From Candidatus Bathyarchaeota archaeon (GTDB lineage Archaea; Thermoproteota; Bathyarchaeia; TCS64), in assembly GCA_963769425.1 (NCBI GenBank), contig CAVYLP010000002.1, positions 32,001 to 96,000 of the forward strand: DNA of 64,000 bases, written 5' to 3'. The notes below the pieces were generated by a model, which ran no database searches, had not been told where the DNA came from, and worked only from the letters and a program-made list of their open reading frames with translations. Both the position numbers and the translations under genes were made by a program. Of this stretch, positions 1-64,000 are shown one piece after another; within the stretch, counting starts at the first letter, position 1; every line of letters begins with the position of its first letter.

Positions 1-1017
1 AGGGCGACCGAGAGTCCGATAGTTGCGGACGGGATATGGGACCGGAGCCAAGCCGCCGACCTTAGGACCAAGTGGATCGGTCTCGAGGCGGGGCTGAAGA
101 AGCTCGATGAGGCGGAGAGGTTCGCCAAGAGCTACACCGGCGCCTGCGGCGGACGTCTTATCCCCGCTATCTACGGGGACATCGTCGACAAGTGTAGCGC
201 AGAACTACAGAAGGCGATACGTGCCAAGGCGAACGAGTTGAAGGTACCTATCACGATCCACGGCGGGCAGTGGGTGGTTGAGTTCAACAACATGATCAGG
301 ATGTACCGCAGGACCCCCATCGAGTTCCTCAGTGATACGGGGCTCCTCGGCCCCGACCTCATTGTCGGCCACGGTTGGGCGATAGCGGGCCACCCAGTGG
401 TTAGCTACCCGCCTGTCGATGGTTGAGATCTCGCCATACTCGCAAAGAGTGGCGCTACTGTGAGCCACGACCCACTTGTCTTCGTTAAACGCGGCAACAA
501 GATGCACAGCCACACCGCCTACCTCAAGGCGGGTGTCAACGTCAGCATAGGCACAGATACGGTGCCGCAGGACCTCCTCAACGAGATGAGGATGGCGAGC
601 TACACATCGAAGCTGGCGGACTGGGATTGCCACAGCGGGGCGAGCAGGGACATATTCAATAGCGCCACCCTCGGGGGCGCGAAGGGTTTGGGCAGGAGCG
701 ACCTTGGTCGCCTCGCCCCCGGGGCTCTAGCCGACATCGCCGTTGTCGACATGGAGACCTTCAACGGCGTCCCCTACCGCGACCCCATAAAGAACCTCAT
801 AAACAGCAGCCAGCGCGCCGACGTCAAATGGGTTATAGTGGATGGTAATGTAGTCGTTGAGGATGGAAAACTAACAACAATCGACGAAAAGAAGCTACTA
901 AGGGATGTCCAGAAGGCAGGCGAGGACATCTGGGCACGGATACCAGAGCACCACTATCTTAAGCAGACCGCCGACGAGGTAAGCCCACTCGCGTTCAAGC
1001 TTTGGGATGAAAAATAG
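1..1017 (+). CDS. Amidohydrolase (chlorohydrolase/MTA-SAH deaminase family), 5'-partial, with one in-frame TGA at 424-426
   Basis: Frame 1 is open from base 1. ORFs 238-426 and 460-1017 are in the same frame. Motifs ITIH, IVGH, SIGTD, ATLGGAKGLG, GRLAPGALADIAVVD. Confidence 0.85.
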
Positions 1018-1021
1018 ATAG

Positions 1022-1621
1022 TCACTGCGATTCCCTAAACGCCTCGGCCCCAAACCTGAACGCCTTCGTGTTCAGCTCTAAGAATCGGGCTGAGATTGAC
1101 TCATTCATCATCGCTGTTATCTCATCCTCGCCGAAGGGGAGGACGTCCGAGGCAGCGAGGGCTCCTAGCATCACCATGTTGGTGGCTATGGGGTCCCCTG
1201 CCTTTTCGGCGAGGCTGGTCGCGTCGAAGACTGCGACCTTGCTCGACACCCTCTTAAGGAGCTTTATCAGCTCCTCCTCCTTCGGGTACTTGCGCATGCC
1301 ACTGATGACCTCGACAGGGGGTATCTTCTTGCTGTTGACTATGGCGAGGCCGCCCTGCTTGAGGTAGGTGACTCCCCTCCGCGTGGCCTCAGCGAGCTCG
1401 AAGCCAAGTAGGGCGTCTGCCTCACCCGGCCTTATCTGTGGAGAGTAGGCTTCACCGATCTGGATGTGTCCCATGACGGGGCCGCCCCTCTGCGCCATCC
1501 CGTAGGTCTCACCAATTCGGACGTTTAACCCCTGCCTGATCGCCGTCTCTGCGATGAGGCGTGTAGCTAAGAGCGTCCCCTGGCCCCCAACACCGGCGAT
1601 TACTACGCGAGTCGTCTTCAT
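1022..1621 (-). CDS. iorB: Indolepyruvate:ferredoxin oxidoreductase beta subunit
   Basis: MKTTRVVIAGVGGQG, ETYGMAQRGG, NMVMLGA. ATG at 1621 is coupled to the iorA stop. Confidence 0.9.
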   Translation of the reverse strand: MKTTRVVIAGVGGQGTLLATRLIAETAIRQGLNVRIGETYGMAQRGGPVMGHIQIGEAYSPQIRPGEADALLGFELAEATRRGVTYLKQGGLAIVNSKKIPPVEVISGMRKYPKEEELIKLLKRVSSKVAVFDATSLAEKAGDPIATNMVMLGALAASDVLPFGEDEITAMMNESISARFLELNTKAFRFGAEAFRESQ

Positions 1622-3017
1622 CACTCGTCCCTCCTGTTGATGCAGCCGACGTAGCACACCTGCGCGCATACGCCGCAGCCCATGCAGATGGTCGGGTCGA
1701 TGCTCGCCTTCTTCTTCTCCTCGTCGAAGCTGAGCCCAGGGCACCCGAACGTGCTAAAGCACTGCTTGCAGCCAACGCACTTCGATTCATCGACTTCGTA
1801 TTGGACGGGGCGCTTCGGTCTCATCCTGCGGACGGCCTCGGTGGCGCAGACGCGTCTACTGATGACCATGGCGACTCCATCGGTCTGTAGCATCCTCTTG
1901 AACGCGGCCTCAGTCGCCTTAGTGTCGTAGGCATCTGCGACCTCGACATGCTCGACGCCGACGGCCTTCGCGATGGCCTCGATGGGTATGCTTACCGTGG
2001 GCTCACCCGTCGCCGTCTTGCCCGACTGGGGGTTGGGCTGGAACCCGGTCATGGCGGTGACGCTGTTGTCGGCGACGACTACCTTGATATTTGTCTTCAT
2101 TTGGACCGCGTTCATGAGGGCGGGTATGGCGGCGTGGAAGAAGGTGCCGTCCCCGATCCAGGCGATGGTGTCGACGCCGACTTGGCTCATCCCCTGGCTC
2201 ACGCCGAGGCTTGCCCCCATGCAGAAGTAGGTGTCCTCGTAGCTCATCGGAGGCGCCCAAGCGAGGCCGTAGCAGCCGATGTCCCCATTTATGACGACCT
2301 TGTGTATGTCGCCCTTCACCGCCTTGACTGCCTTTTTGAGGGCGTAGATGCTCGGACCTGTGTGGGCAGCCCTGCGCAGACGGTGAGCATCCTGCCGAAT
2401 ATCATGTCTTTAGCCTCCTTCTCAACCTTAGAACGCGGATTCGGCGGGATTTTCTCGCCCGAGCATCTCGGCGATGACGCCGTCCACCATCAACAGGCAT
2501 CAGCTCGCCCTCGCCGGGGAGCTTACCGTTAATGACGCCCATAGAGTTCCACACTTCGGGTTAACGTCCTTCGCCAGCGCCTTGACGTGCAGTTCGACGA
2601 ATGGGTCGGGTTCCTCGGTGACGAGGACCTTGTCGACATCCTTTAGGAGCTTAGAGACGAGCCCCTCGGGGAGAGGGTTTGAAGTGCCGAGCTTTAGGAC
2701 TGCGATCTTATCCTTCGCACCCAGCTTGACGAGGGCGTCCATCACGTAGTTGTACGTCTGCCCCGTCGCGATGACGCCGACCCTCTCCTTTCCAGTCATC
2801 ACGAGCTTGTTCAGGGGCGAGGAGTCGAACTCGACCTTGATCTTGGCGATCTTCTCGTTCGCTTCCTTCTCCTGCCGTAGAAGAGCTTGTCGAAGCCCGC
2901 AGCGATGTAACTGAACTGCTCGAAGTCGAACTTCGCCTCTCTGTTAATCTTCTGGGCCTCGTTGCCCATGAGGAGCACCGTCTCCCCCGGCTTATCCACG
3001 GTTACTGGGTTGCTCAT
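1621..3017 (-). pseudogene. iorA: Indolepyruvate:ferredoxin oxidoreductase alpha subunit, fragmented (frameshifts plus internal deletion)
   Basis: Pieces in several frames: N-terminal LLMGNEA, LVTEEPDPFVE, GDIGCY, CMGAS, IGDGTFFHA, DNSVTAMTGFQPNP, and two C-terminal 4Fe-4S motifs. The span is about 465 codons, versus about 600 aa typical. Confidence 0.8.
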
Positions 3018-3071
3018 GGAGTAGGTTTTCTAGCTGAACCATTTATTAGCCTTCATGACGCTTCCTCCTTT

Positions 3072-4118
3072 ATGGCATTAAAGAAGAGAAGACTCGGGAA
3101 GACCGGCCTCCAAGTCACTGAGATGGGCTTCGGCGGGATACCGATACAGAGGGTCTCCGAAGAGGAGGCCATCAGGGTCGTTAAGCGGTGCTACGACCTT
3201 GGCATAAATTACTACGACACCGCCCGGGGCTACACAACTAGCGAGGAACGCATCGGGAAGGCCCTAGATGGTGTGAGAGATAAAGTATACATAGCGACGA
3301 AGAGCCACGCCAAGACGGCGAAGGAGCTACGGGAGAACCTCGCGACAAGCCTCAAGAACCTGCGCACCGACTACCTAGACCTCTACCAGCTACACAACGT
3401 GACGGATGATAGCTGGAAGATAGTCAGCGCCCCTGGGGGAGTCTATGAGGAGATACTGAAGATCAAGGAGGAGGGCATCGCCCGCCACATAGGCGTGACG
3501 AGCCACAGCCCAACATTCCTCACCCGAATCGTCGGCGAGGGCAGCCCCTTCGAAACCATCATGGTCGGGTACAACTACATCGCCCTCGAGCCCTCGAAGG
3601 AGCTCCTCCCCACCTGCAAGAGGATGGACGTCGGTACGATCATAATGAAACCCTTTGGTGGAGGCGCCTTTACAAACGCGCGTACGGCACTCAAGTTCGT
3701 CCTCGCGGACAAGAACGCTGACTGCACCATCCCTGGGATGCAAAACGTAGCCGAGGTTGAGGAAAACATCGCGGTCTGCGGCGGGAGTCTTACTCTGTCG
3801 AAGGACGAACTCGACTCGATCGAGATTGACCGCGCCGCCCTCGGAGACGAGTTCTGCGCTGCGTGCGATTACTGCCAGCCCTGCCCTGTCGGCATTCCCA
3901 TCAGTTTTGTGCTCCGCACCGAGATGAGCACCCTGCGTCGTATGGGTTGGACTGAGGGCACGATAAAGCAGACGAGGGAGACTGCACCCAAGGTGGCGGC
4001 CTGCCTTGACTGCGGCGCCTGCGAGACACGCTGCCCATACCAGCTCCCGATAAGGAAACTCCTCCCAGAGAAGATGGACGCCCTACTCAAGCGCCTTGAG
4101 GAGCGGAGCATCCCATAG
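3072..4118 (+). CDS. Aldo/keto reductase with C-terminal 4Fe-4S dicluster domain
   Basis: LGKTG..MGFGG, YDTARGY, IATK, DLYQLH; CAACDYCQPCP and CLDCGACETRCP. Confidence 0.9.
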   Translation: MALKKRRLGKTGLQVTEMGFGGIPIQRVSEEEAIRVVKRCYDLGINYYDTARGYTTSEERIGKALDGVRDKVYIATKSHAKTAKELRENLATSLKNLRTDYLDLYQLHNVTDDSWKIVSAPGGVYEEILKIKEEGIARHIGVTSHSPTFLTRIVGEGSPFETIMVGYNYIALEPSKELLPTCKRMDVGTIIMKPFGGGAFTNARTALKFVLADKNADCTIPGMQNVAEVEENIAVCGGSLTLSKDELDSIEIDRAALGDEFCAACDYCQPCPVGIPISFVLRTEMSTLRRMGWTEGTIKQTRETAPKVAACLDCGACETRCPYQLPIRKLLPEKMDALLKRLEERSIP

Positions 4119-4226
4119 ACAACAGCCTTTTCTATACTCCCCTTTATACAGCAGAGTTCATCGAAGACCGATCCAAAGTATAAACAGGGAAAGTGGTAAA
4201 ACTACCTTCCACAACACTTCCACCGT

Positions 4227-5522
4227 ATGAGTGTCTCAAAGGTTTTCGCGGAAGCGGACAAGACATCGAAGGAAGTCGCTGAGCTCACGTCGGGGCTCGT
4301 GAAGTTCAACAGTGCCCATCCCGAGGGGCGTACCGACGAGATAGTTCCCTACATCGCAGAGTACCTCGAGAAGTACGGCATCGAGCACGAGGTGCACGCT
4401 GAGGACCCGAAGAAGCCGAATATAGTAGCAAAGCTTCCGGGGAGGTCCGATCACAAGATCCTTTGGCTGGGACACATCGACGTCGTCCCCGAGGGGAAGC
4501 CGGAAGCGTGGAAATACCCCGCCTACGACGGTGTCATAAAAGACGGGATCGTCCACGGCAGGGGCAGCAGCGACATGAAGGGAAGCGACGCCGCTGCGTT
4601 GGTAAGCACCCGAATACTCAGCAAGATGAGGCTACCCCACCCAGTCGAGTTCTGGTTCACATCCGACGAGGAAATCGGAGGCGGCGCAGGGGCGAAGTGG
4701 CTCGCCGAATCAGGCCGCTTCAAGGGAGAGGTTTGCATCATAGGCGACGGTAACGGAGGGGGAGCTGAGAATCCGAGCATTGATCTTGGGTGCAAGGGTG
4801 GCGCGCAGACTCGCCTCATCGCCAGGGGCAAGACCGCCCACGGCAGCACACCCTTCCTAGGCGACAACGCTATCACCAAACTCATCAAGGTAATACCCGA
4901 AGTCTACAAGATTGGCAACTTTAAGCTAACCCTACCCGAGAACCTCAACAAACCCATCAGGGACAGTGTCAAGTTCTATATGGGCGATGCAAAGAGTCCC
5001 GAGTTAAAGAAGGCGGTCAAGCGACTCTTCAACTACCCTACCGTCACCTGCAACATCATCAACGGCGGCGTCAAGATCAACGTCGTCCCCGACTACGCAG
5101 AAGCAGAGTTCGACATTCGCCTTACACCAGGCGCAAGTGTTTCAGCCGTGAGGAAGGAGATTGAAAAAATAGTGAAGGCGGCGGGAGTCCCCGGCGTCGA
5201 GATAGCCGCCGGTACTGAGACACACGCAAGGGCTTCTGGGAAGCTCGGAGACCAAGCAGGATTCTACGAGAGCCCCGACACAGTCTTCGCCAAGCAGCTC
5301 TCCAAGACCATAAGGAAGGCAATCGGAAAGAGACCCGGCATGAAGATACTCACCGGCGGAACAGATGGAATCAGCACTAGCAAGATCTCGGGCATACCCA
5401 GCCTCGGCTACGGCACAAGCATCAGCGGCGTTGCCCACCAGCCGAATGAGTATATCACGGTAGAGAACTTAGTCCTCGGTGTCAAGATCTACGCTGCTTT
5501 CCCCTACTTCTACAAACCGTAA
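4227..5522 (+). CDS. M20 family metallopeptidase (ArgE/DapE-like)
   Basis: GHIDVVP, GRGSSDMKG, DEEIGG, GKTAHGS, GGTD, AHQPNE. Confidence 0.9.
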   Translation: MSVSKVFAEADKTSKEVAELTSGLVKFNSAHPEGRTDEIVPYIAEYLEKYGIEHEVHAEDPKKPNIVAKLPGRSDHKILWLGHIDVVPEGKPEAWKYPAYDGVIKDGIVHGRGSSDMKGSDAAALVSTRILSKMRLPHPVEFWFTSDEEIGGGAGAKWLAESGRFKGEVCIIGDGNGGGAENPSIDLGCKGGAQTRLIARGKTAHGSTPFLGDNAITKLIKVIPEVYKIGNFKLTLPENLNKPIRDSVKFYMGDAKSPELKKAVKRLFNYPTVTCNIINGGVKINVVPDYAEAEFDIRLTPGASVSAVRKEIEKIVKAAGVPGVEIAAGTETHARASGKLGDQAGFYESPDTVFAKQLSKTIRKAIGKRPGMKILTGGTDGISTSKISGIPSLGYGTSISGVAHQPNEYITVENLVLGVKIYAAFPYFYKP

Positions 5523-5639
5523 ACCGGCTCTGAACGCCACTAAACCATCCTTTTTCCACCATATCTAAAAAGAGTAGAATAACACCCCAGACGGAGCCCA
5601 AAACGAAGCTAATTATCGAAAGAACCCTAAAAACAGGGC

Positions 5640-5710
5640 AGTTATTATTCTGTGAATTAATGATATTTAATTGTAAAAATTATCGCCAATATTTATTATT
5701 ATCAATTTAC
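5640..5710. promoter_or_regulatory. Strongly AT-rich tract (possible DNA unwinding element)
   Basis: GTTATTATTCTGTGAATTAATGATATTTAATTGTAAAAATTATCGCCAATATTTATTATTATCAATTTAC in a GC-rich context. Confidence 0.45.
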
Positions 5711-5930
5711 GTAGATCTCCGTATCCATCTACATCTATCAGTTGTTCTATCTCAGCTCCGTGAATAGATACTTCCTCATGATAACCATCCCGCACGGATA
5801 CCTGCCACTAGGAATCGATTCTCGTCGCGGCTATATTTGGTGTATTCTAATCCGAGATCGTCATCGAGCCCCTTCCTCCTCTTAACCTCGGTAAAAATGC
5901 ATGACTTCATTCGACTACACCGCAGACTGT

Positions 5931-6206
5931 TGATCCAGTGTCGGGATCAAGTGATCCAGTGGCAGGATCAGTTGATCCCACTAGGGGGGTATAGGCTGAT
6001 CCAAGTAGCGGATCATCTGATCCAGTAGGGGGGGTATAGGTGTACATGATCTCTGTCCATCTGATCCCAGTAGCAGGGTATCCGATTCCCAGTAGGGGGG
6101 ATCGGTGTACCCAATAGGGGGGGTATAACGTTTTTTTTCGCGTGTTTGATCCAGTAGGAGGGTACAGCGTCTACGCCTCCTACTTTCATTTCCCCAGTGG
6201 AAGTAG
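5931..6206 (+). repeat. Array of ~10 imperfect direct repeats, consensus TGATCC(C)AGTAG-G(n)-G(A/G)T(C/A); candidate replication-origin/iteron array
   Basis: Units start at 5931, 5952, 5973, 5997, 6018, 6062, 6084, 6107, 6147 and 6189. There are 12 GATC sites in 5932-6151 and G-strings of 6-7 G. Confidence 0.75.
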
Positions 6207-6380
6207 GTCTTTGAAGGGCGATGGTGGTAGAGCCGGTAATCCCCTATGGGTTTGAGAAGGAGCGTGACATGTGGAGGATACGGTTCGTGGACACAGTAAA
6301 CACACATAGAATTCACTTACCCATTAGTCCAGAAAACAGTTATCTCACGATTATGTACCAAAATGAGACAATTAAGCGTA

Positions 6381-6956
6381 TTACCCGAGGTTTCTGGGTT
6401 TTGCTACAATCTCCCTGATCTCCAACTCATAGAATTTCCTCGGGTACGCGGGCTTAACAACTATGCAGGTATCGGTGCCCTCGGCGGTTCCTGCTATGGC
6501 CATTACCTCCTTATCCATAGGGATCAATCCCGCGTCGGCCGCCATGAGGACGATCTCGACACAGACCTTCATACCCTGCCCGAAGCGGTAGAGGGTGTCC
6601 CTCACGACCTCTTCGATGCTCTTCCCACCACTCTTCTCAGTGAAGCTGCTAGCGACGCCGTCGCCTAGGGCATGGCTAGCGACGAGGGGCTTAATCCCCG
6701 CCCTCTCAAGTCGTTTCTTCTCCGCGTCGGTGAAGCACCAACCATTCTCCTTATAACCTTCAGCTATTCCAACAGCGACAAGGTTGATGCCTGGGTCGGC
6801 GAAGACCTCCTTCGCCTTGATCGCGGTTCCCCCGTGCGTCGAGGCTACGACGACATCTTTAATCTTCAGCTCCGTCGCTCGCTTCTTCGCTGCGGCGAGG
6901 ACGAGTTCGGTACTCCCAGAGCCGGTCGACTCACAGTATAGAATCGTCTTCTCCAA
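6381..6956 (-). CDS. Pyruvate-kinase C-terminal-like (alpha/beta) domain protein, COG1751 type
   Basis: VVVASTHGGTA, TLYRFGQGMKVCVEIVLMAADAG, IREIVAKPR. Confidence 0.85.
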   Translation of the reverse strand: MEKTILYCESTGSGSTELVLAAAKKRATELKIKDVVVASTHGGTAIKAKEVFADPGINLVAVGIAEGYKENGWCFTDAEKKRLERAGIKPLVASHALGDGVASSFTEKSGGKSIEEVVRDTLYRFGQGMKVCVEIVLMAADAGLIPMDKEVMAIAGTAEGTDTCIVVKPAYPRKFYELEIREIVAKPRNLG

Positions 6957-7005
6957 TCAGTACACCGGATGTATGAGAGGTTACAATCCAGATAAGTTGT
7001 TGGGG

Positions 7006-7081
7006 TGGCGCGGCCGGCAGGATTCGGACCCGCGACCATGGGCTCCGAAGGCCCACGCTCTATCCGCTAAGCTACGGCCGC
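7006..7081 (-). tRNA. tRNA-Arg(TCG), intronless, CCA encoded
   Basis: Reverse complement GCGGCCG..TGGGC-CTTCGGA-GCCCA..GCGGG-TCCGAAT-CCTGC-CGGCCGC-G-CCA folds as a cloverleaf. Confidence 0.9.
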
Positions 7082-7180
7082 ACCAGCAGGGATGCATGCA
7101 CCAACGCAGTTAAGCGTTATCACGCCGGGCGAACCCATAATAAGGCAGCGCTAGACGAATACAACAAAAAGGGAGCCCCA

Positions 7181-7636
7181 ATGCAAGAGGAGAGACTCGC
7201 CAAGGTCGCGGAGATAAGCGTCTTCGCACACGCCACGGAGGACGAGGAAAAGGTCAAGCAGGCCGTCAAGAGGATCGCCCCGTACGAGCACGTCTTCGAG
7301 TCCCAGCGTCTCTCCGGCCACTATGAGGACCCGATAATCCTCATCACCTCGAAGACGACTAAGAAGAAGGAGGCTACAGACCTCCTTGCCAACATCGTTA
7401 GGAAACTCTCAAGCTTAGATAAGCAAACCCTTCTCGATGAGCTCCCAAACCACATCGACCCACAGGGCAACCTCTACCTACGTTTCGACAAGCAGAGGGC
7501 GTTCAACGGCAGGGTCACCCTGCAGGAAAACGACCCCATACGCGTCAAGATCAAGTTCCAGCTCCCCCACAAGGCCGACCCAGTCGTCGTCATAAGGGAG
7601 TGTATCATCAACCTGGAGGACGACACCGGGGAATGA
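7181..7636 (+). CDS. Exosome-superoperon RNA-binding protein (COG1325)
   Basis: FAHATEDEEKV, GHYEDPI, LYLRFDKQ; conserved position before rnp3. Confidence 0.85.
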   Translation: MQEERLAKVAEISVFAHATEDEEKVKQAVKRIAPYEHVFESQRLSGHYEDPIILITSKTTKKKEATDLLANIVRKLSSLDKQTLLDELPNHIDPQGNLYLRFDKQRAFNGRVTLQENDPIRVKIKFQLPHKADPVVVIRECIINLEDDTGE

Positions 7637-8289
7637 GACACTACGTCGACCTCCACCTCAGACCCTCCGCTTCGGAGCAGGCGCTTGAGATGGTTAACCT
7701 CGCCCACCGGCTCGGGTACACGCACGTCGCCTCGACGAAATCCCCGACAGATTCAAACGATAAAATAACGGCAGCTACCCGCATAGACATCGAGGCGAGG
7801 CAATGCAAGGAACTGGTCGACGGCCTCAAGAGGAACAGGAGGAGGGTCGACGTAATCGCGGTCAGGTGCTACTCCAAAGAGGTGGCGAGGCAGGCCGCCA
7901 AGGACGACCGCGTTGACATACTTCTCTTCCCCGACGACCCGGCTCAGAGGAAGCGGAACTGGCTCGACCACCACGAGGCCGAGCTAGTCGAGGGAACCGG
8001 GCGCGCCTACGAGGTGAACGCCTCGGACCTACTAGCGACGAGCCCGACTCATCTGGCTAAGGTGATTACCCAGCTCAAGCGGGATCTAGTGGTGGCGATG
8101 AGGCACGACATACCTATCGTGCTGTCAAGCGGGGCGACGACGCCTTTCTCAATGAGGGAGCCGAGGGCGCTATCCGCACTAGCCAGCCTCCTCGACATCG
8201 ACGAGGAATACGCCGTCGATATGATATCCACCGTACCCGAGGCGATCCTCGAGAGGAACCATACCAAACTCAGAGAGGAGGGACCATAA
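7633..8289 (+). CDS. rnp3: RNase P protein component 3 (Rpp30)
   Basis: YVDLH, RQAAKDDRVDIL, IVLSSGA..MREPR. Confidence 0.85.
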   Translation: MRHYVDLHLRPSASEQALEMVNLAHRLGYTHVASTKSPTDSNDKITAATRIDIEARQCKELVDGLKRNRRRVDVIAVRCYSKEVARQAAKDDRVDILLFPDDPAQRKRNWLDHHEAELVEGTGRAYEVNASDLLATSPTHLAKVITQLKRDLVVAMRHDIPIVLSSGATTPFSMREPRALSALASLLDIDEEYAVDMISTVPEAILERNHTKLREEGP

Positions 8290-8639
8290 TGCCGGTCAGG
8301 GGAATCAGGCGTAGGTATCTGCTCTTCAACGTCGCAGGGGAACATTCGCTAGGTGAGAAGGCTATCTGGGAGACGATCAGGGACTCTATTCTTACCCTCT
8401 ACGGCTCGAAGGGGCTTTCACTCATCGACCCCAACTTGATCGAGTATAACGAGGAGACTAAAAACGGGATAATCAGGTGCACCCACGACACAGAGAGGTT
8501 CCTAAGGGCCTCACTCGCCTCTATCATGATCGTGTCGAGCATACCAGTTGCCTTCAGGGTCCAGAGGACCAGCGGCACCATCAAGGCGCTCCGCAGGAAG
8601 GCGGGGATCGAGAAGCCAAAAAAAGAAGAGGATAAGTGA
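8289..8639 (+). CDS. rnp2: RNase P protein component 2 (Pop5)
   Basis: [27 protein letters not shown]. Confidence 0.9.
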
Positions 8640-8716
8640 ATAGAGAAGTATTTTTATTCCTCCTGATAGTTGACAAGGTAGAATCGCCACAGAGACGTGG
8701 GAAGGAGACTGAAAGA

Positions 8717-8938
8717 ATGATAATACCCGTGAGATGTTTCTCGTGCGGGAAGGTAATAGGCGACAAGTGGGAGCCGTTCAAGAAGCGCGTCGAGGCAGGC
8801 GAAGAGCCCGGCAAGGTTCTCGACGACCTGGGCGTCACCCGCTACTGCTGCCGCCGAATGATACTATCCCACGTAGAGATCATAGACGACGTGATCAAGT
8901 TCCACGAAGGACAGAAAGGTCTAGAGGTCAAGGGGTAA
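8717..8938 (+). CDS. rpoN: RNA polymerase subunit N (Rpo10)
   Basis: [23 protein letters not shown]; start at ATG 8717. Confidence 0.95.
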
Positions 8939-8943
8939 ACTAG

Positions 8944-9570
8944 TTGGAACCGGAGAATGAGGCACAGCAGCCGATCAACGAGAACCTACTGCTACCGCAG
9001 GAGGTCCTACTATCAGCGGGCGTCCACATCGGGACACGCGTGAAAACAAAGGACATGGAGCCATTCATCTACAAGGTCCGCCCAGACGGCCTCTACGTCC
9101 TCGACATGGAGCAGATGAATGAGCGCGTCAAGGTTGCCGCGAAGTTCCTCAGCCGAATGAACCTCAGCAAGGTAGTCGTCGCCTCGAGCAAGCGCTACGG
9201 CAGGAGCCCAGTCGAGATGTTCTGCGAGACCGTCGGCTGCAAGGCCATCACGGGCAGATTCACCTCAGGCACCTTCACAAACCCAGTCTACGCGGGCTTC
9301 TTCGAGCCAACAGCAGTCATCGTGACCGACAGCCTCGCCGACGACCAGATAGTCGTCGAGGCGAGCCAGATCGGCGTCCCGGTGATCGCCCTAGCCAGCA
9401 CGGATAACAGCAAGAGCAACGTCGACCTCGTAATCCCCATGAACAACAAGGGTCGCCGAGCACTCGCCATCGCCTTCTGGCTCATCGCGCGCGAGATACT
9501 CAAGGAGCGCAACGAGCTACCCGCCAGCGGCGAGATGAAGTACAGCATCGACGACTTCGAGACCAGTTAG
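8944..9570 (+). CDS. rps2: 30S ribosomal protein S2
   Basis: AGVHIGT, GRFTSGTFTNP, DLVIPMNNKG. Confidence 0.95.
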   Translation: MEPENEAQQPINENLLLPQEVLLSAGVHIGTRVKTKDMEPFIYKVRPDGLYVLDMEQMNERVKVAAKFLSRMNLSKVVVASSKRYGRSPVEMFCETVGCKAITGRFTSGTFTNPVYAGFFEPTAVIVTDSLADDQIVVEASQIGVPVIALASTDNSKSNVDLVIPMNNKGRRALAIAFWLIAREILKERNELPASGEMKYSIDDFETS

Positions 9571-9581
9571 GAGGACTCAAG

Positions 9582-10436
9582 TTGTCGGTGAGGCGCCCCT
9601 ACGTCGCGGGGAGCTTCTATCCCCGCGAACCCCAGCGCCTCAGACAAGATATTGAAACTTGTTTCAAGCACACCCTAGGGCCGGGGAGACTTCCCATCGA
9701 GGGCTATAAACCAAGGACCATCACAGCTATCGTCTGCCCACACGCCGGTTACATGTACAGTGGCCCAGTCGCGGCACACAGCTACCTAGCACTCTCAGAG
9801 GAGAAGAAGCCGGACACAGCCATCATCCTCTGCCCGAACCACACGGGGAGGGGTAGCGCCCTCTCCCTTATGGGAAAAGGCGTTTGGGAAACTCCGCTCG
9901 GCAGGGTCAACATCGACGAGGAGATGTCGAGGGCTATCTTCGACGCCTCCGGCATGGTCGACATGGATGATACCGCTCACGCATATGAGCACTCGATCGA
10001 GGTCCAGCTCCCGTTCCTCCAGTACCTCTACGATTCAGCTATCTGCATAGTCCCAATCTGCATGGGACTCCAGGATCTCGACATCAGCAGGAACCTCGGC
10101 GAGGCAATAGCAGAGGCCACTAAATCGAAGAACACAGTTGTCATCGCCTCAACCGATATGACACACCAAGAGTCCCAGCAGTCCGCCACGCGAAAAGACC
10201 GACTCGTCCTCGACGCTATCGAAGCCATGGACGAGGAAAAAGTCCAAAAAACCGTCGAGAGCCACCGAATCACCATGTGCGGATACGGCCCAGTCTCAGC
10301 CGCCCTCGTCGCCTCAAAGCGCTTAGGAGCGAACAGGGCAGAAATCTTATCATACCACACGAGCGGGGATATAACGGGTGACCATGGGGCGGTGGTCGGA
10401 TACGCCTCTGCGAAGATCACCCGAACGGTGCAATAG
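9582..10436 (+). CDS. MEMO1 family protein (AmmeMemoRadiSam B)
   Basis: AGSFYP, PHAGYMYSG, EHSIEVQLPF, MCGYGP, VVGYAS. Confidence 0.9.
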   Translation: MSVRRPYVAGSFYPREPQRLRQDIETCFKHTLGPGRLPIEGYKPRTITAIVCPHAGYMYSGPVAAHSYLALSEEKKPDTAIILCPNHTGRGSALSLMGKGVWETPLGRVNIDEEMSRAIFDASGMVDMDDTAHAYEHSIEVQLPFLQYLYDSAICIVPICMGLQDLDISRNLGEAIAEATKSKNTVVIASTDMTHQESQQSATRKDRLVLDAIEAMDEEKVQKTVESHRITMCGYGPVSAALVASKRLGANRAEILSYHTSGDITGDHGAVVGYASAKITRTVQ

Positions 10437-11432
10437 ATGAGCGCAGAGGCGACGGCTCCAGGGAAGATAATCCTATTCGGAGAACACAGCGTGGTCTACA
10501 AGGGACCGGCAATACTCCTCGCCGTTGATAGACGCGCCACCGTCACCGCCTCCAAACGCGACGATAAACGAATCTACATAGACTCTGAGGACCTCGGCTT
10601 CTCCGGCTACTTTAACGACAGCGAGTACACCGCCGTCACCGGGAAGGCGTGGAGAGGTAGGAACATGATGGCACTCGACGTCGCCGCGCGGAAGGTCATG
10701 TCCCACCTCGGCGTCGACGCAGGGGTTAACCTCAAGGTCAGGAGCATGATACCCATCGCCGTCGGCCTCGGCTCCTCCGCAGCCGTATGCGTCGCAACAA
10801 CCGCGGCCGTGGGCGAGCTATTCGACGCCAATCTTACAAAGGAGAAAATATCCGAGCTCAGCTTCGAGGGAGAGAAGGTCATACACGGCAATCCAAGCGG
10901 CGCCGACAACAGCATTGCTACCTACGGGGGTATAATGCGGTACGAGCGCGGCGTCGGCCTTAAGAGACTCCAACTCGACGCCCCCCTCCCCTTCATCATC
11001 GGCAATACACGCAGGAAGCGCTCCACACGCAACATGGTCGAGGGCGTCAAGGAACTAAAGGACAAGAACCCGGAGGTCGTCGACCCGATAATATACACCA
11101 TGGCGGGCCTATCCCAGACCGGCCTAGACGCCCTCCTCCGGGGGGATAAGCAGAAGCTAGGCGACCTCATGAACATCAACCATGGCCTCCTCTCCGCTAT
11201 CGGCGTCTCGACGATCGAGCTAGACGACCTCGTCTACGCAGCCCGTCGAGAGGGGGCTCTGGGCGCAAAGCTCACCGGCGCCGGGGGAGGAGGCTGCATG
11301 ATCGCCCTAGCTGAAGAGGAGCATCTAAGCAATATCGAGAAGAGCATCAGGGCCTCGCGCGGCCAATCCATGAGGGTCAACGTCACCGACGAGGGTGTGA
11401 AAACGAGGAAGATCAAGGATGGAGATTCTTAA
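10437..11432 (+). CDS. mvk: Mevalonate kinase
   Basis: PGKIILFGEHSVV, GLGSSAA, HGNPSG, KLTGAGGGG. Confidence 0.95.
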   Translation: MSAEATAPGKIILFGEHSVVYKGPAILLAVDRRATVTASKRDDKRIYIDSEDLGFSGYFNDSEYTAVTGKAWRGRNMMALDVAARKVMSHLGVDAGVNLKVRSMIPIAVGLGSSAAVCVATTAAVGELFDANLTKEKISELSFEGEKVIHGNPSGADNSIATYGGIMRYERGVGLKRLQLDAPLPFIIGNTRRKRSTRNMVEGVKELKDKNPEVVDPIIYTMAGLSQTGLDALLRGDKQKLGDLMNINHGLLSAIGVSTIELDDLVYAARREGALGAKLTGAGGGGCMIALAEEEHLSNIEKSIRASRGQSMRVNVTDEGVKTRKIKDGDS

Positions 11433-12198
11433 GCTCGGCGGCTCAGTCGTCACCCACAAGGACAGGAAACGGACACCCAACAACGAGGCAATAGCCCGCC
11501 TCGCGACGGAGGTCGCAACCGCAGGGCCGAGAAGGCTCATAATAATCCATGGCGGGGGCAGCTACGGTCACCCCCTAGCCAAGGAGTACGACATAGCAAC
11601 CGGCTACAAGTCCCCCAATCAACTAGCCGGCTTCTCCCTGACGCATCAGGCCATGGTCGAGTTAAACAAGCTGATAGTTGATGCCTTCCTTGACGCGGGT
11701 GTGCCAGCCATCTCGATCGCGCCGTCATCATTCATCACAACCGAGGACCGGAGAATCACAACAATCGACTTCGGCATCGTTTCGAGAGCGGTCGAATCTA
11801 GCTTCGTCCCCGTCCTCTACGGAGACGCAGTTCTTGACACGATGCTCAAGTTCACGATCCTATCAGGGGACCAGCTCGCCGCGAGGCTGGCTACAGATCT
11901 AGGAGCGTGCCGGATAATCTTCGGCGTTGACGTCGACGGCGTTTACACAGCCAACCCCAAGCTAGTAAAGGAGGCCCGATTGATTGAAGAACTGTCCTTA
12001 GAGCAGATGAGGGGCATGATCAAGGTGGGTGAGGCGCTATCAACGGATGTCACCGGCGGGATGCTGGGGAAGATCAGGGAGGCCGGGGCAGCCGTCGAGG
12101 CGGGGGTCGAGGTCCAGCTAGTAAACGCCCTCAAACCAGGAGTTGTCCACGACGCGCTCCGCGGCGAAAAAGTGGCGTGCACGTGGCTAAGGAGGTAA
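11419..12198 (+). CDS. ipk: Isopentenyl phosphate kinase
   Basis: LKLGGSVVT, HGGGSYGH, LYGD, SGD, DVTGGM. Confidence 0.9.
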   Translation: MEILKLGGSVVTHKDRKRTPNNEAIARLATEVATAGPRRLIIIHGGGSYGHPLAKEYDIATGYKSPNQLAGFSLTHQAMVELNKLIVDAFLDAGVPAISIAPSSFITTEDRRITTIDFGIVSRAVESSFVPVLYGDAVLDTMLKFTILSGDQLAARLATDLGACRIIFGVDVDGVYTANPKLVKEARLIEELSLEQMRGMIKVGEALSTDVTGGMLGKIREAGAAVEAGVEVQLVNALKPGVVHDALRGEKVACTWLRR

Positions 12199-12202
12199 GG
12201 AC

Positions 12203-13294
12203 ATGAGCATAGAGGAGAGAAAGCAGAGACACATCAGGATCAGCCTCGAGGAGAACGTCGAATCAGAGATACCGACCGGTTTCGGCGATATCAACCTAGT
12301 CCACAGGGCCCTCCCAGAGATCGACCTCAGTGACGTCGACGCAAGCGTAGAGCTCCTCGGGAGGAGGCTCTCCGCGCCCATCATCATCTCGGCCATAACA
12401 GGCGGCACCGAGGAGGCTAGGAAGATAAATGGAACCCTAGCTAGGGTCGCCCAGAGAACCGGTATCGGAATAGGCGTAGGTAGCCAGAGGATAGCTATCC
12501 AGCAACCCGAGGTCGAGGGGACCTTCCGCGTCGTCAGGGACGAGGCCCCAGACGCCCTAATAATAGGCAACATAGGCTGCCCCCAGCTAAGCCTCGGCTG
12601 GGGCGCCGAGGAGGCCAAGAAGGCCGTCGACATGGTCGAGGCGGACGCCCTCGCAATTCACATGAACCCCCTACAGGAAGCAGTTCAGGTCGGTGGCGAT
12701 ACAAACTACCGTGGTCTTGTGGAGAAGATCGGTTCCCTCACCTCGTCCCTCGGGGTCCCGGTTATCATGAAGGAGACGGGTGCGGGTATCTCATACGAGG
12801 ACACCGCGAGGCTCGAGAAGGCCGGGGTATCTGGATTTGAGATAAGCGGCCTCGGGGGCACGAGCTGGGCAGCCGTGGAGCATCACATCGCGAGAGAGGT
12901 CGGCGACGCCCGCCAGGAGTACCTCGGCAAATCCCTCTGGAGCTGGGGCATACCCACGGCCTGCAGCCTCGTCGAGGTCAGGGCAGCCTCGAAGGGAAAG
13001 ATCATCGCCTCCGGTGGACTCAGGAGCGGTCTAGACATCACTAAAGCCCTCGCGCTTGGAGCTGACGCCACAGGGATCGCCAAACCCTTCCTCCAGAAGG
13101 CGATCGAGGGCGAGGAGGCCCTCCAGAAATACGTCGAGACCATCATCACTGAGACCAAGATCTGCATGTTTCTAGTCGGTGCACGGAACGTCGCGGAGAT
13201 GAGGCGCGTCCCCGTCGTCGTCACAGGGTGGACCGCGGAATGGCTAAGGACGAGGGGCCTCGACACCGCCCACCTCGGAACACGGGGGAGGTAG
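12203..13294 (+). CDS. fni: Type 2 isopentenyl-diphosphate isomerase
   Basis: RKQRHI, GVGSQR, HMNPLQE, KETGAG, GGTSW, SGGLRSG. Confidence 0.95.
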   Translation: MSIEERKQRHIRISLEENVESEIPTGFGDINLVHRALPEIDLSDVDASVELLGRRLSAPIIISAITGGTEEARKINGTLARVAQRTGIGIGVGSQRIAIQQPEVEGTFRVVRDEAPDALIIGNIGCPQLSLGWGAEEAKKAVDMVEADALAIHMNPLQEAVQVGGDTNYRGLVEKIGSLTSSLGVPVIMKETGAGISYEDTARLEKAGVSGFEISGLGGTSWAAVEHHIAREVGDARQEYLGKSLWSWGIPTACSLVEVRAASKGKIIASGGLRSGLDITKALALGADATGIAKPFLQKAIEGEEALQKYVETIITETKICMFLVGARNVAEMRRVPVVVTGWTAEWLRTRGLDTAHLGTRGR

Positions 13295-13338
13295 GACAGC
13301 TTTTATCTCCGTCGGGGATTTGCTACCGAGTGGTCGGA

Positions 13339-14343
13339 ATGTCAAGCGGCGACGTCATAAAGAAGAAGCTGGTGCAGAGCGTCAAACCAGTGGACGCCTT
13401 CATCGATGAGATACTAAAGCCAAGGAGACCAGAGGTGCTCTACGACGCCTCGAGGCACCTTGTCATGGCGGGTGGGAAGAGGCTCCGCCCGTTCCTCACA
13501 ATGAAGTCATGTGAGGCCATGGGAGGCCACTCCAAGGACGCGATCCCCTTCGCTGCGGCCCTCGAGATACTCCACAACTTCACCCTCGTCCACGACGACG
13601 TCATGGACAACGACTCGATGAGGCGGGGGGCACCGACCGTCCACACGAAGTGGGGCGTCCCCATGGCCATAGCCGCAGGGGACCTACTCTTCGCAAAGGT
13701 CTTCCAGGCGATGACAACCTACGCCCCCGAAGGAATGAACGCCAGGCGCATCAACGAGTGTATCGAGATCGCCACGACGGCGACCATCGAGATCTGCGAG
13801 GGGCAGGCACTGGACATCTCCTTCCCGAATACGGTCGATGTCACCGAGGACGACTACATAACTATGGTCGGTGGAAAGACGAGCGCCCTCTTTAAGGCGT
13901 GCGCCGAGGTGGGCGCCATAGTCGGCGGGGGTAAGAAGCGTCAAGTCAAGGCGATAGGACAGTTCGCATGGGACGCGGGAATCGCCTTCCAGCTCATGGA
14001 CGACTACCTTGGGGCAACCGCCGACGAGAAGACCCTCGGGAAGCCTGTGGGGAGCGACCTCAGAGAGGGAAAGAAGACCTTCATCATCCTCCACGCCCTC
14101 CGGAAGGCTAAGCCACGCCAGAAGGAGAGGATACTCACCGTCCTCGGGAACCCAGCCGCGACCAAGCAACAGATCGAGGAGACTAACACCCTCCTAAAGG
14201 AGATCGACTCAATCGACTACACGCTGAAGAGGGCGGACAAGTACATTGCGACTGCCAAGAAGCACATTAATAAACTCCCCGACACTGAGGCGAAGAGCGA
14301 CCTGTTGGCGCTAATCGACTACTTCATTAACAGACAGTATTAA
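13339..14343 (+). CDS. idsA: Polyprenyl (geranylgeranyl) diphosphate synthase
   Basis: GGKRLRP, LVHDDVMD..RRG, FQLMDD, GSDLREGK. Confidence 0.9.
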   Translation: MSSGDVIKKKLVQSVKPVDAFIDEILKPRRPEVLYDASRHLVMAGGKRLRPFLTMKSCEAMGGHSKDAIPFAAALEILHNFTLVHDDVMDNDSMRRGAPTVHTKWGVPMAIAAGDLLFAKVFQAMTTYAPEGMNARRINECIEIATTATIEICEGQALDISFPNTVDVTEDDYITMVGGKTSALFKACAEVGAIVGGGKKRQVKAIGQFAWDAGIAFQLMDDYLGATADEKTLGKPVGSDLREGKKTFIILHALRKAKPRQKERILTVLGNPAATKQQIEETNTLLKEIDSIDYTLKRADKYIATAKKHINKLPDTEAKSDLLALIDYFINRQY

Positions 14344-14363
14344 AAAAAGCGAAGACGGTACAT

Positions 14364-14720
14364 CTACTTCTTCGTCGTGTACGTGTACTTGACGCCGAGA
14401 GGCTTCAGAGTATCGTCGATCTTCTTCATGATCATACTCAATTGGTCCTTGCTCGGCTCCTTGAACCATTCGAAGACGAAGTCATAGCCCTTCATGTCCT
14501 TGGATTTGCTTATGATGTTTGCGCAGCGCTTCTCCATGGTTTCCCCTTCAGCCGCAAAGTAGTTCATTGTACCAGTCTGCGTGTTGAACATAGGCTCCTC
14601 TGATTGGATGTACAGATCCATGATGCACACCTCGGGCGTCTCAAGAGCAAGTTTCTCCAGGGCCTTTACCCCGTCCTTTACGGGTCCTTCAAGTTTGAGG
14701 AAGGTCTTCATCTTAATCAC
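14364..14720 (-). CDS. Hypothetical protein (~115 aa)
   Basis: Clean ORF that fills the idsA-gltX gap; no motif recognised. Confidence 0.7.
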   Translation of the reverse strand: MIKMKTFLKLEGPVKDGVKALEKLALETPEVCIMDLYIQSEEPMFNTQTGTMNYFAAEGETMEKRCANIISKSKDMKGYDFVFEWFKEPSKDQLSMIMKKIDDTLKPLGVKYTYTTKK

Positions 14721-14840
14721 TGGGTTTTTTCACGTAATCGCTGTTAATATATTCGTTTTATTTTTTGTGACTATAACCAATGGTAAATTTGGAAAAGGAT
14801 AAGTGTTTTCCACCTGCCTATTGGGGCGTAGTGGTCTCCT

Positions 14841-16559
14841 GTGGGCCTAGATAAAATGAAGGAGTCTGCGGTCAAGTACGCCGTCTTCAACGCGTCCCAG
14901 TATGGCGGTAAGGCGAGCCTCGGCTCGGTGATGGGGAGGATATTCGCCGAGTACCCAGAGGCGAAGGCAAATGCCAAGGACGTCCAGCGCCTCGTAATGG
15001 GCGTAGTCGCCGACGTCAACTCCTGGCCCCTAGAGAAGATAATGGAGACCGTTAAGCAGTGGCCTGAGCTGTTCGAGGTGAAGAAGGCGAAGGAGAAGAA
15101 GACCCTCCCACCGCTAAAAAACGTAGACGAGTGGCCGATAGTCAAGGTGAGGTTCGCCCCTAACCCCGATGGGCCCCTCCACCTCGGGAGTGCCGAGTCC
15201 ATCATCTTCAGCGACGAGTACGCCAAGCAGTATAAGGGTCACTTCATACTTCGCTTTGAGGACACGAGCGCCGACGTGAAGCCACCGATCCCCCAGATGT
15301 ATGAGTGGATCCAAGAGGACCTCAAGTGGCTCGGCGTCAAGGTGGACGAGACGTACGTCCAATCCGACAGACTCCCCATTTACTACGAATACGCCGAAAA
15401 GATCCTCGGCATGGGCGCTGCCTACGTGTGCACGTGCGAGTCAGAGGAGTACAAGAGGCTCTACATGGCGAAGGAACCATGTCCCTGCAGGAACATGTCT
15501 CCGGAGGAGCACCTAAGGCGTTGGCATATGATGATTGATGGCGGCTTCAAGCGGGGGGAGGCAGTCGTCAGGGTTAAGACGGACATCACACACCCAAACC
15601 CGGCTGTCAGGGACTGGCCAGCCCTCAGAATAAGCACTCGGTCGCACCCACTCCAGAAGAAAAAGTACCGCGTCTGGCCCCTCTATAACTTCAGTTGTGC
15701 CGTGGACGACCATTTAATGGGCGTCAGCCACGTCATCAGGGGTAAGGAGCACGAGGTGAACAGCGCCCGCCAGAAATACCTCTACGACCACTTCGGCTGG
15801 CAGTTCCCGGAGGTCATCAACGTCGGGCGTCTCGGGCTCGAGGCGGGGATTCTGAGCAAATCGAAGATCAGAGCAGGGGTGGACGCCGGCGTCTACACCG
15901 GCTGGGACGATCCTCGGCTCGGCACCCTCAGAGCACTGAAGCGCAGGGGCCTACAACCCGAGACGATCAGAGAGATAATGCTGCAGATTGGGCCTAAACC
16001 GATCAACGTAATGATCAGCTGGGGGAACTTCGCTGCCGCGAACAAGAAGATAATCGACCCAAATGCTAACCGTTACTTCTTCGTCAACGAGCCCGTCGAG
16101 CTAAAGGTGAAGGGGGTAATGGATGCCCTCAAGGCGAAGCTGCCCCTTCACCCCGATCACCCTGAGAAGGGATATCGTGAGTACGTTGTTTTGCCTGAGA
16201 ATGGTGTTTGCACCTTCCTTCTCTCTTCAAAGGACTTGGATGACGCGAAGGGAAAAATCATCCGCCTCATGGGACTCGTCAACGTCGAGGTGACGAAGAC
16301 GGGTAAGAGAGCTGAGGCAAAGTTCCACTCCAAGGAGCACCAAGTCGCACGCGAGAAAGGGGCGCCTTTCATACACTGGCTAACCAAGGACAACTCAGTG
16401 GATGCTGAGGTCGTCATGCCAGACGCGTCCACTGCCAAGGGTAGGGCTGAGAGGCTCGCCTCGGAGCTCGATGTCGACGCCATGCTCCAGTTCGAGAGGT
16501 TCGGCTTCGTACGTGTCGACTCGAAGGAGCCCCTCAGGTTCTACTACGCCCATGACTAG
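14841..16559 (+). CDS. gltX: Glutamate-tRNA ligase
   Basis: RFAPNPDGPLHLG, LRFEDT, LSKS, WDDPRL, QFERFGF. Confidence 0.95.
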   Translation: MGLDKMKESAVKYAVFNASQYGGKASLGSVMGRIFAEYPEAKANAKDVQRLVMGVVADVNSWPLEKIMETVKQWPELFEVKKAKEKKTLPPLKNVDEWPIVKVRFAPNPDGPLHLGSAESIIFSDEYAKQYKGHFILRFEDTSADVKPPIPQMYEWIQEDLKWLGVKVDETYVQSDRLPIYYEYAEKILGMGAAYVCTCESEEYKRLYMAKEPCPCRNMSPEEHLRRWHMMIDGGFKRGEAVVRVKTDITHPNPAVRDWPALRISTRSHPLQKKKYRVWPLYNFSCAVDDHLMGVSHVIRGKEHEVNSARQKYLYDHFGWQFPEVINVGRLGLEAGILSKSKIRAGVDAGVYTGWDDPRLGTLRALKRRGLQPETIREIMLQIGPKPINVMISWGNFAAANKKIIDPNANRYFFVNEPVELKVKGVMDALKAKLPLHPDHPEKGYREYVVLPENGVCTFLLSSKDLDDAKGKIIRLMGLVNVEVTKTGKRAEAKFHSKEHQVAREKGAPFIHWLTKDNSVDAEVVMPDASTAKGRAERLASELDVDAMLQFERFGFVRVDSKEPLRFYYAHD

Positions 16560-16622
16560 CGTCGCCGTTTACATAACGTTTAAAAAGAAAGAGTCGGCGT
16601 CTACTATGCACAACTGGAGGAA

Positions 16623-17012
16623 ATGACAATGTCCGATCCTTCGAAGAAACCATTCTACGTAAAGTTTGAAGTCCCAAAAGAAGTAGTCGAAGCCGCCTAT
16701 GAGGCCCTGAAGGTCGCCCGAGAGACGGGTAAGATCAGGAAGGGCACGAACGAGACGACCAAGACGATCGAGAGGGGCAAGGCGAAGCTCGTCCTCATCG
16801 CCGAGGATGTATCGCCCCCAGAGGTAGTAGCACATCTTCCCCTCCTCTGCGATGAGAGAAAGGCCGCCTATGTCTACGTGCCGGAGAAGCAGCGCATCGG
16901 CGAGGCTCTCGGCCTGACAGTGGGCAGCGCCGCTGCGGCCATCGAGGAGACGGGTGACTCCGAGAAGCTGGTCGCCGAGATCGTCGAGAAGCTCAAGGGT
17001 ATAGTAAAGTAG
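16623..17012 (+). CDS. rpl7ae: 50S ribosomal protein L7Ae
   Basis: KGTNETTK, IAEDVSPPEVVAHLP. Confidence 0.95.
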   Translation: MTMSDPSKKPFYVKFEVPKEVVEAAYEALKVARETGKIRKGTNETTKTIERGKAKLVLIAEDVSPPEVVAHLPLLCDERKAAYVYVPEKQRIGEALGLTVGSAAAAIEETGDSEKLVAEIVEKLKGIVK

Positions 17013-17023
17013 GGTGAACCTCA

Positions 17024-17236
17024 GTGTCCGAGGAACAGGAGAGCCTGACGCAAGCGACGGTCATCCAGATACTGGGCAGGACCGGTCTGACCGGTGAGGT
17101 CATGCAGGTCCGCGTCAGGATCGAGGATGGCAGGGACAAGGGTCGCATCATCACCAGAAACGTAAAGGGTCCGGTGAGGATAGACGACCTGCTGCTGCTA
17201 CGCGAGACTGAGCGCGAGGCTAGGAAGATCAGGTAG
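17024..17236 (+). CDS. rps28e: 30S ribosomal protein S28e
   Basis: [26 protein letters not shown]. Confidence 0.95.
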
Positions 17237-17245
17237 GTATAGTAT

Positions 17246-17431
17246 ATGCCGACTGTCTACAAGTGCGCGTTCTGCGGGAGCGACATCGCTCCCGGCACCG
17301 GGATAGGCTTCGTCCGCAGGGACGGGCGTGTCCTCAGGTTCTGTGGCAGTAAGTGCAGGAAGTGCAGCCTGAAGTTGAAGAGAGACCCTAGGAAGTTCAA
17401 GTGGACAAAGGCTTGGGGCCAGCAGCGGTAA
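17246..17431 (+). CDS. rpl24e: 50S ribosomal protein L24e
   Basis: CAFCG..PGTG..FCGSKC..PRKFKWT. Confidence 0.95.
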
Positions 17432-17647
17432 GACCACACTTTTCATCAATATTTTAAATCATTTTAAAATGCATTAAATGTACGTTTTTGCATATAATCG
17501 ATCCCAATCGGCGCCTTATTCGAGCCCCATTTTCATCTCAAGTGCCCTATTTTGGCCTGGATGGTGAGCCCCCTTTTTAAGTGGCGACATCCACCAACTA
17601 CCAATTTTTCTAGAAGAATTGAAGTAGCCTCGATTGCTTCTTCAACC

Positions 17648-18082
17648 ATGAACGTAATCGAATCAAAGGGGCCACCGGGGCTGGTCGCCATCGGTCTAGG
17701 GCCCGACGATAAACTCCTAGAGTCCATTCAAGCCGTGATTAAGAGCCACAACATCCGTGATGGCACAGTGGTCTCGGGGATAGGCACGCTGAAGCGGTGC
17801 CACATGCACTACGTCAACACGACGACGTTCCCGGCGGAGAATAGGTTCTACGTTATCGAGGAGCCTCTTGAGATTGGCTCGATCAGTGGGTTGATCGCGG
17901 ACTATGAGCCCCACTTGCACATGACGGCGGGCTGCAGGGATCAGAGGACATACACCGGACATGTTGAGCCAGGATGCGTTGTGCTCTACTTGGCTGAAGT
18001 ACTAATCATGAGAATCGACGATATGAAGCTGGGTAGGGACCTGAATGGACGCGGTGTCTCTCTCCTAGTGGAGAGGCGTTAA
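17648..18082 (+). CDS. PPC/DUF296 domain protein
   Basis: SGIGTL, EIGSISGLI, HLH, GHV..GC; start at ATG 17648. Confidence 0.85.
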   Translation: MNVIESKGPPGLVAIGLGPDDKLLESIQAVIKSHNIRDGTVVSGIGTLKRCHMHYVNTTTFPAENRFYVIEEPLEIGSISGLIADYEPHLHMTAGCRDQRTYTGHVEPGCVVLYLAEVLIMRIDDMKLGRDLNGRGVSLLVERR

Positions 18083-18088
18083 ATTAGT

Positions 18089-18173
18089 TGGTGCAGGGGG
18101 TGGGGTTCGAACCCACGGAGGACTAACCATCAGGTCCTGAACCTGACCCCTTTGGCCACTCGGGAACCCCTGC
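18089..18173 (-). tRNA. tRNA-Leu(CAG), intronless, CCA encoded
   Basis: Reverse complement GCAGGGG..TCAGG-TTCAGGA-CCTGA, long variable arm, GTGGG-TTCGAAC-CCCAC-CCCCTGC-A-CCA. Confidence 0.95.
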
Positions 18174-18188
18174 ACAATAATTAGGTGG

Positions 18189-18589
18189 CTAGTGCTTGAG
18201 CGTCGTGAGGTGTTGTTTATACTTTTCGGCGTCCATTAGTTTTGCTGCGTTAGCCTCCCAGTTGCTGGGCTTTACCTTCGCGATCCATCCCTCACCGTAG
18301 GGGTCAGTGTTGATCTTCTCTGGGCTGTCCAGGAGAGCCTCGTTGACTTCTACAACAGTGCCCGTGACGGGGCTGTAAAAGTCTGAGACCGCCTTCACGG
18401 ATTCAACGGCGCCAATCGCCTCACCTTGAGCGATGGCGGCTTCCTTCTTTGGTAGCTCAACATAGACTATCTCGTGTAGCTGCGCCTGTGCGTAGTCGCT
18501 TATGCCGATTGTGACGACCTCGCCGGCGGGCTTAGCCCACTCGTGCTCGCTCGTGTAGAATAATCCGGTTTCAACCTTTACTTCATCTG

Positions 18590-18593
<4 letters not shown>
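18189..18593 (-). CDS. gcvH: Glycine cleavage system H protein
   Basis: HEW, GISDYAQ, ESVKAVSD (lipoyl Lys), DPYGEGW. Confidence 0.95.
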
Positions 18594-19715
<1,122 letters not shown>

Positions 19716-19777
19716 ACCGGATTACCGGTTAGATATGCAATGGGGGGATGGTTAAAACCCTATCTGGAAGGTATACT

Positions 19778-19948
19778 CTACTTACCGCCGGTAGGGCGGA
19801 CGTCGACGCCCTCGGTGGAAAACTTTAGCTCCTTCTTGCACTTCGGGCACTTCCCCTCATACTTCTTTATGACATCCTGCGGAGACTTCAGGAGGTCCCC
19901 CTCGTAGAGAACTTCCTTACACGATTTGCAGACAATCTTCTGAGGCAA
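19778..19948 (-). CDS. Small Zn-ribbon protein (56 aa), absent from the ORF track
   Basis: TTG start; MPQKIVCKSCKEVLYEGDLLKSPQDVIKKYEGKCPKCKKELKFSTEGVDVRPTGGK with two CxxC pairs. Confidence 0.8.
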   Translation of the reverse strand: MPQKIVCKSCKEVLYEGDLLKSPQDVIKKYEGKCPKCKKELKFSTEGVDVRPTGGK

Positions 19949-20080
19949 TTCGCCCACCGTCTAGAGAAGCTCCAAGCCAATGGCATATAAACCTCATCAT
20001 CAGGGAGCCCCTTTTCGTCCCTTCCACGGCGCAAAAGGATATATTGGTACCGAGCACATCATTCCGAGAAGGGGTCTAAG

Positions 20081-20479
20081 GTGGCTCACCCATCAGGCAA
20101 GGCAAAGGATGTCCCAAGGATACGCCATAATAAACAGCTTGAGACGATATCAAGCTACGCGGGCATAGCGATGGTGGTCTTTATAATCTTCCTTTTAGGC
20201 GGGGGAGTTTACGACATAATTGAGACGCCCGCGGCGGTTCTCCAGACGTCAAGCGGCTCCTACACGTCCATCAGTCCCTACGCTGGGGAGCAGACCATCA
20301 ACGAGAGCATAGTCAGCATGTTCCTGATTGGCTTCTGTTTCGTCGGCCTTTTCCTCGTCTACAGGAGCGCGCAGGTACTCTACGACAAATCGAAGGCGAA
20401 CATAACCCTGATGATAGGTCTGAGCCTGGCCCTCGTGGGTGCCGCGGGAGCCTACGTTCTGCTCCTTCTAAAGGGTTAG
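20081..20479 (+). CDS. 3-TM membrane protein resembling oligosaccharyltransferase subunit OSTC/DC2 (OST3/OST6 family)
   Basis: FLLGGGVYDIIETP..EQTINES..FL..GLFLV matches the GG..YD.I..P..Q...E pattern I recall for DC2/OST3. Confidence 0.65.
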   Translation: MAHPSGKAKDVPRIRHNKQLETISSYAGIAMVVFIIFLLGGGVYDIIETPAAVLQTSSGSYTSISPYAGEQTINESIVSMFLIGFCFVGLFLVYRSAQVLYDKSKANITLMIGLSLALVGAAGAYVLLLLKG

Positions 20480-20590
20480 AGGAACACTTTATCTTGGAAT
20501 TCCAGTAGCCAGTTTCTTATATTCGATTATTCTACGACGCCCTTGAAAAGGTCTTATGAGCATTGGGTGTGTATTGGATCCGTGATCTAG

Positions 20591-21475
20591 TTGAAGCGGA
20601 TTGGTTTCATAGGGTTGGGCCTCATGGGCAGCGGCATGTCCATGAATATCCTCAAGGCTGGTTTCCCCATTACGGTTTGGAATCGGACAGTTTCCAAGAC
20701 GGAACCACTTGTGAAGGCTGGTGCCAAGTTGGGAAAGTCTCCTAAAGATGTTGCAGAGCAGAGCGACATCGTCATCGATATAGTCACCGACTCGAAGGAT
20801 GTGGAGGAGGTCCTTCTGGGGCTTAATGGAGTCATCCATGGCGTCAAGCCGGGGACGATAGTCATCGACATGAGCACCATAAGTCCCATTAGGACGAGGG
20901 AGATGGCAGCGAAGTTCAGGGAAAAGGGCATCAAGATGCTCGATGCTCCAGTCAGCGGCGGAGACATAGGCGCGCGAAACGGTACCCTAAGTATCATGGT
21001 CGGCGGCGATAAGGATGCCTTCGATGAGGCTGTCCCTATCTTCCAGGCGATGGGGAAAACCATCACACACATCGGTGGGAACGGGGACGGTCAGATCTGC
21101 AAGGCTGTGAACCAGATCCTCGTTGGTATGAATATGCTTGGGGTCGCAGAGGCCCTCGTCTTCGCTAAGAAGGCGGGCGTCGACGTAAAGAAAGTCCACG
21201 CCGCAGTCTCTCCCGGCGCAGCGGGGAGTTGGCAACTCACTAACAACGGAGCCAAGCTCCTCGTCGGAGACCATGAGCCCGGATTCAAGGTGAAGGACTA
21301 CCTTAAGGACCTCCGTATCATAATGGAGACAAGTGACAGTGTCAAGATGCCTCTCGTAGGGACTGCTGTTGTCCAGCAGATGTTCAAGAACCTCGACGCT
21401 GAGGGGCTCAGAGACAAGGGAACGCAGGCTGTGGTCGTCGCCGTGGAGAAACTGGCGAAGGAGAAGCTCGCTTAG
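20591..21475 (+). CDS. Beta-hydroxyacid dehydrogenase (3-hydroxyisobutyrate dehydrogenase/tartronate semialdehyde reductase family)
   Basis: GFIGLGLMG, DMSTI, LDAPVSGG, CKAVNQ, KDL. Confidence 0.9.
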   Translation: MKRIGFIGLGLMGSGMSMNILKAGFPITVWNRTVSKTEPLVKAGAKLGKSPKDVAEQSDIVIDIVTDSKDVEEVLLGLNGVIHGVKPGTIVIDMSTISPIRTREMAAKFREKGIKMLDAPVSGGDIGARNGTLSIMVGGDKDAFDEAVPIFQAMGKTITHIGGNGDGQICKAVNQILVGMNMLGVAEALVFAKKAGVDVKKVHAAVSPGAAGSWQLTNNGAKLLVGDHEPGFKVKDYLKDLRIIMETSDSVKMPLVGTAVVQQMFKNLDAEGLRDKGTQAVVVAVEKLAKEKLA

Positions 21476-21636
21476 CTCCATGCGGCTCCAATGGGTTTGA
21501 AGCGTCCCGTGGCGTGCCGATATCTTGCGGGAGAGAAGTGAGATATATTTTAGGTCTCCTAAATCGGCAGCGTCATCGACACCGACAAGATGTCTCGAGA
21601 ATACTTTACGTCTACAGGAGCGATGACTTCATCTTC

Positions 21637-21676
21637 GCTATATCGCCGAGAGGACTATAAGTTGGGGCGATATAGC
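21637..21676. terminator. Perfect 11-bp inverted repeat between convergent genes
   Basis: GCTATATCGCC (21637-21647) and GGCGATATAGC (21666-21676). The terminator function is a guess. Confidence 0.35.
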
Positions 21677-21698
21677 TCCTCTTCGCCTACACTTGCAG

Positions 21699-22424
21699 CT
21701 AGCTCTTCTGCTTATAGAGGTCGATGAGCGCGTCCACAAGTTCCTCCTCAGATATGAGGCGAGAGTACCCGAGGGGTATCCCCTCGTGCTCAGCTAGGCT
21801 AACCGCGAGGGGGTCGATCTTCTTGATCTTACCATGTAGGATGACGACCCTCGGCTTGAAGGGGCTTATCTTAACAGCGATCATCGGGCTGCGTCCCTGT
21901 GTCACTTGGGTGAAGACGAGTGCCCTCTCACTCGTTGCACCGAATATCCTGTAGAAGTCTAGCCCCGACAGCGTCGTGATCGCCTTCACGCTGTCGATTA
22001 TCGTGTAGCCTAGGACCTGATTCTCAAGCTTCTCCTTACCTGTTAGCACCTCAGCGTCCACAGCCCTGCAGAGCTGCTCAACCGTAACCGGCTGGGTGAA
22101 CTCGCGTATGTCGGTGAAGACGTCGCTAGGGTCGATGGTTATCCTAGCCATCTGCCGGATGTAGTCCCCACCCCTGCTCTGATCGATGTCCAGAAGCGCC
22201 TCAACGTACCGCTTGATGAATCCGCTCCCCGGCGACTGCCTCCTCCCAGTCTCGTAGTCGCTGATCACCGACGGCGAGAGATCCAGCTCGTCAGCCAACT
22301 CCATCTGGTTCACGTTCAGCAGCCCCCTCCACTTCCTCATGGTCTGGCCCGGGTTGCTACTCAATACGATCTCGCCGGCGATCCTCTTTGCAAGCGTATC
22401 CCTGACTGGATTGTAGGCTGACAT
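21699..22424 (-). CDS. XRE-type HTH transcriptional regulator (COG1709)
   Basis: RIAGEIVLS..MRKWR..SVISDYETGRR.SPG; GRSPMIAV. Confidence 0.85.
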   Translation of the reverse strand: MSAYNPVRDTLAKRIAGEIVLSSNPGQTMRKWRGLLNVNQMELADELDLSPSVISDYETGRRQSPGSGFIKRYVEALLDIDQSRGGDYIRQMARITIDPSDVFTDIREFTQPVTVEQLCRAVDAEVLTGKEKLENQVLGYTIIDSVKAITTLSGLDFYRIFGATSERALVFTQVTQGRSPMIAVKISPFKPRVVILHGKIKKIDPLAVSLAEHEGIPLGYSRLISEEELVDALIDLYKQKS

Positions 22425-22466
22425 CAGAAACAGAAGCACCTATCTAGGTAAAAAGTGTGAAGGCGG

Positions 22467-23441
22467 CTAGACGCCTGCCTTCTCGCAGAGTATCTGCCAC
22501 CTGGTGTCGATCGAGTCCTGAAGCTCCTTCAGGAGTGCCTCGTTCCTCGCAGGCCTGAAGAAGTGCCTGAACCTGCCCTGCTGCTCGAGGTACGCCTCGA
22601 TGGGCTTCTTAGACTCGGGCTTCTTCGCGATGGCGAGGCTCGGTGCCGATAGCTCGTAGACTGGCCTCCCCTTCTCCTGCGTGCACTCGAAGAGGGGAAA
22701 GACGCATGTCTGCGTGGCTAGCCTGCTGATCTCTATCGTCTTCTCCGGCGGGAACCTCCAGCCCCTGCTGCACGGAGCGAGGCTGTGGAGGAACGTTGGG
22801 CCGTCGACCTCGATGGCCTTCCTCGTCTTCTTCATCACGTCGAGGGGCCAGGCGGAGTTGATCGTCGCAACGTACGGCGTGCCGTGGGCGATGATTATCT
22901 CGTCGATCGGCTTCTTAGTCTCCGTTTTTCCGAAGATTACCTTACCGGCGGGTGTAGTAGTCGTAGCAGCCCCGAAGGGCGTGCCGCCGCTCCTCTGGAT
23001 GCCTGTGTTCATGTAAGCCTCGTTGTCCAGCAGCACGTAGGTGAAGTCGTGACCACGCTCGATGGCCCCGGACAGAGCCTGGAACCCGATGTCGTAGGTC
23101 CCGCCGTCGCCGGCGAAGCTGATCACGTCGACGTGCGGGTACTTGGCGAGGTGACCCTCCTTCTTCTTATGCATCGCCTTGATGGTGGCCTCTATGCCGC
23201 TCGCGACCGCGGCGACGTTCTCGAAGGCGCAGTGGATCCACGGGACCTCCCACGATGTGTATGGGAATATGGTCGTGGAGACCTCGAAGCACCCCGTCGC
23301 GTTCGTCACGATCGTCGGGCCCCTCGTCGCCTTCAGCACCTGTCTGGCGACGATGGTCTCGTCGCAGCCAGCGCACAGGCGACCACCGCATATCAGCGCA
23401 TCGGGCTTCCTAGCCATGTCCTTTAGAGTTATGTCGCTCAT
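22467..23441 (-). CDS. porB: Pyruvate/2-oxoacid:ferredoxin oxidoreductase beta subunit
   Basis: CAGC, NATGC, GDGGTYDIG, DNEAYMNTGIQRS. Confidence 0.92.
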   Translation of the reverse strand: MSDITLKDMARKPDALICGGRLCAGCDETIVARQVLKATRGPTIVTNATGCFEVSTTIFPYTSWEVPWIHCAFENVAAVASGIEATIKAMHKKKEGHLAKYPHVDVISFAGDGGTYDIGFQALSGAIERGHDFTYVLLDNEAYMNTGIQRSGGTPFGAATTTTPAGKVIFGKTETKKPIDEIIIAHGTPYVATINSAWPLDVMKKTRKAIEVDGPTFLHSLAPCSRGWRFPPEKTIEISRLATQTCVFPLFECTQEKGRPVYELSAPSLAIAKKPESKKPIEAYLEQQGRFRHFFRPARNEALLKELQDSIDTRWQILCEKAGV

Positions 23442-23443
23442 GT

Positions 23444-24664
23444 CTATTCCCTCACACCGATGTAGCTGACCGGCTCAGCCACGGAGCCCTTCTCCTTGAT
23501 CTGTTGGAGGCTCTTGAAGATGTCACGTATCATCTCGGGGCTCGTGTCCTTGCCTCCGAGGCCGTTTATGTAATCGGCGACGAGCGGCTTCTTCGGCTGG
23601 TCGTAGAGCGCGGTCTTGACCTCCATGTAGAGGGGAGCACCCGGGCCGCCGATGCTGTACGCCTTCTCCATTACGCCAAGCGCCGGAACATTCCTGATCG
23701 CCTTCACGACCTCATCGAGGGGGAAGGGACGGAAGAGGCGGAGCTTGACCATCCCAGCCTTTACGCCCTCGGCACGCAGCTCGTCCACGACCTCGCGGAC
23801 GGTGCCCATCATCGAGCCCATCCCGATGACCGCGACCTCGGCGTCATCCATCTTGTACGGATAGACGTACTCAAGCTTCCTGCCCGTAATCTTCTCAAAC
23901 TCCTTGTCCACAGCCTTGATCGCCTTGAGGGCGCCCTTCATCGCCTCCATCTGCTGAACCTTGTGCTCGAAGTAGTAGTCCTGCAGGTCGAGTGGACCGA
24001 TGGTTATCGGGTGCTCGGGGTCGAGCTTGAAGTCGACCTCGCCCTGGGTACCCTCGGTCTTCATGTAGACTCTCTTACCGACGAACTTCTTCACGTCAGC
24101 GTCCTCCATGATGTAGACGTTCTCCATCGTGTGGCTGATGGTGAAGCCGTCGAAGTTGACCATGACCGGCATCTGGACGTCGGGGTGCTCCGCGATCCTC
24201 CAAGCCTCAACGCTCGTGTCGTAGACCTCCTGGTTGTTCTCGCAGAATATCTGGATCCAACCCGTGTCCCGTGCGCCCATGGCGTCGCTGTGGTCGTTGT
24301 GGATGTTGATTGGACCACCGACACACCTGTTCGCCACCGCCATCACTATCGGCAGGCGTAGACCCGCTGCGATGAAGAGAATCTCCCACATCAATGCGAG
24401 GCCATTAGCCGCCGTCGCCGTGAAGGCGCGCGCACCAGCCGCGGATGCACCAACGCAGGCGCTCAACGCGCTATGCTCGGACTCCACCGCGACGAACTCG
24501 GAGCCAACGAGGCCGTCAGCGACGTACTCGCTGTACTTCTCGACGATGATAGTCTGAGGCGTGATAGGATAAGCGGCCACCACATCCGGGTCGACCTGCT
24601 TCGTAGCAAACGCTGAAGCCTCGTCACCATTGAGGCCAGTCATCTTCTGCTTTACGACCATCAC
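23444..24664 (-). CDS. porA: Pyruvate/2-oxoacid:ferredoxin oxidoreductase alpha subunit
   Basis: AYPITPQT, ESEHSA, DHSD, LFRPFP. Confidence 0.92.
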   Translation of the reverse strand: MMVVKQKMTGLNGDEASAFATKQVDPDVVAAYPITPQTIIVEKYSEYVADGLVGSEFVAVESEHSALSACVGASAAGARAFTATAANGLALMWEILFIAAGLRLPIVMAVANRCVGGPINIHNDHSDAMGARDTGWIQIFCENNQEVYDTSVEAWRIAEHPDVQMPVMVNFDGFTISHTMENVYIMEDADVKKFVGKRVYMKTEGTQGEVDFKLDPEHPITIGPLDLQDYYFEHKVQQMEAMKGALKAIKAVDKEFEKITGRKLEYVYPYKMDDAEVAVIGMGSMMGTVREVVDELRAEGVKAGMVKLRLFRPFPLDEVVKAIRNVPALGVMEKAYSIGGPGAPLYMEVKTALYDQPKKPLVADYINGLGGKDTSPEMIRDIFKSLQQIKEKGSVAEPVSYIGVRE

Positions 24665-24942
24665 TTCTTCATCTCCATCTTAATACACTTCACCGGGCAC
24701 TCGTTAGCGCAGACACCGCAGCCCTTGCAGTACTCCTCGTTAACCTCGGTATACCCGTCCGCCCTCACAGTTATCGCCCCCTCCGGGCAGAAGAAGTGGC
24801 AGAGAGTACACTTGGTACACTTCTTATGGTCGATGACGGGCTTAGCTACGCCCCAGTCACCGGTCTTATAGTCCTTGCTGGACTTGTATGGGACCGCGCC
24901 CTTAGGCAGCGTCTTCCAGCCCCGCTTCTTCTCCTCACTCAA
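24661..24942 (-). CDS. porD: Pyruvate/2-oxoacid:ferredoxin oxidoreductase delta subunit
   Basis: TGDW, CTKCTLCHFFCP, CKGCGVCANECP. Confidence 0.92.
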   Translation of the reverse strand: MSEEKKRGWKTLPKGAVPYKSSKDYKTGDWGVAKPVIDHKKCTKCTLCHFFCPEGAITVRADGYTEVNEEYCKGCGVCANECPVKCIKMEMKK

Positions 24943-25493
24943 CCCTTGACGGCCTCCTTATACGCGGCCTCGACGACCTCCAGGTTCTGGTCCCTTACCT
25001 TGCCCTGGAACCTCTCCTTCACGACGGCGAGGACCGAATCCAGCTTAACAGCTCCTGAAGCCTTTACGACAGCCCCGAGCAGGACCGTGTTCGTAATGTT
25101 CACGCCCATTATTCTCATCGCCATACCCGTCGCGTCGACGACCCAAGTTTCGTTATCAACACCAAGCTTCTTCTTGACAGCCGTAGCGGTCTCAGTCGTG
25201 TTAACCACAATCTTACTGGATGGTTTTAGGCCTTCAGCCACAGCCGGGCCAAGAAGTGTGGGATCCAGCACGACCACCATATCCGGCTCGTAGACGCTGG
25301 AGTGTATCTGAATGGGCTTATCGCTTATGCGAGTGTAAGCCGTCATGGGCGCCCCCGCCCTCTCAGGGCCGAAGGCCGGGAAGCTCTGAATCTGCTTCCC
25401 CTCCAAGAGACCCGCCTGGGCCAATAGGAGTGATGCCGTCCAAGCTCCCTGGCCACCGCGGCCGTGGAACCTGATCTCGTAGAGCCTGTCCAA
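24939..25493 (-). CDS. porC: Pyruvate/2-oxoacid:ferredoxin oxidoreductase gamma subunit
   Basis: HGRGGQG, FGPERAGAP, NTVLLGA. Confidence 0.92.
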   Translation of the reverse strand: MDRLYEIRFHGRGGQGAWTASLLLAQAGLLEGKQIQSFPAFGPERAGAPMTAYTRISDKPIQIHSSVYEPDMVVVLDPTLLGPAVAEGLKPSSKIVVNTTETATAVKKKLGVDNETWVVDATGMAMRIMGVNITNTVLLGAVVKASGAVKLDSVLAVVKERFQGKVRDQNLEVVEAAYKEAVKG

Positions 25494-25747
25494 ATCGACT
25501 ACTCTCCTCTTGACATAGTCCCCAACGGTTTAAACGTATATGATCAGGATACTAAAAAACCGAATCAATCGGCATAATGGCAATAGCCTCCTCGGCGATG
25601 GCAATCTCCTACGGCGTCTCGACTACCTAAAGACGCCGAAGACCGGCGAATCACTGTCACTCATGGGAACCGTCACGCCCCTAACCTTCACGAAGGAGGG
25701 GAGACCAAGGCAGTCTCTACCGCGTTACCGTAAACAGCCTTAGCTGG

Positions 25748-26620
25748 CTACTTACCCGCTTTCCGCCTCAGCTCGTTCATCTCGTCTTTACTCTTTTTCG
25801 CCTGGATCGCGGATGCCTCAGCGAACCTCTCCCAGCCCCACCCCATCACCTCATAGGCGTAATTTACGCTACGGCTAGAAGAGACTAGGAGTCCCTCTCC
25901 ATCACCGTTGGATCCAAGCCTGATGGCAGCGGAGGGATCGCCACCCTGAGGCCCGAGCCCCGGGGATAGGATGAGTCTCTCCTCACCGATTATCCCCCTC
26001 ACTATCCCGAGCTCCTCCGACGCCGTGCAACCAACTACGAAGCCATTCGACCCGTGCTCGGTCGCGTCCATCGCGAGCCTCTGATAGAAGGGGACCCCCT
26101 CCATGTCTCTCGATTGATAATCGTGGGTACCGGGATTAGACATCCTACAGAGTGCGAATATCCCCTTCTGTCTCTCCTCCGACCACCTGTAGACGGAATC
26201 GACGCCGTTCTTGTAGCCCGGGAAGGGGCTGAACGTTACCGCGTCGTAGCCCAGCTCACCGATCCAGTGAAGAGCCGCATCCATCGTGGTCCCTATGTCC
26301 GAGAGCTTACAATCAAGAAGAGCTAGGCATCCCCCTTCATGTATGGCATCGGCGATGGCCTTCAGCCCATCGTACCCTAATGGGTAGACGAGGAACTGGG
26401 CGTTCGGCTTAATTATCGGCGTGTACGGTGCCACGGCCTTGACGAAGTCGACGCAGAACCTCTCGATGCCCCCCGCTACCCCATGCCTATCAATGAGGGG
26501 TTGGGGGACCACATACTTGTCCCGGAATGCCCTCGTCGCCGGGTCGAGGCCCACACAAAGAAAGCTATTCTTCTCCCTACTCAGCTCGTAGTATTTCTCG
26601 ACGAATCTTCTCCCGAGCAT
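25748..26620 (-). CDS. pyrF: Orotidine-5'-phosphate decarboxylase (type 2)
   Basis: LCVGLDP, KPN, LDCKLSDIGTT, SPGLGPQGG, SSSR. Confidence 0.9.
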   Translation of the reverse strand: MLGRRFVEKYYELSREKNSFLCVGLDPATRAFRDKYVVPQPLIDRHGVAGGIERFCVDFVKAVAPYTPIIKPNAQFLVYPLGYDGLKAIADAIHEGGCLALLDCKLSDIGTTMDAALHWIGELGYDAVTFSPFPGYKNGVDSVYRWSEERQKGIFALCRMSNPGTHDYQSRDMEGVPFYQRLAMDATEHGSNGFVVGCTASEELGIVRGIIGEERLILSPGLGPQGGDPSAAIRLGSNGDGEGLLVSSSRSVNYAYEVMGWGWERFAEASAIQAKKSKDEMNELRRKAGK

Positions 26621-26736
26621 TCGAACACCAGAGGGAAAGGGCACTCACATGAATAAAAAAGGGGGCACACGGGGGCATGCCTTTAAACGTCTAATACCCC
26701 ACTTCATTCAGAACCTCCTCTAAGTTGGGACCAAGG

Positions 26737-27336
26737 ATGAGCAACGAGGCGGATATACGCAAGCTACTGAAGATCCGAGCGGATCTCGAGGAGCGCGCCG
26801 AGCAGCTTCAAACCGAGGTAGACGACCTAAAGGTGGCCATGGCTGAGATCGACAAGGCCATCGTGCAGCAGGGGTTTCGACAGCCAGACGCGGGCTTCCA
26901 ACCGATGAAGCTGTCTGACACCAAGAAGGAGGAACTTAAAGTCGAGAATAAGCCTCTTGAGGGGATGACCGAGCAACACGGTGACGGCTCATCTATCCAG
27001 GCGAAGGACGGCACGGCGCTGGGGAGGGTTCAGATCGCCGGCGACGACTTAGTATTCACCCCCCGCGAGGGACTCTCATTCACGACCTCCACGCCCCCCT
27101 TCCAGTCCTTCCTCATCGACCGGGTCCTCGCCAATATGAAGACCACCGACGAGGCCCGAGCAGCCACGGGCGAGATAACCCCCGAGCAGGTCCTCAGTTA
27201 CAAGGTCGAGGCGGATGGAGAGGTCATCAAATCCATAGCCATTCGAAACATCGGCGGAGAGAGGCGCCTACGCGAAATACAGAGCAGCCTCCGCTGGAGC
27301 CTCGATAAGATGTATGATAAGGTAAAGCGAGGATAG
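26737..27336 (+). CDS. Hypothetical protein with N-terminal coiled coil
   Basis: Heptad-rich N-terminus; PPFQSFLIDRVL and LRWSLDKMY segments; function not recognised. Confidence 0.75.
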   Translation: MSNEADIRKLLKIRADLEERAEQLQTEVDDLKVAMAEIDKAIVQQGFRQPDAGFQPMKLSDTKKEELKVENKPLEGMTEQHGDGSSIQAKDGTALGRVQIAGDDLVFTPREGLSFTTSTPPFQSFLIDRVLANMKTTDEARAATGEITPEQVLSYKVEADGEVIKSIAIRNIGGERRLREIQSSLRWSLDKMYDKVKRG

Positions 27337-27340
27337 AGCC

Positions 27341-27562
27341 ATGGAAAGCGACATCGAGAAGAGCCCACTTTGGGGCGTACTCGTCGAAGTAGTACACTGC
27401 CTCCCCATATACAAGAGTCACAAATCCTACGTGAGGGAGACTATCCTTCCACAGAAGCCAGATGTCTCATCCGAAGAACTGTCGGGTAGGCTCGGCATAC
27501 CAGTAGGCGAGGCTATGGTTATACTGGAAGAATTGAAAACCGATAAGCCGAAGACAGATTAA
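27341..27562 (+). CDS. Small hypothetical protein, possible HTH
   Basis: SSEELSGRLGIPVGEAMVIL; co-oriented, 4 bp after the previous gene. Confidence 0.7.
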   Translation: MESDIEKSPLWGVLVEVVHCLPIYKSHKSYVRETILPQKPDVSSEELSGRLGIPVGEAMVILEELKTDKPKTD

Positions 27563-28107
27563 ACGACGTACCTATACGAGATGGCCGTCCCGGCGGTCTC
27601 GCTCTTCTGTGTGACCTTCACAACGTCCCCCCTCTTAGCCCCAAGAATGATGGCGATAGGATCGTTTAATTTTATCCAAGGGAACTGGAAGGGCTCGGCG
27701 TGGTACTTCTTCGTGACCTCTGTCAGCTCCTCCTCGGAGACTATCTCGTGGCGGGGGACCAAGGCGTGCTCGAAAATGTCGAAGGTCGGGAGGGTCGGCG
27801 GGATCAGCTCGATGCCTAGCTCCTCCGCGCTGCTCCTAGCCGAGTACGTGTACTTCCCGTCACCCACAAGGATACCCTTAGAGGCACCCTCTTTCTCCAC
27901 AGCTTCTTTGAGCTCCCTGACGTAGCTAATACCGATCGTCTTCTGCCCAAGGACCGCGTGCATGATTATGAGCTGGTTCTTTGGATCGTGTAACCTGTAG
28001 ACGAGCTTGTCCTCCTCGCCGACGGGCTTCTCTGTCTCGGTGGTGAGTTTCCTGTATTTTATGATGAGGTTGGCGCGCTTCTCCTCGAGGGATAGGTTCT
28101 TGCTCAT
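27559..28107 (-). CDS. rpoH: RNA polymerase subunit H/Rpo5, long two-domain Rpb5-like form
   Basis: C-terminal HALVPRHEI..PWIKLNDP..GDVVKV..SETAG..YRYV plus ~105 extra N-terminal residues. Confidence 0.9.
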   Translation of the reverse strand: MSKNLSLEEKRANLIIKYRKLTTETEKPVGEEDKLVYRLHDPKNQLIIMHAVLGQKTIGISYVRELKEAVEKEGASKGILVGDGKYTYSARSSAEELGIELIPPTLPTFDIFEHALVPRHEIVSEEELTEVTKKYHAEPFQFPWIKLNDPIAIILGAKRGDVVKVTQKSETAGTAISYRYVV

Positions 28108-28112
28108 CCTGC

Positions 28113-28313
28113 TTACCTCGCCTTGACCCTCTTAACTATCGGGGCCCGGACCTTCCTGAAGATCCTGTAGCCGCAGTAGGGACAGCGGAAGCTAATGTAC
28201 TTCTCGAGGTCCTCGTAACTGACTCGCCTGCCGCACTGGACACACTCGTATACGGGTCCCTCAGCGGGCGCCTGCTGCTCCTTCTTAGGCTCGTCGACAG
28301 ACAAGAGGTTCAA
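28113..28313 (-). CDS. rpoP: RNA polymerase subunit P (Rpo12)
   Basis: YECVQCG..RCPYCGYRIFRKVR..VKAR. Confidence 0.92.
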   Translation of the reverse strand: MNLLSVDEPKKEQQAPAEGPVYECVQCGRRVSYEDLEKYISFRCPYCGYRIFRKVRAPIVKRVKAR

Positions 28314-28341
28314 CCAGCATTAAGCACTCGATCAGGTCTAA

Positions 28342-29928
28342 TTAAAACATAGCGACTGGCCGCCCGTTTACTATTCTCTCTGAAGCGACGCCCGTGATCT
28401 CTACATCAATGACCCTCCCCTCCATCGGTTCGGGTGACTCGATGAGCACTACTGGGCCGTGCTTGAGAGGATAGGCGACCAGCAGTCTTCGGTTCCGGTC
28501 GAACCTCTCGGCGACAACGACGCGTATCACCTTGCCTACCATGCTCTCCTTCGCTCCCATGTTCGCCTTAGCTGCCGCCTCGTGGATTCTCCTGCTCCCC
28601 GGATCACTTACATTTGGAGGAGCTGATGGAAACAAACTGAAGGCGGACATCGGCAGGGACTGGAATCTGTATAGAATGATGCGCTCCGCTCCCTCGTCCC
28701 TGCTGTCCTCGATGGCCCTGACAGTCTCATTGACGGTCTCCTCCGTTTGCCCGGGTAGGCCATGAATGAAGTAGACGTAAGGCTTCATACCCGCCCTCCT
28801 AAGTCGCCCGATCGCTGCGAGGGTTTCCCTCGGCGTCGAGGGTCTGCCCATAAGTTCACTGTGCGTTTCCGACCCGGTCTCGAATCCGATGCTAACCGGG
28901 GTACCAGCTAAGTATTTCCCGAGGAGCCTCGCCGCCTTCTCAGTGACTAGGGAGGCCTTAATGTTCTCGATCATGATGGCGGCGGTCTCCTCCTTCATCC
29001 GTGGAATATCCATCAAAGAGGACAATAGTTTCTCGATCTCACCATAGTTGGGTTCGGGGCTCCTCGGGTCGGTGAGGGGCTCGGGCTCGACGAGTAGATC
29101 CCTGCCATAGTCGAGGAAGCATGGGGCACTGAGAACGACCCGACTCACCCCCTCCTCCAATAGGGCGACAACCTCCTCCTTGATTCCGCCCGCTGAGCGG
29201 CTCTTAGGGGGGCCGTAGAGACTGGGGACGGAACAGTAACCACAACCAGGAGGGGTACCAATGGGACAATCGTATCTCTCAAGCAGGGAACCTCTCCGAC
29301 ACACACCGCATGATTCACAGTCCCCACCTAATAGCGACCGATGATAGTTGCTGCATCCCCTCAACACCTCGACGTATACTCTGGCTGAACGATACAGTGT
29401 GTAGCCTTTGATTGTCGAGGTCGATGGCTTGTACCCATCGAAGGTCTGCCGAGGCATGACCCCCCTAAGCTGGGTTATCTCGACGCCGCTTCTCGTTTTG
29501 AAGGCTAACCCTCTGATCTTCCTCAGCGAATCCTCGTTAGGCAATTCCCCACTCGCGAGCCCCGCCTCCAGTAGCTCCGACAGGGTCTCCTCCCCCTCAC
29601 CTATAATGGCAAGGTCGCACCCTGTCCTCCTGAGCGCCTGCTCCGGGTCGGAGGTGACTGGACCGCCGATCAAAACCGGGCCTCCCTCCCAGCGTGATAC
29701 CACCTTCCGGATCGATGGTATATCTCCCGTCATCCCACTGACCATTAGCAGGTTGAACCCACTCGGGAAGTCACCGGTCAGGATGACCTCCGCCTCAAAT
29801 ATCGACACAGTAATGTCCCTGGACTCTAAGATACCAGCTACCGCCCTCGGGCCGGCCCCGATGGCGTCCCTCGTCACCTTCCTCTCCCCCTTACCAGAGG
29901 CAAGGGCGTCGACTATCAGAGACTTCAC
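28342..29928 (-). CDS. B12-binding radical SAM protein with C-terminal TRAM-like domain
   Basis: GGP..IGEGE; RGC..GCGYC split by a Cys-rich insert; GFETGS; YFIHGLPG. Confidence 0.8.
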   Translation of the reverse strand: MKSLIVDALASGKGERKVTRDAIGAGPRAVAGILESRDITVSIFEAEVILTGDFPSGFNLLMVSGMTGDIPSIRKVVSRWEGGPVLIGGPVTSDPEQALRRTGCDLAIIGEGEETLSELLEAGLASGELPNEDSLRKIRGLAFKTRSGVEITQLRGVMPRQTFDGYKPSTSTIKGYTLYRSARVYVEVLRGCSNYHRSLLGGDCESCGVCRRGSLLERYDCPIGTPPGCGYCSVPSLYGPPKSRSAGGIKEEVVALLEEGVSRVVLSAPCFLDYGRDLLVEPEPLTDPRSPEPNYGEIEKLLSSLMDIPRMKEETAAIMIENIKASLVTEKAARLLGKYLAGTPVSIGFETGSETHSELMGRPSTPRETLAAIGRLRRAGMKPYVYFIHGLPGQTEETVNETVRAIEDSRDEGAERIILYRFQSLPMSAFSLFPSAPPNVSDPGSRRIHEAAAKANMGAKESMVGKVIRVVVAERFDRNRRLLVAYPLKHGPVVLIESPEPMEGRVIDVEITGVASERIVNGRPVAMF

Positions 29929-29976
29929 GTATGAGCCCCCACGGCGTCTCGTGATAAATGTTCCCAGCGCAAGATA

Positions 29977-31041
29977 GTGATAAATCAACGCTCCATAATA
30001 CCCTTAGCCATGACTGCTATCCCTCTCTCCATCATCGCCGCCATAGCCTTCTCCTTCACTATCTCGTACCTCAGCATACCTATATTCAACAGATTCATGG
30101 TCGCCGCGGGGATAGTCGGCAGGGACATCATGAAGCGCGGGGGGAAGCCGATCCCCGACATGGGCGGGCCGGGAGTAGTTACTGGTTTCCTCGCGGGGAT
30201 ATTCATCTTCATCGGCTTCGAGGTATTCGCCCTAAAGAACTCAACCGACCTCATCAACATCCTCGCGAGCCTGAACACCATACTGATCATAACCCTGATC
30301 GGAATATTCGACGTGCTGACCTCTCTCATGAAGCAAAAGGAGGGTCTCGGCATCTTCGAGAGGCTGAAGAGGCGGGGCATCCCCTCGTGGTTCTACTTCT
30401 TCATACCCCTGCCAGCCGCCGTTCCACTGATGGCTGTGAATGCGGGTGTAACCTTCATGTCCCTGCCCTTCATTGGGAGGGTCGAGCTAGGGTTGATCTA
30501 TCCACTCGTGCTCGTCCCACTGGCTGTCCTCTGCTGCTCGAACGCGACAAACTTCCTCGCCGGCTTCAACGGATTAGAGGCGGGAATGGGCCTAGTCCTA
30601 CACCTCTCACTGGGTATCTTCGCGTTGATGAGCAACAGGCTGGCCGCGGCCGCCCTCGCCCTCATCTTCGCGGCCGCACTAGCCTCCTTCCTCAGATATA
30701 ACTGGTACCCGGGCAAGGTCTTCCCCGGCGACCTTAACTACACTATAGGTGCCGTTGCTGCCTGCGTCACCGTGCTCGGTAACATGGAGAAGTTCGCGAT
30801 CCTATGCTTCACACCCTGGATAATCGAGGCGGTGTTGAAGGCGCTGTCTGGCTTCAAGGCAGAGACCTTCGGTATTCTTCAGGAAGATGGGACCGTCAAG
30901 CCGAGGGAGCCGAAGATACGCTCCCTGACACACATCATAATGAGGGCGGGGCGCTTCACCGAGAAGCAGGTTACCACGATCCTCATCGGGCTCGAGGTCG
31001 CCGTCTGCTTGCTCGCGTTCTCGATAATACACCTCATCTAG
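29977..31041 (+). CDS. aglH: UDP-GlcNAc:dolichyl-phosphate GlcNAc-1-P transferase (AglH/Alg7, GT family 4)
   Basis: GRDIMK, PDMGG, NATNFLAGFNGLEAG, NWYPGKVFPGD; multiple TM helices. Confidence 0.85.
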   Translation: MINQRSIIPLAMTAIPLSIIAAIAFSFTISYLSIPIFNRFMVAAGIVGRDIMKRGGKPIPDMGGPGVVTGFLAGIFIFIGFEVFALKNSTDLINILASLNTILIITLIGIFDVLTSLMKQKEGLGIFERLKRRGIPSWFYFFIPLPAAVPLMAVNAGVTFMSLPFIGRVELGLIYPLVLVPLAVLCCSNATNFLAGFNGLEAGMGLVLHLSLGIFALMSNRLAAAALALIFAAALASFLRYNWYPGKVFPGDLNYTIGAVAACVTVLGNMEKFAILCFTPWIIEAVLKALSGFKAETFGILQEDGTVKPREPKIRSLTHIIMRAGRFTEKQVTTILIGLEVAVCLLAFSIIHLI

Positions 31042-32010
31042 GTGCTGAATTTGGGGAAAAGGGTCCTGATTCTGGCCGGCGGTGGGGGCCACACGAGCAT
31101 AGCCCTAGCACTCGCCCAGGCGCTGAGGGGGAAGGCCGAGACCTCCTTTCTGATCCCCGAGAGGGACAGGCTTAGCGGTGAGCTGCTTTCCCCCTACGGA
31201 CCTGTTAAGGAGCTGATCAAGGGGAGGTACCCGCAGACGTCTAACCTCCTCTTTCCCTTCCGCCTCGCGGCGTCGTTCTACCACTCATTCCCGTTGGTGA
31301 AAGTGGATTACGATGTAGTTGTTTCATCCGGCAGCAACTTCTGCATACCCCCAGCCATCATCGCATGGCTTAAGTCCATACCCGTCATAAATATAGAGAG
31401 CCGGGTCGCCATAACCAAGCCCTCCAAGACCGCCCGACTCCTCCAGCACTTCTCAAGGAGGACACTGCTCCAGTGGGAGGAGCAGAAGAAGAACCTCGAA
31501 GGCGTCGTCACGGGGCCGATCTTTCCCGAGAAGAGGTACGAAGCGAGGGACCTAGGGTACGTTCTCGTGACGGGCGGGACCGAGGGCCACAAGCAGCTCT
31601 TCGACGCCATCGTAGAACTTGACTTGGAGAAGGTGGTAATGCAGACGGGGAAGGTTGACCCCGCGCCGTATCGTGAGAAGCACCCGAACTGGACAATCAT
31701 CCCCTACTCGAACGAGTTCGAGAAGCTTGTCGCCGAATCATCGATCGTAATAACACATCAGGGCGGGGGGACCATCTTCGAGGCGCTCCTCTACGAGAAG
31801 CCGCTCATAATCGTCTTCAACCCTGAGCTCACGAGGGCGGCGAACATGGAGGATATGCTCGTGTTGGCTAGGAAAGTGGAGGCGCCTTTCCTCGAAGTGG
31901 TTGACGGAGCCAAGATTAAGTCCCTGATACAAAAGGCTGAATCCCACAAGAAACCCCATTTCGAGAACGGTCGAGTCAAGGCCGCGGAAGTAATACTCGA
32001 ATTAGACTAG
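31042..32010 (+). CDS. Alg14-Alg13 fusion GT-B glycosyltransferase (Agl24/MurG-like)
   Basis: GGGGH, VSSGSN, NIES..PSKT, LLQWEE (Alg14-like); LVTGGTEG, MQTG, ITHQGGGT (Alg13-like). Confidence 0.8.
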   Translation: MLNLGKRVLILAGGGGHTSIALALAQALRGKAETSFLIPERDRLSGELLSPYGPVKELIKGRYPQTSNLLFPFRLAASFYHSFPLVKVDYDVVVSSGSNFCIPPAIIAWLKSIPVINIESRVAITKPSKTARLLQHFSRRTLLQWEEQKKNLEGVVTGPIFPEKRYEARDLGYVLVTGGTEGHKQLFDAIVELDLEKVVMQTGKVDPAPYREKHPNWTIIPYSNEFEKLVAESSIVITHQGGGTIFEALLYEKPLIIVFNPELTRAANMEDMLVLARKVEAPFLEVVDGAKIKSLIQKAESHKKPHFENGRVKAAEVILELD

Positions 32011-32766
32011 CCTTCTGTGCGCCCTCTCCCTCTCGTTGACGTATCCCTTCAACATGAAGGGGCTTAGATATAGGACGCTGGAGACAAACACGGATGGGAG
32101 CGACTTCTTACTGATCCTGAAGGCCGTTACGCCCCGGAGGTATTGATCCTTCGCGTCTTTCCTGTGCCGCAGATGGACGACGTTAAGCCACACATTCCTC
32201 GTGGCGTACTTCTTCTTGATGGAGTTCGAGAGGAATGTGTCCTGCGCCTTCGGTATCCTCTTCACTGCCTCCTCGTCCTCGGTCTCCATCCACGCCCTCT
32301 TCGAGAAGAGGAAGACTCCGCTGAAGCCTCTCGCGGGGAAGACCAGAGTGACGAGCCTCTTGACGAAGTAGGTGAGATCGACCGGGTAGTACTTCAAGCC
32401 GAAACTCACCAGTTTTATCTCACTTCCCTGAATGGTTGAGGCGTAGTCCTTTACCCGAGGGTCGAGGACGATGTCAGCCGCCATCGTCAGGATCGAGTCA
32501 TTTTTTGAGAGTTCGAAACCCATCCTGAATAGTCGGGCGACTCGGTATCGCCAGTCGGGGAAATTCTCCTCCACGTCAACAAGCACTAGATCGCCTTTGT
32601 AGTTCAACCTTCTCGACGATGCCTCTATTACATCTCTACTCCTGTCGTTGCACCTATCGAGTATGATTATGATCTGATCCGGTTCAATCGAGAACAGAGT
32701 AGGTAGGCTGTAACGTAGGTTATCTTCTTCGTTATGTACGGGCATCACAACCGAGAAAGGCCCCAA
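32002..32766 (-). CDS. Glycosyltransferase family 2
   Basis: SVVMPVHNEE, ILDRCND, AADI. Confidence 0.8.
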   Translation of the reverse strand: MGPFSVVMPVHNEEDNLRYSLPTLFSIEPDQIIIILDRCNDRSRDVIEASSRRLNYKGDLVLVDVEENFPDWRYRVARLFRMGFELSKNDSILTMAADIVLDPRVKDYASTIQGSEIKLVSFGLKYYPVDLTYFVKRLVTLVFPARGFSGVFLFSKRAWMETEDEEAVKRIPKAQDTFLSNSIKKKYATRNVWLNVVHLRHRKDAKDQYLRGVTAFRISKKSLPSVFVSSVLYLSPFMLKGYVNERERAHRRLV

Positions 32767-32913
32767 ACTCTACATCGAGATCAGAGCGACCCACTTTTCT
32801 GAAAAAGGTTTTGAGGAAACCCACTCGCCCATCAAATACAGGTGGAATTTTACCCTAGTTCATGTTGTTTATATCCGTATCACATAAAAGCACGCACATG
32901 AATGGAATATGTG

Positions 32914-34737
32914 ATGTGCGGCATTTTCGGACTAGTCCAGCGCTCCGGTGACGTCGCTCCCACTATTCTAGAGGGTTTGAGTCGGTTGGAGTACAGGGGT
33001 TATGACTCGACTGGCGTCGCGACAATAGACGATGGCGTCCTCAGGATCAGGAAGGACGCCGGCAAGATCAAGGAGGTAGCAGATCGTCTACATATCGCCG
33101 AAATGAAGGGGAGCATAGGTATAGGTCACACGCGCTGGGCGACCCACGGCGCACCCAACATGATAAACGCCCACCCACATACCGACCAGCACGGTAAGAT
33201 AGCGGTCATCCATAACGGCGTCATAGAAAACTTCCTTGAGCTGAAGCAGGAGCTCCTCGACAAGGGACACAGCTTCGTCTCGAAGACTGATACAGAGGTT
33301 ATCCCTCACCTCATCGAGGAGGAGATGAAAGGGGACGTGGGGCTCGCGGAGGCTACCCTCAGGACCCTAAGGCGCCTGAAGGGTTCCTACGCGGTCTGCG
33401 TGCTATCGAGTCTAGAGCCAGACAAGATCGTCTGCGCTCGACTCGAGAGCCCACTTGTCCTAGGCGTCTCCGAGAATGCGACGTATTGCGCATCCGACGC
33501 GCCGGCAATCCGCCCCTACACGAACAAGGTAGTCTACCTGAGAAACGGAGAACTCGCCACGATAGACGTGAACGGGTACAAGATCGTCAAGGTCTCGGAC
33601 GGCTCGGTTGTTGAGCGTGCGCCCGAAGAGATCACATGGACCCTCGAGATGGCAGAGAAGCAGGATTTCCCCCATTACATGCTAAAGGAGATCTTCGAGC
33701 AACCACTCAGTCTGAGAAATAGCCTCAGACTGCAGGAGAAGTACATGGATCTTCTCACAACATTCCTTGACAGGGGGAAAGAGGTCTATCTTGTGAGTGC
33801 AGGTACCTCACAGCACTCTTGCATCGCGGGGTCCTACATATTCTCGAAAATCGCCCGCCTCACGACTTATCCTGTTGTATCATCCGAATTCGTCGAACGC
33901 TACGGGTCGACAGTGGGCATAGATTCCATTGTTTTAGCGGTGAGCCAATCTGGAGAGACATACGACACACTAAAGGCAGTCGACCACTCCCGGATGAGGG
34001 CGGCGACCGTCCTCGGTCTCACTAACACGGTCGGCTCGACACTCACAAGAGTATCGAGAGCTTATTTGATCCAACAGTCGGGGCCAGAAATAGGTGTCGC
34101 AGCAACGAAGACGTTCACAGCCCAGGTTCTAGTGCTTGCCCAGCTAGCCATGAGGTTGGCAAAATTACGTGGTAAACTTTCTCAGGATGAACTCGATGAG
34201 TATGGCGCGAGTCTACGTAAAATACCAGATATGGTTGAAACTGTTCTAGAAACTACTCATGAGCAAGTGAAGAAAATAGCAAAAGCTGAGAAGGATTCGC
34301 ATCTTTTCCTTTTCCTTGGGAGGGGGATCAGCTCGGCGACGGCGATGGAGGGGCGACTAAAGTTACTTGAGATCACTTATGTCCCCTCCTTAGCCTATCC
34401 CGCTGGCGAGAGCAAGCATGGCCCCATCAGCATCGTCGAGAAGGATACCTCATGCATCTTCGTCTGCCCGCGTGGCGAGACACACGCCGAGATAATCGGT
34501 AGCATCATGGAGATGAAGGCGAGGGGGGCGAGGATCATCTCCATCTGCGAAGAGGGGGACACGAACATAATCGGCATGTCGGATGAGATCATCGAGATGC
34601 CGAAGGGTATACCCGAGCTCCTCTCTCCCGTGCCCTATATTGTGCCTCTGCAGCTTCTCGCCTATGAGCTTGCAATACTCAAAAAGCTGGACCCGGACAA
34701 ACCGCGCAACCTGGCAAAGAGCGTTACAGTCCCGTAG
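32914..34737 (+). CDS. glmS: Glutamine-fructose-6-phosphate transaminase
   Basis: MCGIFG, GHTRWATHG, SQSGET, PRNLAKSVTV. Confidence 0.95.
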   Translation: MCGIFGLVQRSGDVAPTILEGLSRLEYRGYDSTGVATIDDGVLRIRKDAGKIKEVADRLHIAEMKGSIGIGHTRWATHGAPNMINAHPHTDQHGKIAVIHNGVIENFLELKQELLDKGHSFVSKTDTEVIPHLIEEEMKGDVGLAEATLRTLRRLKGSYAVCVLSSLEPDKIVCARLESPLVLGVSENATYCASDAPAIRPYTNKVVYLRNGELATIDVNGYKIVKVSDGSVVERAPEEITWTLEMAEKQDFPHYMLKEIFEQPLSLRNSLRLQEKYMDLLTTFLDRGKEVYLVSAGTSQHSCIAGSYIFSKIARLTTYPVVSSEFVERYGSTVGIDSIVLAVSQSGETYDTLKAVDHSRMRAATVLGLTNTVGSTLTRVSRAYLIQQSGPEIGVAATKTFTAQVLVLAQLAMRLAKLRGKLSQDELDEYGASLRKIPDMVETVLETTHEQVKKIAKAEKDSHLFLFLGRGISSATAMEGRLKLLEITYVPSLAYPAGESKHGPISIVEKDTSCIFVCPRGETHAEIIGSIMEMKARGARIISICEEGDTNIIGMSDEIIEMPKGIPELLSPVPYIVPLQLLAYELAILKKLDPDKPRNLAKSVTVP

Positions 34738-34786
34738 GCTCTGAAAGTCTTTAAACCAACCCTCCTCCATAATCCCCAGACCCAAT

Positions 34787-35989
34787 TTGCTAAACGTCGA
34801 CGCGATCCGTCGGGATTTCCCGATTCTCAATAAGGGTTTGACCTACTTCGACAGCGCCGCAAGTAGTCTCACCCCTGAGCAGGTTGTGCTCAAGGAGATG
34901 GAGTTCTACCACGATTACCGCGCTAACGTCGAGCGGGGGGTCCACCGCTGGAGCCAGCGGGCGAGCGCGGAGTTCGAGATGGCCCATGAGGAGGTTGCGA
35001 GGTTCATTAACGCCCCGGGTCCAGAGAACGTTGCGATGCTCCGGAACACGACGGAGGGCATTAACTTGGTCGCCAACAGCCTCGACTGGAAGAAGGAAGA
35101 CAAAATAGTTACGACCGTAATCGAGCACCACTCCAACTTCATAACCTGGCTCAGGGTGGGTAACAAGTATGGGTGTAAGGTGAACGTCGTTAAGGCGACC
35201 TCCGAGGGTGCGTTCGACCTCGGCGACTTCGAGAAAACCATCGATGATAAGACCAAGATAGTGGCCGTGACGGGCGTCAGCAATGTCCTCGGCGTGATAG
35301 TCCCAGTGAAGGAGATCGCTGAGATCGCACACGAGCATGGTGCGAAGATGCTGGTCGACGGCGCCCAGAGTGTCCCCCATATGAAGACGGACGTCAAGAG
35401 GGACAAGATGGATTTCCTCGCGTTTTCGGGTCATAAAATGCTTGGGCCGACGGGTGTCGGTGGTCTCTACATAGCCGAGGAGGAGCTCTATACGACGGAG
35501 CCTCTCTGCATCGGCGGGGGAACTATAGCTGATGTGAACATTGATAGCTATACGCTGACTGAGCCTCCGCTCCGCTTCGAGGCAGGCACGCCAGCTATAG
35601 CCCAGGTGATCGGCCTCGGGGAGGCATGCAGGTACCTGAACAGGGAGGGTATGGAGAACGTTACACTTTGGGATCACGTTCTAGCGGAGAAGATGGTAGA
35701 GGGGTTATCCGGGATAGAGGGAGTCACTATCTACGGCCCGAAGGATCCGAAGAAGAGGGTGGGGCTGATTACCTTCAATATAAGGGATCTGAACCCAGTC
35801 GACGTCGCCTTGACGCTCGACAACGACTACGCCATCGCAGTCCGCTCGGGGCACCACTGCGCCCTCCCGCTGATGAAGGAACTGTTCAACCTCAACGAGG
35901 GCAACGTCCGGGCCTCATCATATCTGTATAACACGAAGGAGGAGGTAGAGAAGTTAGTAGCCGCGGTCGAGGAGATCGCAAAGCAGTAG
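34787..35989 (+). CDS. sufS: Cysteine desulfurase (SufS/Csd group II)
   Basis: YFDSAAS, EHHSN, SGHKMLGPTG, RSGHHCA. Confidence 0.9.
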   Translation: MLNVDAIRRDFPILNKGLTYFDSAASSLTPEQVVLKEMEFYHDYRANVERGVHRWSQRASAEFEMAHEEVARFINAPGPENVAMLRNTTEGINLVANSLDWKKEDKIVTTVIEHHSNFITWLRVGNKYGCKVNVVKATSEGAFDLGDFEKTIDDKTKIVAVTGVSNVLGVIVPVKEIAEIAHEHGAKMLVDGAQSVPHMKTDVKRDKMDFLAFSGHKMLGPTGVGGLYIAEEELYTTEPLCIGGGTIADVNIDSYTLTEPPLRFEAGTPAIAQVIGLGEACRYLNREGMENVTLWDHVLAEKMVEGLSGIEGVTIYGPKDPKKRVGLITFNIRDLNPVDVALTLDNDYAIAVRSGHHCALPLMKELFNLNEGNVRASSYLYNTKEEVEKLVAAVEEIAKQ

Positions 35990-35998
35990 CTAACGATT

Positions 35999-36142
35999 TT
36001 ACTTCGCGAAGCGCTTCGGGTTCTTGTCGAAGGTTATCTTGCAGTTCTCGTTACAGAAGTAGTACTTCTTCCCGTTGAAGTCGCTTGTCCACTTCGCCGT
36101 CTTCTCATCTACCATCATTCCGCAGATCGGGTCTTTCGCCAT
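35999..36142 (-). CDS. YHS/TRASH domain protein (47 aa), absent from the ORF track
   Basis: MAKDPICGMMVDEKTAKWTSDFNGKKYYFCNENCKITFDKNPKRFAK. Confidence 0.9.
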   Translation of the reverse strand: MAKDPICGMMVDEKTAKWTSDFNGKKYYFCNENCKITFDKNPKRFAK

Positions 36143-36230
36143 ATTGGTCAATTTGACGATCGTTTTCCCTCTTATAGAATCTTACCCATCGGCGAATGGT
36201 CTTTTATTCGGTGGCGAGCCTTATTCTTGC

Positions 36231-37869
36231 ATGAGTTCAAGTGTTAAAGACCTGTTCGGGGCAGACCTTCTGCTCGTGAACGGGAAGATTCTGACCATAG
36301 ACGCGAATGATTCCATAGTGGAGGCCGTCGCCTTAAAGGGCGACAGGATCGTCGCCACCGGCTCTACGGTGGAGATGAAGAAGCTCGCTGCAAAGGGGGC
36401 GAAGGTCATAGACCTCAAGGGGAAGGTAGCTCTCCCCGGCATAATCGACTCCCACACACACCCCCACAACGCCGCGATGAACTTTCTCGAGATAGACTGC
36501 AGGGGCAAAGACATCAAGGGTGTAAAAGACATTCAGGAAGCCGTTCAGAAGAAGGCTAAGGCTCTAGGGCCAGGCAAGTGGGTCCGTGGCAGCGGCTACA
36601 ATGACTCGAAACTGAAAGAGAGGCGCCAGATCACTAGGTGGGAACTGGACGAGGCCGCGCCGAAAAACCCGGTTTACATAGTCTCCGACACAGGGCACCA
36701 GGGTATCGCGAACTCGGTCGCTCTTAACCTCGCTGGAATAACGAGGTCGACGCCGGACCCCGCCGGGGGGCAGATAGACCGCGACGCCAAGGGGGAGTGC
36801 ACCGGCCTCCTCTATGAGACCGCGACGAAGCTGATGTCCGATAAGATCCCCCAGTACACAGTTGAGCAGGTAAGGGAAGGGTTGAGGCAGCTATGGATGC
36901 AGTTCAATGAGTGGGGGATCACATCGACGCACGATGCGAGCGCGCAGATGCTAGGTATCAGGGGTTACCAGCAGCTCCTCGCGGAGGGCTTCAGGAGGAT
37001 GAGGGTCTCCCTTATGGTGAGCATCAAGCCCTGGAGAGCTGGGGACGAGGACATGCTCGATGCCATGGAGGGACTCGGGCTCGAGAGCGGCTTCGGGGAC
37101 GAGTGGCTCAAGGTAATGTCCCTCAAGATCATGGGGGACGGTTCCGGCGCTGGAGGCACATGCGGCGTCTATACCCCCCAGCACAGGGGGCCCAAGGGGC
37201 TAGGGCTAATGACGACGCCCTCTGAGGAGATGGATAAGATTGTGATGCGGGCCCACATGGCCGGGCTCCGTGTGAGCATCCACAGCATCGGTGATAGGGG
37301 CGTCGACATCGCCCTCGACGCGATAGAGAAGGCGCAGAAGGCGAAGCCCGTCGCGGACATGCGCCACCGCATCGAACACAACAGCTGCTGCACCCCGAAG
37401 CAGCTTAAGAGGATGAAGAAGCTCGGCGTTGTACCGTCAAGCAGCATTGGCTACATGTATGGTCTCGGTGACCAGTACGCGGAGAACTTCGGGCCGGAGA
37501 GGGTCCGGTGGCTCCACCCGCACAAGACCCTGAAGGAGATGGACATAATCGCGGGCGGTAATAGCGACTGCCCAGTGACCTTCTACAGCCCCTGGGTGCA
37601 GATATACGCCGCAGTGACGAGAAAATCGAGCAGCGGTCAGGTCGTGGGCCCCGAGGAGGCTATCGGCATCATGGATGCCCTCAGGGTTTACACGATCAAC
37701 GGCGCGTATCTATCGAAGGAAGAGGCCCTCAAGGGCAGCATCGAGGCGGGTAAGCTCGCTGACATGATCGTGCTCGACAGGGACGTGACAGACTATCCCC
37801 TCTGATGAGATCAAGGACGTCAAGGTGCTGACGACGATAGTCGGCGGGAAGATAGTCTACGAGAAGTAG
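36231..37869 (+). CDS. Amidohydrolase family 3 (YtcJ-like), frameshift near 37790
   Basis: PGIIDSHTH, HSIGD, RIEH, NSDCP, GSIEAGKLAD. The tail IKDVKVLTTIVGGKIVYEK is in the shifted frame. Confidence 0.88.
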
Positions 37870-37874
37870 CCGGG

Positions 37875-39290
37875 TCAGTAGGGGAGTTTACCCTGCCAGA
37901 TCTTCTTCTGGTCGGGGTGCTCCTCGAAGAACTTGTCGATTATTGCGTCGCATGTTTTCTGCGCGGTGGTTAGCGCTTTCTTCATGTCGATTGTCTGCAT
38001 CTCACCGTCTTTCTTGAGCCACTTGCCGTCGCAGATGACGTTGTCGATGTCTCCTGGATTGGCGTAGAGGAGGACGCTGGTGAGTGGCTCGCGGGTCGGC
38101 GTGAGGTAGGGGTTGACCATGTTGATGGTGATGATGTCCGCCTTCTTGCCGGGCTCGATGCTCCCGACCTTGTCGGCGATGCCGAGTGCCTCTGCTCCGC
38201 CCCGCGTGGCGCGTTCGAGCAGATCGTAGAAGCTGGGGCGTGCGGTCCTGCGGCTGTCGTTGATCATGCCGTCGGCGCCCCCTACGAGCCTCGCGCGCGT
38301 CATCTGACCCTGGCGTATCTCGCGTAGCAGGTCGTTCATGTTGTGGAAGTAGTCGTCCGTGCCGAAGCCGACGGGAATGCCGCGGTCGATCCATGTGTTT
38401 AGTGGGTTCTCGACGGCGTGGCAATGGAGGATCGCCATGCCGGTCTTTTGGACAAGCTGCATGTCCTTCTCGGTGGCGTATGTGAGGTGGGCTCCGCTGA
38501 GCTTCTCGTCCATGACGCCGAGGTCGTATAGGTGTTGTGGAGGGGTCTTACCGTAGAGCTTCATGACCTGTCTGTACTCGCGCATGCTCTGGCTGAGGTG
38601 TGTAGTCATTCGTAGGTCGTGCTTGTCGGCAAAGTCCTTGCATTTGTGGTAGACCTCTGGCTCGGCCATGTCGGGGGCCTTTGGGCACATGATGGTGGTT
38701 ATCCTTCCCTCAGCCTTGCCGTGCCAGTTGGCGTAAAGGTCGGTGGCGCGCCTAATGGCCTTGTCCCGCTTGTCCGGGAGGTACTCAAAGATGCCGCCCC
38801 TGAGCTTCTCGAGGTCAACGTGCTCGATGTCCCCCGCGATTATGCAGCGGTTGCCCGCCTGGTTGACCGCCTTGGCCCAGCCGTCGGGGTAGGTGTAGAC
38901 GAGCATGCTCGTGGTGCATCCGCCGTAGATGAGCTCGGCGCAGCTGGCGGCTCCTAAGGTGTCCATCTGCTCCTCCCTGCGGTAGCCCTCCAGGGGGAGG
39001 TTTGTCTCGAAGAAGTCGCCCATGAGCTCGTAGACTCCTCGGAAGTACTGCTGGAGGTGTGTGTGGGCGTTGACGAAGCCGGGCATGACGACATGGTTGG
39101 AGGCGTCGAGGGTGTACTCGGGGCTCCGTGGGGGTTTCACCTTCTTCCCGACTTCGGCTATGTGGTCGTCCTCTATGAGGACCTCACCGTGTGGGTAGAC
39201 GTGCTTCGCTTTGTCCATGGTGGCAATGAAGGCGTTCTTGATGTGGATGCTGGTCACGGTTTTCACCTTTCGGGTGTATGTGTGTGACAC
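37875..39290 (-). CDS. Amidohydrolase (MTA/SAH deaminase-like)
   Basis: PGFVNAHTH, THLSQ, AHL, GTDD, GSIEPGKKADI. Confidence 0.88.
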   Translation of the reverse strand: MSHTYTRKVKTVTSIHIKNAFIATMDKAKHVYPHGEVLIEDDHIAEVGKKVKPPRSPEYTLDASNHVVMPGFVNAHTHLQQYFRGVYELMGDFFETNLPLEGYRREEQMDTLGAASCAELIYGGCTTSMLVYTYPDGWAKAVNQAGNRCIIAGDIEHVDLEKLRGGIFEYLPDKRDKAIRRATDLYANWHGKAEGRITTIMCPKAPDMAEPEVYHKCKDFADKHDLRMTTHLSQSMREYRQVMKLYGKTPPQHLYDLGVMDEKLSGAHLTYATEKDMQLVQKTGMAILHCHAVENPLNTWIDRGIPVGFGTDDYFHNMNDLLREIRQGQMTRARLVGGADGMINDSRRTARPSFYDLLERATRGGAEALGIADKVGSIEPGKKADIITINMVNPYLTPTREPLTSVLLYANPGDIDNVICDGKWLKKDGEMQTIDMKKALTTAQKTCDAIIDKFFEEHPDQKKIWQGKLPY

Positions 39291-39436
39291 CCTGTTTTTA
39301 GCGTCTCTGCCTCACCAGGGTGAATAATGTGCTACCAATAATAACAAGAAAAAAAATATTTGGTAGTGAATATGTGCTCCTTTTACCTAGATCCGATCGC
39401 GCTTGAAAACTGTATATCTGGGGTACCCACCTTCCC

Positions 39437-40351
39437 CTACCTTTTCTCCAGGAGCTGGCAGACTCGGCATGTGTCTCCGACGGATGGCTCGCCGCATATC
39501 CTGCATGTCTTCATGGCCTCGGTGGCAGTGGCGGCGGGGATGAGTTTGAGGGCGGTATTGAATGTTGTAAAGAGTGTGCCCGGGCGCCTAGCCTCCATCT
39601 CGCCTAGGAAGGCGCGCGCGTCTCCCCTCATCGCCTCCCCCGCGTAGGGGCAGGCGGTTGATTGGAGCTCGAAGCCCTGCAGGTAGGCGTAGAGGGTCGT
39701 CTCCCTCTCCGGGACCTCGCATAGTGGCTTGATCCGTCTGACGAAGCTGGGGCTCGTGTAGCCTCCTGGATCGAGGCTCACCATCTTTCCAATGTCGCCG
39801 CGCAAGAGGTTGAGTAGGGCAGACTGCGCCATGTCGTCGAGGGTATGGCCCGTGGCTAACCTGTCGGCGTTGACGCACTTCGCCGCCTCGTTCAGGGCCC
39901 GACGCCTGAGGACGCCGCAGAAACTGCACGCCCCGAGCGTCCTCTCCGAGGCCGCTATATCATCCATAGTGTACCCAAACAGGTCGATGAAGTTTACGCT
40001 CACCCATTCGACCCCCATCTCTCGGCAGCTCCGCTCTACTATCCCGAGAGCCTCATCTCTGTACCCCTTGATGCCCTCGTCCACGGTGACGGCGATGAGC
40101 TCTGAGCCGTGTGTCCCCTCCTCGATCACCTTTAGGATGTGGAGGAGAGTGAGGCTATCCTTGCCACCGCTGACACCTACGGCGACGCGGCTCCAGTGGT
40201 CGAGCATCTCGAACCGGTTGATTGCCCCCTGTACCCGCTCCCTGAGGCTCGCCTTGAAACATGTAGGGCAGAGCCTCTCCCCGCTGTAGGCCCGGAAGTA
40301 GACCGAGGGATGCTCGTGGCACTTCGTGCAGATTGACGACACGCGCGTCAT
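39437..40351 (-). CDS. tRNA 2-thiolation protein (TtuA/NcsA/Ctu1 family)
   Basis: SGGKDS, CSFCGVLRR, ATGHTLDD, CPY, terminal Zn fingers. Confidence 0.9.
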   Translation of the reverse strand: MTRVSSICTKCHEHPSVYFRAYSGERLCPTCFKASLRERVQGAINRFEMLDHWSRVAVGVSGGKDSLTLLHILKVIEEGTHGSELIAVTVDEGIKGYRDEALGIVERSCREMGVEWVSVNFIDLFGYTMDDIAASERTLGACSFCGVLRRRALNEAAKCVNADRLATGHTLDDMAQSALLNLLRGDIGKMVSLDPGGYTSPSFVRRIKPLCEVPERETTLYAYLQGFELQSTACPYAGEAMRGDARAFLGEMEARRPGTLFTTFNTALKLIPAATATEAMKTCRICGEPSVGDTCRVCQLLEKR

Positions 40352-40620
40352 CAGCCCCCATGCGTGACTGGCACGAACACGACCTCCGAGCCCTCGGCTA
40401 GCGGAGTATTTTGTCCGGTTAGGTTCCCGACCTCGATCCCACCGAGCATAATCAGGTTGTTCGTGGATGAGTTTCGAAGCGATGAGGAGATTTCTGGGTA
40501 CAGTCTCGACAGTTCCTCGATTAATGATGTTATTTTGGAGTCGGCTGGGAGTTCCACCTCGATCCCCCCCTGTATCTTGGGGAGTCTCAGCGACCCGAGC
40601 AGCCTGACCCTAACCAACAT
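40351..40620 (-). CDS. Ubiquitin-like sulfur carrier (MoaD/SAMP)
   Basis: 89 aa ending PVTHGG; translationally coupled to the thiolase gene. Confidence 0.88.
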   Translation of the reverse strand: MLVRVRLLGSLRLPKIQGGIEVELPADSKITSLIEELSRLYPEISSSLRNSSTNNLIMLGGIEVGNLTGQNTPLAEGSEVVFVPVTHGG

Positions 40621-40746
40621 CGTCTCTCTCTGCCCCGCGCGCCCTATTAAGCATCATCAAGTCTGAGAAGGGTTTAAACCGTAGCCCACTAAATAGTGGG
40701 ACGAATTGCGCCTGCCGAAGGCGTAAAGCTATGGGAGAGACCGGAA

Positions 40747-40968
40747 ATGTCACCGTATTGCCCAGACTGTGGTGGAAAGCTGAACTGGGACCGGAAACTC
40801 AAACACTATAGTTGTGAGAGCTGCGGCGTCACGTTCAACGAGGCTCAGCTCAGCGATGCGATGGACAAGAAGTTTGAGCGCCCGCTGAGCGAAGACGAAA
40901 AGACTCGCCAGAGGCACGACGACTATCTCGAATGGTGGTTGAGCGACAAGGACAAGAAAAAGAAGTAA
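40747..40968 (+). CDS. Small Zn-ribbon protein
   Basis: CPDCGG..CESCG; YLEWWL C-terminus. Confidence 0.75.
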   Translation: MSPYCPDCGGKLNWDRKLKHYSCESCGVTFNEAQLSDAMDKKFERPLSEDEKTRQRHDDYLEWWLSDKDKKKK

Positions 40969-41113
40969 GCAGAGCGACGACCCACGTTTTTTATTTCGTC
41001 ATTATAGGGACGTCCACGTAATTACTGTAAGAGTTCACCCAAACTACCGAGCATCATCATTTTAAACAACGGCAGCCATTAACCACAGTGGACCGTTTCA
41101 GGATGCATTTCCC

Positions 41114-41767
41114 ATGGTATTCCCAGTAGAGAGCGAAGACAGGACACTCCGTAACCTGTTGATGCTCTGTCAGGACAACGCTCGCCTAGTGGTCGAAGCC
41201 TACCGCAAGTCCCTCATAGTCTTCGACCGGATAACCAAGGGGAAACCGATGGCAAGTGGTAACCCGCTGGCCGACATCCAGAAGATCATCGAGGACTCGA
41301 ACAGGGTCAAGGGCTCCACTGTTAAGGAGCTGGGGGAGATCGGCGGCATCCTTGTTAGCAGGGATGACTTCCTCCGACTCTCAAGCAGCTTCTCGGGCAT
41401 GATGGACTCGATCGAGGTCATCACGATGAGGCTAGTTGAGGTCGAGGCCCGTGGGTGGAAGCTTAGCAAGACACAGGCGGAGGACATGGGGGCCATGTCA
41501 GACCTCGGCTTCGACGCCTTAGTGAAGCTGAGGGACAGCATCATGAGCCTCGGATTTAACAGCGAGAAGGCCACTAACTTCGCCAAGGACATCGACGAGA
41601 TCGAGAAGAAGCTCGACCTTCTCTACATTAAGTTGGACCTCGACATCGTCACGGGCAAGAGCGAACTGCCCGCCATACTAATCAACAGGGACGTTGCGCG
41701 CGAACTTGAGCGCCTCGGCGACAAGGTCCACGATGCGAGCGACCTCGTCAGAATACTAGCGCTCTAG
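41114..41767 (+). CDS. DUF47/PhoU-like phosphate transport regulator
   Basis: Helical protein; RDDFLRL, IEKKLD, LERLGD..DASD. Confidence 0.75.
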   Translation: MVFPVESEDRTLRNLLMLCQDNARLVVEAYRKSLIVFDRITKGKPMASGNPLADIQKIIEDSNRVKGSTVKELGEIGGILVSRDDFLRLSSSFSGMMDSIEVITMRLVEVEARGWKLSKTQAEDMGAMSDLGFDALVKLRDSIMSLGFNSEKATNFAKDIDEIEKKLDLLYIKLDLDIVTGKSELPAILINRDVARELERLGDKVHDASDLVRILAL

Positions 41768-41778
41768 GTGGGCTGGCG

Positions 41779-42324
41779 TTGGCAACGCCCGTCGAAGTCG
41801 AGCTACTCGTCGACGGGAGACTCGTAGTCTGGTCCACCGAGGACAGTAGAAACCTCTTCAACTCCGACTTCTACGGTAAGCCTCTGGGCAACCCGAAGCC
41901 GAAGGAGGACTTCGACGAGCCCCTCATCCTCGACCTCATCGAGGGCATCTACCTCCTTGAAAAGAAGGCAGTGACGGTCCGTTCCAACAAGCGGAAACTG
42001 ACCGTGGCTGGCCTGAGGAAGGTGGCGCGTGAGAAACTGGAGAGCTTCGACGCGAAGTACAGCGTCTATCATGACCTTAGGGATAAGGGATTCGTCGTTA
42101 CCCCCGGCTTGAAGTACGGTTGCGACTTCGCCGTCTACGAGCACGGCCCCGGGATCGACCACGCTCCATACATTATACAGGTAATGTCCAGGGATGACCA
42201 GATGTCAGCGTTAGACATAGTCAAGGCGGGGCGCCTGGCCTCGACGGTGAGGAAGACCTTTATAGCGGCTATTCCTGACCGCGACGGCGTCGAGTACCTT
42301 GAGTTTAAATGGTGGAAGGCCTAA
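41779..42324 (+). CDS. endA: tRNA-intron endonuclease (catalytic subunit)
   Basis: GLKYGCDFAVY..GIDHAPY..GRLASTVRK (Y/H/K triad). Confidence 0.92.
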   Translation: MATPVEVELLVDGRLVVWSTEDSRNLFNSDFYGKPLGNPKPKEDFDEPLILDLIEGIYLLEKKAVTVRSNKRKLTVAGLRKVAREKLESFDAKYSVYHDLRDKGFVVTPGLKYGCDFAVYEHGPGIDHAPYIIQVMSRDDQMSALDIVKAGRLASTVRKTFIAAIPDRDGVEYLEFKWWKA

Positions 42325-42378
42325 TCAGTTTCGTAACCTCGTTTTACCACTCCATTAATCCTTTATTAGCTCGGGTAG

Positions 42379-42765
42379 GTGGCGTCTTGGGCGTGCTGGA
42401 TGGCTCCGAATGCCACGTTGGCGGCTGAGCTCCGGGAACTAGATGAGATAATGGAGAGGCGGCACGAAAAACTCCGAAAGGTCCTCACCACACTCAAGGA
42501 CGGCATCTCGGGCCTCCCAGTAAGGGACCCGAGAAGCGTCAAGAAGATTGAGACACACCTACATCTAATCGACCTCTCGTTCGAGGAGGTCGACCGGGAG
42601 CAGATGAGATACAGGGAGTGGCTGGACCTCGCGTCCCAGAACCGGAGTGGTATATCCGACGAGACTCTCGGACGACTGAGTGAGTATCGGCGGAAGATGG
42701 GGGCGGAGACCGACGAGGAGATGATAGAGGAGCTCCTCAGAGTTGTAGAAGTGAGGTCTCGGTAG
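42379..42765 (+). CDS. Hypothetical protein
   Basis: ORF fills the endA-truD gap; start uncertain. Confidence 0.55.
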   Translation: MASWACWMAPNATLAAELRELDEIMERRHEKLRKVLTTLKDGISGLPVRDPRSVKKIETHLHLIDLSFEEVDREQMRYREWLDLASQNRSGISDETLGRLSEYRRKMGAETDEEMIEELLRVVEVRSR

Positions 42766-42768
42766 AGC

Positions 42769-43872
42769 TTATAGCTCCGAGTCCTCCTCGTCGGGTTCTT
42801 CAACCTCAACCTCGGTGACCGAACCGTCGTTCTTCATGAATTCCCTCAAAACTACAGTAGCATATCCTCCTGCTGGGAGGGTAAATGAGAGCGTCACCCC
42901 CTCGGGGTGCTCGCTTACCTTGATCTCGGGCAGTAGCCTGCCGAGGCGCCTCGTGCCATCGGCCCCGACCCTGCGTAGGTCATCTAAAGTGACGCCAGCA
43001 TCGGAGAATATGGCGTCCTCGAGCTCCTTCGCCTCGTACTTCGTCTCCCTCATCTTGTACCCGTAGATGGGGGCAGTGAAGCTGATCTCCCCCTTCTCGA
43101 AGCGGGGCTGCTCCACCTGGGCGTCCTCGACGGTGAAGACTCCGCCGGTGTCATGCTTCTTCGCGAGGTCGCCGTTGAGAAGCCTGGTGAAGTTGCCGTC
43201 GTTCAGCCTCTTGGCGAGGTAGCGGTTGCAGAGGTGGCTCAGGTAACTGGAGACTAGGAACCGGCGGAGCCACCTGTTCCGCTCCTTGAAGTTGCCCTTT
43301 ATGAGGTCGTAGCCGTCGAGGACGTTGCCGCCGTTCTTCCCCGTCCTCTGGGAACCGAAGTAATTGGGTATCCCGAGGTGGGCAATTGTGGATTGTATCC
43401 CCTCCGCCCTCCTGAGGGCTACCTTCGGGGAGGTCTCTAGGTCCGTGACGGTGATGGTGAAAGTGTTGCCCTTGAGGTGACCCGACCTCAGCTTCTTCGG
43501 GTGCCTCCTCGCCCAGTTCACCGTGACGCCGAGGCTCGACTCGATTATCTTCGCCACCTCCTTCGGATCGTCCGCGGGCATGAGGAGGCTGAAGGTCTGG
43601 GTGGAGACGGCGTTCTTGTCCTTGAGCCCCGCGTGGCCCACGTCCTCACGCCTCAGCCCTAGGAGACTCGCGATGGCGATCTGCGTGTCCCTCGTCGTCC
43701 TCCCGCTCTTCGTCACGCTGAGGTAGATGTGGTCCCCGTACCCGAGGGGTTCATAAGCGGGCACCTCGACGACGGTAAACAGCTCCGGTCTCGCCCTGAT
43801 GACCCCGCCGATCCCTGGGAGTTCAGGAGTAACGTACGGGAGGCTGAGGTCAAGCTCGGGGGGTTGGGCCAT
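42769..43872 (-). CDS. truD: tRNA pseudouridine(13) synthase
   Basis: AGLKDKNAVSTQ, GNTF, PNYFGSQR, LPAGGYATVVLRE. Confidence 0.92.
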   Translation of the reverse strand: MAQPPELDLSLPYVTPELPGIGGVIRARPELFTVVEVPAYEPLGYGDHIYLSVTKSGRTTRDTQIAIASLLGLRREDVGHAGLKDKNAVSTQTFSLLMPADDPKEVAKIIESSLGVTVNWARRHPKKLRSGHLKGNTFTITVTDLETSPKVALRRAEGIQSTIAHLGIPNYFGSQRTGKNGGNVLDGYDLIKGNFKERNRWLRRFLVSSYLSHLCNRYLAKRLNDGNFTRLLNGDLAKKHDTGGVFTVEDAQVEQPRFEKGEISFTAPIYGYKMRETKYEAKELEDAIFSDAGVTLDDLRRVGADGTRRLGRLLPEIKVSEHPEGVTLSFTLPAGGYATVVLREFMKNDGSVTEVEVEEPDEEDSEL

Positions 43873-43907
43873 TTCGGTTGATAGAGAATAGGCTAGGGAA
43901 AAAGGGT

Positions 43908-44960
43908 TTAGGTGGACTGTGGGCTCCAGTCCGGGACGGTCCAGGGGAACGGCTTCCCCTTCGAGTAGGCCTTCAGAGGCTCCCTGTAGGGGAACAGCGC
44001 CACCGCCCCGCCGGTGTGTAGGAAGAGGACGTTGTCGCGCTTCCTGAACTTCTTCTTCCTGCAGAGGTCGATGAGGCAGGCCATTGCCGTGGCGGTGTAG
44101 ACGGGGTCTATGAGGATGCCCTCCGTCTCCGCCAGCACCTTTACCGCCTCCGCCTTCTCCTTGCTTATGACGCCGTAGCCGCCCCCGACGTACTCGTTGT
44201 AGACGATGATGTCAGACATGGGTATCTCGACGTCGAGGTCGAGGACATCATGGCTGTCCTTTATGATCTGGTTGACGCTCGCCTGCATCTCCTCCTTCGA
44301 GGTCCACCCGACGGCGGCGCCGACGATCTTCGTGCCCGTGTTCAGGGCCCTCGCGCCCATGACGAGCCCCGCCTGCGTCCCACCGGAACCGGTGCCGTGG
44401 ACTACGTAGTCGAAGTCTACTCCCATCTCGGAGGACTGGTTGAATGTCTCCAGCATAGCGTTGACGTAGCCGGCTGCGCCGAGGGGGACTGATCCGCCGA
44501 CGGGGATGAAGTAGGGGTTCTTGCCCTTCTTCCTCTGCGCCTCCATCTCGGCGTCTAGAGCCCCATTGAACTTCTCAGGCCGAACTACCTTGATCTCGGC
44601 ACCCATGAGCTCGTGGAGGAGGTGGTTGCCATCCCACTCCTTCGGCTCCCAGCCATCCTTCGGCCCATTCTTGACGAGGACACAGTCGAGGCCAAGCTTA
44701 CGTGCGGCGGCCACCGTCTGTGTGCACCAGTTTGAGTGGAACCCGGCGCCCGTCACTATGACGTCCGCCTTCTTCGCAAGGGCGTCCCCCATGAGGTACT
44801 CGAGCTTCCTCGCCTTGTTACCCCCGAAGGCGAGGCCTGTCAGGTCATCCCTCTTAACCCATATCCTCGGGCCGCCCAGCTTCTTAGTGAGGTTCGGCAT
44901 CTCTTGAATGGGTGTGGGGAGGTTCGCGAGCCTTGCCCTAGGCAACGATCCCAGCTTCAT
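43908..44960 (-). CDS. D-cysteine desulfhydrase/ACC deaminase family PLP enzyme
   Basis: KRDDLTG..GGNKARKLEY, GSGGTQAG, DPVYT, FLHTGG. Confidence 0.9.
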   Translation of the reverse strand: MKLGSLPRARLANLPTPIQEMPNLTKKLGGPRIWVKRDDLTGLAFGGNKARKLEYLMGDALAKKADVIVTGAGFHSNWCTQTVAAARKLGLDCVLVKNGPKDGWEPKEWDGNHLLHELMGAEIKVVRPEKFNGALDAEMEAQRKKGKNPYFIPVGGSVPLGAAGYVNAMLETFNQSSEMGVDFDYVVHGTGSGGTQAGLVMGARALNTGTKIVGAAVGWTSKEEMQASVNQIIKDSHDVLDLDVEIPMSDIIVYNEYVGGGYGVISKEKAEAVKVLAETEGILIDPVYTATAMACLIDLCRKKKFRKRDNVLFLHTGGAVALFPYREPLKAYSKGKPFPWTVPDWSPQST

Positions 44961-45033
44961 ACAGATCGGTGAAGAATCCGTCGCTGGGCAGTATAACATC
45001 TTTGACCCCCTGTGGCAGGATTTATCCGGCCAA

Positions 45034-46029
45034 GTGGGTGCCTATGATCCGTTGTCCGGGCAGTACAGGGTCAGGTGGTTCGAGGAGGGGGACCTCCCCG
45101 CCTACATTCGGGGGCTAAACGAGAACCTCTACGACGAGTACGACGAGGCGAGGTTCAGGTGGAAGATGGTGGACAGCCCTTTCAGCCTCGGCTTCGTGTC
45201 GATCGCCGTCGTGGAGTACGCGGGGGAGCCGGTGGCCTTCAACAGCTTCCTCCCCCTCAGGGTGCGGCGGGGTAAGGACATCTTCCCTATCGTGCAGGGC
45301 TGTGACGGCTTCGTCGAGCCCGAGCACAGGAGGATGGGCCTCTTCCAGGAGACTCTCAAGTTCGCTTTCGGGGAGCTCGCTGGGATGGGACCCGAGATGC
45401 TGATGGGCTTCAACTTCGCGGGCTCCGCGGGGGCTGCGCAGAAGGTGGGCTCCACCCTGACCTGCGATTTCCACGCCCTCTGCGCCAAGGCGACCGACCT
45501 CAAGAGCGTCGAAGGGTCGAACGGGGTCGAGATAGAGCCCTGCAGCCTCGACGAGCTCCACGCTCTCTACGAGAATTGGGGCAAGGCCACACCGAAGCTC
45601 CACTACCAGAGGACTCCCGAGTACCTTCGCTGGCGGTACAGCCATCCGATAAGGCGGAGCAGGTTCTATCGCATCCGAGAGGGAGGCGACACTGGCTACG
45701 CCGCCGTGAGCATGGAGAGAGACGGCGCATCGAATACCCTCTTCCTCGAGGACTACTCCCCGATATTAGAAGGGCCACGGGTCCTCTCGGCCCTAATTAA
45801 ACAATTGCTGGATGAGGACGAACCGGTCAACGAGGTCTACCTGACCGAAGCCACGGGCTCGCCGATGAGCGAGGCGACTCAGCAGCTCGGTTTCGCCCCT
45901 GACCACTACTACACGCTAATCATGAAGAACATCAGAGGGCTGGAGGAATCCGGGAAGAAGCTATACAAGGGCGGCGTCGAGCTGACTAACATCGGGAATT
46001 GGAGAATAGTGTCGTCGGATATCTTCTAG
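45034..46029 (+). CDS. GNAT-family protein (tandem GNAT fold)
   Basis: FRWK, DGFVEPEHRRMGLF, RTPEYLRWRY; start uncertain. Confidence 0.75.
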   Translation: MGAYDPLSGQYRVRWFEEGDLPAYIRGLNENLYDEYDEARFRWKMVDSPFSLGFVSIAVVEYAGEPVAFNSFLPLRVRRGKDIFPIVQGCDGFVEPEHRRMGLFQETLKFAFGELAGMGPEMLMGFNFAGSAGAAQKVGSTLTCDFHALCAKATDLKSVEGSNGVEIEPCSLDELHALYENWGKATPKLHYQRTPEYLRWRYSHPIRRSRFYRIREGGDTGYAAVSMERDGASNTLFLEDYSPILEGPRVLSALIKQLLDEDEPVNEVYLTEATGSPMSEATQQLGFAPDHYYTLIMKNIRGLEESGKKLYKGGVELTNIGNWRIVSSDIF

Positions 46030-47447
46030 CCCTTGAGCCAGTCGACCTCGTCCTCCTCGAGCCCCAGCCACGCTGTCGCGGCCTCCGCCATCGCCGCGTT
46101 CTTGTACATGAGGCGGATGAGGGGGATGACCTCGGAGATGGCTTCCTTGCTCGAGATGTGGCACTTGACGGCGACCTTCGCGGCGACGTCCTGCAGCTTA
46201 TGGCGGCTGTGGTAGGTGCGTATATATCTCCACTTGAGCTGGGGTGGGCGTAGGTAGGGGATGGACCAGCCGTTCCCGCCGCGGACCCAGGTCGCCCCGA
46301 GCCCCCTCAGAGCCTCGTTTACGCGCCTCCAGTCGTCCCCCATGTACTTGACGGGCTTCACTAGCATCCCCGCCGCAGTCTCCTGGGTGACGAAGGCGCT
46401 CTGAGGGTACCCTAGCTTAGTCGTCGCCGTCATTACTTGTCGGCGGAGGCCGAGTCCCTCGCTGTGCCCCCTGCTGAAGGCGACACCCCCCGTCATCGAG
46501 TTGAACATGTACTTCTGGAGCCTGTAGCTGCTGCTCCGTGCCCTCTTCTCGAAGATGTCGGCGCGGCTCAGTGCCTCGAGCCCCTCGGCGAGGTCCCTCT
46601 TGTCGTCGAGTATCAGGGGGAGGTTCTCGTATATCCAGTCAAATAGCTCCTCGTGGTCGATGTAGGCCTGCCCTATGGCCTTGCGAGCCTCGTAGAGGGT
46701 CTTTGCGGCGAAGATGTTGCGCACAAGGGCAGGGGTGTACTCCTGCCTGTCCCTATGGCCGAGGCCCTCAACGTCCTCGACGGTCACCACCCCCTTCCCG
46801 CGTGCGATGGTTTCAAGGTCGTTTATTGCTGAGCGTAGATCACCCTCACAGTGGATGGCGAGAGCCTCTAACGCCTCCGGAGGCGCATCGAGCTTCAGCT
46901 CCCTCGCTATCTTCTCCAGCTTGGTGACTACGTCCATCGTTGGAATGGGTTTGAACTCGATGGCGATCGCCTTGTCTCGTAGGGGGCGGAACTTTTCGTC
47001 GTTGTCCTCCGCGATGGCCGTTGCGATGAGGATGATGGGTGCGCGAGTCATCTTGATGATGTCGGAGATGGCGGCGATGCCCCCCTGGTCCTCGTGGCCG
47101 CTCACCCCCTCCATCTCGTCGAAGAGGATGAGGCGCCTCTTCCCGAAGATGGTGATGTTCTGCGTCGCGGCGCGCCCGATGAGCTCCTCCATCCGGGTGC
47201 GGGTTCGGTAGTCGCTGGCGTTGACCTCTAGGAGGTCGAAGCCGAGCTCCTCGGCGAGGACATGCACGCTGCTCGTCTTCCCAGTGCCGGGTGGGCCGTG
47301 GAGGAAGACGGCCCGCTCCTTGGGCACTCCCTTCTCCCAGCCGCGGAGCCAGAGCTTGAGCTCGTTTACTGCCTCCCTGTTGTCGGCTATGTCCGCGACG
47401 GTGCGTGGCCTGAACCTGACCGCCCAGGGTAGCCTGTCCGCGCTCAA
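46026..47447 (-). CDS. rfcL: Replication factor C large subunit
   Basis: GPPGTGKT, EVNASD, LFDE, GDLRSAINDL, WIYEN, LSRAD. Confidence 0.92.
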   Translation of the reverse strand: MSADRLPWAVRFRPRTVADIADNREAVNELKLWLRGWEKGVPKERAVFLHGPPGTGKTSSVHVLAEELGFDLLEVNASDYRTRTRMEELIGRAATQNITIFGKRRLILFDEMEGVSGHEDQGGIAAISDIIKMTRAPIILIATAIAEDNDEKFRPLRDKAIAIEFKPIPTMDVVTKLEKIARELKLDAPPEALEALAIHCEGDLRSAINDLETIARGKGVVTVEDVEGLGHRDRQEYTPALVRNIFAAKTLYEARKAIGQAYIDHEELFDWIYENLPLILDDKRDLAEGLEALSRADIFEKRARSSSYRLQKYMFNSMTGGVAFSRGHSEGLGLRRQVMTATTKLGYPQSAFVTQETAAGMLVKPVKYMGDDWRRVNEALRGLGATWVRGGNGWSIPYLRPPQLKWRYIRTYHSRHKLQDVAAKVAVKCHISSKEAISEVIPLIRLMYKNAAMAEAATAWLGLEEDEVDWLKG

Positions 47448-48406
47448 CTTTCTTCACTTGCTAGGGCTAGCTTCGCGATGAGTGTGCTGAGCTGTATCTC
47501 GGGGCGTGCCCCCTGTGTGAGGCGGAAGTCGATCTCCCCGACGGTGTCGCTTATCCTCACCTTCCACTTCTCGGGCATCTGCATGCGCATCAGCTCGGAG
47601 TAGACCATCCTGAGCACGTCCTCGGCGCCTAACCCCTCGTCGATGAGGAGGCTGCGTAGAATTTCCCGCGCCTCTAGGAACTCGCCCTTCATGCCGAGGT
47701 TTATCATCTCGCGGACGCGCTGTGGGCTGACCTTCCCGAGGACGCTGTAGATGGCGATGTCATCGACCTCCCCCTGCGTCGCGGCGGCCGCCTGCAGGAG
47801 ATTCGTCGCCTTGCGCATATCCCCGCCGCTCGCCTCGAAGACGGCGTCCAGCCCCTCAGGGATGAGCTTGACCCCCTCCTTCTTCGCTATCGTAGTGATG
47901 TAGCTCTTCACGTCCTTCTCGGCGAGGGGGCCGAACCTGAAAACGCTGCACCTGCTCTGGATTGGGTCGATTATATTCTCACTATAGTTTCCGATGAGGC
48001 AGAAGCGGCAGGTGCGTGTGTAGACCTCCATCGTTCGGCGGAGCGCGTGCTGCGCAGCCGTCGTGAGGCTGTCCGCCTCGTCGAGCACCAGTATCTTGAA
48101 GGAGACCTCGCTGGCGATGGCGGCTGTCCTGGCGAAGTTCTTCACCTTCTCCCTGATGACGTCGATGCCGCGCTCGTCGCTCGCGTTAAGCTCCAGGATG
48201 TAGTTCTGGAAGCCGGGGCCGTATAGGTCGCGTGATAGGCAGAGGATACTGGTTGTCTTCCCAACGCCCGCCGGCCCAACGAGCAGGAGGTGGGGGAGGT
48301 TCTTGTCCTTGACGAAGCTCTTGAACCTCGAGACGATTTCCTCCCTGTCGACCATCTCGTCGAGGGTCTTGGGTCTGTACTTCTCCGCCCATACACCGCT
48401 GCTCAT
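47444..48406 (-). CDS. rfcS: Replication factor C small subunit
   Basis: WAEKYRP, GPAGVGKT, ELNASDERG, LDEAD, SRC. Confidence 0.95.
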   Translation of the reverse strand: MSSGVWAEKYRPKTLDEMVDREEIVSRFKSFVKDKNLPHLLLVGPAGVGKTTSILCLSRDLYGPGFQNYILELNASDERGIDVIREKVKNFARTAAIASEVSFKILVLDEADSLTTAAQHALRRTMEVYTRTCRFCLIGNYSENIIDPIQSRCSVFRFGPLAEKDVKSYITTIAKKEGVKLIPEGLDAVFEASGGDMRKATNLLQAAAATQGEVDDIAIYSVLGKVSPQRVREMINLGMKGEFLEAREILRSLLIDEGLGAEDVLRMVYSELMRMQMPEKWKVRISDTVGEIDFRLTQGARPEIQLSTLIAKLALASEES

Positions 48407-48575
48407 GACGATTCACCTGATAACCCCCGGGGGCGTTTTTTAAGGCTTCTAGGAGGTGGCGAGCCTAGGGGAGATGGGTGAAATTGGTCCAACTTTCAGC
48501 ATCGCCCAATTGAAGTAGCTTTAAATCTTCGAGTCGTCGCCTCTCCGTTTTAGGTGTTTACGCGGAGTGTAAACG

Positions 48576-50238
48576 ATGAGAAGGTACCTGCTTAAGGTAG
48601 TGGGGGGGTTCACCCTCCTGGCTGCCATGGCCTATCTTATCGGTACCTTCTCACCATACCCTGAGATGAAGAATTTACCTTTATTCACTCTAACTACCGT
48701 TTGGAGGATCTTTTTTACCCTCATGATTTCGGTGGCATGGGGTGTATCTTTTGGAATCCTGGCAGCTACGAACAAGACGTTCGGGAGGATACTCACCCCG
48801 ATAGTCGATATTCTCCAATCCATCCCGATACTAGGATATTTCCCACTTGCTATAGGCTTCCTCTACGCTTGGGGTGCTTGGGGCATCGAGACATCTGTCA
48901 TTTTACTGTTATTCACATCGATGGCATGGGCCATCTACTTTGGTGTGCTCGGGGCTATCAGTAGCATACCGGCGAATGTAGTCGAGTCGTCCAAGAGCTT
49001 TGGAATTCAAGGTTGGAAATATACTCGACACATCGTACTTCCCGCGATAGCCCCCGCGGTTGTTTCAGGCGCGAATCTAGCGTGGAGCGACGGCTGGTTC
49101 TTCATGATAGCTGCTGAGTACGTCCAATACCAGCAGAAAGTTGTATCACCCCCGTCGGGTGGAGTGGGCTACCTTCTAGCCCAAGCAGCATATTTTTATA
49201 AAGACATGAATCTTGCCATCATACTCCTAGTCTTCATCACAACACTAATCATCGTAATCAACAGCCTCACGTGGCACAAACTAATGGACAAAGCTAATAC
49301 AGGCACATTCAAACCCATCATTAGCATCGACCTTTCCGGTGTTGGAAAAATAATAGCGGCTGAAGAATCAAGTATCTTAGCTTTAGGTATACACATGCCG
49401 AAGGGCTTCTCGGCCGTAAGCCAGAGGTTGAGACAGTACTCCCGATTAGAGAGGATCATCCTTTGGTGTGTTCTAGGCGGCTTACTACTCTATTTTGTTG
49501 TAATCGAATACGATCATTTCCCTGCGCTCAGCATCGTTCAACAAGGATTGTCTTCGCCACCTGCTGACCAGCTCGGCAATCTATCTATGTTTATACTTCT
49601 CACGATGGGGAGACTCACGATCGCTTACTTAGTCTCGTTAGTTGTAGCCATTGGTCTAGGTGTACTCGCCGCTGAAAGCAAACGCGCGGCTTCGCTAATC
49701 TACCCGATCTACGACATAGGCCAAGGTGTCCCAATACTCGCCCTCTTTCCCGTCATATATCTTGGATTAAGCGGGGTAGTCGGATCTCAGAGACTCGCTC
49801 TTGAAATAACGTGCATCGTGATGCTTGTCCTAGATATGATATGGTATATGTTCATCAACATTACTAGCGCGATCAAGAATATACCCACAGAGATTAAGGA
49901 GGTTGGATCGCTCTTTGGCTTCAAGGGGCTTCATAGAATAACCCATCTCATCATTCCCTCGATTCTCCCTGCAATAGTGACCGGTAGCATACTGTCATGG
50001 GGGACGGGTTGGAACACGATAATCTTCTCCGAGTATCTCCAGTCATCCGAACCCGGAGTACCATCAGTATGGGTTCCAGGGATTGGCTCGCTTCTCGACC
50101 TGTCGAAACTTTTATGGAAATACCATTGTGCTAGTGTTCCTTCTCGTCATCATATGTGTAATAGTTTTGTCGATGGAAGGCCTGATCTGGAGGCGTCTCA
50201 TCAGGCGATTCGAGAAATACAAGGTGGAGGTCGGATAA
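48576..50238 (+). CDS. NitT/TauT-type ABC transporter permease (duplicated domain), frameshift near 50107
   Basis: DILQSIPILG and DIGQGVPILA repeats; WFFMIAAE. The last TM helix is in the shifted frame and ends just before the ATPase ATG. Confidence 0.85.
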
Positions 50239-50239
50239 G

Positions 50240-51016
50240 ATGTCAGTGCTTGATGTACAACACGTCAGAAAAGTCTTCAAAGAGGACAAGAATGAGACCC
50301 TCGCCCTCGACGACGTGAACTTCACCGTGAATAACGGTGAGTTCGTACTACTCGTCGGACCATCCGGATGCGGCAAGTCCACTATGCTCCGAATTATCGC
50401 CGGGCTTGAGCAGGCGACCGCCGGCGAGGTCATCTTCGAGGGAAAACCAATCATCGCAGTCCGAGCACCGAAGATTTCCATGGTTTTCCAGCTATTCGGG
50501 CTCCTCCCCTGGAAGACGGCCCAAGAGAACGTCGAAGTTCCCCTCGAGATACTCGGGGTCCCGAAGAAGGAGCGCACCGAGGCTGCGAAATCGTATCTAA
50601 AGATGGTCCATCTCGAGGGCTTCGAAAGCACTTACCCCCACGACCTCTCGGGCGGAATGAAGCAGCGGGTCGGAATTGCCCGCGCACTTGCCCTTAAGCC
50701 AGAAATCCTCCTCATGGACGAGCCCTTCAGCAGCCTCGACGAGTTGACGGCGAAAACACTGAGAGATCTCACCCTCAGCATTTGGCGGAAGAGAGATGAG
50801 CCTCCTGATAGTGTTCTTATGGTCAGCCACAACGTCGAGGAGGCAGTCTACCTCGCGGATAGGGTAATCGTAATGTCGGGTAGACCCGGACATGTCGTCG
50901 GAGACGTAAAGATCGATATCCCCCGCCCGCGTTCAGAACACATTCGCGACTCAGTCTATTTCCACTTCGTCGACGAGGTCATGGAAATGCTGAACGCCGG
51001 TAGCGAAAAGCGATAA
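50240..51016 (+). CDS. NitT/TauT-type ABC transporter ATP-binding protein
   Basis: GPSGCGKST, LSGGMKQR, LLMDEPF, SHN. Confidence 0.92.
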   Translation: MSVLDVQHVRKVFKEDKNETLALDDVNFTVNNGEFVLLVGPSGCGKSTMLRIIAGLEQATAGEVIFEGKPIIAVRAPKISMVFQLFGLLPWKTAQENVEVPLEILGVPKKERTEAAKSYLKMVHLEGFESTYPHDLSGGMKQRVGIARALALKPEILLMDEPFSSLDELTAKTLRDLTLSIWRKRDEPPDSVLMVSHNVEEAVYLADRVIVMSGRPGHVVGDVKIDIPRPRSEHIRDSVYFHFVDEVMEMLNAGSEKR

Positions 51017-51116
51017 GCAGACCACCCGTGAACCATTTTACTGTAATTATTACAAAAACCTAGTCCGTTTAGGGGTTTAATCTGTTTTTTATACGCCTTG
51101 GGCACCAGTCATAGAC

Positions 51117-52058
51117 ATGGCTAAAGTCAAACCCTTCATAATCGGGACCCGGAACGCCGGCGAGTTCCTACATGCGGGCGCCAAGGTGCTGCGCGATGGT
51201 GGCTCAGCGATCGATGCCGTCGAGGCTTCGACGAAGCTCGTGGAGGCGAACCCTAAGGATGACAGCGTCGGCTACGGGGGCGTGCCCAACCTCCTCGGTG
51301 AGGTTGAGCTGGACGCCAGCATAATGGACGGTAAGACCCTGAGGACCGGCGCCGTGGGCGCCGTTAAGGGGTACATGCACGTCATAAGCATCGCCCGTAT
51401 GGTGATGGAGAAGACTCCACACGTGATGCTGGTGGGCAGCGGCGCGGAGCTGTTCGCGAAGTCGATGGGCTTCAAAAAGCAGAATCTTCTCACGAAGGAG
51501 GCGAAGGCCGCCTATCAGAGCTTCCTGACGAAGTACGCTGACCTGCCCAAGGAGGGTGAGAAGCCCTGGTACGTCAACTACGACGTCGACTTCGGTCTAC
51601 GCGGCTGGTACGACAAGCTTAGCGACAAGCAGCATGGCACCGTCAACATCATGGCGATCGACAAGAACGGCGACATCTGCAGCGGAGTCAGCACCAGCGG
51701 AACCGCCTTCAAGTTCCCCGGGCGCCTCGGGGACAGCCCGATAATCGGAGCGGGCAACTACTGCGACAACCGCTTCGGCGCGGCCGCCTGCACGGGGCGC
51801 GGGGAGCTCGCGATACGCCTCAGCCTCGCCAGGACCATCCTCAGCTATATGGAGAACGGCATGACCGTCCGCGAGGCGTGCGCACGCGGCATGAAGGACA
51901 TAAACGAGCTTGGCGAGAAGGGCGGAATGAACTGCCTAGCCATGGACAACAAGGGTAACACGATGAGCGCCTCCACCAGCCGGGAGAACTTCCACTGGTA
52001 CATGGACGTCGACTCCAAGGAGGCCGAGCAGCGCAAGGGCATCTACATCCCGGAGTAG
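51117..52058 (+). CDS. Isoaspartyl peptidase/glycosylasparaginase (Ntn hydrolase)
   Basis: SVGYGG, ELDASIMDG, GTV, STSG, GRLGDSP, TGRGE. Confidence 0.9.
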   Translation: MAKVKPFIIGTRNAGEFLHAGAKVLRDGGSAIDAVEASTKLVEANPKDDSVGYGGVPNLLGEVELDASIMDGKTLRTGAVGAVKGYMHVISIARMVMEKTPHVMLVGSGAELFAKSMGFKKQNLLTKEAKAAYQSFLTKYADLPKEGEKPWYVNYDVDFGLRGWYDKLSDKQHGTVNIMAIDKNGDICSGVSTSGTAFKFPGRLGDSPIIGAGNYCDNRFGAAACTGRGELAIRLSLARTILSYMENGMTVREACARGMKDINELGEKGGMNCLAMDNKGNTMSASTSRENFHWYMDVDSKEAEQRKGIYIPE

Positions 52059-52063
52059 AGACG

Positions 52064-52493
52064 ATGTCCAACCCTCCCTACGACCCGAAGAAGATCACGC
52101 CCGACCTCTACGGCGACCGCAGCCCCGTCGAGGGCAGGGTAGTCGCCATCCTCCACGTCAGTTTCAAGGATCGCGGCCTAAAGCTCATCGACACTAAGAG
52201 CCGCGCTGTCCTCAAGCACGAGATACACGAGATCATGATAACGGACGAGAAGAAGGCGGCCCCGGGTGGGGGCGCGGACAGGGTCGCCGCAGTTGCCTTC
52301 TTCGAGATCACGAAGGGTGGCCTAATCGTGACGGGGGACAGGGTCACCGCCGCCGGAACCAAGATAGGCGAATCTAGTCGGCTACGACGAGAACCACATG
52401 CCGAACCACCTCGGAATAATCCTCTGGGCGCCAACACTCGACGAGCCCTCGCTCGCCGTGGGCGACAAGATAGTCTTCCACAGACCCGGTTAG
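52064..52493 (+). CDS. DUF6917-like protein, frameshift near 52373
   Basis: RGL.LI..SRAV..EIHE, then GYDENHMPNH in the shifted frame. Confidence 0.7.
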
Positions 52494-53343
52494 CCCTTAT
52501 CCGGCGCCCCTATCCCAAATATCCCCGAAGTGTCCTCGACCTTCTTGCAGTGCGCCGTAGCACATCCTGAGGCTCGAGGGCATCAGCTGTGAAACGCTTA
52601 GCCTCCACTATCTTCACCGACGCCTTGTTTAGCTCGGGGATGCCTATCCAGAGCTTCCTGCCATCGACCTTCGACGATAGGGCGTTCAGGAGCGGCTCGG
52701 CGTACTCCGAGTGCTTCGGGTCGCATATCCACGGCCCCACTCTGACGTTTGAGGCACCGGGCTTCGCCATTATGAAGCCGTGTAGCACACCCCCCTTCGA
52801 GGCCTTGAAGCATAGCTCGGGGAAGTCGTGTTGGACCCTCCTCAGCTTCTGAGTCCTGTCGAGGCCGAAGAAGCGCTTGTCGAGTGCGGCGACCTTTTCG
52901 AGGTCATCCCTCACCATGGGCTCTATGCTGTGGTGTGGAGCTTTTGTGGCGGTGCCGCTGTACCTCAGCGACAAGTACTCGCCCTTAAAGCCGAGGCGCT
53001 CGTAGAGGGGTATCGCCTTCTGGACACCGTCTAGCCGAATACTGGCTGCACCTTCGGAGGTCAACCTGGTGATTGCGTGCTTCATCAACGCGGCACCAAC
53101 CCCCCCTCCCCTCGTCTCGGGAGATACTATCAGATTCCCGATGAATCCCACGTCCCCGTACAGGAAGCTGTTAACTATACCGACGTCGACCCCGTCGATG
53201 CTCGCCACAAAACACCCCGCTGGCTCGTAGTAGATGCTCCTATCCACGTCTGCGCGGGTGTTCCCCCAACCGACCAACTCCTGCAACCTCATCACGAAGT
53301 CGATATCGCCATGCGTCATGACCCTGATCTCGGGCGGACTCAT
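52490..53343 (-). CDS. GNAT N-acetyltransferase (YitH-like), frameshifts near the 3' end
   Basis: VGWG, RGGGVG, LYERLGF, VGPW; probable true end GIFGIGAPDKG. Confidence 0.8.
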
Positions 53344-53382
53344 GGCGTCAAACTTCGTCCGATGGTCTATAAAGGGGTTCGC

Positions 53383-53880
53383 TCAGGCGTCCCCGCGCTG
53401 TTCTAGGGCCTGTTCGACGAGGTCTCTGAAGAAGTCTTCCTTAAGCTCACCGCCGTGGCCGAAGCCGATGCAGCGCGCGTCGAACCTGATCTCGAAGCTC
53501 CTGCCGTCCCTCTCTATCCAGAATGGGTACGTCCTGCAGAGCAGGGCGCGATGTGGGTAGACCCTGCACCCCTCCTTAGTGAGGTAGATACATGCGCCCC
53601 CCGCCTTCCTCATCTCAGCGACGAACGGGGCTTCCCCCTTTACCTCCACCTTGAACCCTACCTCCCCAGCCTTCTCGAGCTTCTCGACGTCGGCTGGGAG
53701 GAGCAGCACTTTCCTCGGTCGGTGGGATGCGTCCCTGCAGCAGGCTCCGCATCGCTTGCACCCCCACCTGACCTTGGGATAGTAAAACTCGTACTCGCCG
53801 GAAGGTGTCGTGAGTCTTCCTCTAGCGTATGGGATGACTATTTCATTCCCCTCCGTCATTGCGCCCCTCTTCTTACCCAA
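53383..53880 (-). CDS. YkgJ family CxxCxxCC cysteine-cluster protein
   Basis: CKRCGACC, CIYL..C..R..CRTYPF. Confidence 0.85.
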   Translation of the reverse strand: MGKKRGAMTEGNEIVIPYARGRLTTPSGEYEFYYPKVRWGCKRCGACCRDASHRPRKVLLLPADVEKLEKAGEVGFKVEVKGEAPFVAEMRKAGGACIYLTKEGCRVYPHRALLCRTYPFWIERDGRSFEIRFDARCIGFGHGGELKEDFFRDLVEQALEQRGDA

Positions 53881-53883
53881 TTG

Positions 53884-54591
53884 TCATCCGTGCTCCTTCG
53901 GCAGCGCCTCAGCCACAGCGGCTTCGGCCAAGACCTGTAACGGGTCGAGGACTGGCACGGAGAGGTCGCCGTCCTTCAGGACGAGACTCACCTCGGTGCA
54001 TCCGCAGATGATCATCTCAGCCCCGCCGGCTACGAGTTCGTTCGCTACACCGCGGAGTAGAAAACCTCCGTCGATGAGGTTACCCGCCTTTATGCACTGG
54101 TAGATCGCCTTCATGACATCCGCCTGCTTATCAGGGGTCGGTTGAAGCATCTCAACCTCTGCTTCCGCGTAGGCCGCTGAGTAGAGGCCAGTCCTCACTG
54201 TCCCGTCGCTTGCGAGGAGTCCAGCCCTCCGTATCTTGGGGTAGAGGCTCTTTGCCCTCCCCGCTGAGAGCTTGATCATGTTGAGTATAGGTACACGCAG
54301 CTCCTTCTGGAGTGGCTCCAGGAAGTAGTGGGCAGTGTTGCAGGGAATGATTATGAAGTCGGCGCCAGCTTCCTCGAGCCTCTTCCCCGCCCGAATCAGC
54401 TCAGGCAATGGGCTCGGCCCAGTGCCGATTATAGCCGCCGTCCTGTCTGGAACCTTTGAGTTGCTGTAGATGATGACGCGTGGGTGGTCCTGATCCCTCT
54501 TCGCCGGGGTGGTCCTTATTATCCTCATGTAGAGGTCCGCGGTCGCCTCGGGGCCCATCCCCCCGAGTATCCCTATGATCTTCTCCGACAA
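53884..54591 (-). CDS. Aspartate/glutamate racemase
   Basis: GILGGMGPEAT, PCNTAH, GCTE; TTG start at 54591. Confidence 0.92.
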   Translation of the reverse strand: MSEKIIGILGGMGPEATADLYMRIIRTTPAKRDQDHPRVIIYSNSKVPDRTAAIIGTGPSPLPELIRAGKRLEEAGADFIIIPCNTAHYFLEPLQKELRVPILNMIKLSAGRAKSLYPKIRRAGLLASDGTVRTGLYSAAYAEAEVEMLQPTPDKQADVMKAIYQCIKAGNLIDGGFLLRGVANELVAGGAEMIICGCTEVSLVLKDGDLSVPVLDPLQVLAEAAVAEALPKEHG

Positions 54592-54625
54592 GTCGGCACT
54601 CCAGAGTGAGAGTGAGCGGCTAAAG

Positions 54626-56267
54626 TTAACGCTTATCCCTCTCACGTATGAGCTGGATGACGGAGACCAACCCAAGCACAACCGCTATAGCGTAGACGAC
54701 TACCGAGACCTGAAATGTCTCGGGGGTGAAGACACTCTGCGTGGCAAGAATCACAAGGCTCATCCCGATGACTATGGACGCCATCACGAGGCCTAATAGG
54801 ATCTTGTATGACGCTCTATCTACGGCATTTCCCGAGCCTATCTAGGTCGTCGTGCGCGATCTTGAATGTTATCGTGCCCGTTGAGAGCCTCTTGAAGAAG
54901 GCATTCAGGTTATCGGGCAGATCCTTCGCGCTCTGGAACGCCTCGATGAGGTCGAAGCCGGCCTTCGCGATGTTCGCCTGGTTCATCACCCTCTTCCTGA
55001 AGACGCCGGTGATGACGGGCTTCACCTCCTCCATGAAGTCGAAGTCGGGGTTCAGTTTGTAGCCGTCGTCCTCGACCATGATTATGACCTTGATCATGAG
55101 CATGGTGACCATCGGCACCCTGAGCTTGTACTTCCTCAGGGCAGCGACGACGCCCTCGAGGGCGTCCGAGCCGTCACCCGCAGCGTGGCCATCGCTCTGC
55201 ATGACGGCGAGGTAGAGGTCGTCCTTGAAGGCGTCCACCCACTGATCCCTTATCCTGATCCCTATGGCGTTAAACACCTCGAAGAGGTCGTCGACGTCCT
55301 TTTCGACTATCGCCACAAGCATCTTGAGAAGTAGGTCCCTCTTCTCAGGGCGGAGCACACCGATGAGGCCGAAGTCAAGGAAAATTAGCTCCCCCTGGGG
55401 GTTGACGAGAAGGTTACCCGGGTGAGGGTCCCCGTGGAAGAAGCCGTCCTCGAAGATCTGCTTCATGTAGGCCTTGAACCCGAGCTGGGCGATCTCCTTC
55501 GGATCGACGCCCAACTTCTTGATGAGGTCCACCTTGTCTATCCTCACGCCCTTCATGTACTCCATCACGAGGAGGCGGGTCCCAGAGTACTCCCAGAAAA
55601 TCTTCGGTACCCTCACCTTCGAGAAGGGCTTCATGTTCTTGGCTATTAGCTCAGCGTTCCTGCCATCCTTCGTGAAGTCGAGCTCTGAGAGTATCTGTCT
55701 TGCAAAGTCCACGACGAGGGCTGGGAAGTTGAATATCTGCAGGTCGCTCGAGGTCTGCTCAGCCCTATCGGCGATAGCTTTGAGGATTCGTAGGTCCGTC
55801 TCTATCTGCTCCTTTATCCCCGGGCGCTGGACCTTCAGGACCACGACCGTGCCGTCCTTCAGCTTGCCGTGATGCACTTGGCTGAGGCTGGCAGCGGCGA
55901 ATGGACGCTCGTTGAGGTAAACAAACGTCTCCTCGATATTTCCACAATACTCCTCGATTGTTGGCTTGACCCGTTCGAAGGCTACGGGTTCGACTTTATC
56001 GGTGAGGTACTTCAGCTCCTCGATGAGCTCGGGGGAGAGAAGCTCTCGTCTGGTGCTCATTATCTGCCCGAACTTGACGAATGTAGGCCCCATCTCCTGG
56101 ATAGCGAGGCGCACCCTCCGGTTCACGTTTAAGTTCGTTGTTTCCGGCTTCTGTCTGCGGAGGCGCCATTGGATCGTGTTAGGAAGAAGGTCGGCAACGG
56201 CTACCTCGAAACCATACTTGACGAGGATTGCGGCGATCTGCTCGTAGCGTCTGAGGGGGAGCGCCAT
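54626..56267 (-). CDS. ABC1/UbiB (AarF) family atypical kinase, frameshift near 54828
   Basis: GPTFVKFGQ, AASLSQVH, KVQRP, FHGDPHPGN, LDFG. Two C-terminal TM helices are in the shifted frame. Confidence 0.88.
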
Positions 56268-56388
56268 GTTTAATCAAGAAGTAAGGCGTAGATTAAAACA
56301 TAATAGAAAAGATGTGCTTTGTGTTGAAACACGTTTTTTTTCTGGGATTCGGATAGATGGGTAAGAAAGTTACTATGATTGAGGATGA

Positions 56389-58605
56389 GTGCTGGAGTTG
56401 AGGAAGTATCTAGTCTGCATGATCTTGGCCCTCATCACAGTACTGGCCATCGTCATGTCCCCGGGGAGCCAAGCCAAGTCCAGCAACCCCTGCGCTTCAT
56501 GCCACTCCGCTTCGCGTTACCAGTACCTGGACATACTGGAAGGGAACTCGGGAAACCAGATCCCCGCATCGATCGGGGTCGGCGAGACGAAAACCGTAAC
56601 CGTCGTCATCCAGAACCAGATCGCCGCCCAGGTGTACAATACGCTGGTGGAGGTGTCTGCGACTCTGTCGTCTCAGAACGGGCACTTCAGTGTCGGGACA
56701 CCCACCATCAGCCTAGGGACGATGAATCCGGGGACGAAGACGGCGACTTGGCAGATCACGGGGGTATCCGCGGGCTCGGATGCCCTGATAATCACGGCGC
56801 GGGGTACGAACCCCCACAACAGCCTGTTGCTGACCGATTCATACGCGCCATCCGCAACTATCAGCGTCACTGGGGCAGCGCCACCGCCGACCTATACGGT
56901 CACCGTGACGGCTACGGACTCGGCGACGTCGGCCAAGCTGCAGGGGGCGTCCGTGGCCCTGGGGGATTCTGTGAAGACGACGGACGCCAGCGGTGCGGCG
57001 ACCTTCGCCACCGTCGCTGGCACGTTCAGCCTATCCATCTCGAAGGCAGGGTACACGCCCCTAAGCGAATCCATCACCGTGACAGCCTCGACTAGCATTA
57101 GTCGAAGCCTCAAACCCGAGCTTGTCCCGCCTCCGACCTACACTGTTTTCGTGACTGTCATCGACTCGACGAACTCATCAAGATTGGTCGGCGCGAATGT
57201 GACCCTCGGCTCGCAGCAGCAGGCCACGAACCCGAACGGCGTCTCCACGTTCACGGTTCAGGCCGGCACGTATCCCCTCGAGATCAGTAAGGCGGGGTAC
57301 AACCAGACGAGCGAGACGCTCGTGGTCGGTGGGGACCTGAGCATCAGCCGGAGCCTGACCCCGACGCCCGTGGCGCCGAGGTATGTCGTGGCTATAAGGG
57401 TCTCGGACGCCGCGTCTAAGGTTCAAATATCGGGCGCGAACGTGACCTTTGGCGGGGTCACACAGGTAACAAGCGCCGACGGCGTCTCGTCATTCACGGT
57501 GCTCTCTGGGACGTATCAGCTTGAGATCGTTAAGGTGGGCTACGATTCATGGAGTGAGACCGTACCGGTGAATGCTAGCGTAACCCTCAGCCGGGTCGTC
57601 TCCGCCACGCCCCCACCGCCAGCGACGGACCTCAACCCCTTCATGGCCTTCATCTACCCTCCGCTCTCCGTAACCGCCTTCGTGCTCGTCTACGCCTTCG
57701 CCGCCTACATCCTGGCCAAGAAGGAGCGGACGCCGATCCTCAACCGCCTAGGCTTCATGGCTTGGATAGTCGCGCTCATCGCCATGATAGACGGGGTCGT
57801 CTGGGGAAGGACGTCGACCACATTCTTCGCGTGGGTGCCGGACCCGACGACGATGTTGTCACTCTTCGTACTCATCTCCGCCACGATGATACTCTTCGGC
57901 GAGGGGTGGACGATGTTGTCGAAGCTCCTCGCCGTGGTGTCCTGCGTACCCGCCGCGCTCATCCTCCCATACTACTTCGGCCTCGTCAGCCTCGTCCTAC
58001 TGATACTTGTTACAGCCTTCAGGTTCGACGCCGGCCCCGCTGGGGCGAAGTCGCCGCAGGTCGTTCACAGGCGCATGGTGGCCTCGAAGCTGAACCGCGT
58101 AGTCTCTTGGCTATTCCTCCTCTTCTCCGCGTTTTCGCTGTCCACAGGGTACATCATGACGCGTCTGAACCTGGACGTCGACGTCACATTCCAGATACAC
58201 GAGCTTCTTGGGTACACATTCGCGGTGATGTTGGTGGTCCACGTGCTTCTCACACTTCTGGCGGGTTACCCGTGGAAGATGATGGTGAGAAACTTCCTCG
58301 ACAGGAGAACCTCGTGGTCCGTCGCCATGTTCCTGCAGGTGGTGACCGCGCTGCTTCTGGTCGTCTTCTCGGGTGCCCAGGTGTTGACAGGGCTCGGGTG
58401 GGCCTTCCCAACCGTGGCCTCGATCGTTCCGATACTGCCACACATAAGAATAGATGAGCTGCTGTTCTCCACGCTAGTCGTACACGGTGCGATCGGCGTG
58501 AAGTTCGCGTTAACGAGGCGCAGGATCAAGGTGCCGAGGATCGACTACATCCTAGTCTTGGTCTCGGTCGTCGCCATCGCGCTTGTGTTCCTCTATGGAC
58601 TTTGA
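56389..58605 (+). CDS. Multidomain membrane c-type cytochrome candidate: signal/TM, CxxCH, Ig-like, 3 carboxypeptidase-regulatory-like repeats, CcmF/CcsA-like TM segment, cytochrome-b-like TM domain
   Basis: CASCH at 56491-56505; three ~82-aa repeats; about 8 TM helices; His pairs in the C-terminal helices. Confidence 0.75.
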   Translation: MLELRKYLVCMILALITVLAIVMSPGSQAKSSNPCASCHSASRYQYLDILEGNSGNQIPASIGVGETKTVTVVIQNQIAAQVYNTLVEVSATLSSQNGHFSVGTPTISLGTMNPGTKTATWQITGVSAGSDALIITARGTNPHNSLLLTDSYAPSATISVTGAAPPPTYTVTVTATDSATSAKLQGASVALGDSVKTTDASGAATFATVAGTFSLSISKAGYTPLSESITVTASTSISRSLKPELVPPPTYTVFVTVIDSTNSSRLVGANVTLGSQQQATNPNGVSTFTVQAGTYPLEISKAGYNQTSETLVVGGDLSISRSLTPTPVAPRYVVAIRVSDAASKVQISGANVTFGGVTQVTSADGVSSFTVLSGTYQLEIVKVGYDSWSETVPVNASVTLSRVVSATPPPPATDLNPFMAFIYPPLSVTAFVLVYAFAAYILAKKERTPILNRLGFMAWIVALIAMIDGVVWGRTSTTFFAWVPDPTTMLSLFVLISATMILFGEGWTMLSKLLAVVSCVPAALILPYYFGLVSLVLLILVTAFRFDAGPAGAKSPQVVHRRMVASKLNRVVSWLFLLFSAFSLSTGYIMTRLNLDVDVTFQIHELLGYTFAVMLVVHVLLTLLAGYPWKMMVRNFLDRRTSWSVAMFLQVVTALLLVVFSGAQVLTGLGWAFPTVASIVPILPHIRIDELLFSTLVVHGAIGVKFALTRRRIKVPRIDYILVLVSVVAIALVFLYGL
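56881..57610 (+). repeat. Three tandem intragenic ~245-bp (81-82 aa) domain repeats
   Basis: Y.V.V...D....L.GA.V..G....T...G...F....GT..L.I.K.GY....E; first Tyr codons at 56893, 57139 and 57382. Confidence 0.85.
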
Positions 58606-60532
58606 CGCCTTTTTCTTCCCCTCCGAGAGGGTCGAGGGCATGGAAATGATGATTCCGAGGCTCATCAGGGCACTCCCCCACCAGATGACGTTGACGAGTG
58701 GCTTAGTTGACACCTGAAGGGTCAGTGTGGATGGTGGATTGTTCATGCCGATAAGTGCGCTGAAGAGGGAGTTGTAGGCTGTCTGGTCGAGGTTGAGGTT
58801 GACGTAGATGTCAGTCACGCCGTCACCGAGCACCGTTGGGTGGGCGACAAGCCCGTAGTTGGGAAAGTACTGCCCGGTGAGGACCCCACTGTATATCCTC
58901 CCCGCGTATGAGACCTGAAATGGGACGCTCATCGATGACTGCTCGGGGGCGACTATGTCGATCTCAGAGACGTAGGCGCTCCCCGAGCCCAGGCCCATGG
59001 TCACGTTCCCGACCGATAGGTCCACCCCGAGCACACTGGCGGGGGCGGAGGAGACTCCCACGGTCACCGATTGAGGGTCGGGGCTCATCGACGAACTCAC
59101 GAAGACCCCGAATAGTACGACTATAACGCCAAGGTGCATGATTTGCCTTCCTGTGAGGGCGACTGACCTGTTCTTGGCGATTGCCATGAGCACTCCAATC
59201 GTCGCTGTTATGGCTGCTACGATTAGAAGTGGAAGGACGGCGTTGACCACGGGGAAAACCGACGGGAACCCGAATACGATGAAGACCAGTGACGCCGCGA
59301 CCGTGGCCACCAACGCGCCAAGCCGTATCTTGATTGACTTCTCACTCGCACCACAGAATAGAGAAGCCAACACGAAGGCGAGGACGAAGGGCATCGAGAC
59401 GTAGTTGTAGAACTCGATGCTCGTTGACGCTGCGGTCCCGGTCACGAGGTTCTGGATAGTCGGTATGATCACCCCCGCGAAGCAGACCCAGAAGACCCCC
59501 ATCAAAGACAGCTGGCTCGCGAACATCATCTTGCCCTGCAGAGGCGTCTGGCCGTTCGGCCAGTTGAGTAGGGGCTTCCCCACCTTTTTCTTGAGGTAGA
59601 AGAAGTATGCCGTCGCGGCTACTATGCAGACGAGGAGGGCGGGGCCGGCTGGGGAGAAGGCGTAGGCGTGCACCGAGTTCAGTAGCCCGCCCCTGGTGAG
59701 GGCGCTGAGGAAGAGTAGGGAGTCGAAGCTCAGGACCACCATGAACTCTCTGAATAGGTCCTTACGCGCGCCTGTGGATGAACTGTGGAAGTACGCAGTC
59801 AGGGCCAGCCACGGCAGCAGGCTCGCCGTCTCGACGGGGTCCCAGGACCAGTAGCCACCCCAGCCTAGAACCTGGTAGGCCCAGAGCCCCCCTAGGGCTA
59901 TACCTATCGTGAGTAGAAGCCACCCCGACTTAAGTGAGAGGTCGAGGAGCCTCCCCTGCTTCGCGCCGGTCTCCATCTCGGCGAGGGTCAGGGCGAAGGC
60001 GAGGACAACGAAGGCATACCCCGCGAAGACGACTTATTGGGTGGTAGAACATCCAGATCGACTGCAGCTGGGGATTGAGCCCCATCCCGTCAGGTGGAGT
60101 TACTGTGAACCGCTGGAACGGCCCCTTAAACAGGGTCAGAACCATGAAGTAGAGGAACAGCAGCCCTAGGAGCTTCGCCGCGGAGGCGTCCTTGGATTGG
60201 GTCCTCTGCATGTAGAGCCGGTACCCGATGTAAGCAATCCCGATGAAGAACGCGATCATTAGCAAGCTCCCCGATGAGCCACCCCAGGAAGCGAAGAGCT
60301 TCAGCGTCCACGACAGGCTTGAGCTGCTGTAGTCGTAGACCTGCTGGATGGAGAAGTCTGAGACGAGGAAGGACCTGATGAACAGGATGTAGTAGGCGAC
60401 AAACATCGCGAATCCGAGGGCTGATAACCCGACGCCCAGCCCGCGCCTCGCCCCACCCCGACGAGTGAACAGGATGATGTCGACGGTGACGAGGATGAGG
60501 GTGATTATCAGTATGATGTCTTCGGGTTCCAT
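58552..60532 (-). CDS. ccmF: Cytochrome c-type biogenesis protein CcmF, frameshift near 60036
   Basis: WGGSSGSLL, GLNPQLQ..HP, WAYQVLGWGGYWSWDPVE, SVHAYA, HLG, KPLVNVIWWG. Confidence 0.9.
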
Positions 60533-60646
60533 AGCTAAATTACACCATTACTCCCGATGGGCATTCGTCGGAGTGTTCACGGATAAATGTTCATAGCTAG
60601 GGTTCAAAAATTTGAGTATTAGAGTCACTTCATCAGGAATTGATGG

Positions 60647-60672
60647 TGGTGGGCCTGCAGAGATTTGAATCC
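60647..60672 (-). mobile_element. tRNA 3'-end fragment (att-like scar)
   Basis: Reverse complement GGATTCAAATCTCTGCAGGCCCACCA gives T-loop, 3' T-stem, 3' acceptor strand and ACCA. The 5' part of the tRNA is absent. Confidence 0.55.
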
Positions 60673-61062
60673 ACTATAAATCATAAAGAAATTTTCCGAA
60701 TAGATCCTTTTTCAAATGTTTTTTTCGAGTTTCCCCTCTCTTCAACCCGCCCGCCACAACGTTTCCCCATAAGTGGTAACCACTAATAAGGTGATTCCAC
60801 GGGACGCCTTCACACCGATGAATGAACACATCCAAACAGTGTTACGCCTCAGATTGAATGGCGTCCACCCAACCACGCCTACATTCACATCGTTCAATGA
60901 ACCGCGATCCACTCCCTTCAATGATTGTTGAAGGCATCCGGAATGCAACGGTTTTCAATGGATATTCAATGGTTTTGGACACGTTTCAGATGGTTCCGGC
61001 GACGCGTCCCCGACGACTTCGCTATATATAGTTGAAAGTGTGGGGAGTATGAGCGGGAATTG

Positions 61063-61256
61063 GTGAGTGAGTCCCAGATTGAGAAGAAGGGAGCATCAGA
61101 TAAGGATGAAGATTTTTGAATTGTTTGTTGATTTCTATGAGCTGCCTAATTCTGAAATCGACATATCCGGACCTGGGAAACGAGTTTTTGCTCACCGTAG
61201 ACTCTACGTTGAATCCCATCAATGTGCCCAAGGACTACGAGCCAGAGGAAATCTAA
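61063..61256 (+). CDS. Possible small acidic protein interrupted by two T-run frameshifts
   Basis: TATATATA upstream. Removing one T from each of two T5 runs gives MSESQIEKKGASDKDEDFELFVDFYELPNSEIDISGPGKRVLLTVDSTLNPINVPKDYEPEEI. Confidence 0.3.
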
Positions 61257-61273
61257 CCATCTGAAGACATTAT

Positions 61274-62770
61274 TTAGAACATTTTCGCAATTGGTCTCGA
61301 TGCGATCTTGGTTGACTCAACGGCATAGACTGCGAGGGCTAGTGCCCAGAACCTATCGTCATGTGTTCCCTCTGGGTGGTTGAATAGCAGTTTCCCCGTT
61401 TTAGCTAACTCGTGTCTCTCGACGTTGAGCTCGTGGAATAATTCCGAGTCATAGGGTATGTGAAGGAGTGGTCGTAGGTTCGAGTTGCATGATGGGCACG
61501 TCGTCCTCCATTCTCCCTCCCTCGTGTCGATGTAGCCCTCCCAATCACAGCTTACGCATTCCGCCTTCCTCATCTTCTCCTTGAGGGCAGTCGCCATTGT
61601 CTCTTTGCTCTGATCTGTGAAGTTGATCCCCTCCACATACTTGATTCCGCCTCTATGCATATCCTCGACGATGTAGTCGCCGACGTTGCTATTGTCTGCA
61701 TATATTGACCTTATGGTTCTCCAGTTGTCCTGTAGGCGTTTAACGTAGCCTATGACGGCTCCATAGGCGGTCTCGAGGGGGAAGACGTGGAGGTGGCGAA
61801 GGTACAGGTGGTTTTTGGCGCGTTCGAGGACGGCTACAGCGGTGTAGTCGTTGTGTTTGCCGAAATCAATGCCTAGGAAGAATTCGCCTGTTACTTGATC
61901 TGTTGCTTTGGTATACTCTAGCTGGCTGTCCTGAGCGAGTGTGATGAGGCTTGTTGATAACCAGGCGTTCATGTCCTCGGTCCACTCGCAGAGCATTTCC
62001 CTTCTCCACCGTGAAGGGTCTCCTGCTAGTTGTACCTCGACCATTCGCACAATCTCTGGGCTCAGTGGCCCGTTTGGTGGGAGAGCCTCAGTGTATGGTA
62101 CTTTGTGTTTGCTGAACGAGTCGTATGCCTTATCGTGAAACATCTTGTGGAATATGGAGTCGGTGTTCCAAGGCGTCGACTCCGCTATCAAGTAGCCGTT
62201 CGTTGTGTTAAGAGTGAAGAGGACAGCGGTGTAGAGGTCCGCATCGTCTCTGATGAAGTTCGCCTCCATCAAGTAGACGACCCGAGCGGTGTGGCCTCTT
62301 ATCGTCTCCGGTACCGGTGACTCAGCTAGGATTGTGGAGCCGTTCTTCAACCGTATCACTGTATGTAACAGCTTATCCTTGCCGCATACGAGTTTGAATA
62401 GCTCTAGGTTGTTTGCCTCCATTCTGTGCAGGTGGTCTGTGAGGGCTTTGAAGGCGATGTTTTTGACTTGATCGAATTTTGGGGCCGTGATAAGGACTAA
62501 GCTGTCCCTGTTGAGGAGGGCTAGGTGGAGGAGCTTAGCCATGCCGTTGAAGGTCTTGCCCGTCTGCCTAGCTTGGAGATTTGCTATGAAGTGGGACTCA
62601 TCCCTGAGGAATGGATACATGTAGGGGTAGGGGTCGTAGTAGAGCCAGCGCCTGCAGAACTCAATCGTGTCCTTTGGGATCATCACTTGGCTCGGGTACG
62701 AACTCGACTCGACGCTCTCCCCGACTCGCCTTAATCTTTCGTATCTCCTCCTCAAACTTTCGAAGGTCAC
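61274..62770 (-). CDS. terL: Terminase large subunit-like protein (ATPase plus RNase H-fold nuclease)
   Basis: Walker A ARQTGKT, IRG, Walker B-like VYLME, coupling motif STP; nuclease GIDFG..D, YAD, HDD. Confidence 0.85.
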   Translation of the reverse strand: MTFESLRRRYERLRRVGESVESSSYPSQVMIPKDTIEFCRRWLYYDPYPYMYPFLRDESHFIANLQARQTGKTFNGMAKLLHLALLNRDSLVLITAPKFDQVKNIAFKALTDHLHRMEANNLELFKLVCGKDKLLHTVIRLKNGSTILAESPVPETIRGHTARVVYLMEANFIRDDADLYTAVLFTLNTTNGYLIAESTPWNTDSIFHKMFHDKAYDSFSKHKVPYTEALPPNGPLSPEIVRMVEVQLAGDPSRWRREMLCEWTEDMNAWLSTSLITLAQDSQLEYTKATDQVTGEFFLGIDFGKHNDYTAVAVLERAKNHLYLRHLHVFPLETAYGAVIGYVKRLQDNWRTIRSIYADNSNVGDYIVEDMHRGGIKYVEGINFTDQSKETMATALKEKMRKAECVSCDWEGYIDTREGEWRTTCPSCNSNLRPLLHIPYDSELFHELNVERHELAKTGKLLFNHPEGTHDDRFWALALAVYAVESTKIASRPIAKMF

Positions 62771-63193
62771 TCTCCAACTCCTCCACGTTCACGTCTTTTA
62801 TGATGGTGTATGCCGCGTGTAGGTTTTTGGTCATTGAGTTTATTGCCATGATCTGGAGTGGTTCAAAGTTCTCTGGATCCTCAACGATCATATCCAGTTT
62901 CTTGATTATCGACTCCAGTTTGTGTAGGTACTGAACCCGCTTCTTCCTCGTATTTATGCTGGCTCGTCGAATGGCTCTGGGACCTTGTTTGTCAGCCTTG
63001 CTCTTCCCATCATCCTCCCCTTCACCCTGAGCCTCTCCGTTGTTTCTGTAAGGAGATTCACGTCCTCCCTGATATCCATCAAGTTTGTCCGTATCCTCAG
63101 GAAGATGTTTGTCGTCTCCTGGTCCTCCGCTCCAGTGTCCAGCCATTGTCTTAGCCTCCGCCGCTCTTGATCCGTGAAGATGTAGCTCCGCAT
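62661..63193 (-). CDS. Helical protein(s) upstream of terL, putative small terminase/partner; probable frameshift near 62975
   Basis: ORF 62954-63193 (MRSYIFTDQERRRL..) and the second half of ORF 62661-63203 (..KLESIIKKLD..EELESDLRKFEE) both look protein-like. The latter overlaps the terL start. Confidence 0.55.
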
Positions 63194-63948
63194 CCTGGCT
63201 CACTCCGTGACATCGTTAACATGCGGAAATCAACCCATGTTTCGCTCTAATCCATGGAAAATTAGTTAATTCCCGGAAGATCGAATCCCGTACGAGATAT
63301 CTGGATACCTTGGATTCTCTATCGGTCCTCAGTGAGTTGCCAATTACCACGAGGATTCGGAGGGTGTTATAGTTTCTCTTGGGTCGTTGGTCCTCCGAGA
63401 ACAAGTGTATATGCTTAGCGCAAATTGTCGTTAACGCTCTTTTCACCTCATTTGGAGGATTAGACGAGCTTGATTTAGCTGTAGAACGGCTCCTTGAAGC
63501 ATTTTCTTCTCCCAGTCATTGTCTTCAATGGCTCTACTCTAGGTAGGAGAATGAGATCGCTTAGTTGGATTTTTATCAGATTAAACTTTCCGTTTAATCC
63601 TCCTGAATTGGCTTTTCTTTCATGAATTTAAAAAGGTTTATGGATTACAAAAACAATTTCTGGTGAATGTTAAGTGGTATCCTGCGTTGGTTTAATTAGT
63701 GCATTGTGGACCAAGTAAATGTAATTATAGAGTCGTGTTAATTTTGATCATCTAATATAGAGTTGAACGGTGGAGGGAAGGATTGATTACTGTAATGTTG
63801 GTGGGCCGGGCCGTGTTCATCCCAAAATTGGGGTGAATACCTCCAAATGCGCGCGATAAAAAGTGGAAATAAAACTAGGGAATCGAACTTACAAATGTAA
63901 TCCAGTGAGTCGCAATCAGTATTTTTTAATTCAGTAATATTAATCACT

Positions 63949-63973
63949 TAGCGGACCCGGTGGGATTTGAACC
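63949..63973 (-). mobile_element. Second tRNA 3'-end fragment (att-like scar)
   Basis: Reverse complement GGTTCAAATCCCACCGGGTCCGCTA. The upstream bases ATAGG cannot complete the T-stem with CCCAC, so it is truncated at the T-arm. Confidence 0.65.
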
Positions 63974-64000
63974 TATATGGGTTCAGGTTCTGATTAATAG

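Follow-up and report, generated by a model that had tools for sequence, protein, structure and literature searches.

The window analysed in this work, a stretch of 64,000 nucleotides from a Candidatus Bathyarchaeota archaeon, holds near its right end a cassette of viral packaging origin that was integrated at a tRNA-Val gene, a conclusion in which our confidence is high. On balance, we consider it somewhat probable that this cassette, composed of the terminase large subunit TerL and two small genes designated PartA and PartB, is the stranded packaging module of an element derived from a head-tail virus; the source element is of a type typical of this Bathyarchaeia family. The point of entry was most likely the 3' end of tRNA-Val(TAC), by way of site-specific recombination, and the cassette now forms a 3.1-kb integrase-less unit that is flanked by copies of this end and lies outermost in a 41.3-kb tandem array. 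The original prediction of a terminase-only module devoid of capsid, portal and integrase genes was borne out, as none of these genes was found in the unit, at the window end, in the 38 kb beyond it or in the genome, which is 91% complete.

The terL gene was indeed intact, as had been proposed, its 498-codon frame matching Terminase_6N of Pfam (4.6e-8) and phrog_2 of PHROGs (4.4e-34). The encoded protein combines an ATPase domain with a nuclease domain of the RNaseH-like type, and residues ~403-435 make up a Cys4 zinc-ribbon insert. Its AlphaFold model (pLDDT 90.7) gave as top Foldseek matches the full-length T4 gp17 (5.2e-21) and Sf6 gp2 (5.1e-17), together with the TerL proteins of D6E and HK97, and we are confident in the predicted two-domain terminase fold (ASCE ATPase plus RNaseH-like nuclease). 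In an alignment of 40 sequences the Walker A motif RQTGKT, the catalytic E169 and the nuclease residues D302, D359, D471 and D472 were all invariant. TerL lacks the canonical Walker B aspartate (hhhhDE), the window clade reading LME at this position; among the best 120 database homologs, 115 have ME there and 108 the zinc ribbon. We dropped the idea that this replacement of aspartate by methionine denotes a dead ATPase; it is no proof of one, because the complete proviruses L119 and L120 carry AE at the same position. The 14 full-length TerLs of the window type formed a single clade with a support of 99 in a quick IQ-TREE tree. TerL belongs to a Bathyarchaeia clade marked by the LME Walker B and the zinc ribbon, a clade that was not found in 2.9 million viral contigs, the best IMG/VR matches being 44% and 31% identical. 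None of TerL, PartA and PartB matched a PADLOC defence family.

PartA is 43% identical to the gene preceding terL in a locus of the same genus (L047), and is also conserved in L030 and L036. Homologs of PartB are located immediately before terL in 12 loci. The PartB reading frame is open upstream to 63146 or 63203 and overlaps PartA in a different frame, and no ATG, GTG or TTG start was present near its conserved core. The single overlapping helical partner of 180 residues in the original prediction is actually a pair of small conserved genes in different frames. In the model of PartB, residues 66-145 fold into three helices and the N-terminus is disordered, with no diagnostic feature; the protein had no Pfam, PHROGs or PADLOC match, a profile search of the PDB returned nothing below an E value of 0.05, and in the protein atlas it fell only in unnamed, partly viral clusters. 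PartB is possibly a small-terminase-like partner. The coordinates of all features are collected in Table 1.

Table 1. Features of the terminase unit and of its surroundings (window positions, unless the contig C2 is indicated)
Feature	Position	Strand	Description
Scar 1	60647..60672	-	Left attachment site of the whole island
Unit A (terminase)	60673-63798		3.1 kb, integrase-less; holds TerL and two small conserved genes
Truncated repeat copy	60726..61068	+	5'-truncated, between terL and scar 1
Tiny ORF	61067..61264	+	46-65 aa, convergent with terL; no Pfam match
TerL, terminase large subunit	61274..62770	-	498 aa, intact
PartB conserved core	62661..62975	-	~85-100 aa, helical
PartA	62954..63193	-	79 aa, conserved, upstream of PartB
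AT-rich spacer	63204..63798	.	GC 0.36-0.43; one 76-aa ORF, 63216-63446
Scar 3	63799..63813	-	TGGTGGGCCGGGCCG, 15-nt exact copy of the native tRNA-Val(TAC) 3' end
Unit B left end	63814..64000		Unit B is 38 kb and continues to C2:133948
Scar 2	63950..63973	-	3' fragment resembling tRNA-Arg(CCT), within the left end of unit B
tRNA-Val(TAC), intact	C2:133949-134025		Far end of the island, 38 kb past the window

The GC profile of the window falls from ~0.60 to 0.36-0.52 at ~60540, in agreement with the AT-richer DNA proposed to lie beside scar 1. This DNA had been taken for a parcel of 3.3 kb; the low-GC DNA is actually an island of 41.3 kb, inserted at the 3' end of tRNA-Val(TAC) and reaching the intact gene at C2:133949-134025. 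Its extent is revealed by an empty site in a genome of the same genus, G008. Positions 54537-60655 are collinear with G008 (82.9% over 6127 nt), where an intact tRNA-Val(TAC), identical in the two genomes, stands exactly at the start of scar 1; the collinearity ends at 60655, inside the core described below, and the far side of the empty site matches C2:133949-142709 at 78-87%. Scar 1 is made up of a 9-nt core, TGGTGGGCC, which is the reverse complement of the tRNA 3' end GGCCCACCA, and of a 17-nt tRNA-like arm that came in with the element. When C2:92500-134100 was scanned, the core occurred only at 92647 and 95799 (window 60647 and 63799) and at 133949, where it precedes the intact tRNA-Val. 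The island thus shows both hallmarks of integration at a tRNA, an empty site in a relative and direct repeats derived from the tRNA 3' end.

The two tRNA-like 3' fragments on which the original prediction relied are present, co-oriented on the minus strand and cut at the T-arm, and ARAGORN identified no whole tRNA at either of them. They do not, however, bound the unit: its right border is scar 3 (63799-63813), which had been missed and which is the junction of the terminase unit (unit A) and unit B. By our own arithmetic, a 15-nt exact match such as this is expected by chance ~1e-4 times in 41 kb, both strands included. Scar 2 lies in the next unit, bearing out the suspicion that scars 1 and 2 derive from separate events. 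Matching the scars to the tRNAs of the genome gave tRNA-Ile(GAT) as the closest for scar 1 (21/25 positions) and tRNA-Arg(CCT) for scar 2 (22 of 23-24 identical). Scar 2 opens a 122-nt repeat; its flank, C2:95962-96082, is 88.5% identical to C6:46524-46645 and has partial matches at C4:247658, 23 nt 3' of tRNA-Arg(CCT), and at C3:318387. The 25-mer of scar 1 was absent from the 78 other genomes of the order, allowing up to two mismatches (1/79, that of the window itself). The T-loop motif occurs 44 times in the 2.55-Mb genome and just 17 times outside tRNA genes, so tRNA-like fragments are rare. No Rfam family matched the scars or the repeat described below, and no tRNA-derived repeat longer than 13 nt was present near the cassette in the loci L051, L095, L043, L084, L075 and L121.

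Beyond position 64000, where the original prediction proposed to look for an integrase, a capsid gene or the intact tRNA, only the intact tRNA was encountered, 38 kb on. A Pfam scan of 68 island ORFs identified in unit B genes for a pyridoxamine oxidase-like protein, Usp, an aquaporin, Amt, ureABC-EFGD, a thermosome, a urea transporter, CLC and a Na/H exchanger, together with an IS110 fragment; neither virus genes in unit B nor a Phage_integrase among the 68 ORFs were detected, and the remainder of the contig is not a provirus. Of the tandem array in tRNA-Val, the terminase unit occupies the outer margin, and the urease and transporter genes belong to its partner, unit B.

An assembly or binning artefact, in which the GC switch at 60.6 kb would join the DNA of two organisms, is extremely improbable. 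The genome is a MAG of 2.55 Mb in 6 contigs with an estimated contamination of 4.9%, the GC change is abrupt, and, among the Logan contigs of four sediment runs that provided the read-level view, none bridges 60559-60613, so that the left junction is without independent read confirmation; no joints were found among these contigs. Against this, the two ends of the island are built exactly as a tRNA integration would leave them: they share a core, and the intact tRNA at one end is matched by the tRNA-like arm at the other. A single contig of G008 is collinear with both flanks, and the related strains in the four runs have flank and module at similar contig depth.

The DNA that follows terL had been described as a tiny convergent ORF and noncoding sequence. 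The latter is in fact a truncated copy (60726-61068) of a repeat of ~440 nt that ends in a TATATATA box and has 14 genomic copies with 84-92% identity; other copies reach ~95 nt further left than this one, and contig depth was 60-376 over the repeat vs ~5-10 on the flanks. The tiny ORF does exist, but no conserved ORF was found to the right of the other 13 copies, and it is probably not a gene. On the other side of the cassette, the AT-rich spacer stands where relatives carry a gene for an ABC-ATPase/GNAT protein (upstream in L043, L052, L053, L069 and L027). Its 76-aa ORF had no homologs, and the spacer showed no tblastx similarity to 19 related loci and no Pfam or PHROGs match.

The order of genes in complete proviruses (L120, L119, L112, L075 and L087-L090) is MCP, portal, tube, baseplate, small genes, TerL, ABC-ATPase/GNAT, integrase and tRNA, and the source head-tail element likewise had terL at the far end of its structural block. 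The window-clade relatives carry ABC-ATPase/GNAT, PartA/PartB and TerL. The ABC-ATPase, fused to a GNAT acetyltransferase and matching phrog_11143, phrog_293 and phrog_886, is a regular neighbour of TerL, kept beside terL in 39 of 90 Bathyarchaeia loci and lost from the window copy; in this genome only a C-terminal fragment of it remains, at C4:352257-352481.

Six capsid, portal and tube profiles had no match in the genome, and a tblastn search with 29 head/tail proteins of relatives (E<=0.01) likewise recovered none of them, its only two matches being with host-like proteins that were part of the query set. The sole integrase-like match in the genome was at C1:319917-320648. An SSV-type split integrase was also considered and rejected, as all frames that span the reconstructed circular junctions of A, B or A+B measure at most 85 aa. 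With a completeness of 91%, head genes could sit in unassembled DNA. Other remains of such modules are a TerL fragment at C3:227776, PartA/PartB pieces, with paralogous PartA debris at C3:87302, C4:318999 and C4:351914, and the ABC-ATPase/GNAT C-terminus given above, which suggests a pattern of turnover and not one fixed host gene.

These observations bear on the simplest alternative, namely that the locus is plain provirus debris in which internal deletions left the last three genes, TerL being intact from recency and without a function. Most orphan terL genes are what remains of prophages, this genome holds further decayed pieces of the module, the ABC-ATPase/GNAT, the integrase and all virion genes are gone, and a repeat has been inserted beside terL. 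In addition, NitKor-E1, an element in which TerS and TerL are likewise the only head-tail-virus genes, was judged 'likely a relic' in the account given of it by Krupovic et al. (2019, PMC6563490). Nevertheless, we regard this alternative as rather unlikely: TerL retains its frame of 498 codons and every catalytic motif, and its substitutions do not look like those of a gene free to drift. Among the differences listed between this genome and related strains (40 of 362), 7 of the 8 that fall in TerL are synonymous, and these strains have the same reduced context, sharing the repeat/terL junction and the spacer upstream of PartA. The corresponding differences point the other way for the small genes, being mostly non-synonymous: 3 synonymous vs 6 non-synonymous in PartA, and 3 non-synonymous in the PartB core, among those listed. 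In a syntenic species pair (L049/L052) the omega of TerL was 0.137 (dS 0.44), the same as in the flanking host genes (0.146 and 0.136, dS 0.31-0.32). In this respect the original prediction of something other than ordinary provirus debris is supported, as TerL looks constrained and not decaying. In the syntenic relatives TerL and the head modules are under purifying selection (omega ~0.14), and we infer that the stranded cassette of the window, rather than drifting, is on balance probably still under selection.

The head modules of the relatives deserve separate consideration. A TerL of the window type, full or near-full in length, is present in 11 family genomes; seven of these 11 also carry one type of MCP and portal, and this module lies 7-35 kb from TerL or on other contigs; in the 26 other family genomes MCP was found in 3 and portal in 2. 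The original prediction, according to which close homologs would not routinely sit beside portal and capsid genes, is therefore upheld only by half: the genes are not adjacent, but most of these genomes carry them at a distance or on another contig. Among the seven window-clade loci flanked on either side by 4 kb or more, annotated with clusters present in at least three loci, a capsid-like gene lay within 10 kb in one (L056), a tail-fibre-like gene was present in one (L043), and five had no capsid- or tail-like gene. The idea of a capsid-less clade was weakened by the head and tail modules present in most of the relatives' genomes. These modules imply that the packaging module derives from an ordinary head-tail element.

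The same distribution could reflect a dispersed, vertically inherited particle system similar to a gene transfer agent (GTA), the head and tail genes of which would lie in the unassembled 9% of the genome. In the genome G032 the modules for head, tail and TerL share a strand and follow the proviral order, the tail fibre gene being separated from the terminase cassette by ~12 kb of transporter and metabolic genes. A complete Bathy-6 genome has the cassette 23-35 kb from an inverted head-tail module. Moreover, between G032 and G097 the portal is 93.9% identical, with an omega of 0.137, and the MCP 97.7% identical, values comparable with those of host genes. On the other hand, the six profiles and the 29 proteins of relatives revealed neither head nor tail genes in the 6-contig assembly, and the window cassette is in an integrated island and not at a vertically inherited site. 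In G097, furthermore, a second TerL of a different type directly follows the tail genes, so that the head module may not go with that of the window type. For the window we thus consider a GTA-like system improbable.

Having a unit bounded by attachment-site repeats, with its own TerL and small partners, also brings to mind a satellite or packaging parasite, in which unit A or the whole island would load its own DNA into the capsids of a helper. The 41-kb island is of head-full size, and its tandem array at one tRNA would permit it to move along with a neighbouring element, as is described for cis-mobilisable elements. Satellites, however, retain their integrase, replication and control genes, and the terminase subunit that they encode is usually TerS, not TerL. 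Neither unit has an integrase, and no excisionase, replication or regulatory gene was identified in unit A or B with Pfam and PHROGs; the reconstructed circular junctions have no long ORF, no helper provirus was found in the genome, and the cassettes of syntenic relatives stayed in place over dS values of 0.3-1.0. The original suggestion of a satellite was weakened by these results, in particular by the missing integrase, replication and regulatory genes, and we judge it very improbable.

Returning to a stranded packaging module that is still under selection, a mechanism can be outlined. TerL would bind and cut concatemeric DNA and hydrolyse ATP, and its small partners could be the DNA-recognition or regulatory subunits. 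As the cell has no capsid of its own to fill, the cassette would be confined to working in trans, its targets being related head-tail viruses, or virus-like particles, entering or resident in the population. The role that we favour, in a quite tentative way, is interference with the packaging of related invaders. A selected packaging-interference immunity, in which the complex of TerL and its partners would recognise the concatemers of the invaders and either cut them or jam their packaging motors, is unlikely by our own estimate. A weaker variant is that the cassette might let the island be packaged into the capsids of the invaders.

To our knowledge, terminases are regarded as strictly viral, and Bathyarchaeia are a group with few described viruses. 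This case adds a terminase-only unit that has clean borders, lacks an integrase and can be compared with an empty site, a TerL that defines a family-wide clade (zinc ribbon, altered Walker B) not found in viral contig collections, and purifying selection on TerL, seen in syntenic relatives and also, though from limited data, in the stranded copy. If this constraint is real, it would point to a packaging enzyme that serves a cellular or a parasitic purpose in the absence of a capsid; if it is not, the locus would represent an unusually well resolved case of provirus decay within a tRNA integration array. Should interference be confirmed, it would be a type of immunity not represented among the defence-system models searched (PADLOC). 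The relatives, in turn, offer candidate vertically inherited head-tail gene sets in Bathyarchaeia. In the literature searched, we found no description of a capsid-less use of a packaging enzyme or of such gene sets.

Among known systems, GTAs of the RcGTA type resemble the relatives in having packaging and head modules split by cellular genes, syntenic and under purifying selection, but they differ from the window genome, in which no head or tail genes were detected and the copy arrived by integration. Phage-inducible chromosomal islands are, like unit A, small and att-flanked, with packaging genes and without capsid genes; in contrast, none of the integrase, replication and helper-responsive control modules of such satellites was found in the window units. 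The head-tail proviruses of Bathyarchaeia (Duan et al. 2024, PMC10848311; PMC11705971; L075, L084, L112, L119 and L120), as far as they are portrayed in the parts of these reports dealing with them, share the TerL superfamily, the small upstream genes, integration at tRNA 3' ends and the position of TerL, which ends the structural block near the attachment site; unlike the window, they have MCP, portal, tail and integrase genes. Their TerLs are 29-46% identical to that of the window, whose clade adds the zinc ribbon and the LME Walker B.

The closest published parallel is the cryptic element NitKor-E1, which is integrated in Ca. Nitrosopumilus koreensis AR1 (Krupovic et al. 2019, PMC6563490). 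In the relevant passages the authors called its function enigmatic, considered it probably a relic and indicated that non-viral elements had not been observed to carry the terminase complex. Judging from these passages, NitKor-E1 is similar to the window in being integrated in an archaeon of the same phylum-level group with TerS and TerL as its only head-tail-virus genes, and it differs from unit A in keeping a tyrosine integrase, VapBC and a restriction endonuclease. Beyond what these passages give for NitKor-E1, the window locus can be compared with an empty site, is part of a tandem array in tRNA-Val, and comes with a TerL clade that is defined and with data on selection.

The terminase-only module of the original prediction proved to be real. 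Its terL is intact, a 498-aa ORF on the minus strand (61274-62770) matching Terminase_6N (4.6e-8) and phrog_2 (4.4e-34), and its predicted fold (pLDDT 90.7, with a 40-sequence alignment as input) had full-length T4 gp17 (5.2e-21) and the Sf6 gp2, D6E and HK97 terminases as top solved-structure matches. Walker A, the catalytic Glu and the nuclease Asp residues were invariant in the TerL alignment. A protein collection search gave 345 matches of 8000 scored candidates; the best 120 of these, 59-100% identical to the window TerL, carried a Walker A motif in 115 cases, 'ME' in place of Walker B 'DE' in 115 and a Cys4 zinc ribbon within the nuclease domain in 108. A fast tree of 68 TerLs grouped the 14 full-length 'ME' sequences into one clade (support 99; here the window clade), whose sister (support 98) comprised provirus TerLs and a 7-member subclade of cassette-only loci. 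TerL matches were present in 36 of 61 related genomes. In 2.9 million viral contigs, no relative from a first scan exceeded 44% identity (40 loci), and a scan with the clade's signature patterns gave a best relative of 31% (14 loci). The odd Walker B was dropped as proof of an inactive ATPase, as the complete proviruses L119 and L120 have 'AE' at this position.

The genome is an archaeal MAG of 2.55 Mb (91% completeness, 4.9% contamination) in six contigs, C1 to C6; bare positions refer to the window, which is C2:32001-96000. The two predicted tRNA-like fragments are present on the minus strand, each corresponding to a tRNA 3' end truncated within the T-arm, and ARAGORN called no tRNA in the region that holds them. 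Within the genome, the closest tRNA to scar 1 (60647-60672) is tRNA-Ile(GAT), at 21/25 positions, and to scar 2 (63950-63973) tRNA-Arg(CCT), at 22/24; the T-loop motif occurs 44 times genome-wide, 17 of them outside tRNA genes. At about 60540 the GC drops from about 0.60 to 0.36-0.52, and low-GC DNA runs past the window end to C2:134000, where a minus-strand tRNA-Val(TAC) sits. A contig of the same-genus genome G008 is collinear with 54537-60655 (82.9% over 6127 nt), has an intact tRNA-Val(TAC) exactly at the start point of scar 1 and, past this gene, is collinear with C2:133949-142709; the tRNA genes of both genomes are identical as printed. Since G008 is collinear with both flanks around an intact tRNA-Val(TAC), it represents the empty site, and by this alignment 41.3 kb is inserted at the tRNA-Val(TAC) 3' end in the genome studied here. 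The CcmF-like gene of the left flank (58552-60532), with homologs in 3 of 18 genus genomes including this one, consists of two overlapping ORFs (474 and 200 aa); its G008 homolog is a single 662-aa frame.

Both island ends share the 9-nt core TGGTGGGCC. Scar 1 is the copy of this core at the left end of the island together with a 17-nt tRNA-like arm that comes after it, and is about two-thirds identical to the tRNA-Val end (counted from the comparison of the two genomes). Within the island the core recurs at 63799-63813, where 15 nt match the native tRNA-Val end exactly, and this third copy is the signature of a tandem array of units A and B. The delimitation of a terminase module by attachment repeats thus stands, though not with the originally named pair of scars as borders; scar 2 lies 136 nt into unit B, at the start of a 122-nt repeat that is probably the end of another integrating-element family. 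A tyrosine-integrase-like match at C1:319694-320648, immediately adjoining tRNA-Ser(CGA), probably marks another integrated element.

Among 68 scanned island ORFs, TerL was the sole virus-type match and no integrase was found. Unit B encodes a pyridoxamine-oxidase-like protein, Usp, aquaporin, Amt, ureDGFE, a thermosome subunit, ureC (in two frames), ureB, ureA, a urea transporter, an IS110 fragment, a CLC channel and a Na/H exchanger. With its complete urease operon, the 41.3-kb island (60673 to C2:133948, window-equivalent 101948), absent in G008, looks like a horizontally gained capacity for using urea and ammonium. The ureC gene (C2:105743-107469) reads as two ORFs of 195 and 390 aa that are in different frames, the result of either a frameshift or an assembly error.

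Comparison with relatives' loci resolved the 180-aa partner first proposed for terL into two conserved genes in different frames, PartA and PartB. The PartB product is predicted to have a disordered N-terminus followed by three helices. In all window-clade loci its frame is open for 70-90 codons across the other-frame PartA (62954-63203 in the window; same place in L042, L049, L052, L053 and L069), and no ATG, GTG or TTG stands close to its conserved core in the window, an arrangement that points to gene overlap or programmed frameshifting. Downstream of terL, the supposed noncoding DNA is a 5'-truncated copy (60726-61068) of a repeat with 14 genomic copies, and the tiny convergent ORF noticed there is without counterpart at the other copies. 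This family (about 440 nt, 84-92% identity among copies, terminating in a CGCTATATATAG box) matched no Rfam family and had no conserved ORF adjoining its copies, and its contig depth in sediment runs was 10-40x the flanking depth; it may represent a MITE-like element or an unclassified RNA gene.

Location of units, genes and repeats (bare positions, window; C1 to C6, contigs of this genome unless another genome is named)
Feature	Location	Size or identity	Remark
Unit A	60673-63798	3.1 kb	terminase genes
Unit B	63814 to C2:133948	38 kb	adjoins unit A
PartA	62954-63193	79 aa	kept before terL in relatives
PartB core	about 62661-62975		other frame than PartA; kept before terL in relatives
440-nt repeat, 3 of 13 other copies	C6:480562-480897; C1:414799-415143; C5:11788-12085
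122-nt repeat	63962-64000 on to C2:96082		starts with tRNA-Arg-like T-arm fragment and short hairpin
122-nt repeat	C6:46524-46645	88.5% identity
122-nt repeat, partial	C4:247658-247695		23 nt after intact tRNA-Arg(CCT)
122-nt repeat	C3:318387-318413 (partial)
Module fragments	C3:227776-228006; C3:87302-87511; C3:131586-131849; C4:351914-352481; C4:318999-319130
Complete Bathy-6 genome, L110/L181	C1:1451833-1463705 and 1486000-1490000		TerL cassette and head-tail module
G032 portal	C50:285134-286417
G032 MCP	C50:282869-283765
G032 tail genes	C50 264.7-270.7 kb
G032 ABC-ATPase/GNAT, PartA/PartB, TerL	C50 250.0-254.2 kb

We surveyed gene neighbourhoods by clustering ORFs across 90 loci and annotating cluster representatives and several whole loci. 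Complete proviruses have the order MCP, portal, tube, gp10-like, baseplate/fibre, two or three small genes, TerL, ABC-ATPase/GNAT, cargo, integrase and tRNA; therefore terL closes the structural block here instead of preceding the portal gene. The expectation that a portal gene should follow terL does not hold for this virus group, so that one ground for finding the arrangement unusual falls away. In 39 of the 90 loci the ABC-ATPase/GNAT gene adjoins terL, on one side or the other; its product of about 490 aa joins an ABC-type ATPase N-terminus to a GNAT domain (e.g. L052:7315-8775, L110:11431-12882) and matches phrog_293, phrog_11143 and phrog_886. The window-clade order is ABC-ATPase/GNAT, PartA, PartB, TerL, and reduced cassettes resembling that of the window occur at L047 (same genus), L051, L049 and L028. 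Seven window-clade loci had 4 kb or more of sequence on each side: within 10 kb, one had a capsid-like gene (L056), one a tail-fibre-like gene (L043) and five neither.

Eleven family genomes encode a window-type TerL that is complete or nearly so. At genome level, MCP and portal were found in 7 of these 11 (G002, G024, G030, G032, G033, G034 and G036, the last with two stops in its portal) and neither in the genome studied here, G006, G029 and G018; the remaining 26 family genomes had MCP in 3 and portal in 2. On the scale of whole genomes, then, the window-type TerL clade is not capsid-less, and we gave up that description. The relatives' head genes are only candidate partners of this TerL, since the tail genes of G097 are directly followed by a second TerL, of another type. 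G032 and G097 share portals of 93.9% identity (omega 0.137) and MCPs of 97.7%. A complete Bathy-6 genome carries a full head-tail module on the strand opposite to its TerL cassette, 23-35 kb away. In G032 (loci L052/L182/L178, C50:250-287 kb) transporter and metabolic genes spanning about 12 kb separate tail genes from TerL cassette, with portal, MCP, tail genes and cassette all on one strand. The head-tail modules and TerL cassettes, thus parted by cellular genes, are syntenic across species and under purifying selection; they are candidates for GTA-like or long-domesticated Bathyarchaeia proviruses.

The genome studied here had no match to Phage_capsid, Phage_capsid_4, phrog_1650, Phage_portal, Phage_portal_3 or Phage_tube_2, two of these six profiles being silent in control genomes too and thus saying little; nor did it match 29 head/tail proteins from relatives (tblastn, E<=0.01) or the virion gene clusters of the surveyed loci. 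It has a second TerL of another type (C6:24124-25464; with its upstream small gene, C6:24124-25900), and debris of TerL, PartA, PartB and ABC-ATPase/GNAT is scattered elsewhere, evidence pointing to repeated gain and decay of such modules.

Selection was assessed in relatives and strains. For the syntenic pair L049/L052, omega was 0.137 for TerL (dS 0.44) and 0.36 for PartB, with 0.146 and 0.136 for the flanking gamma-glutamyltranspeptidase and FAA hydrolase (dS 0.31-0.32). In three Bathy-6 genomes the same host genes flank a shared five-gene cassette, and the Bathy-6 TerL omega (0.07-0.08) lies inside the range of flanking genes. At the window locus, contigs of related strains (90-99% identity) from four sediment runs include the flank and the repeat/terL junction as well as terL, PartA/PartB and, as far as 63744, the spacer; among the 40 of 362 differences listed, seven of eight in terL were synonymous, and PartA had three synonymous and six non-synonymous. 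This limited evidence favours continuing constraint on the window TerL.

Together, these results identify the module as packaging genes left stranded from a head-tail element typical of the family and lodged in a composite tRNA-Val island. As the favoured mechanism, we infer that the TerL cassette would act in trans on related invading viruses. In the literature covered by our search, including PMC10848311, PMC11705971, PMC8987985 and a 2026 Asgard preprint, we found the window-type TerL clade and the Bathyarchaeia cassettes nowhere described. In the same literature, the closest published parallel to unit A is NitKor-E1, a cryptic element with TerS-TerL only (PMC6563490).
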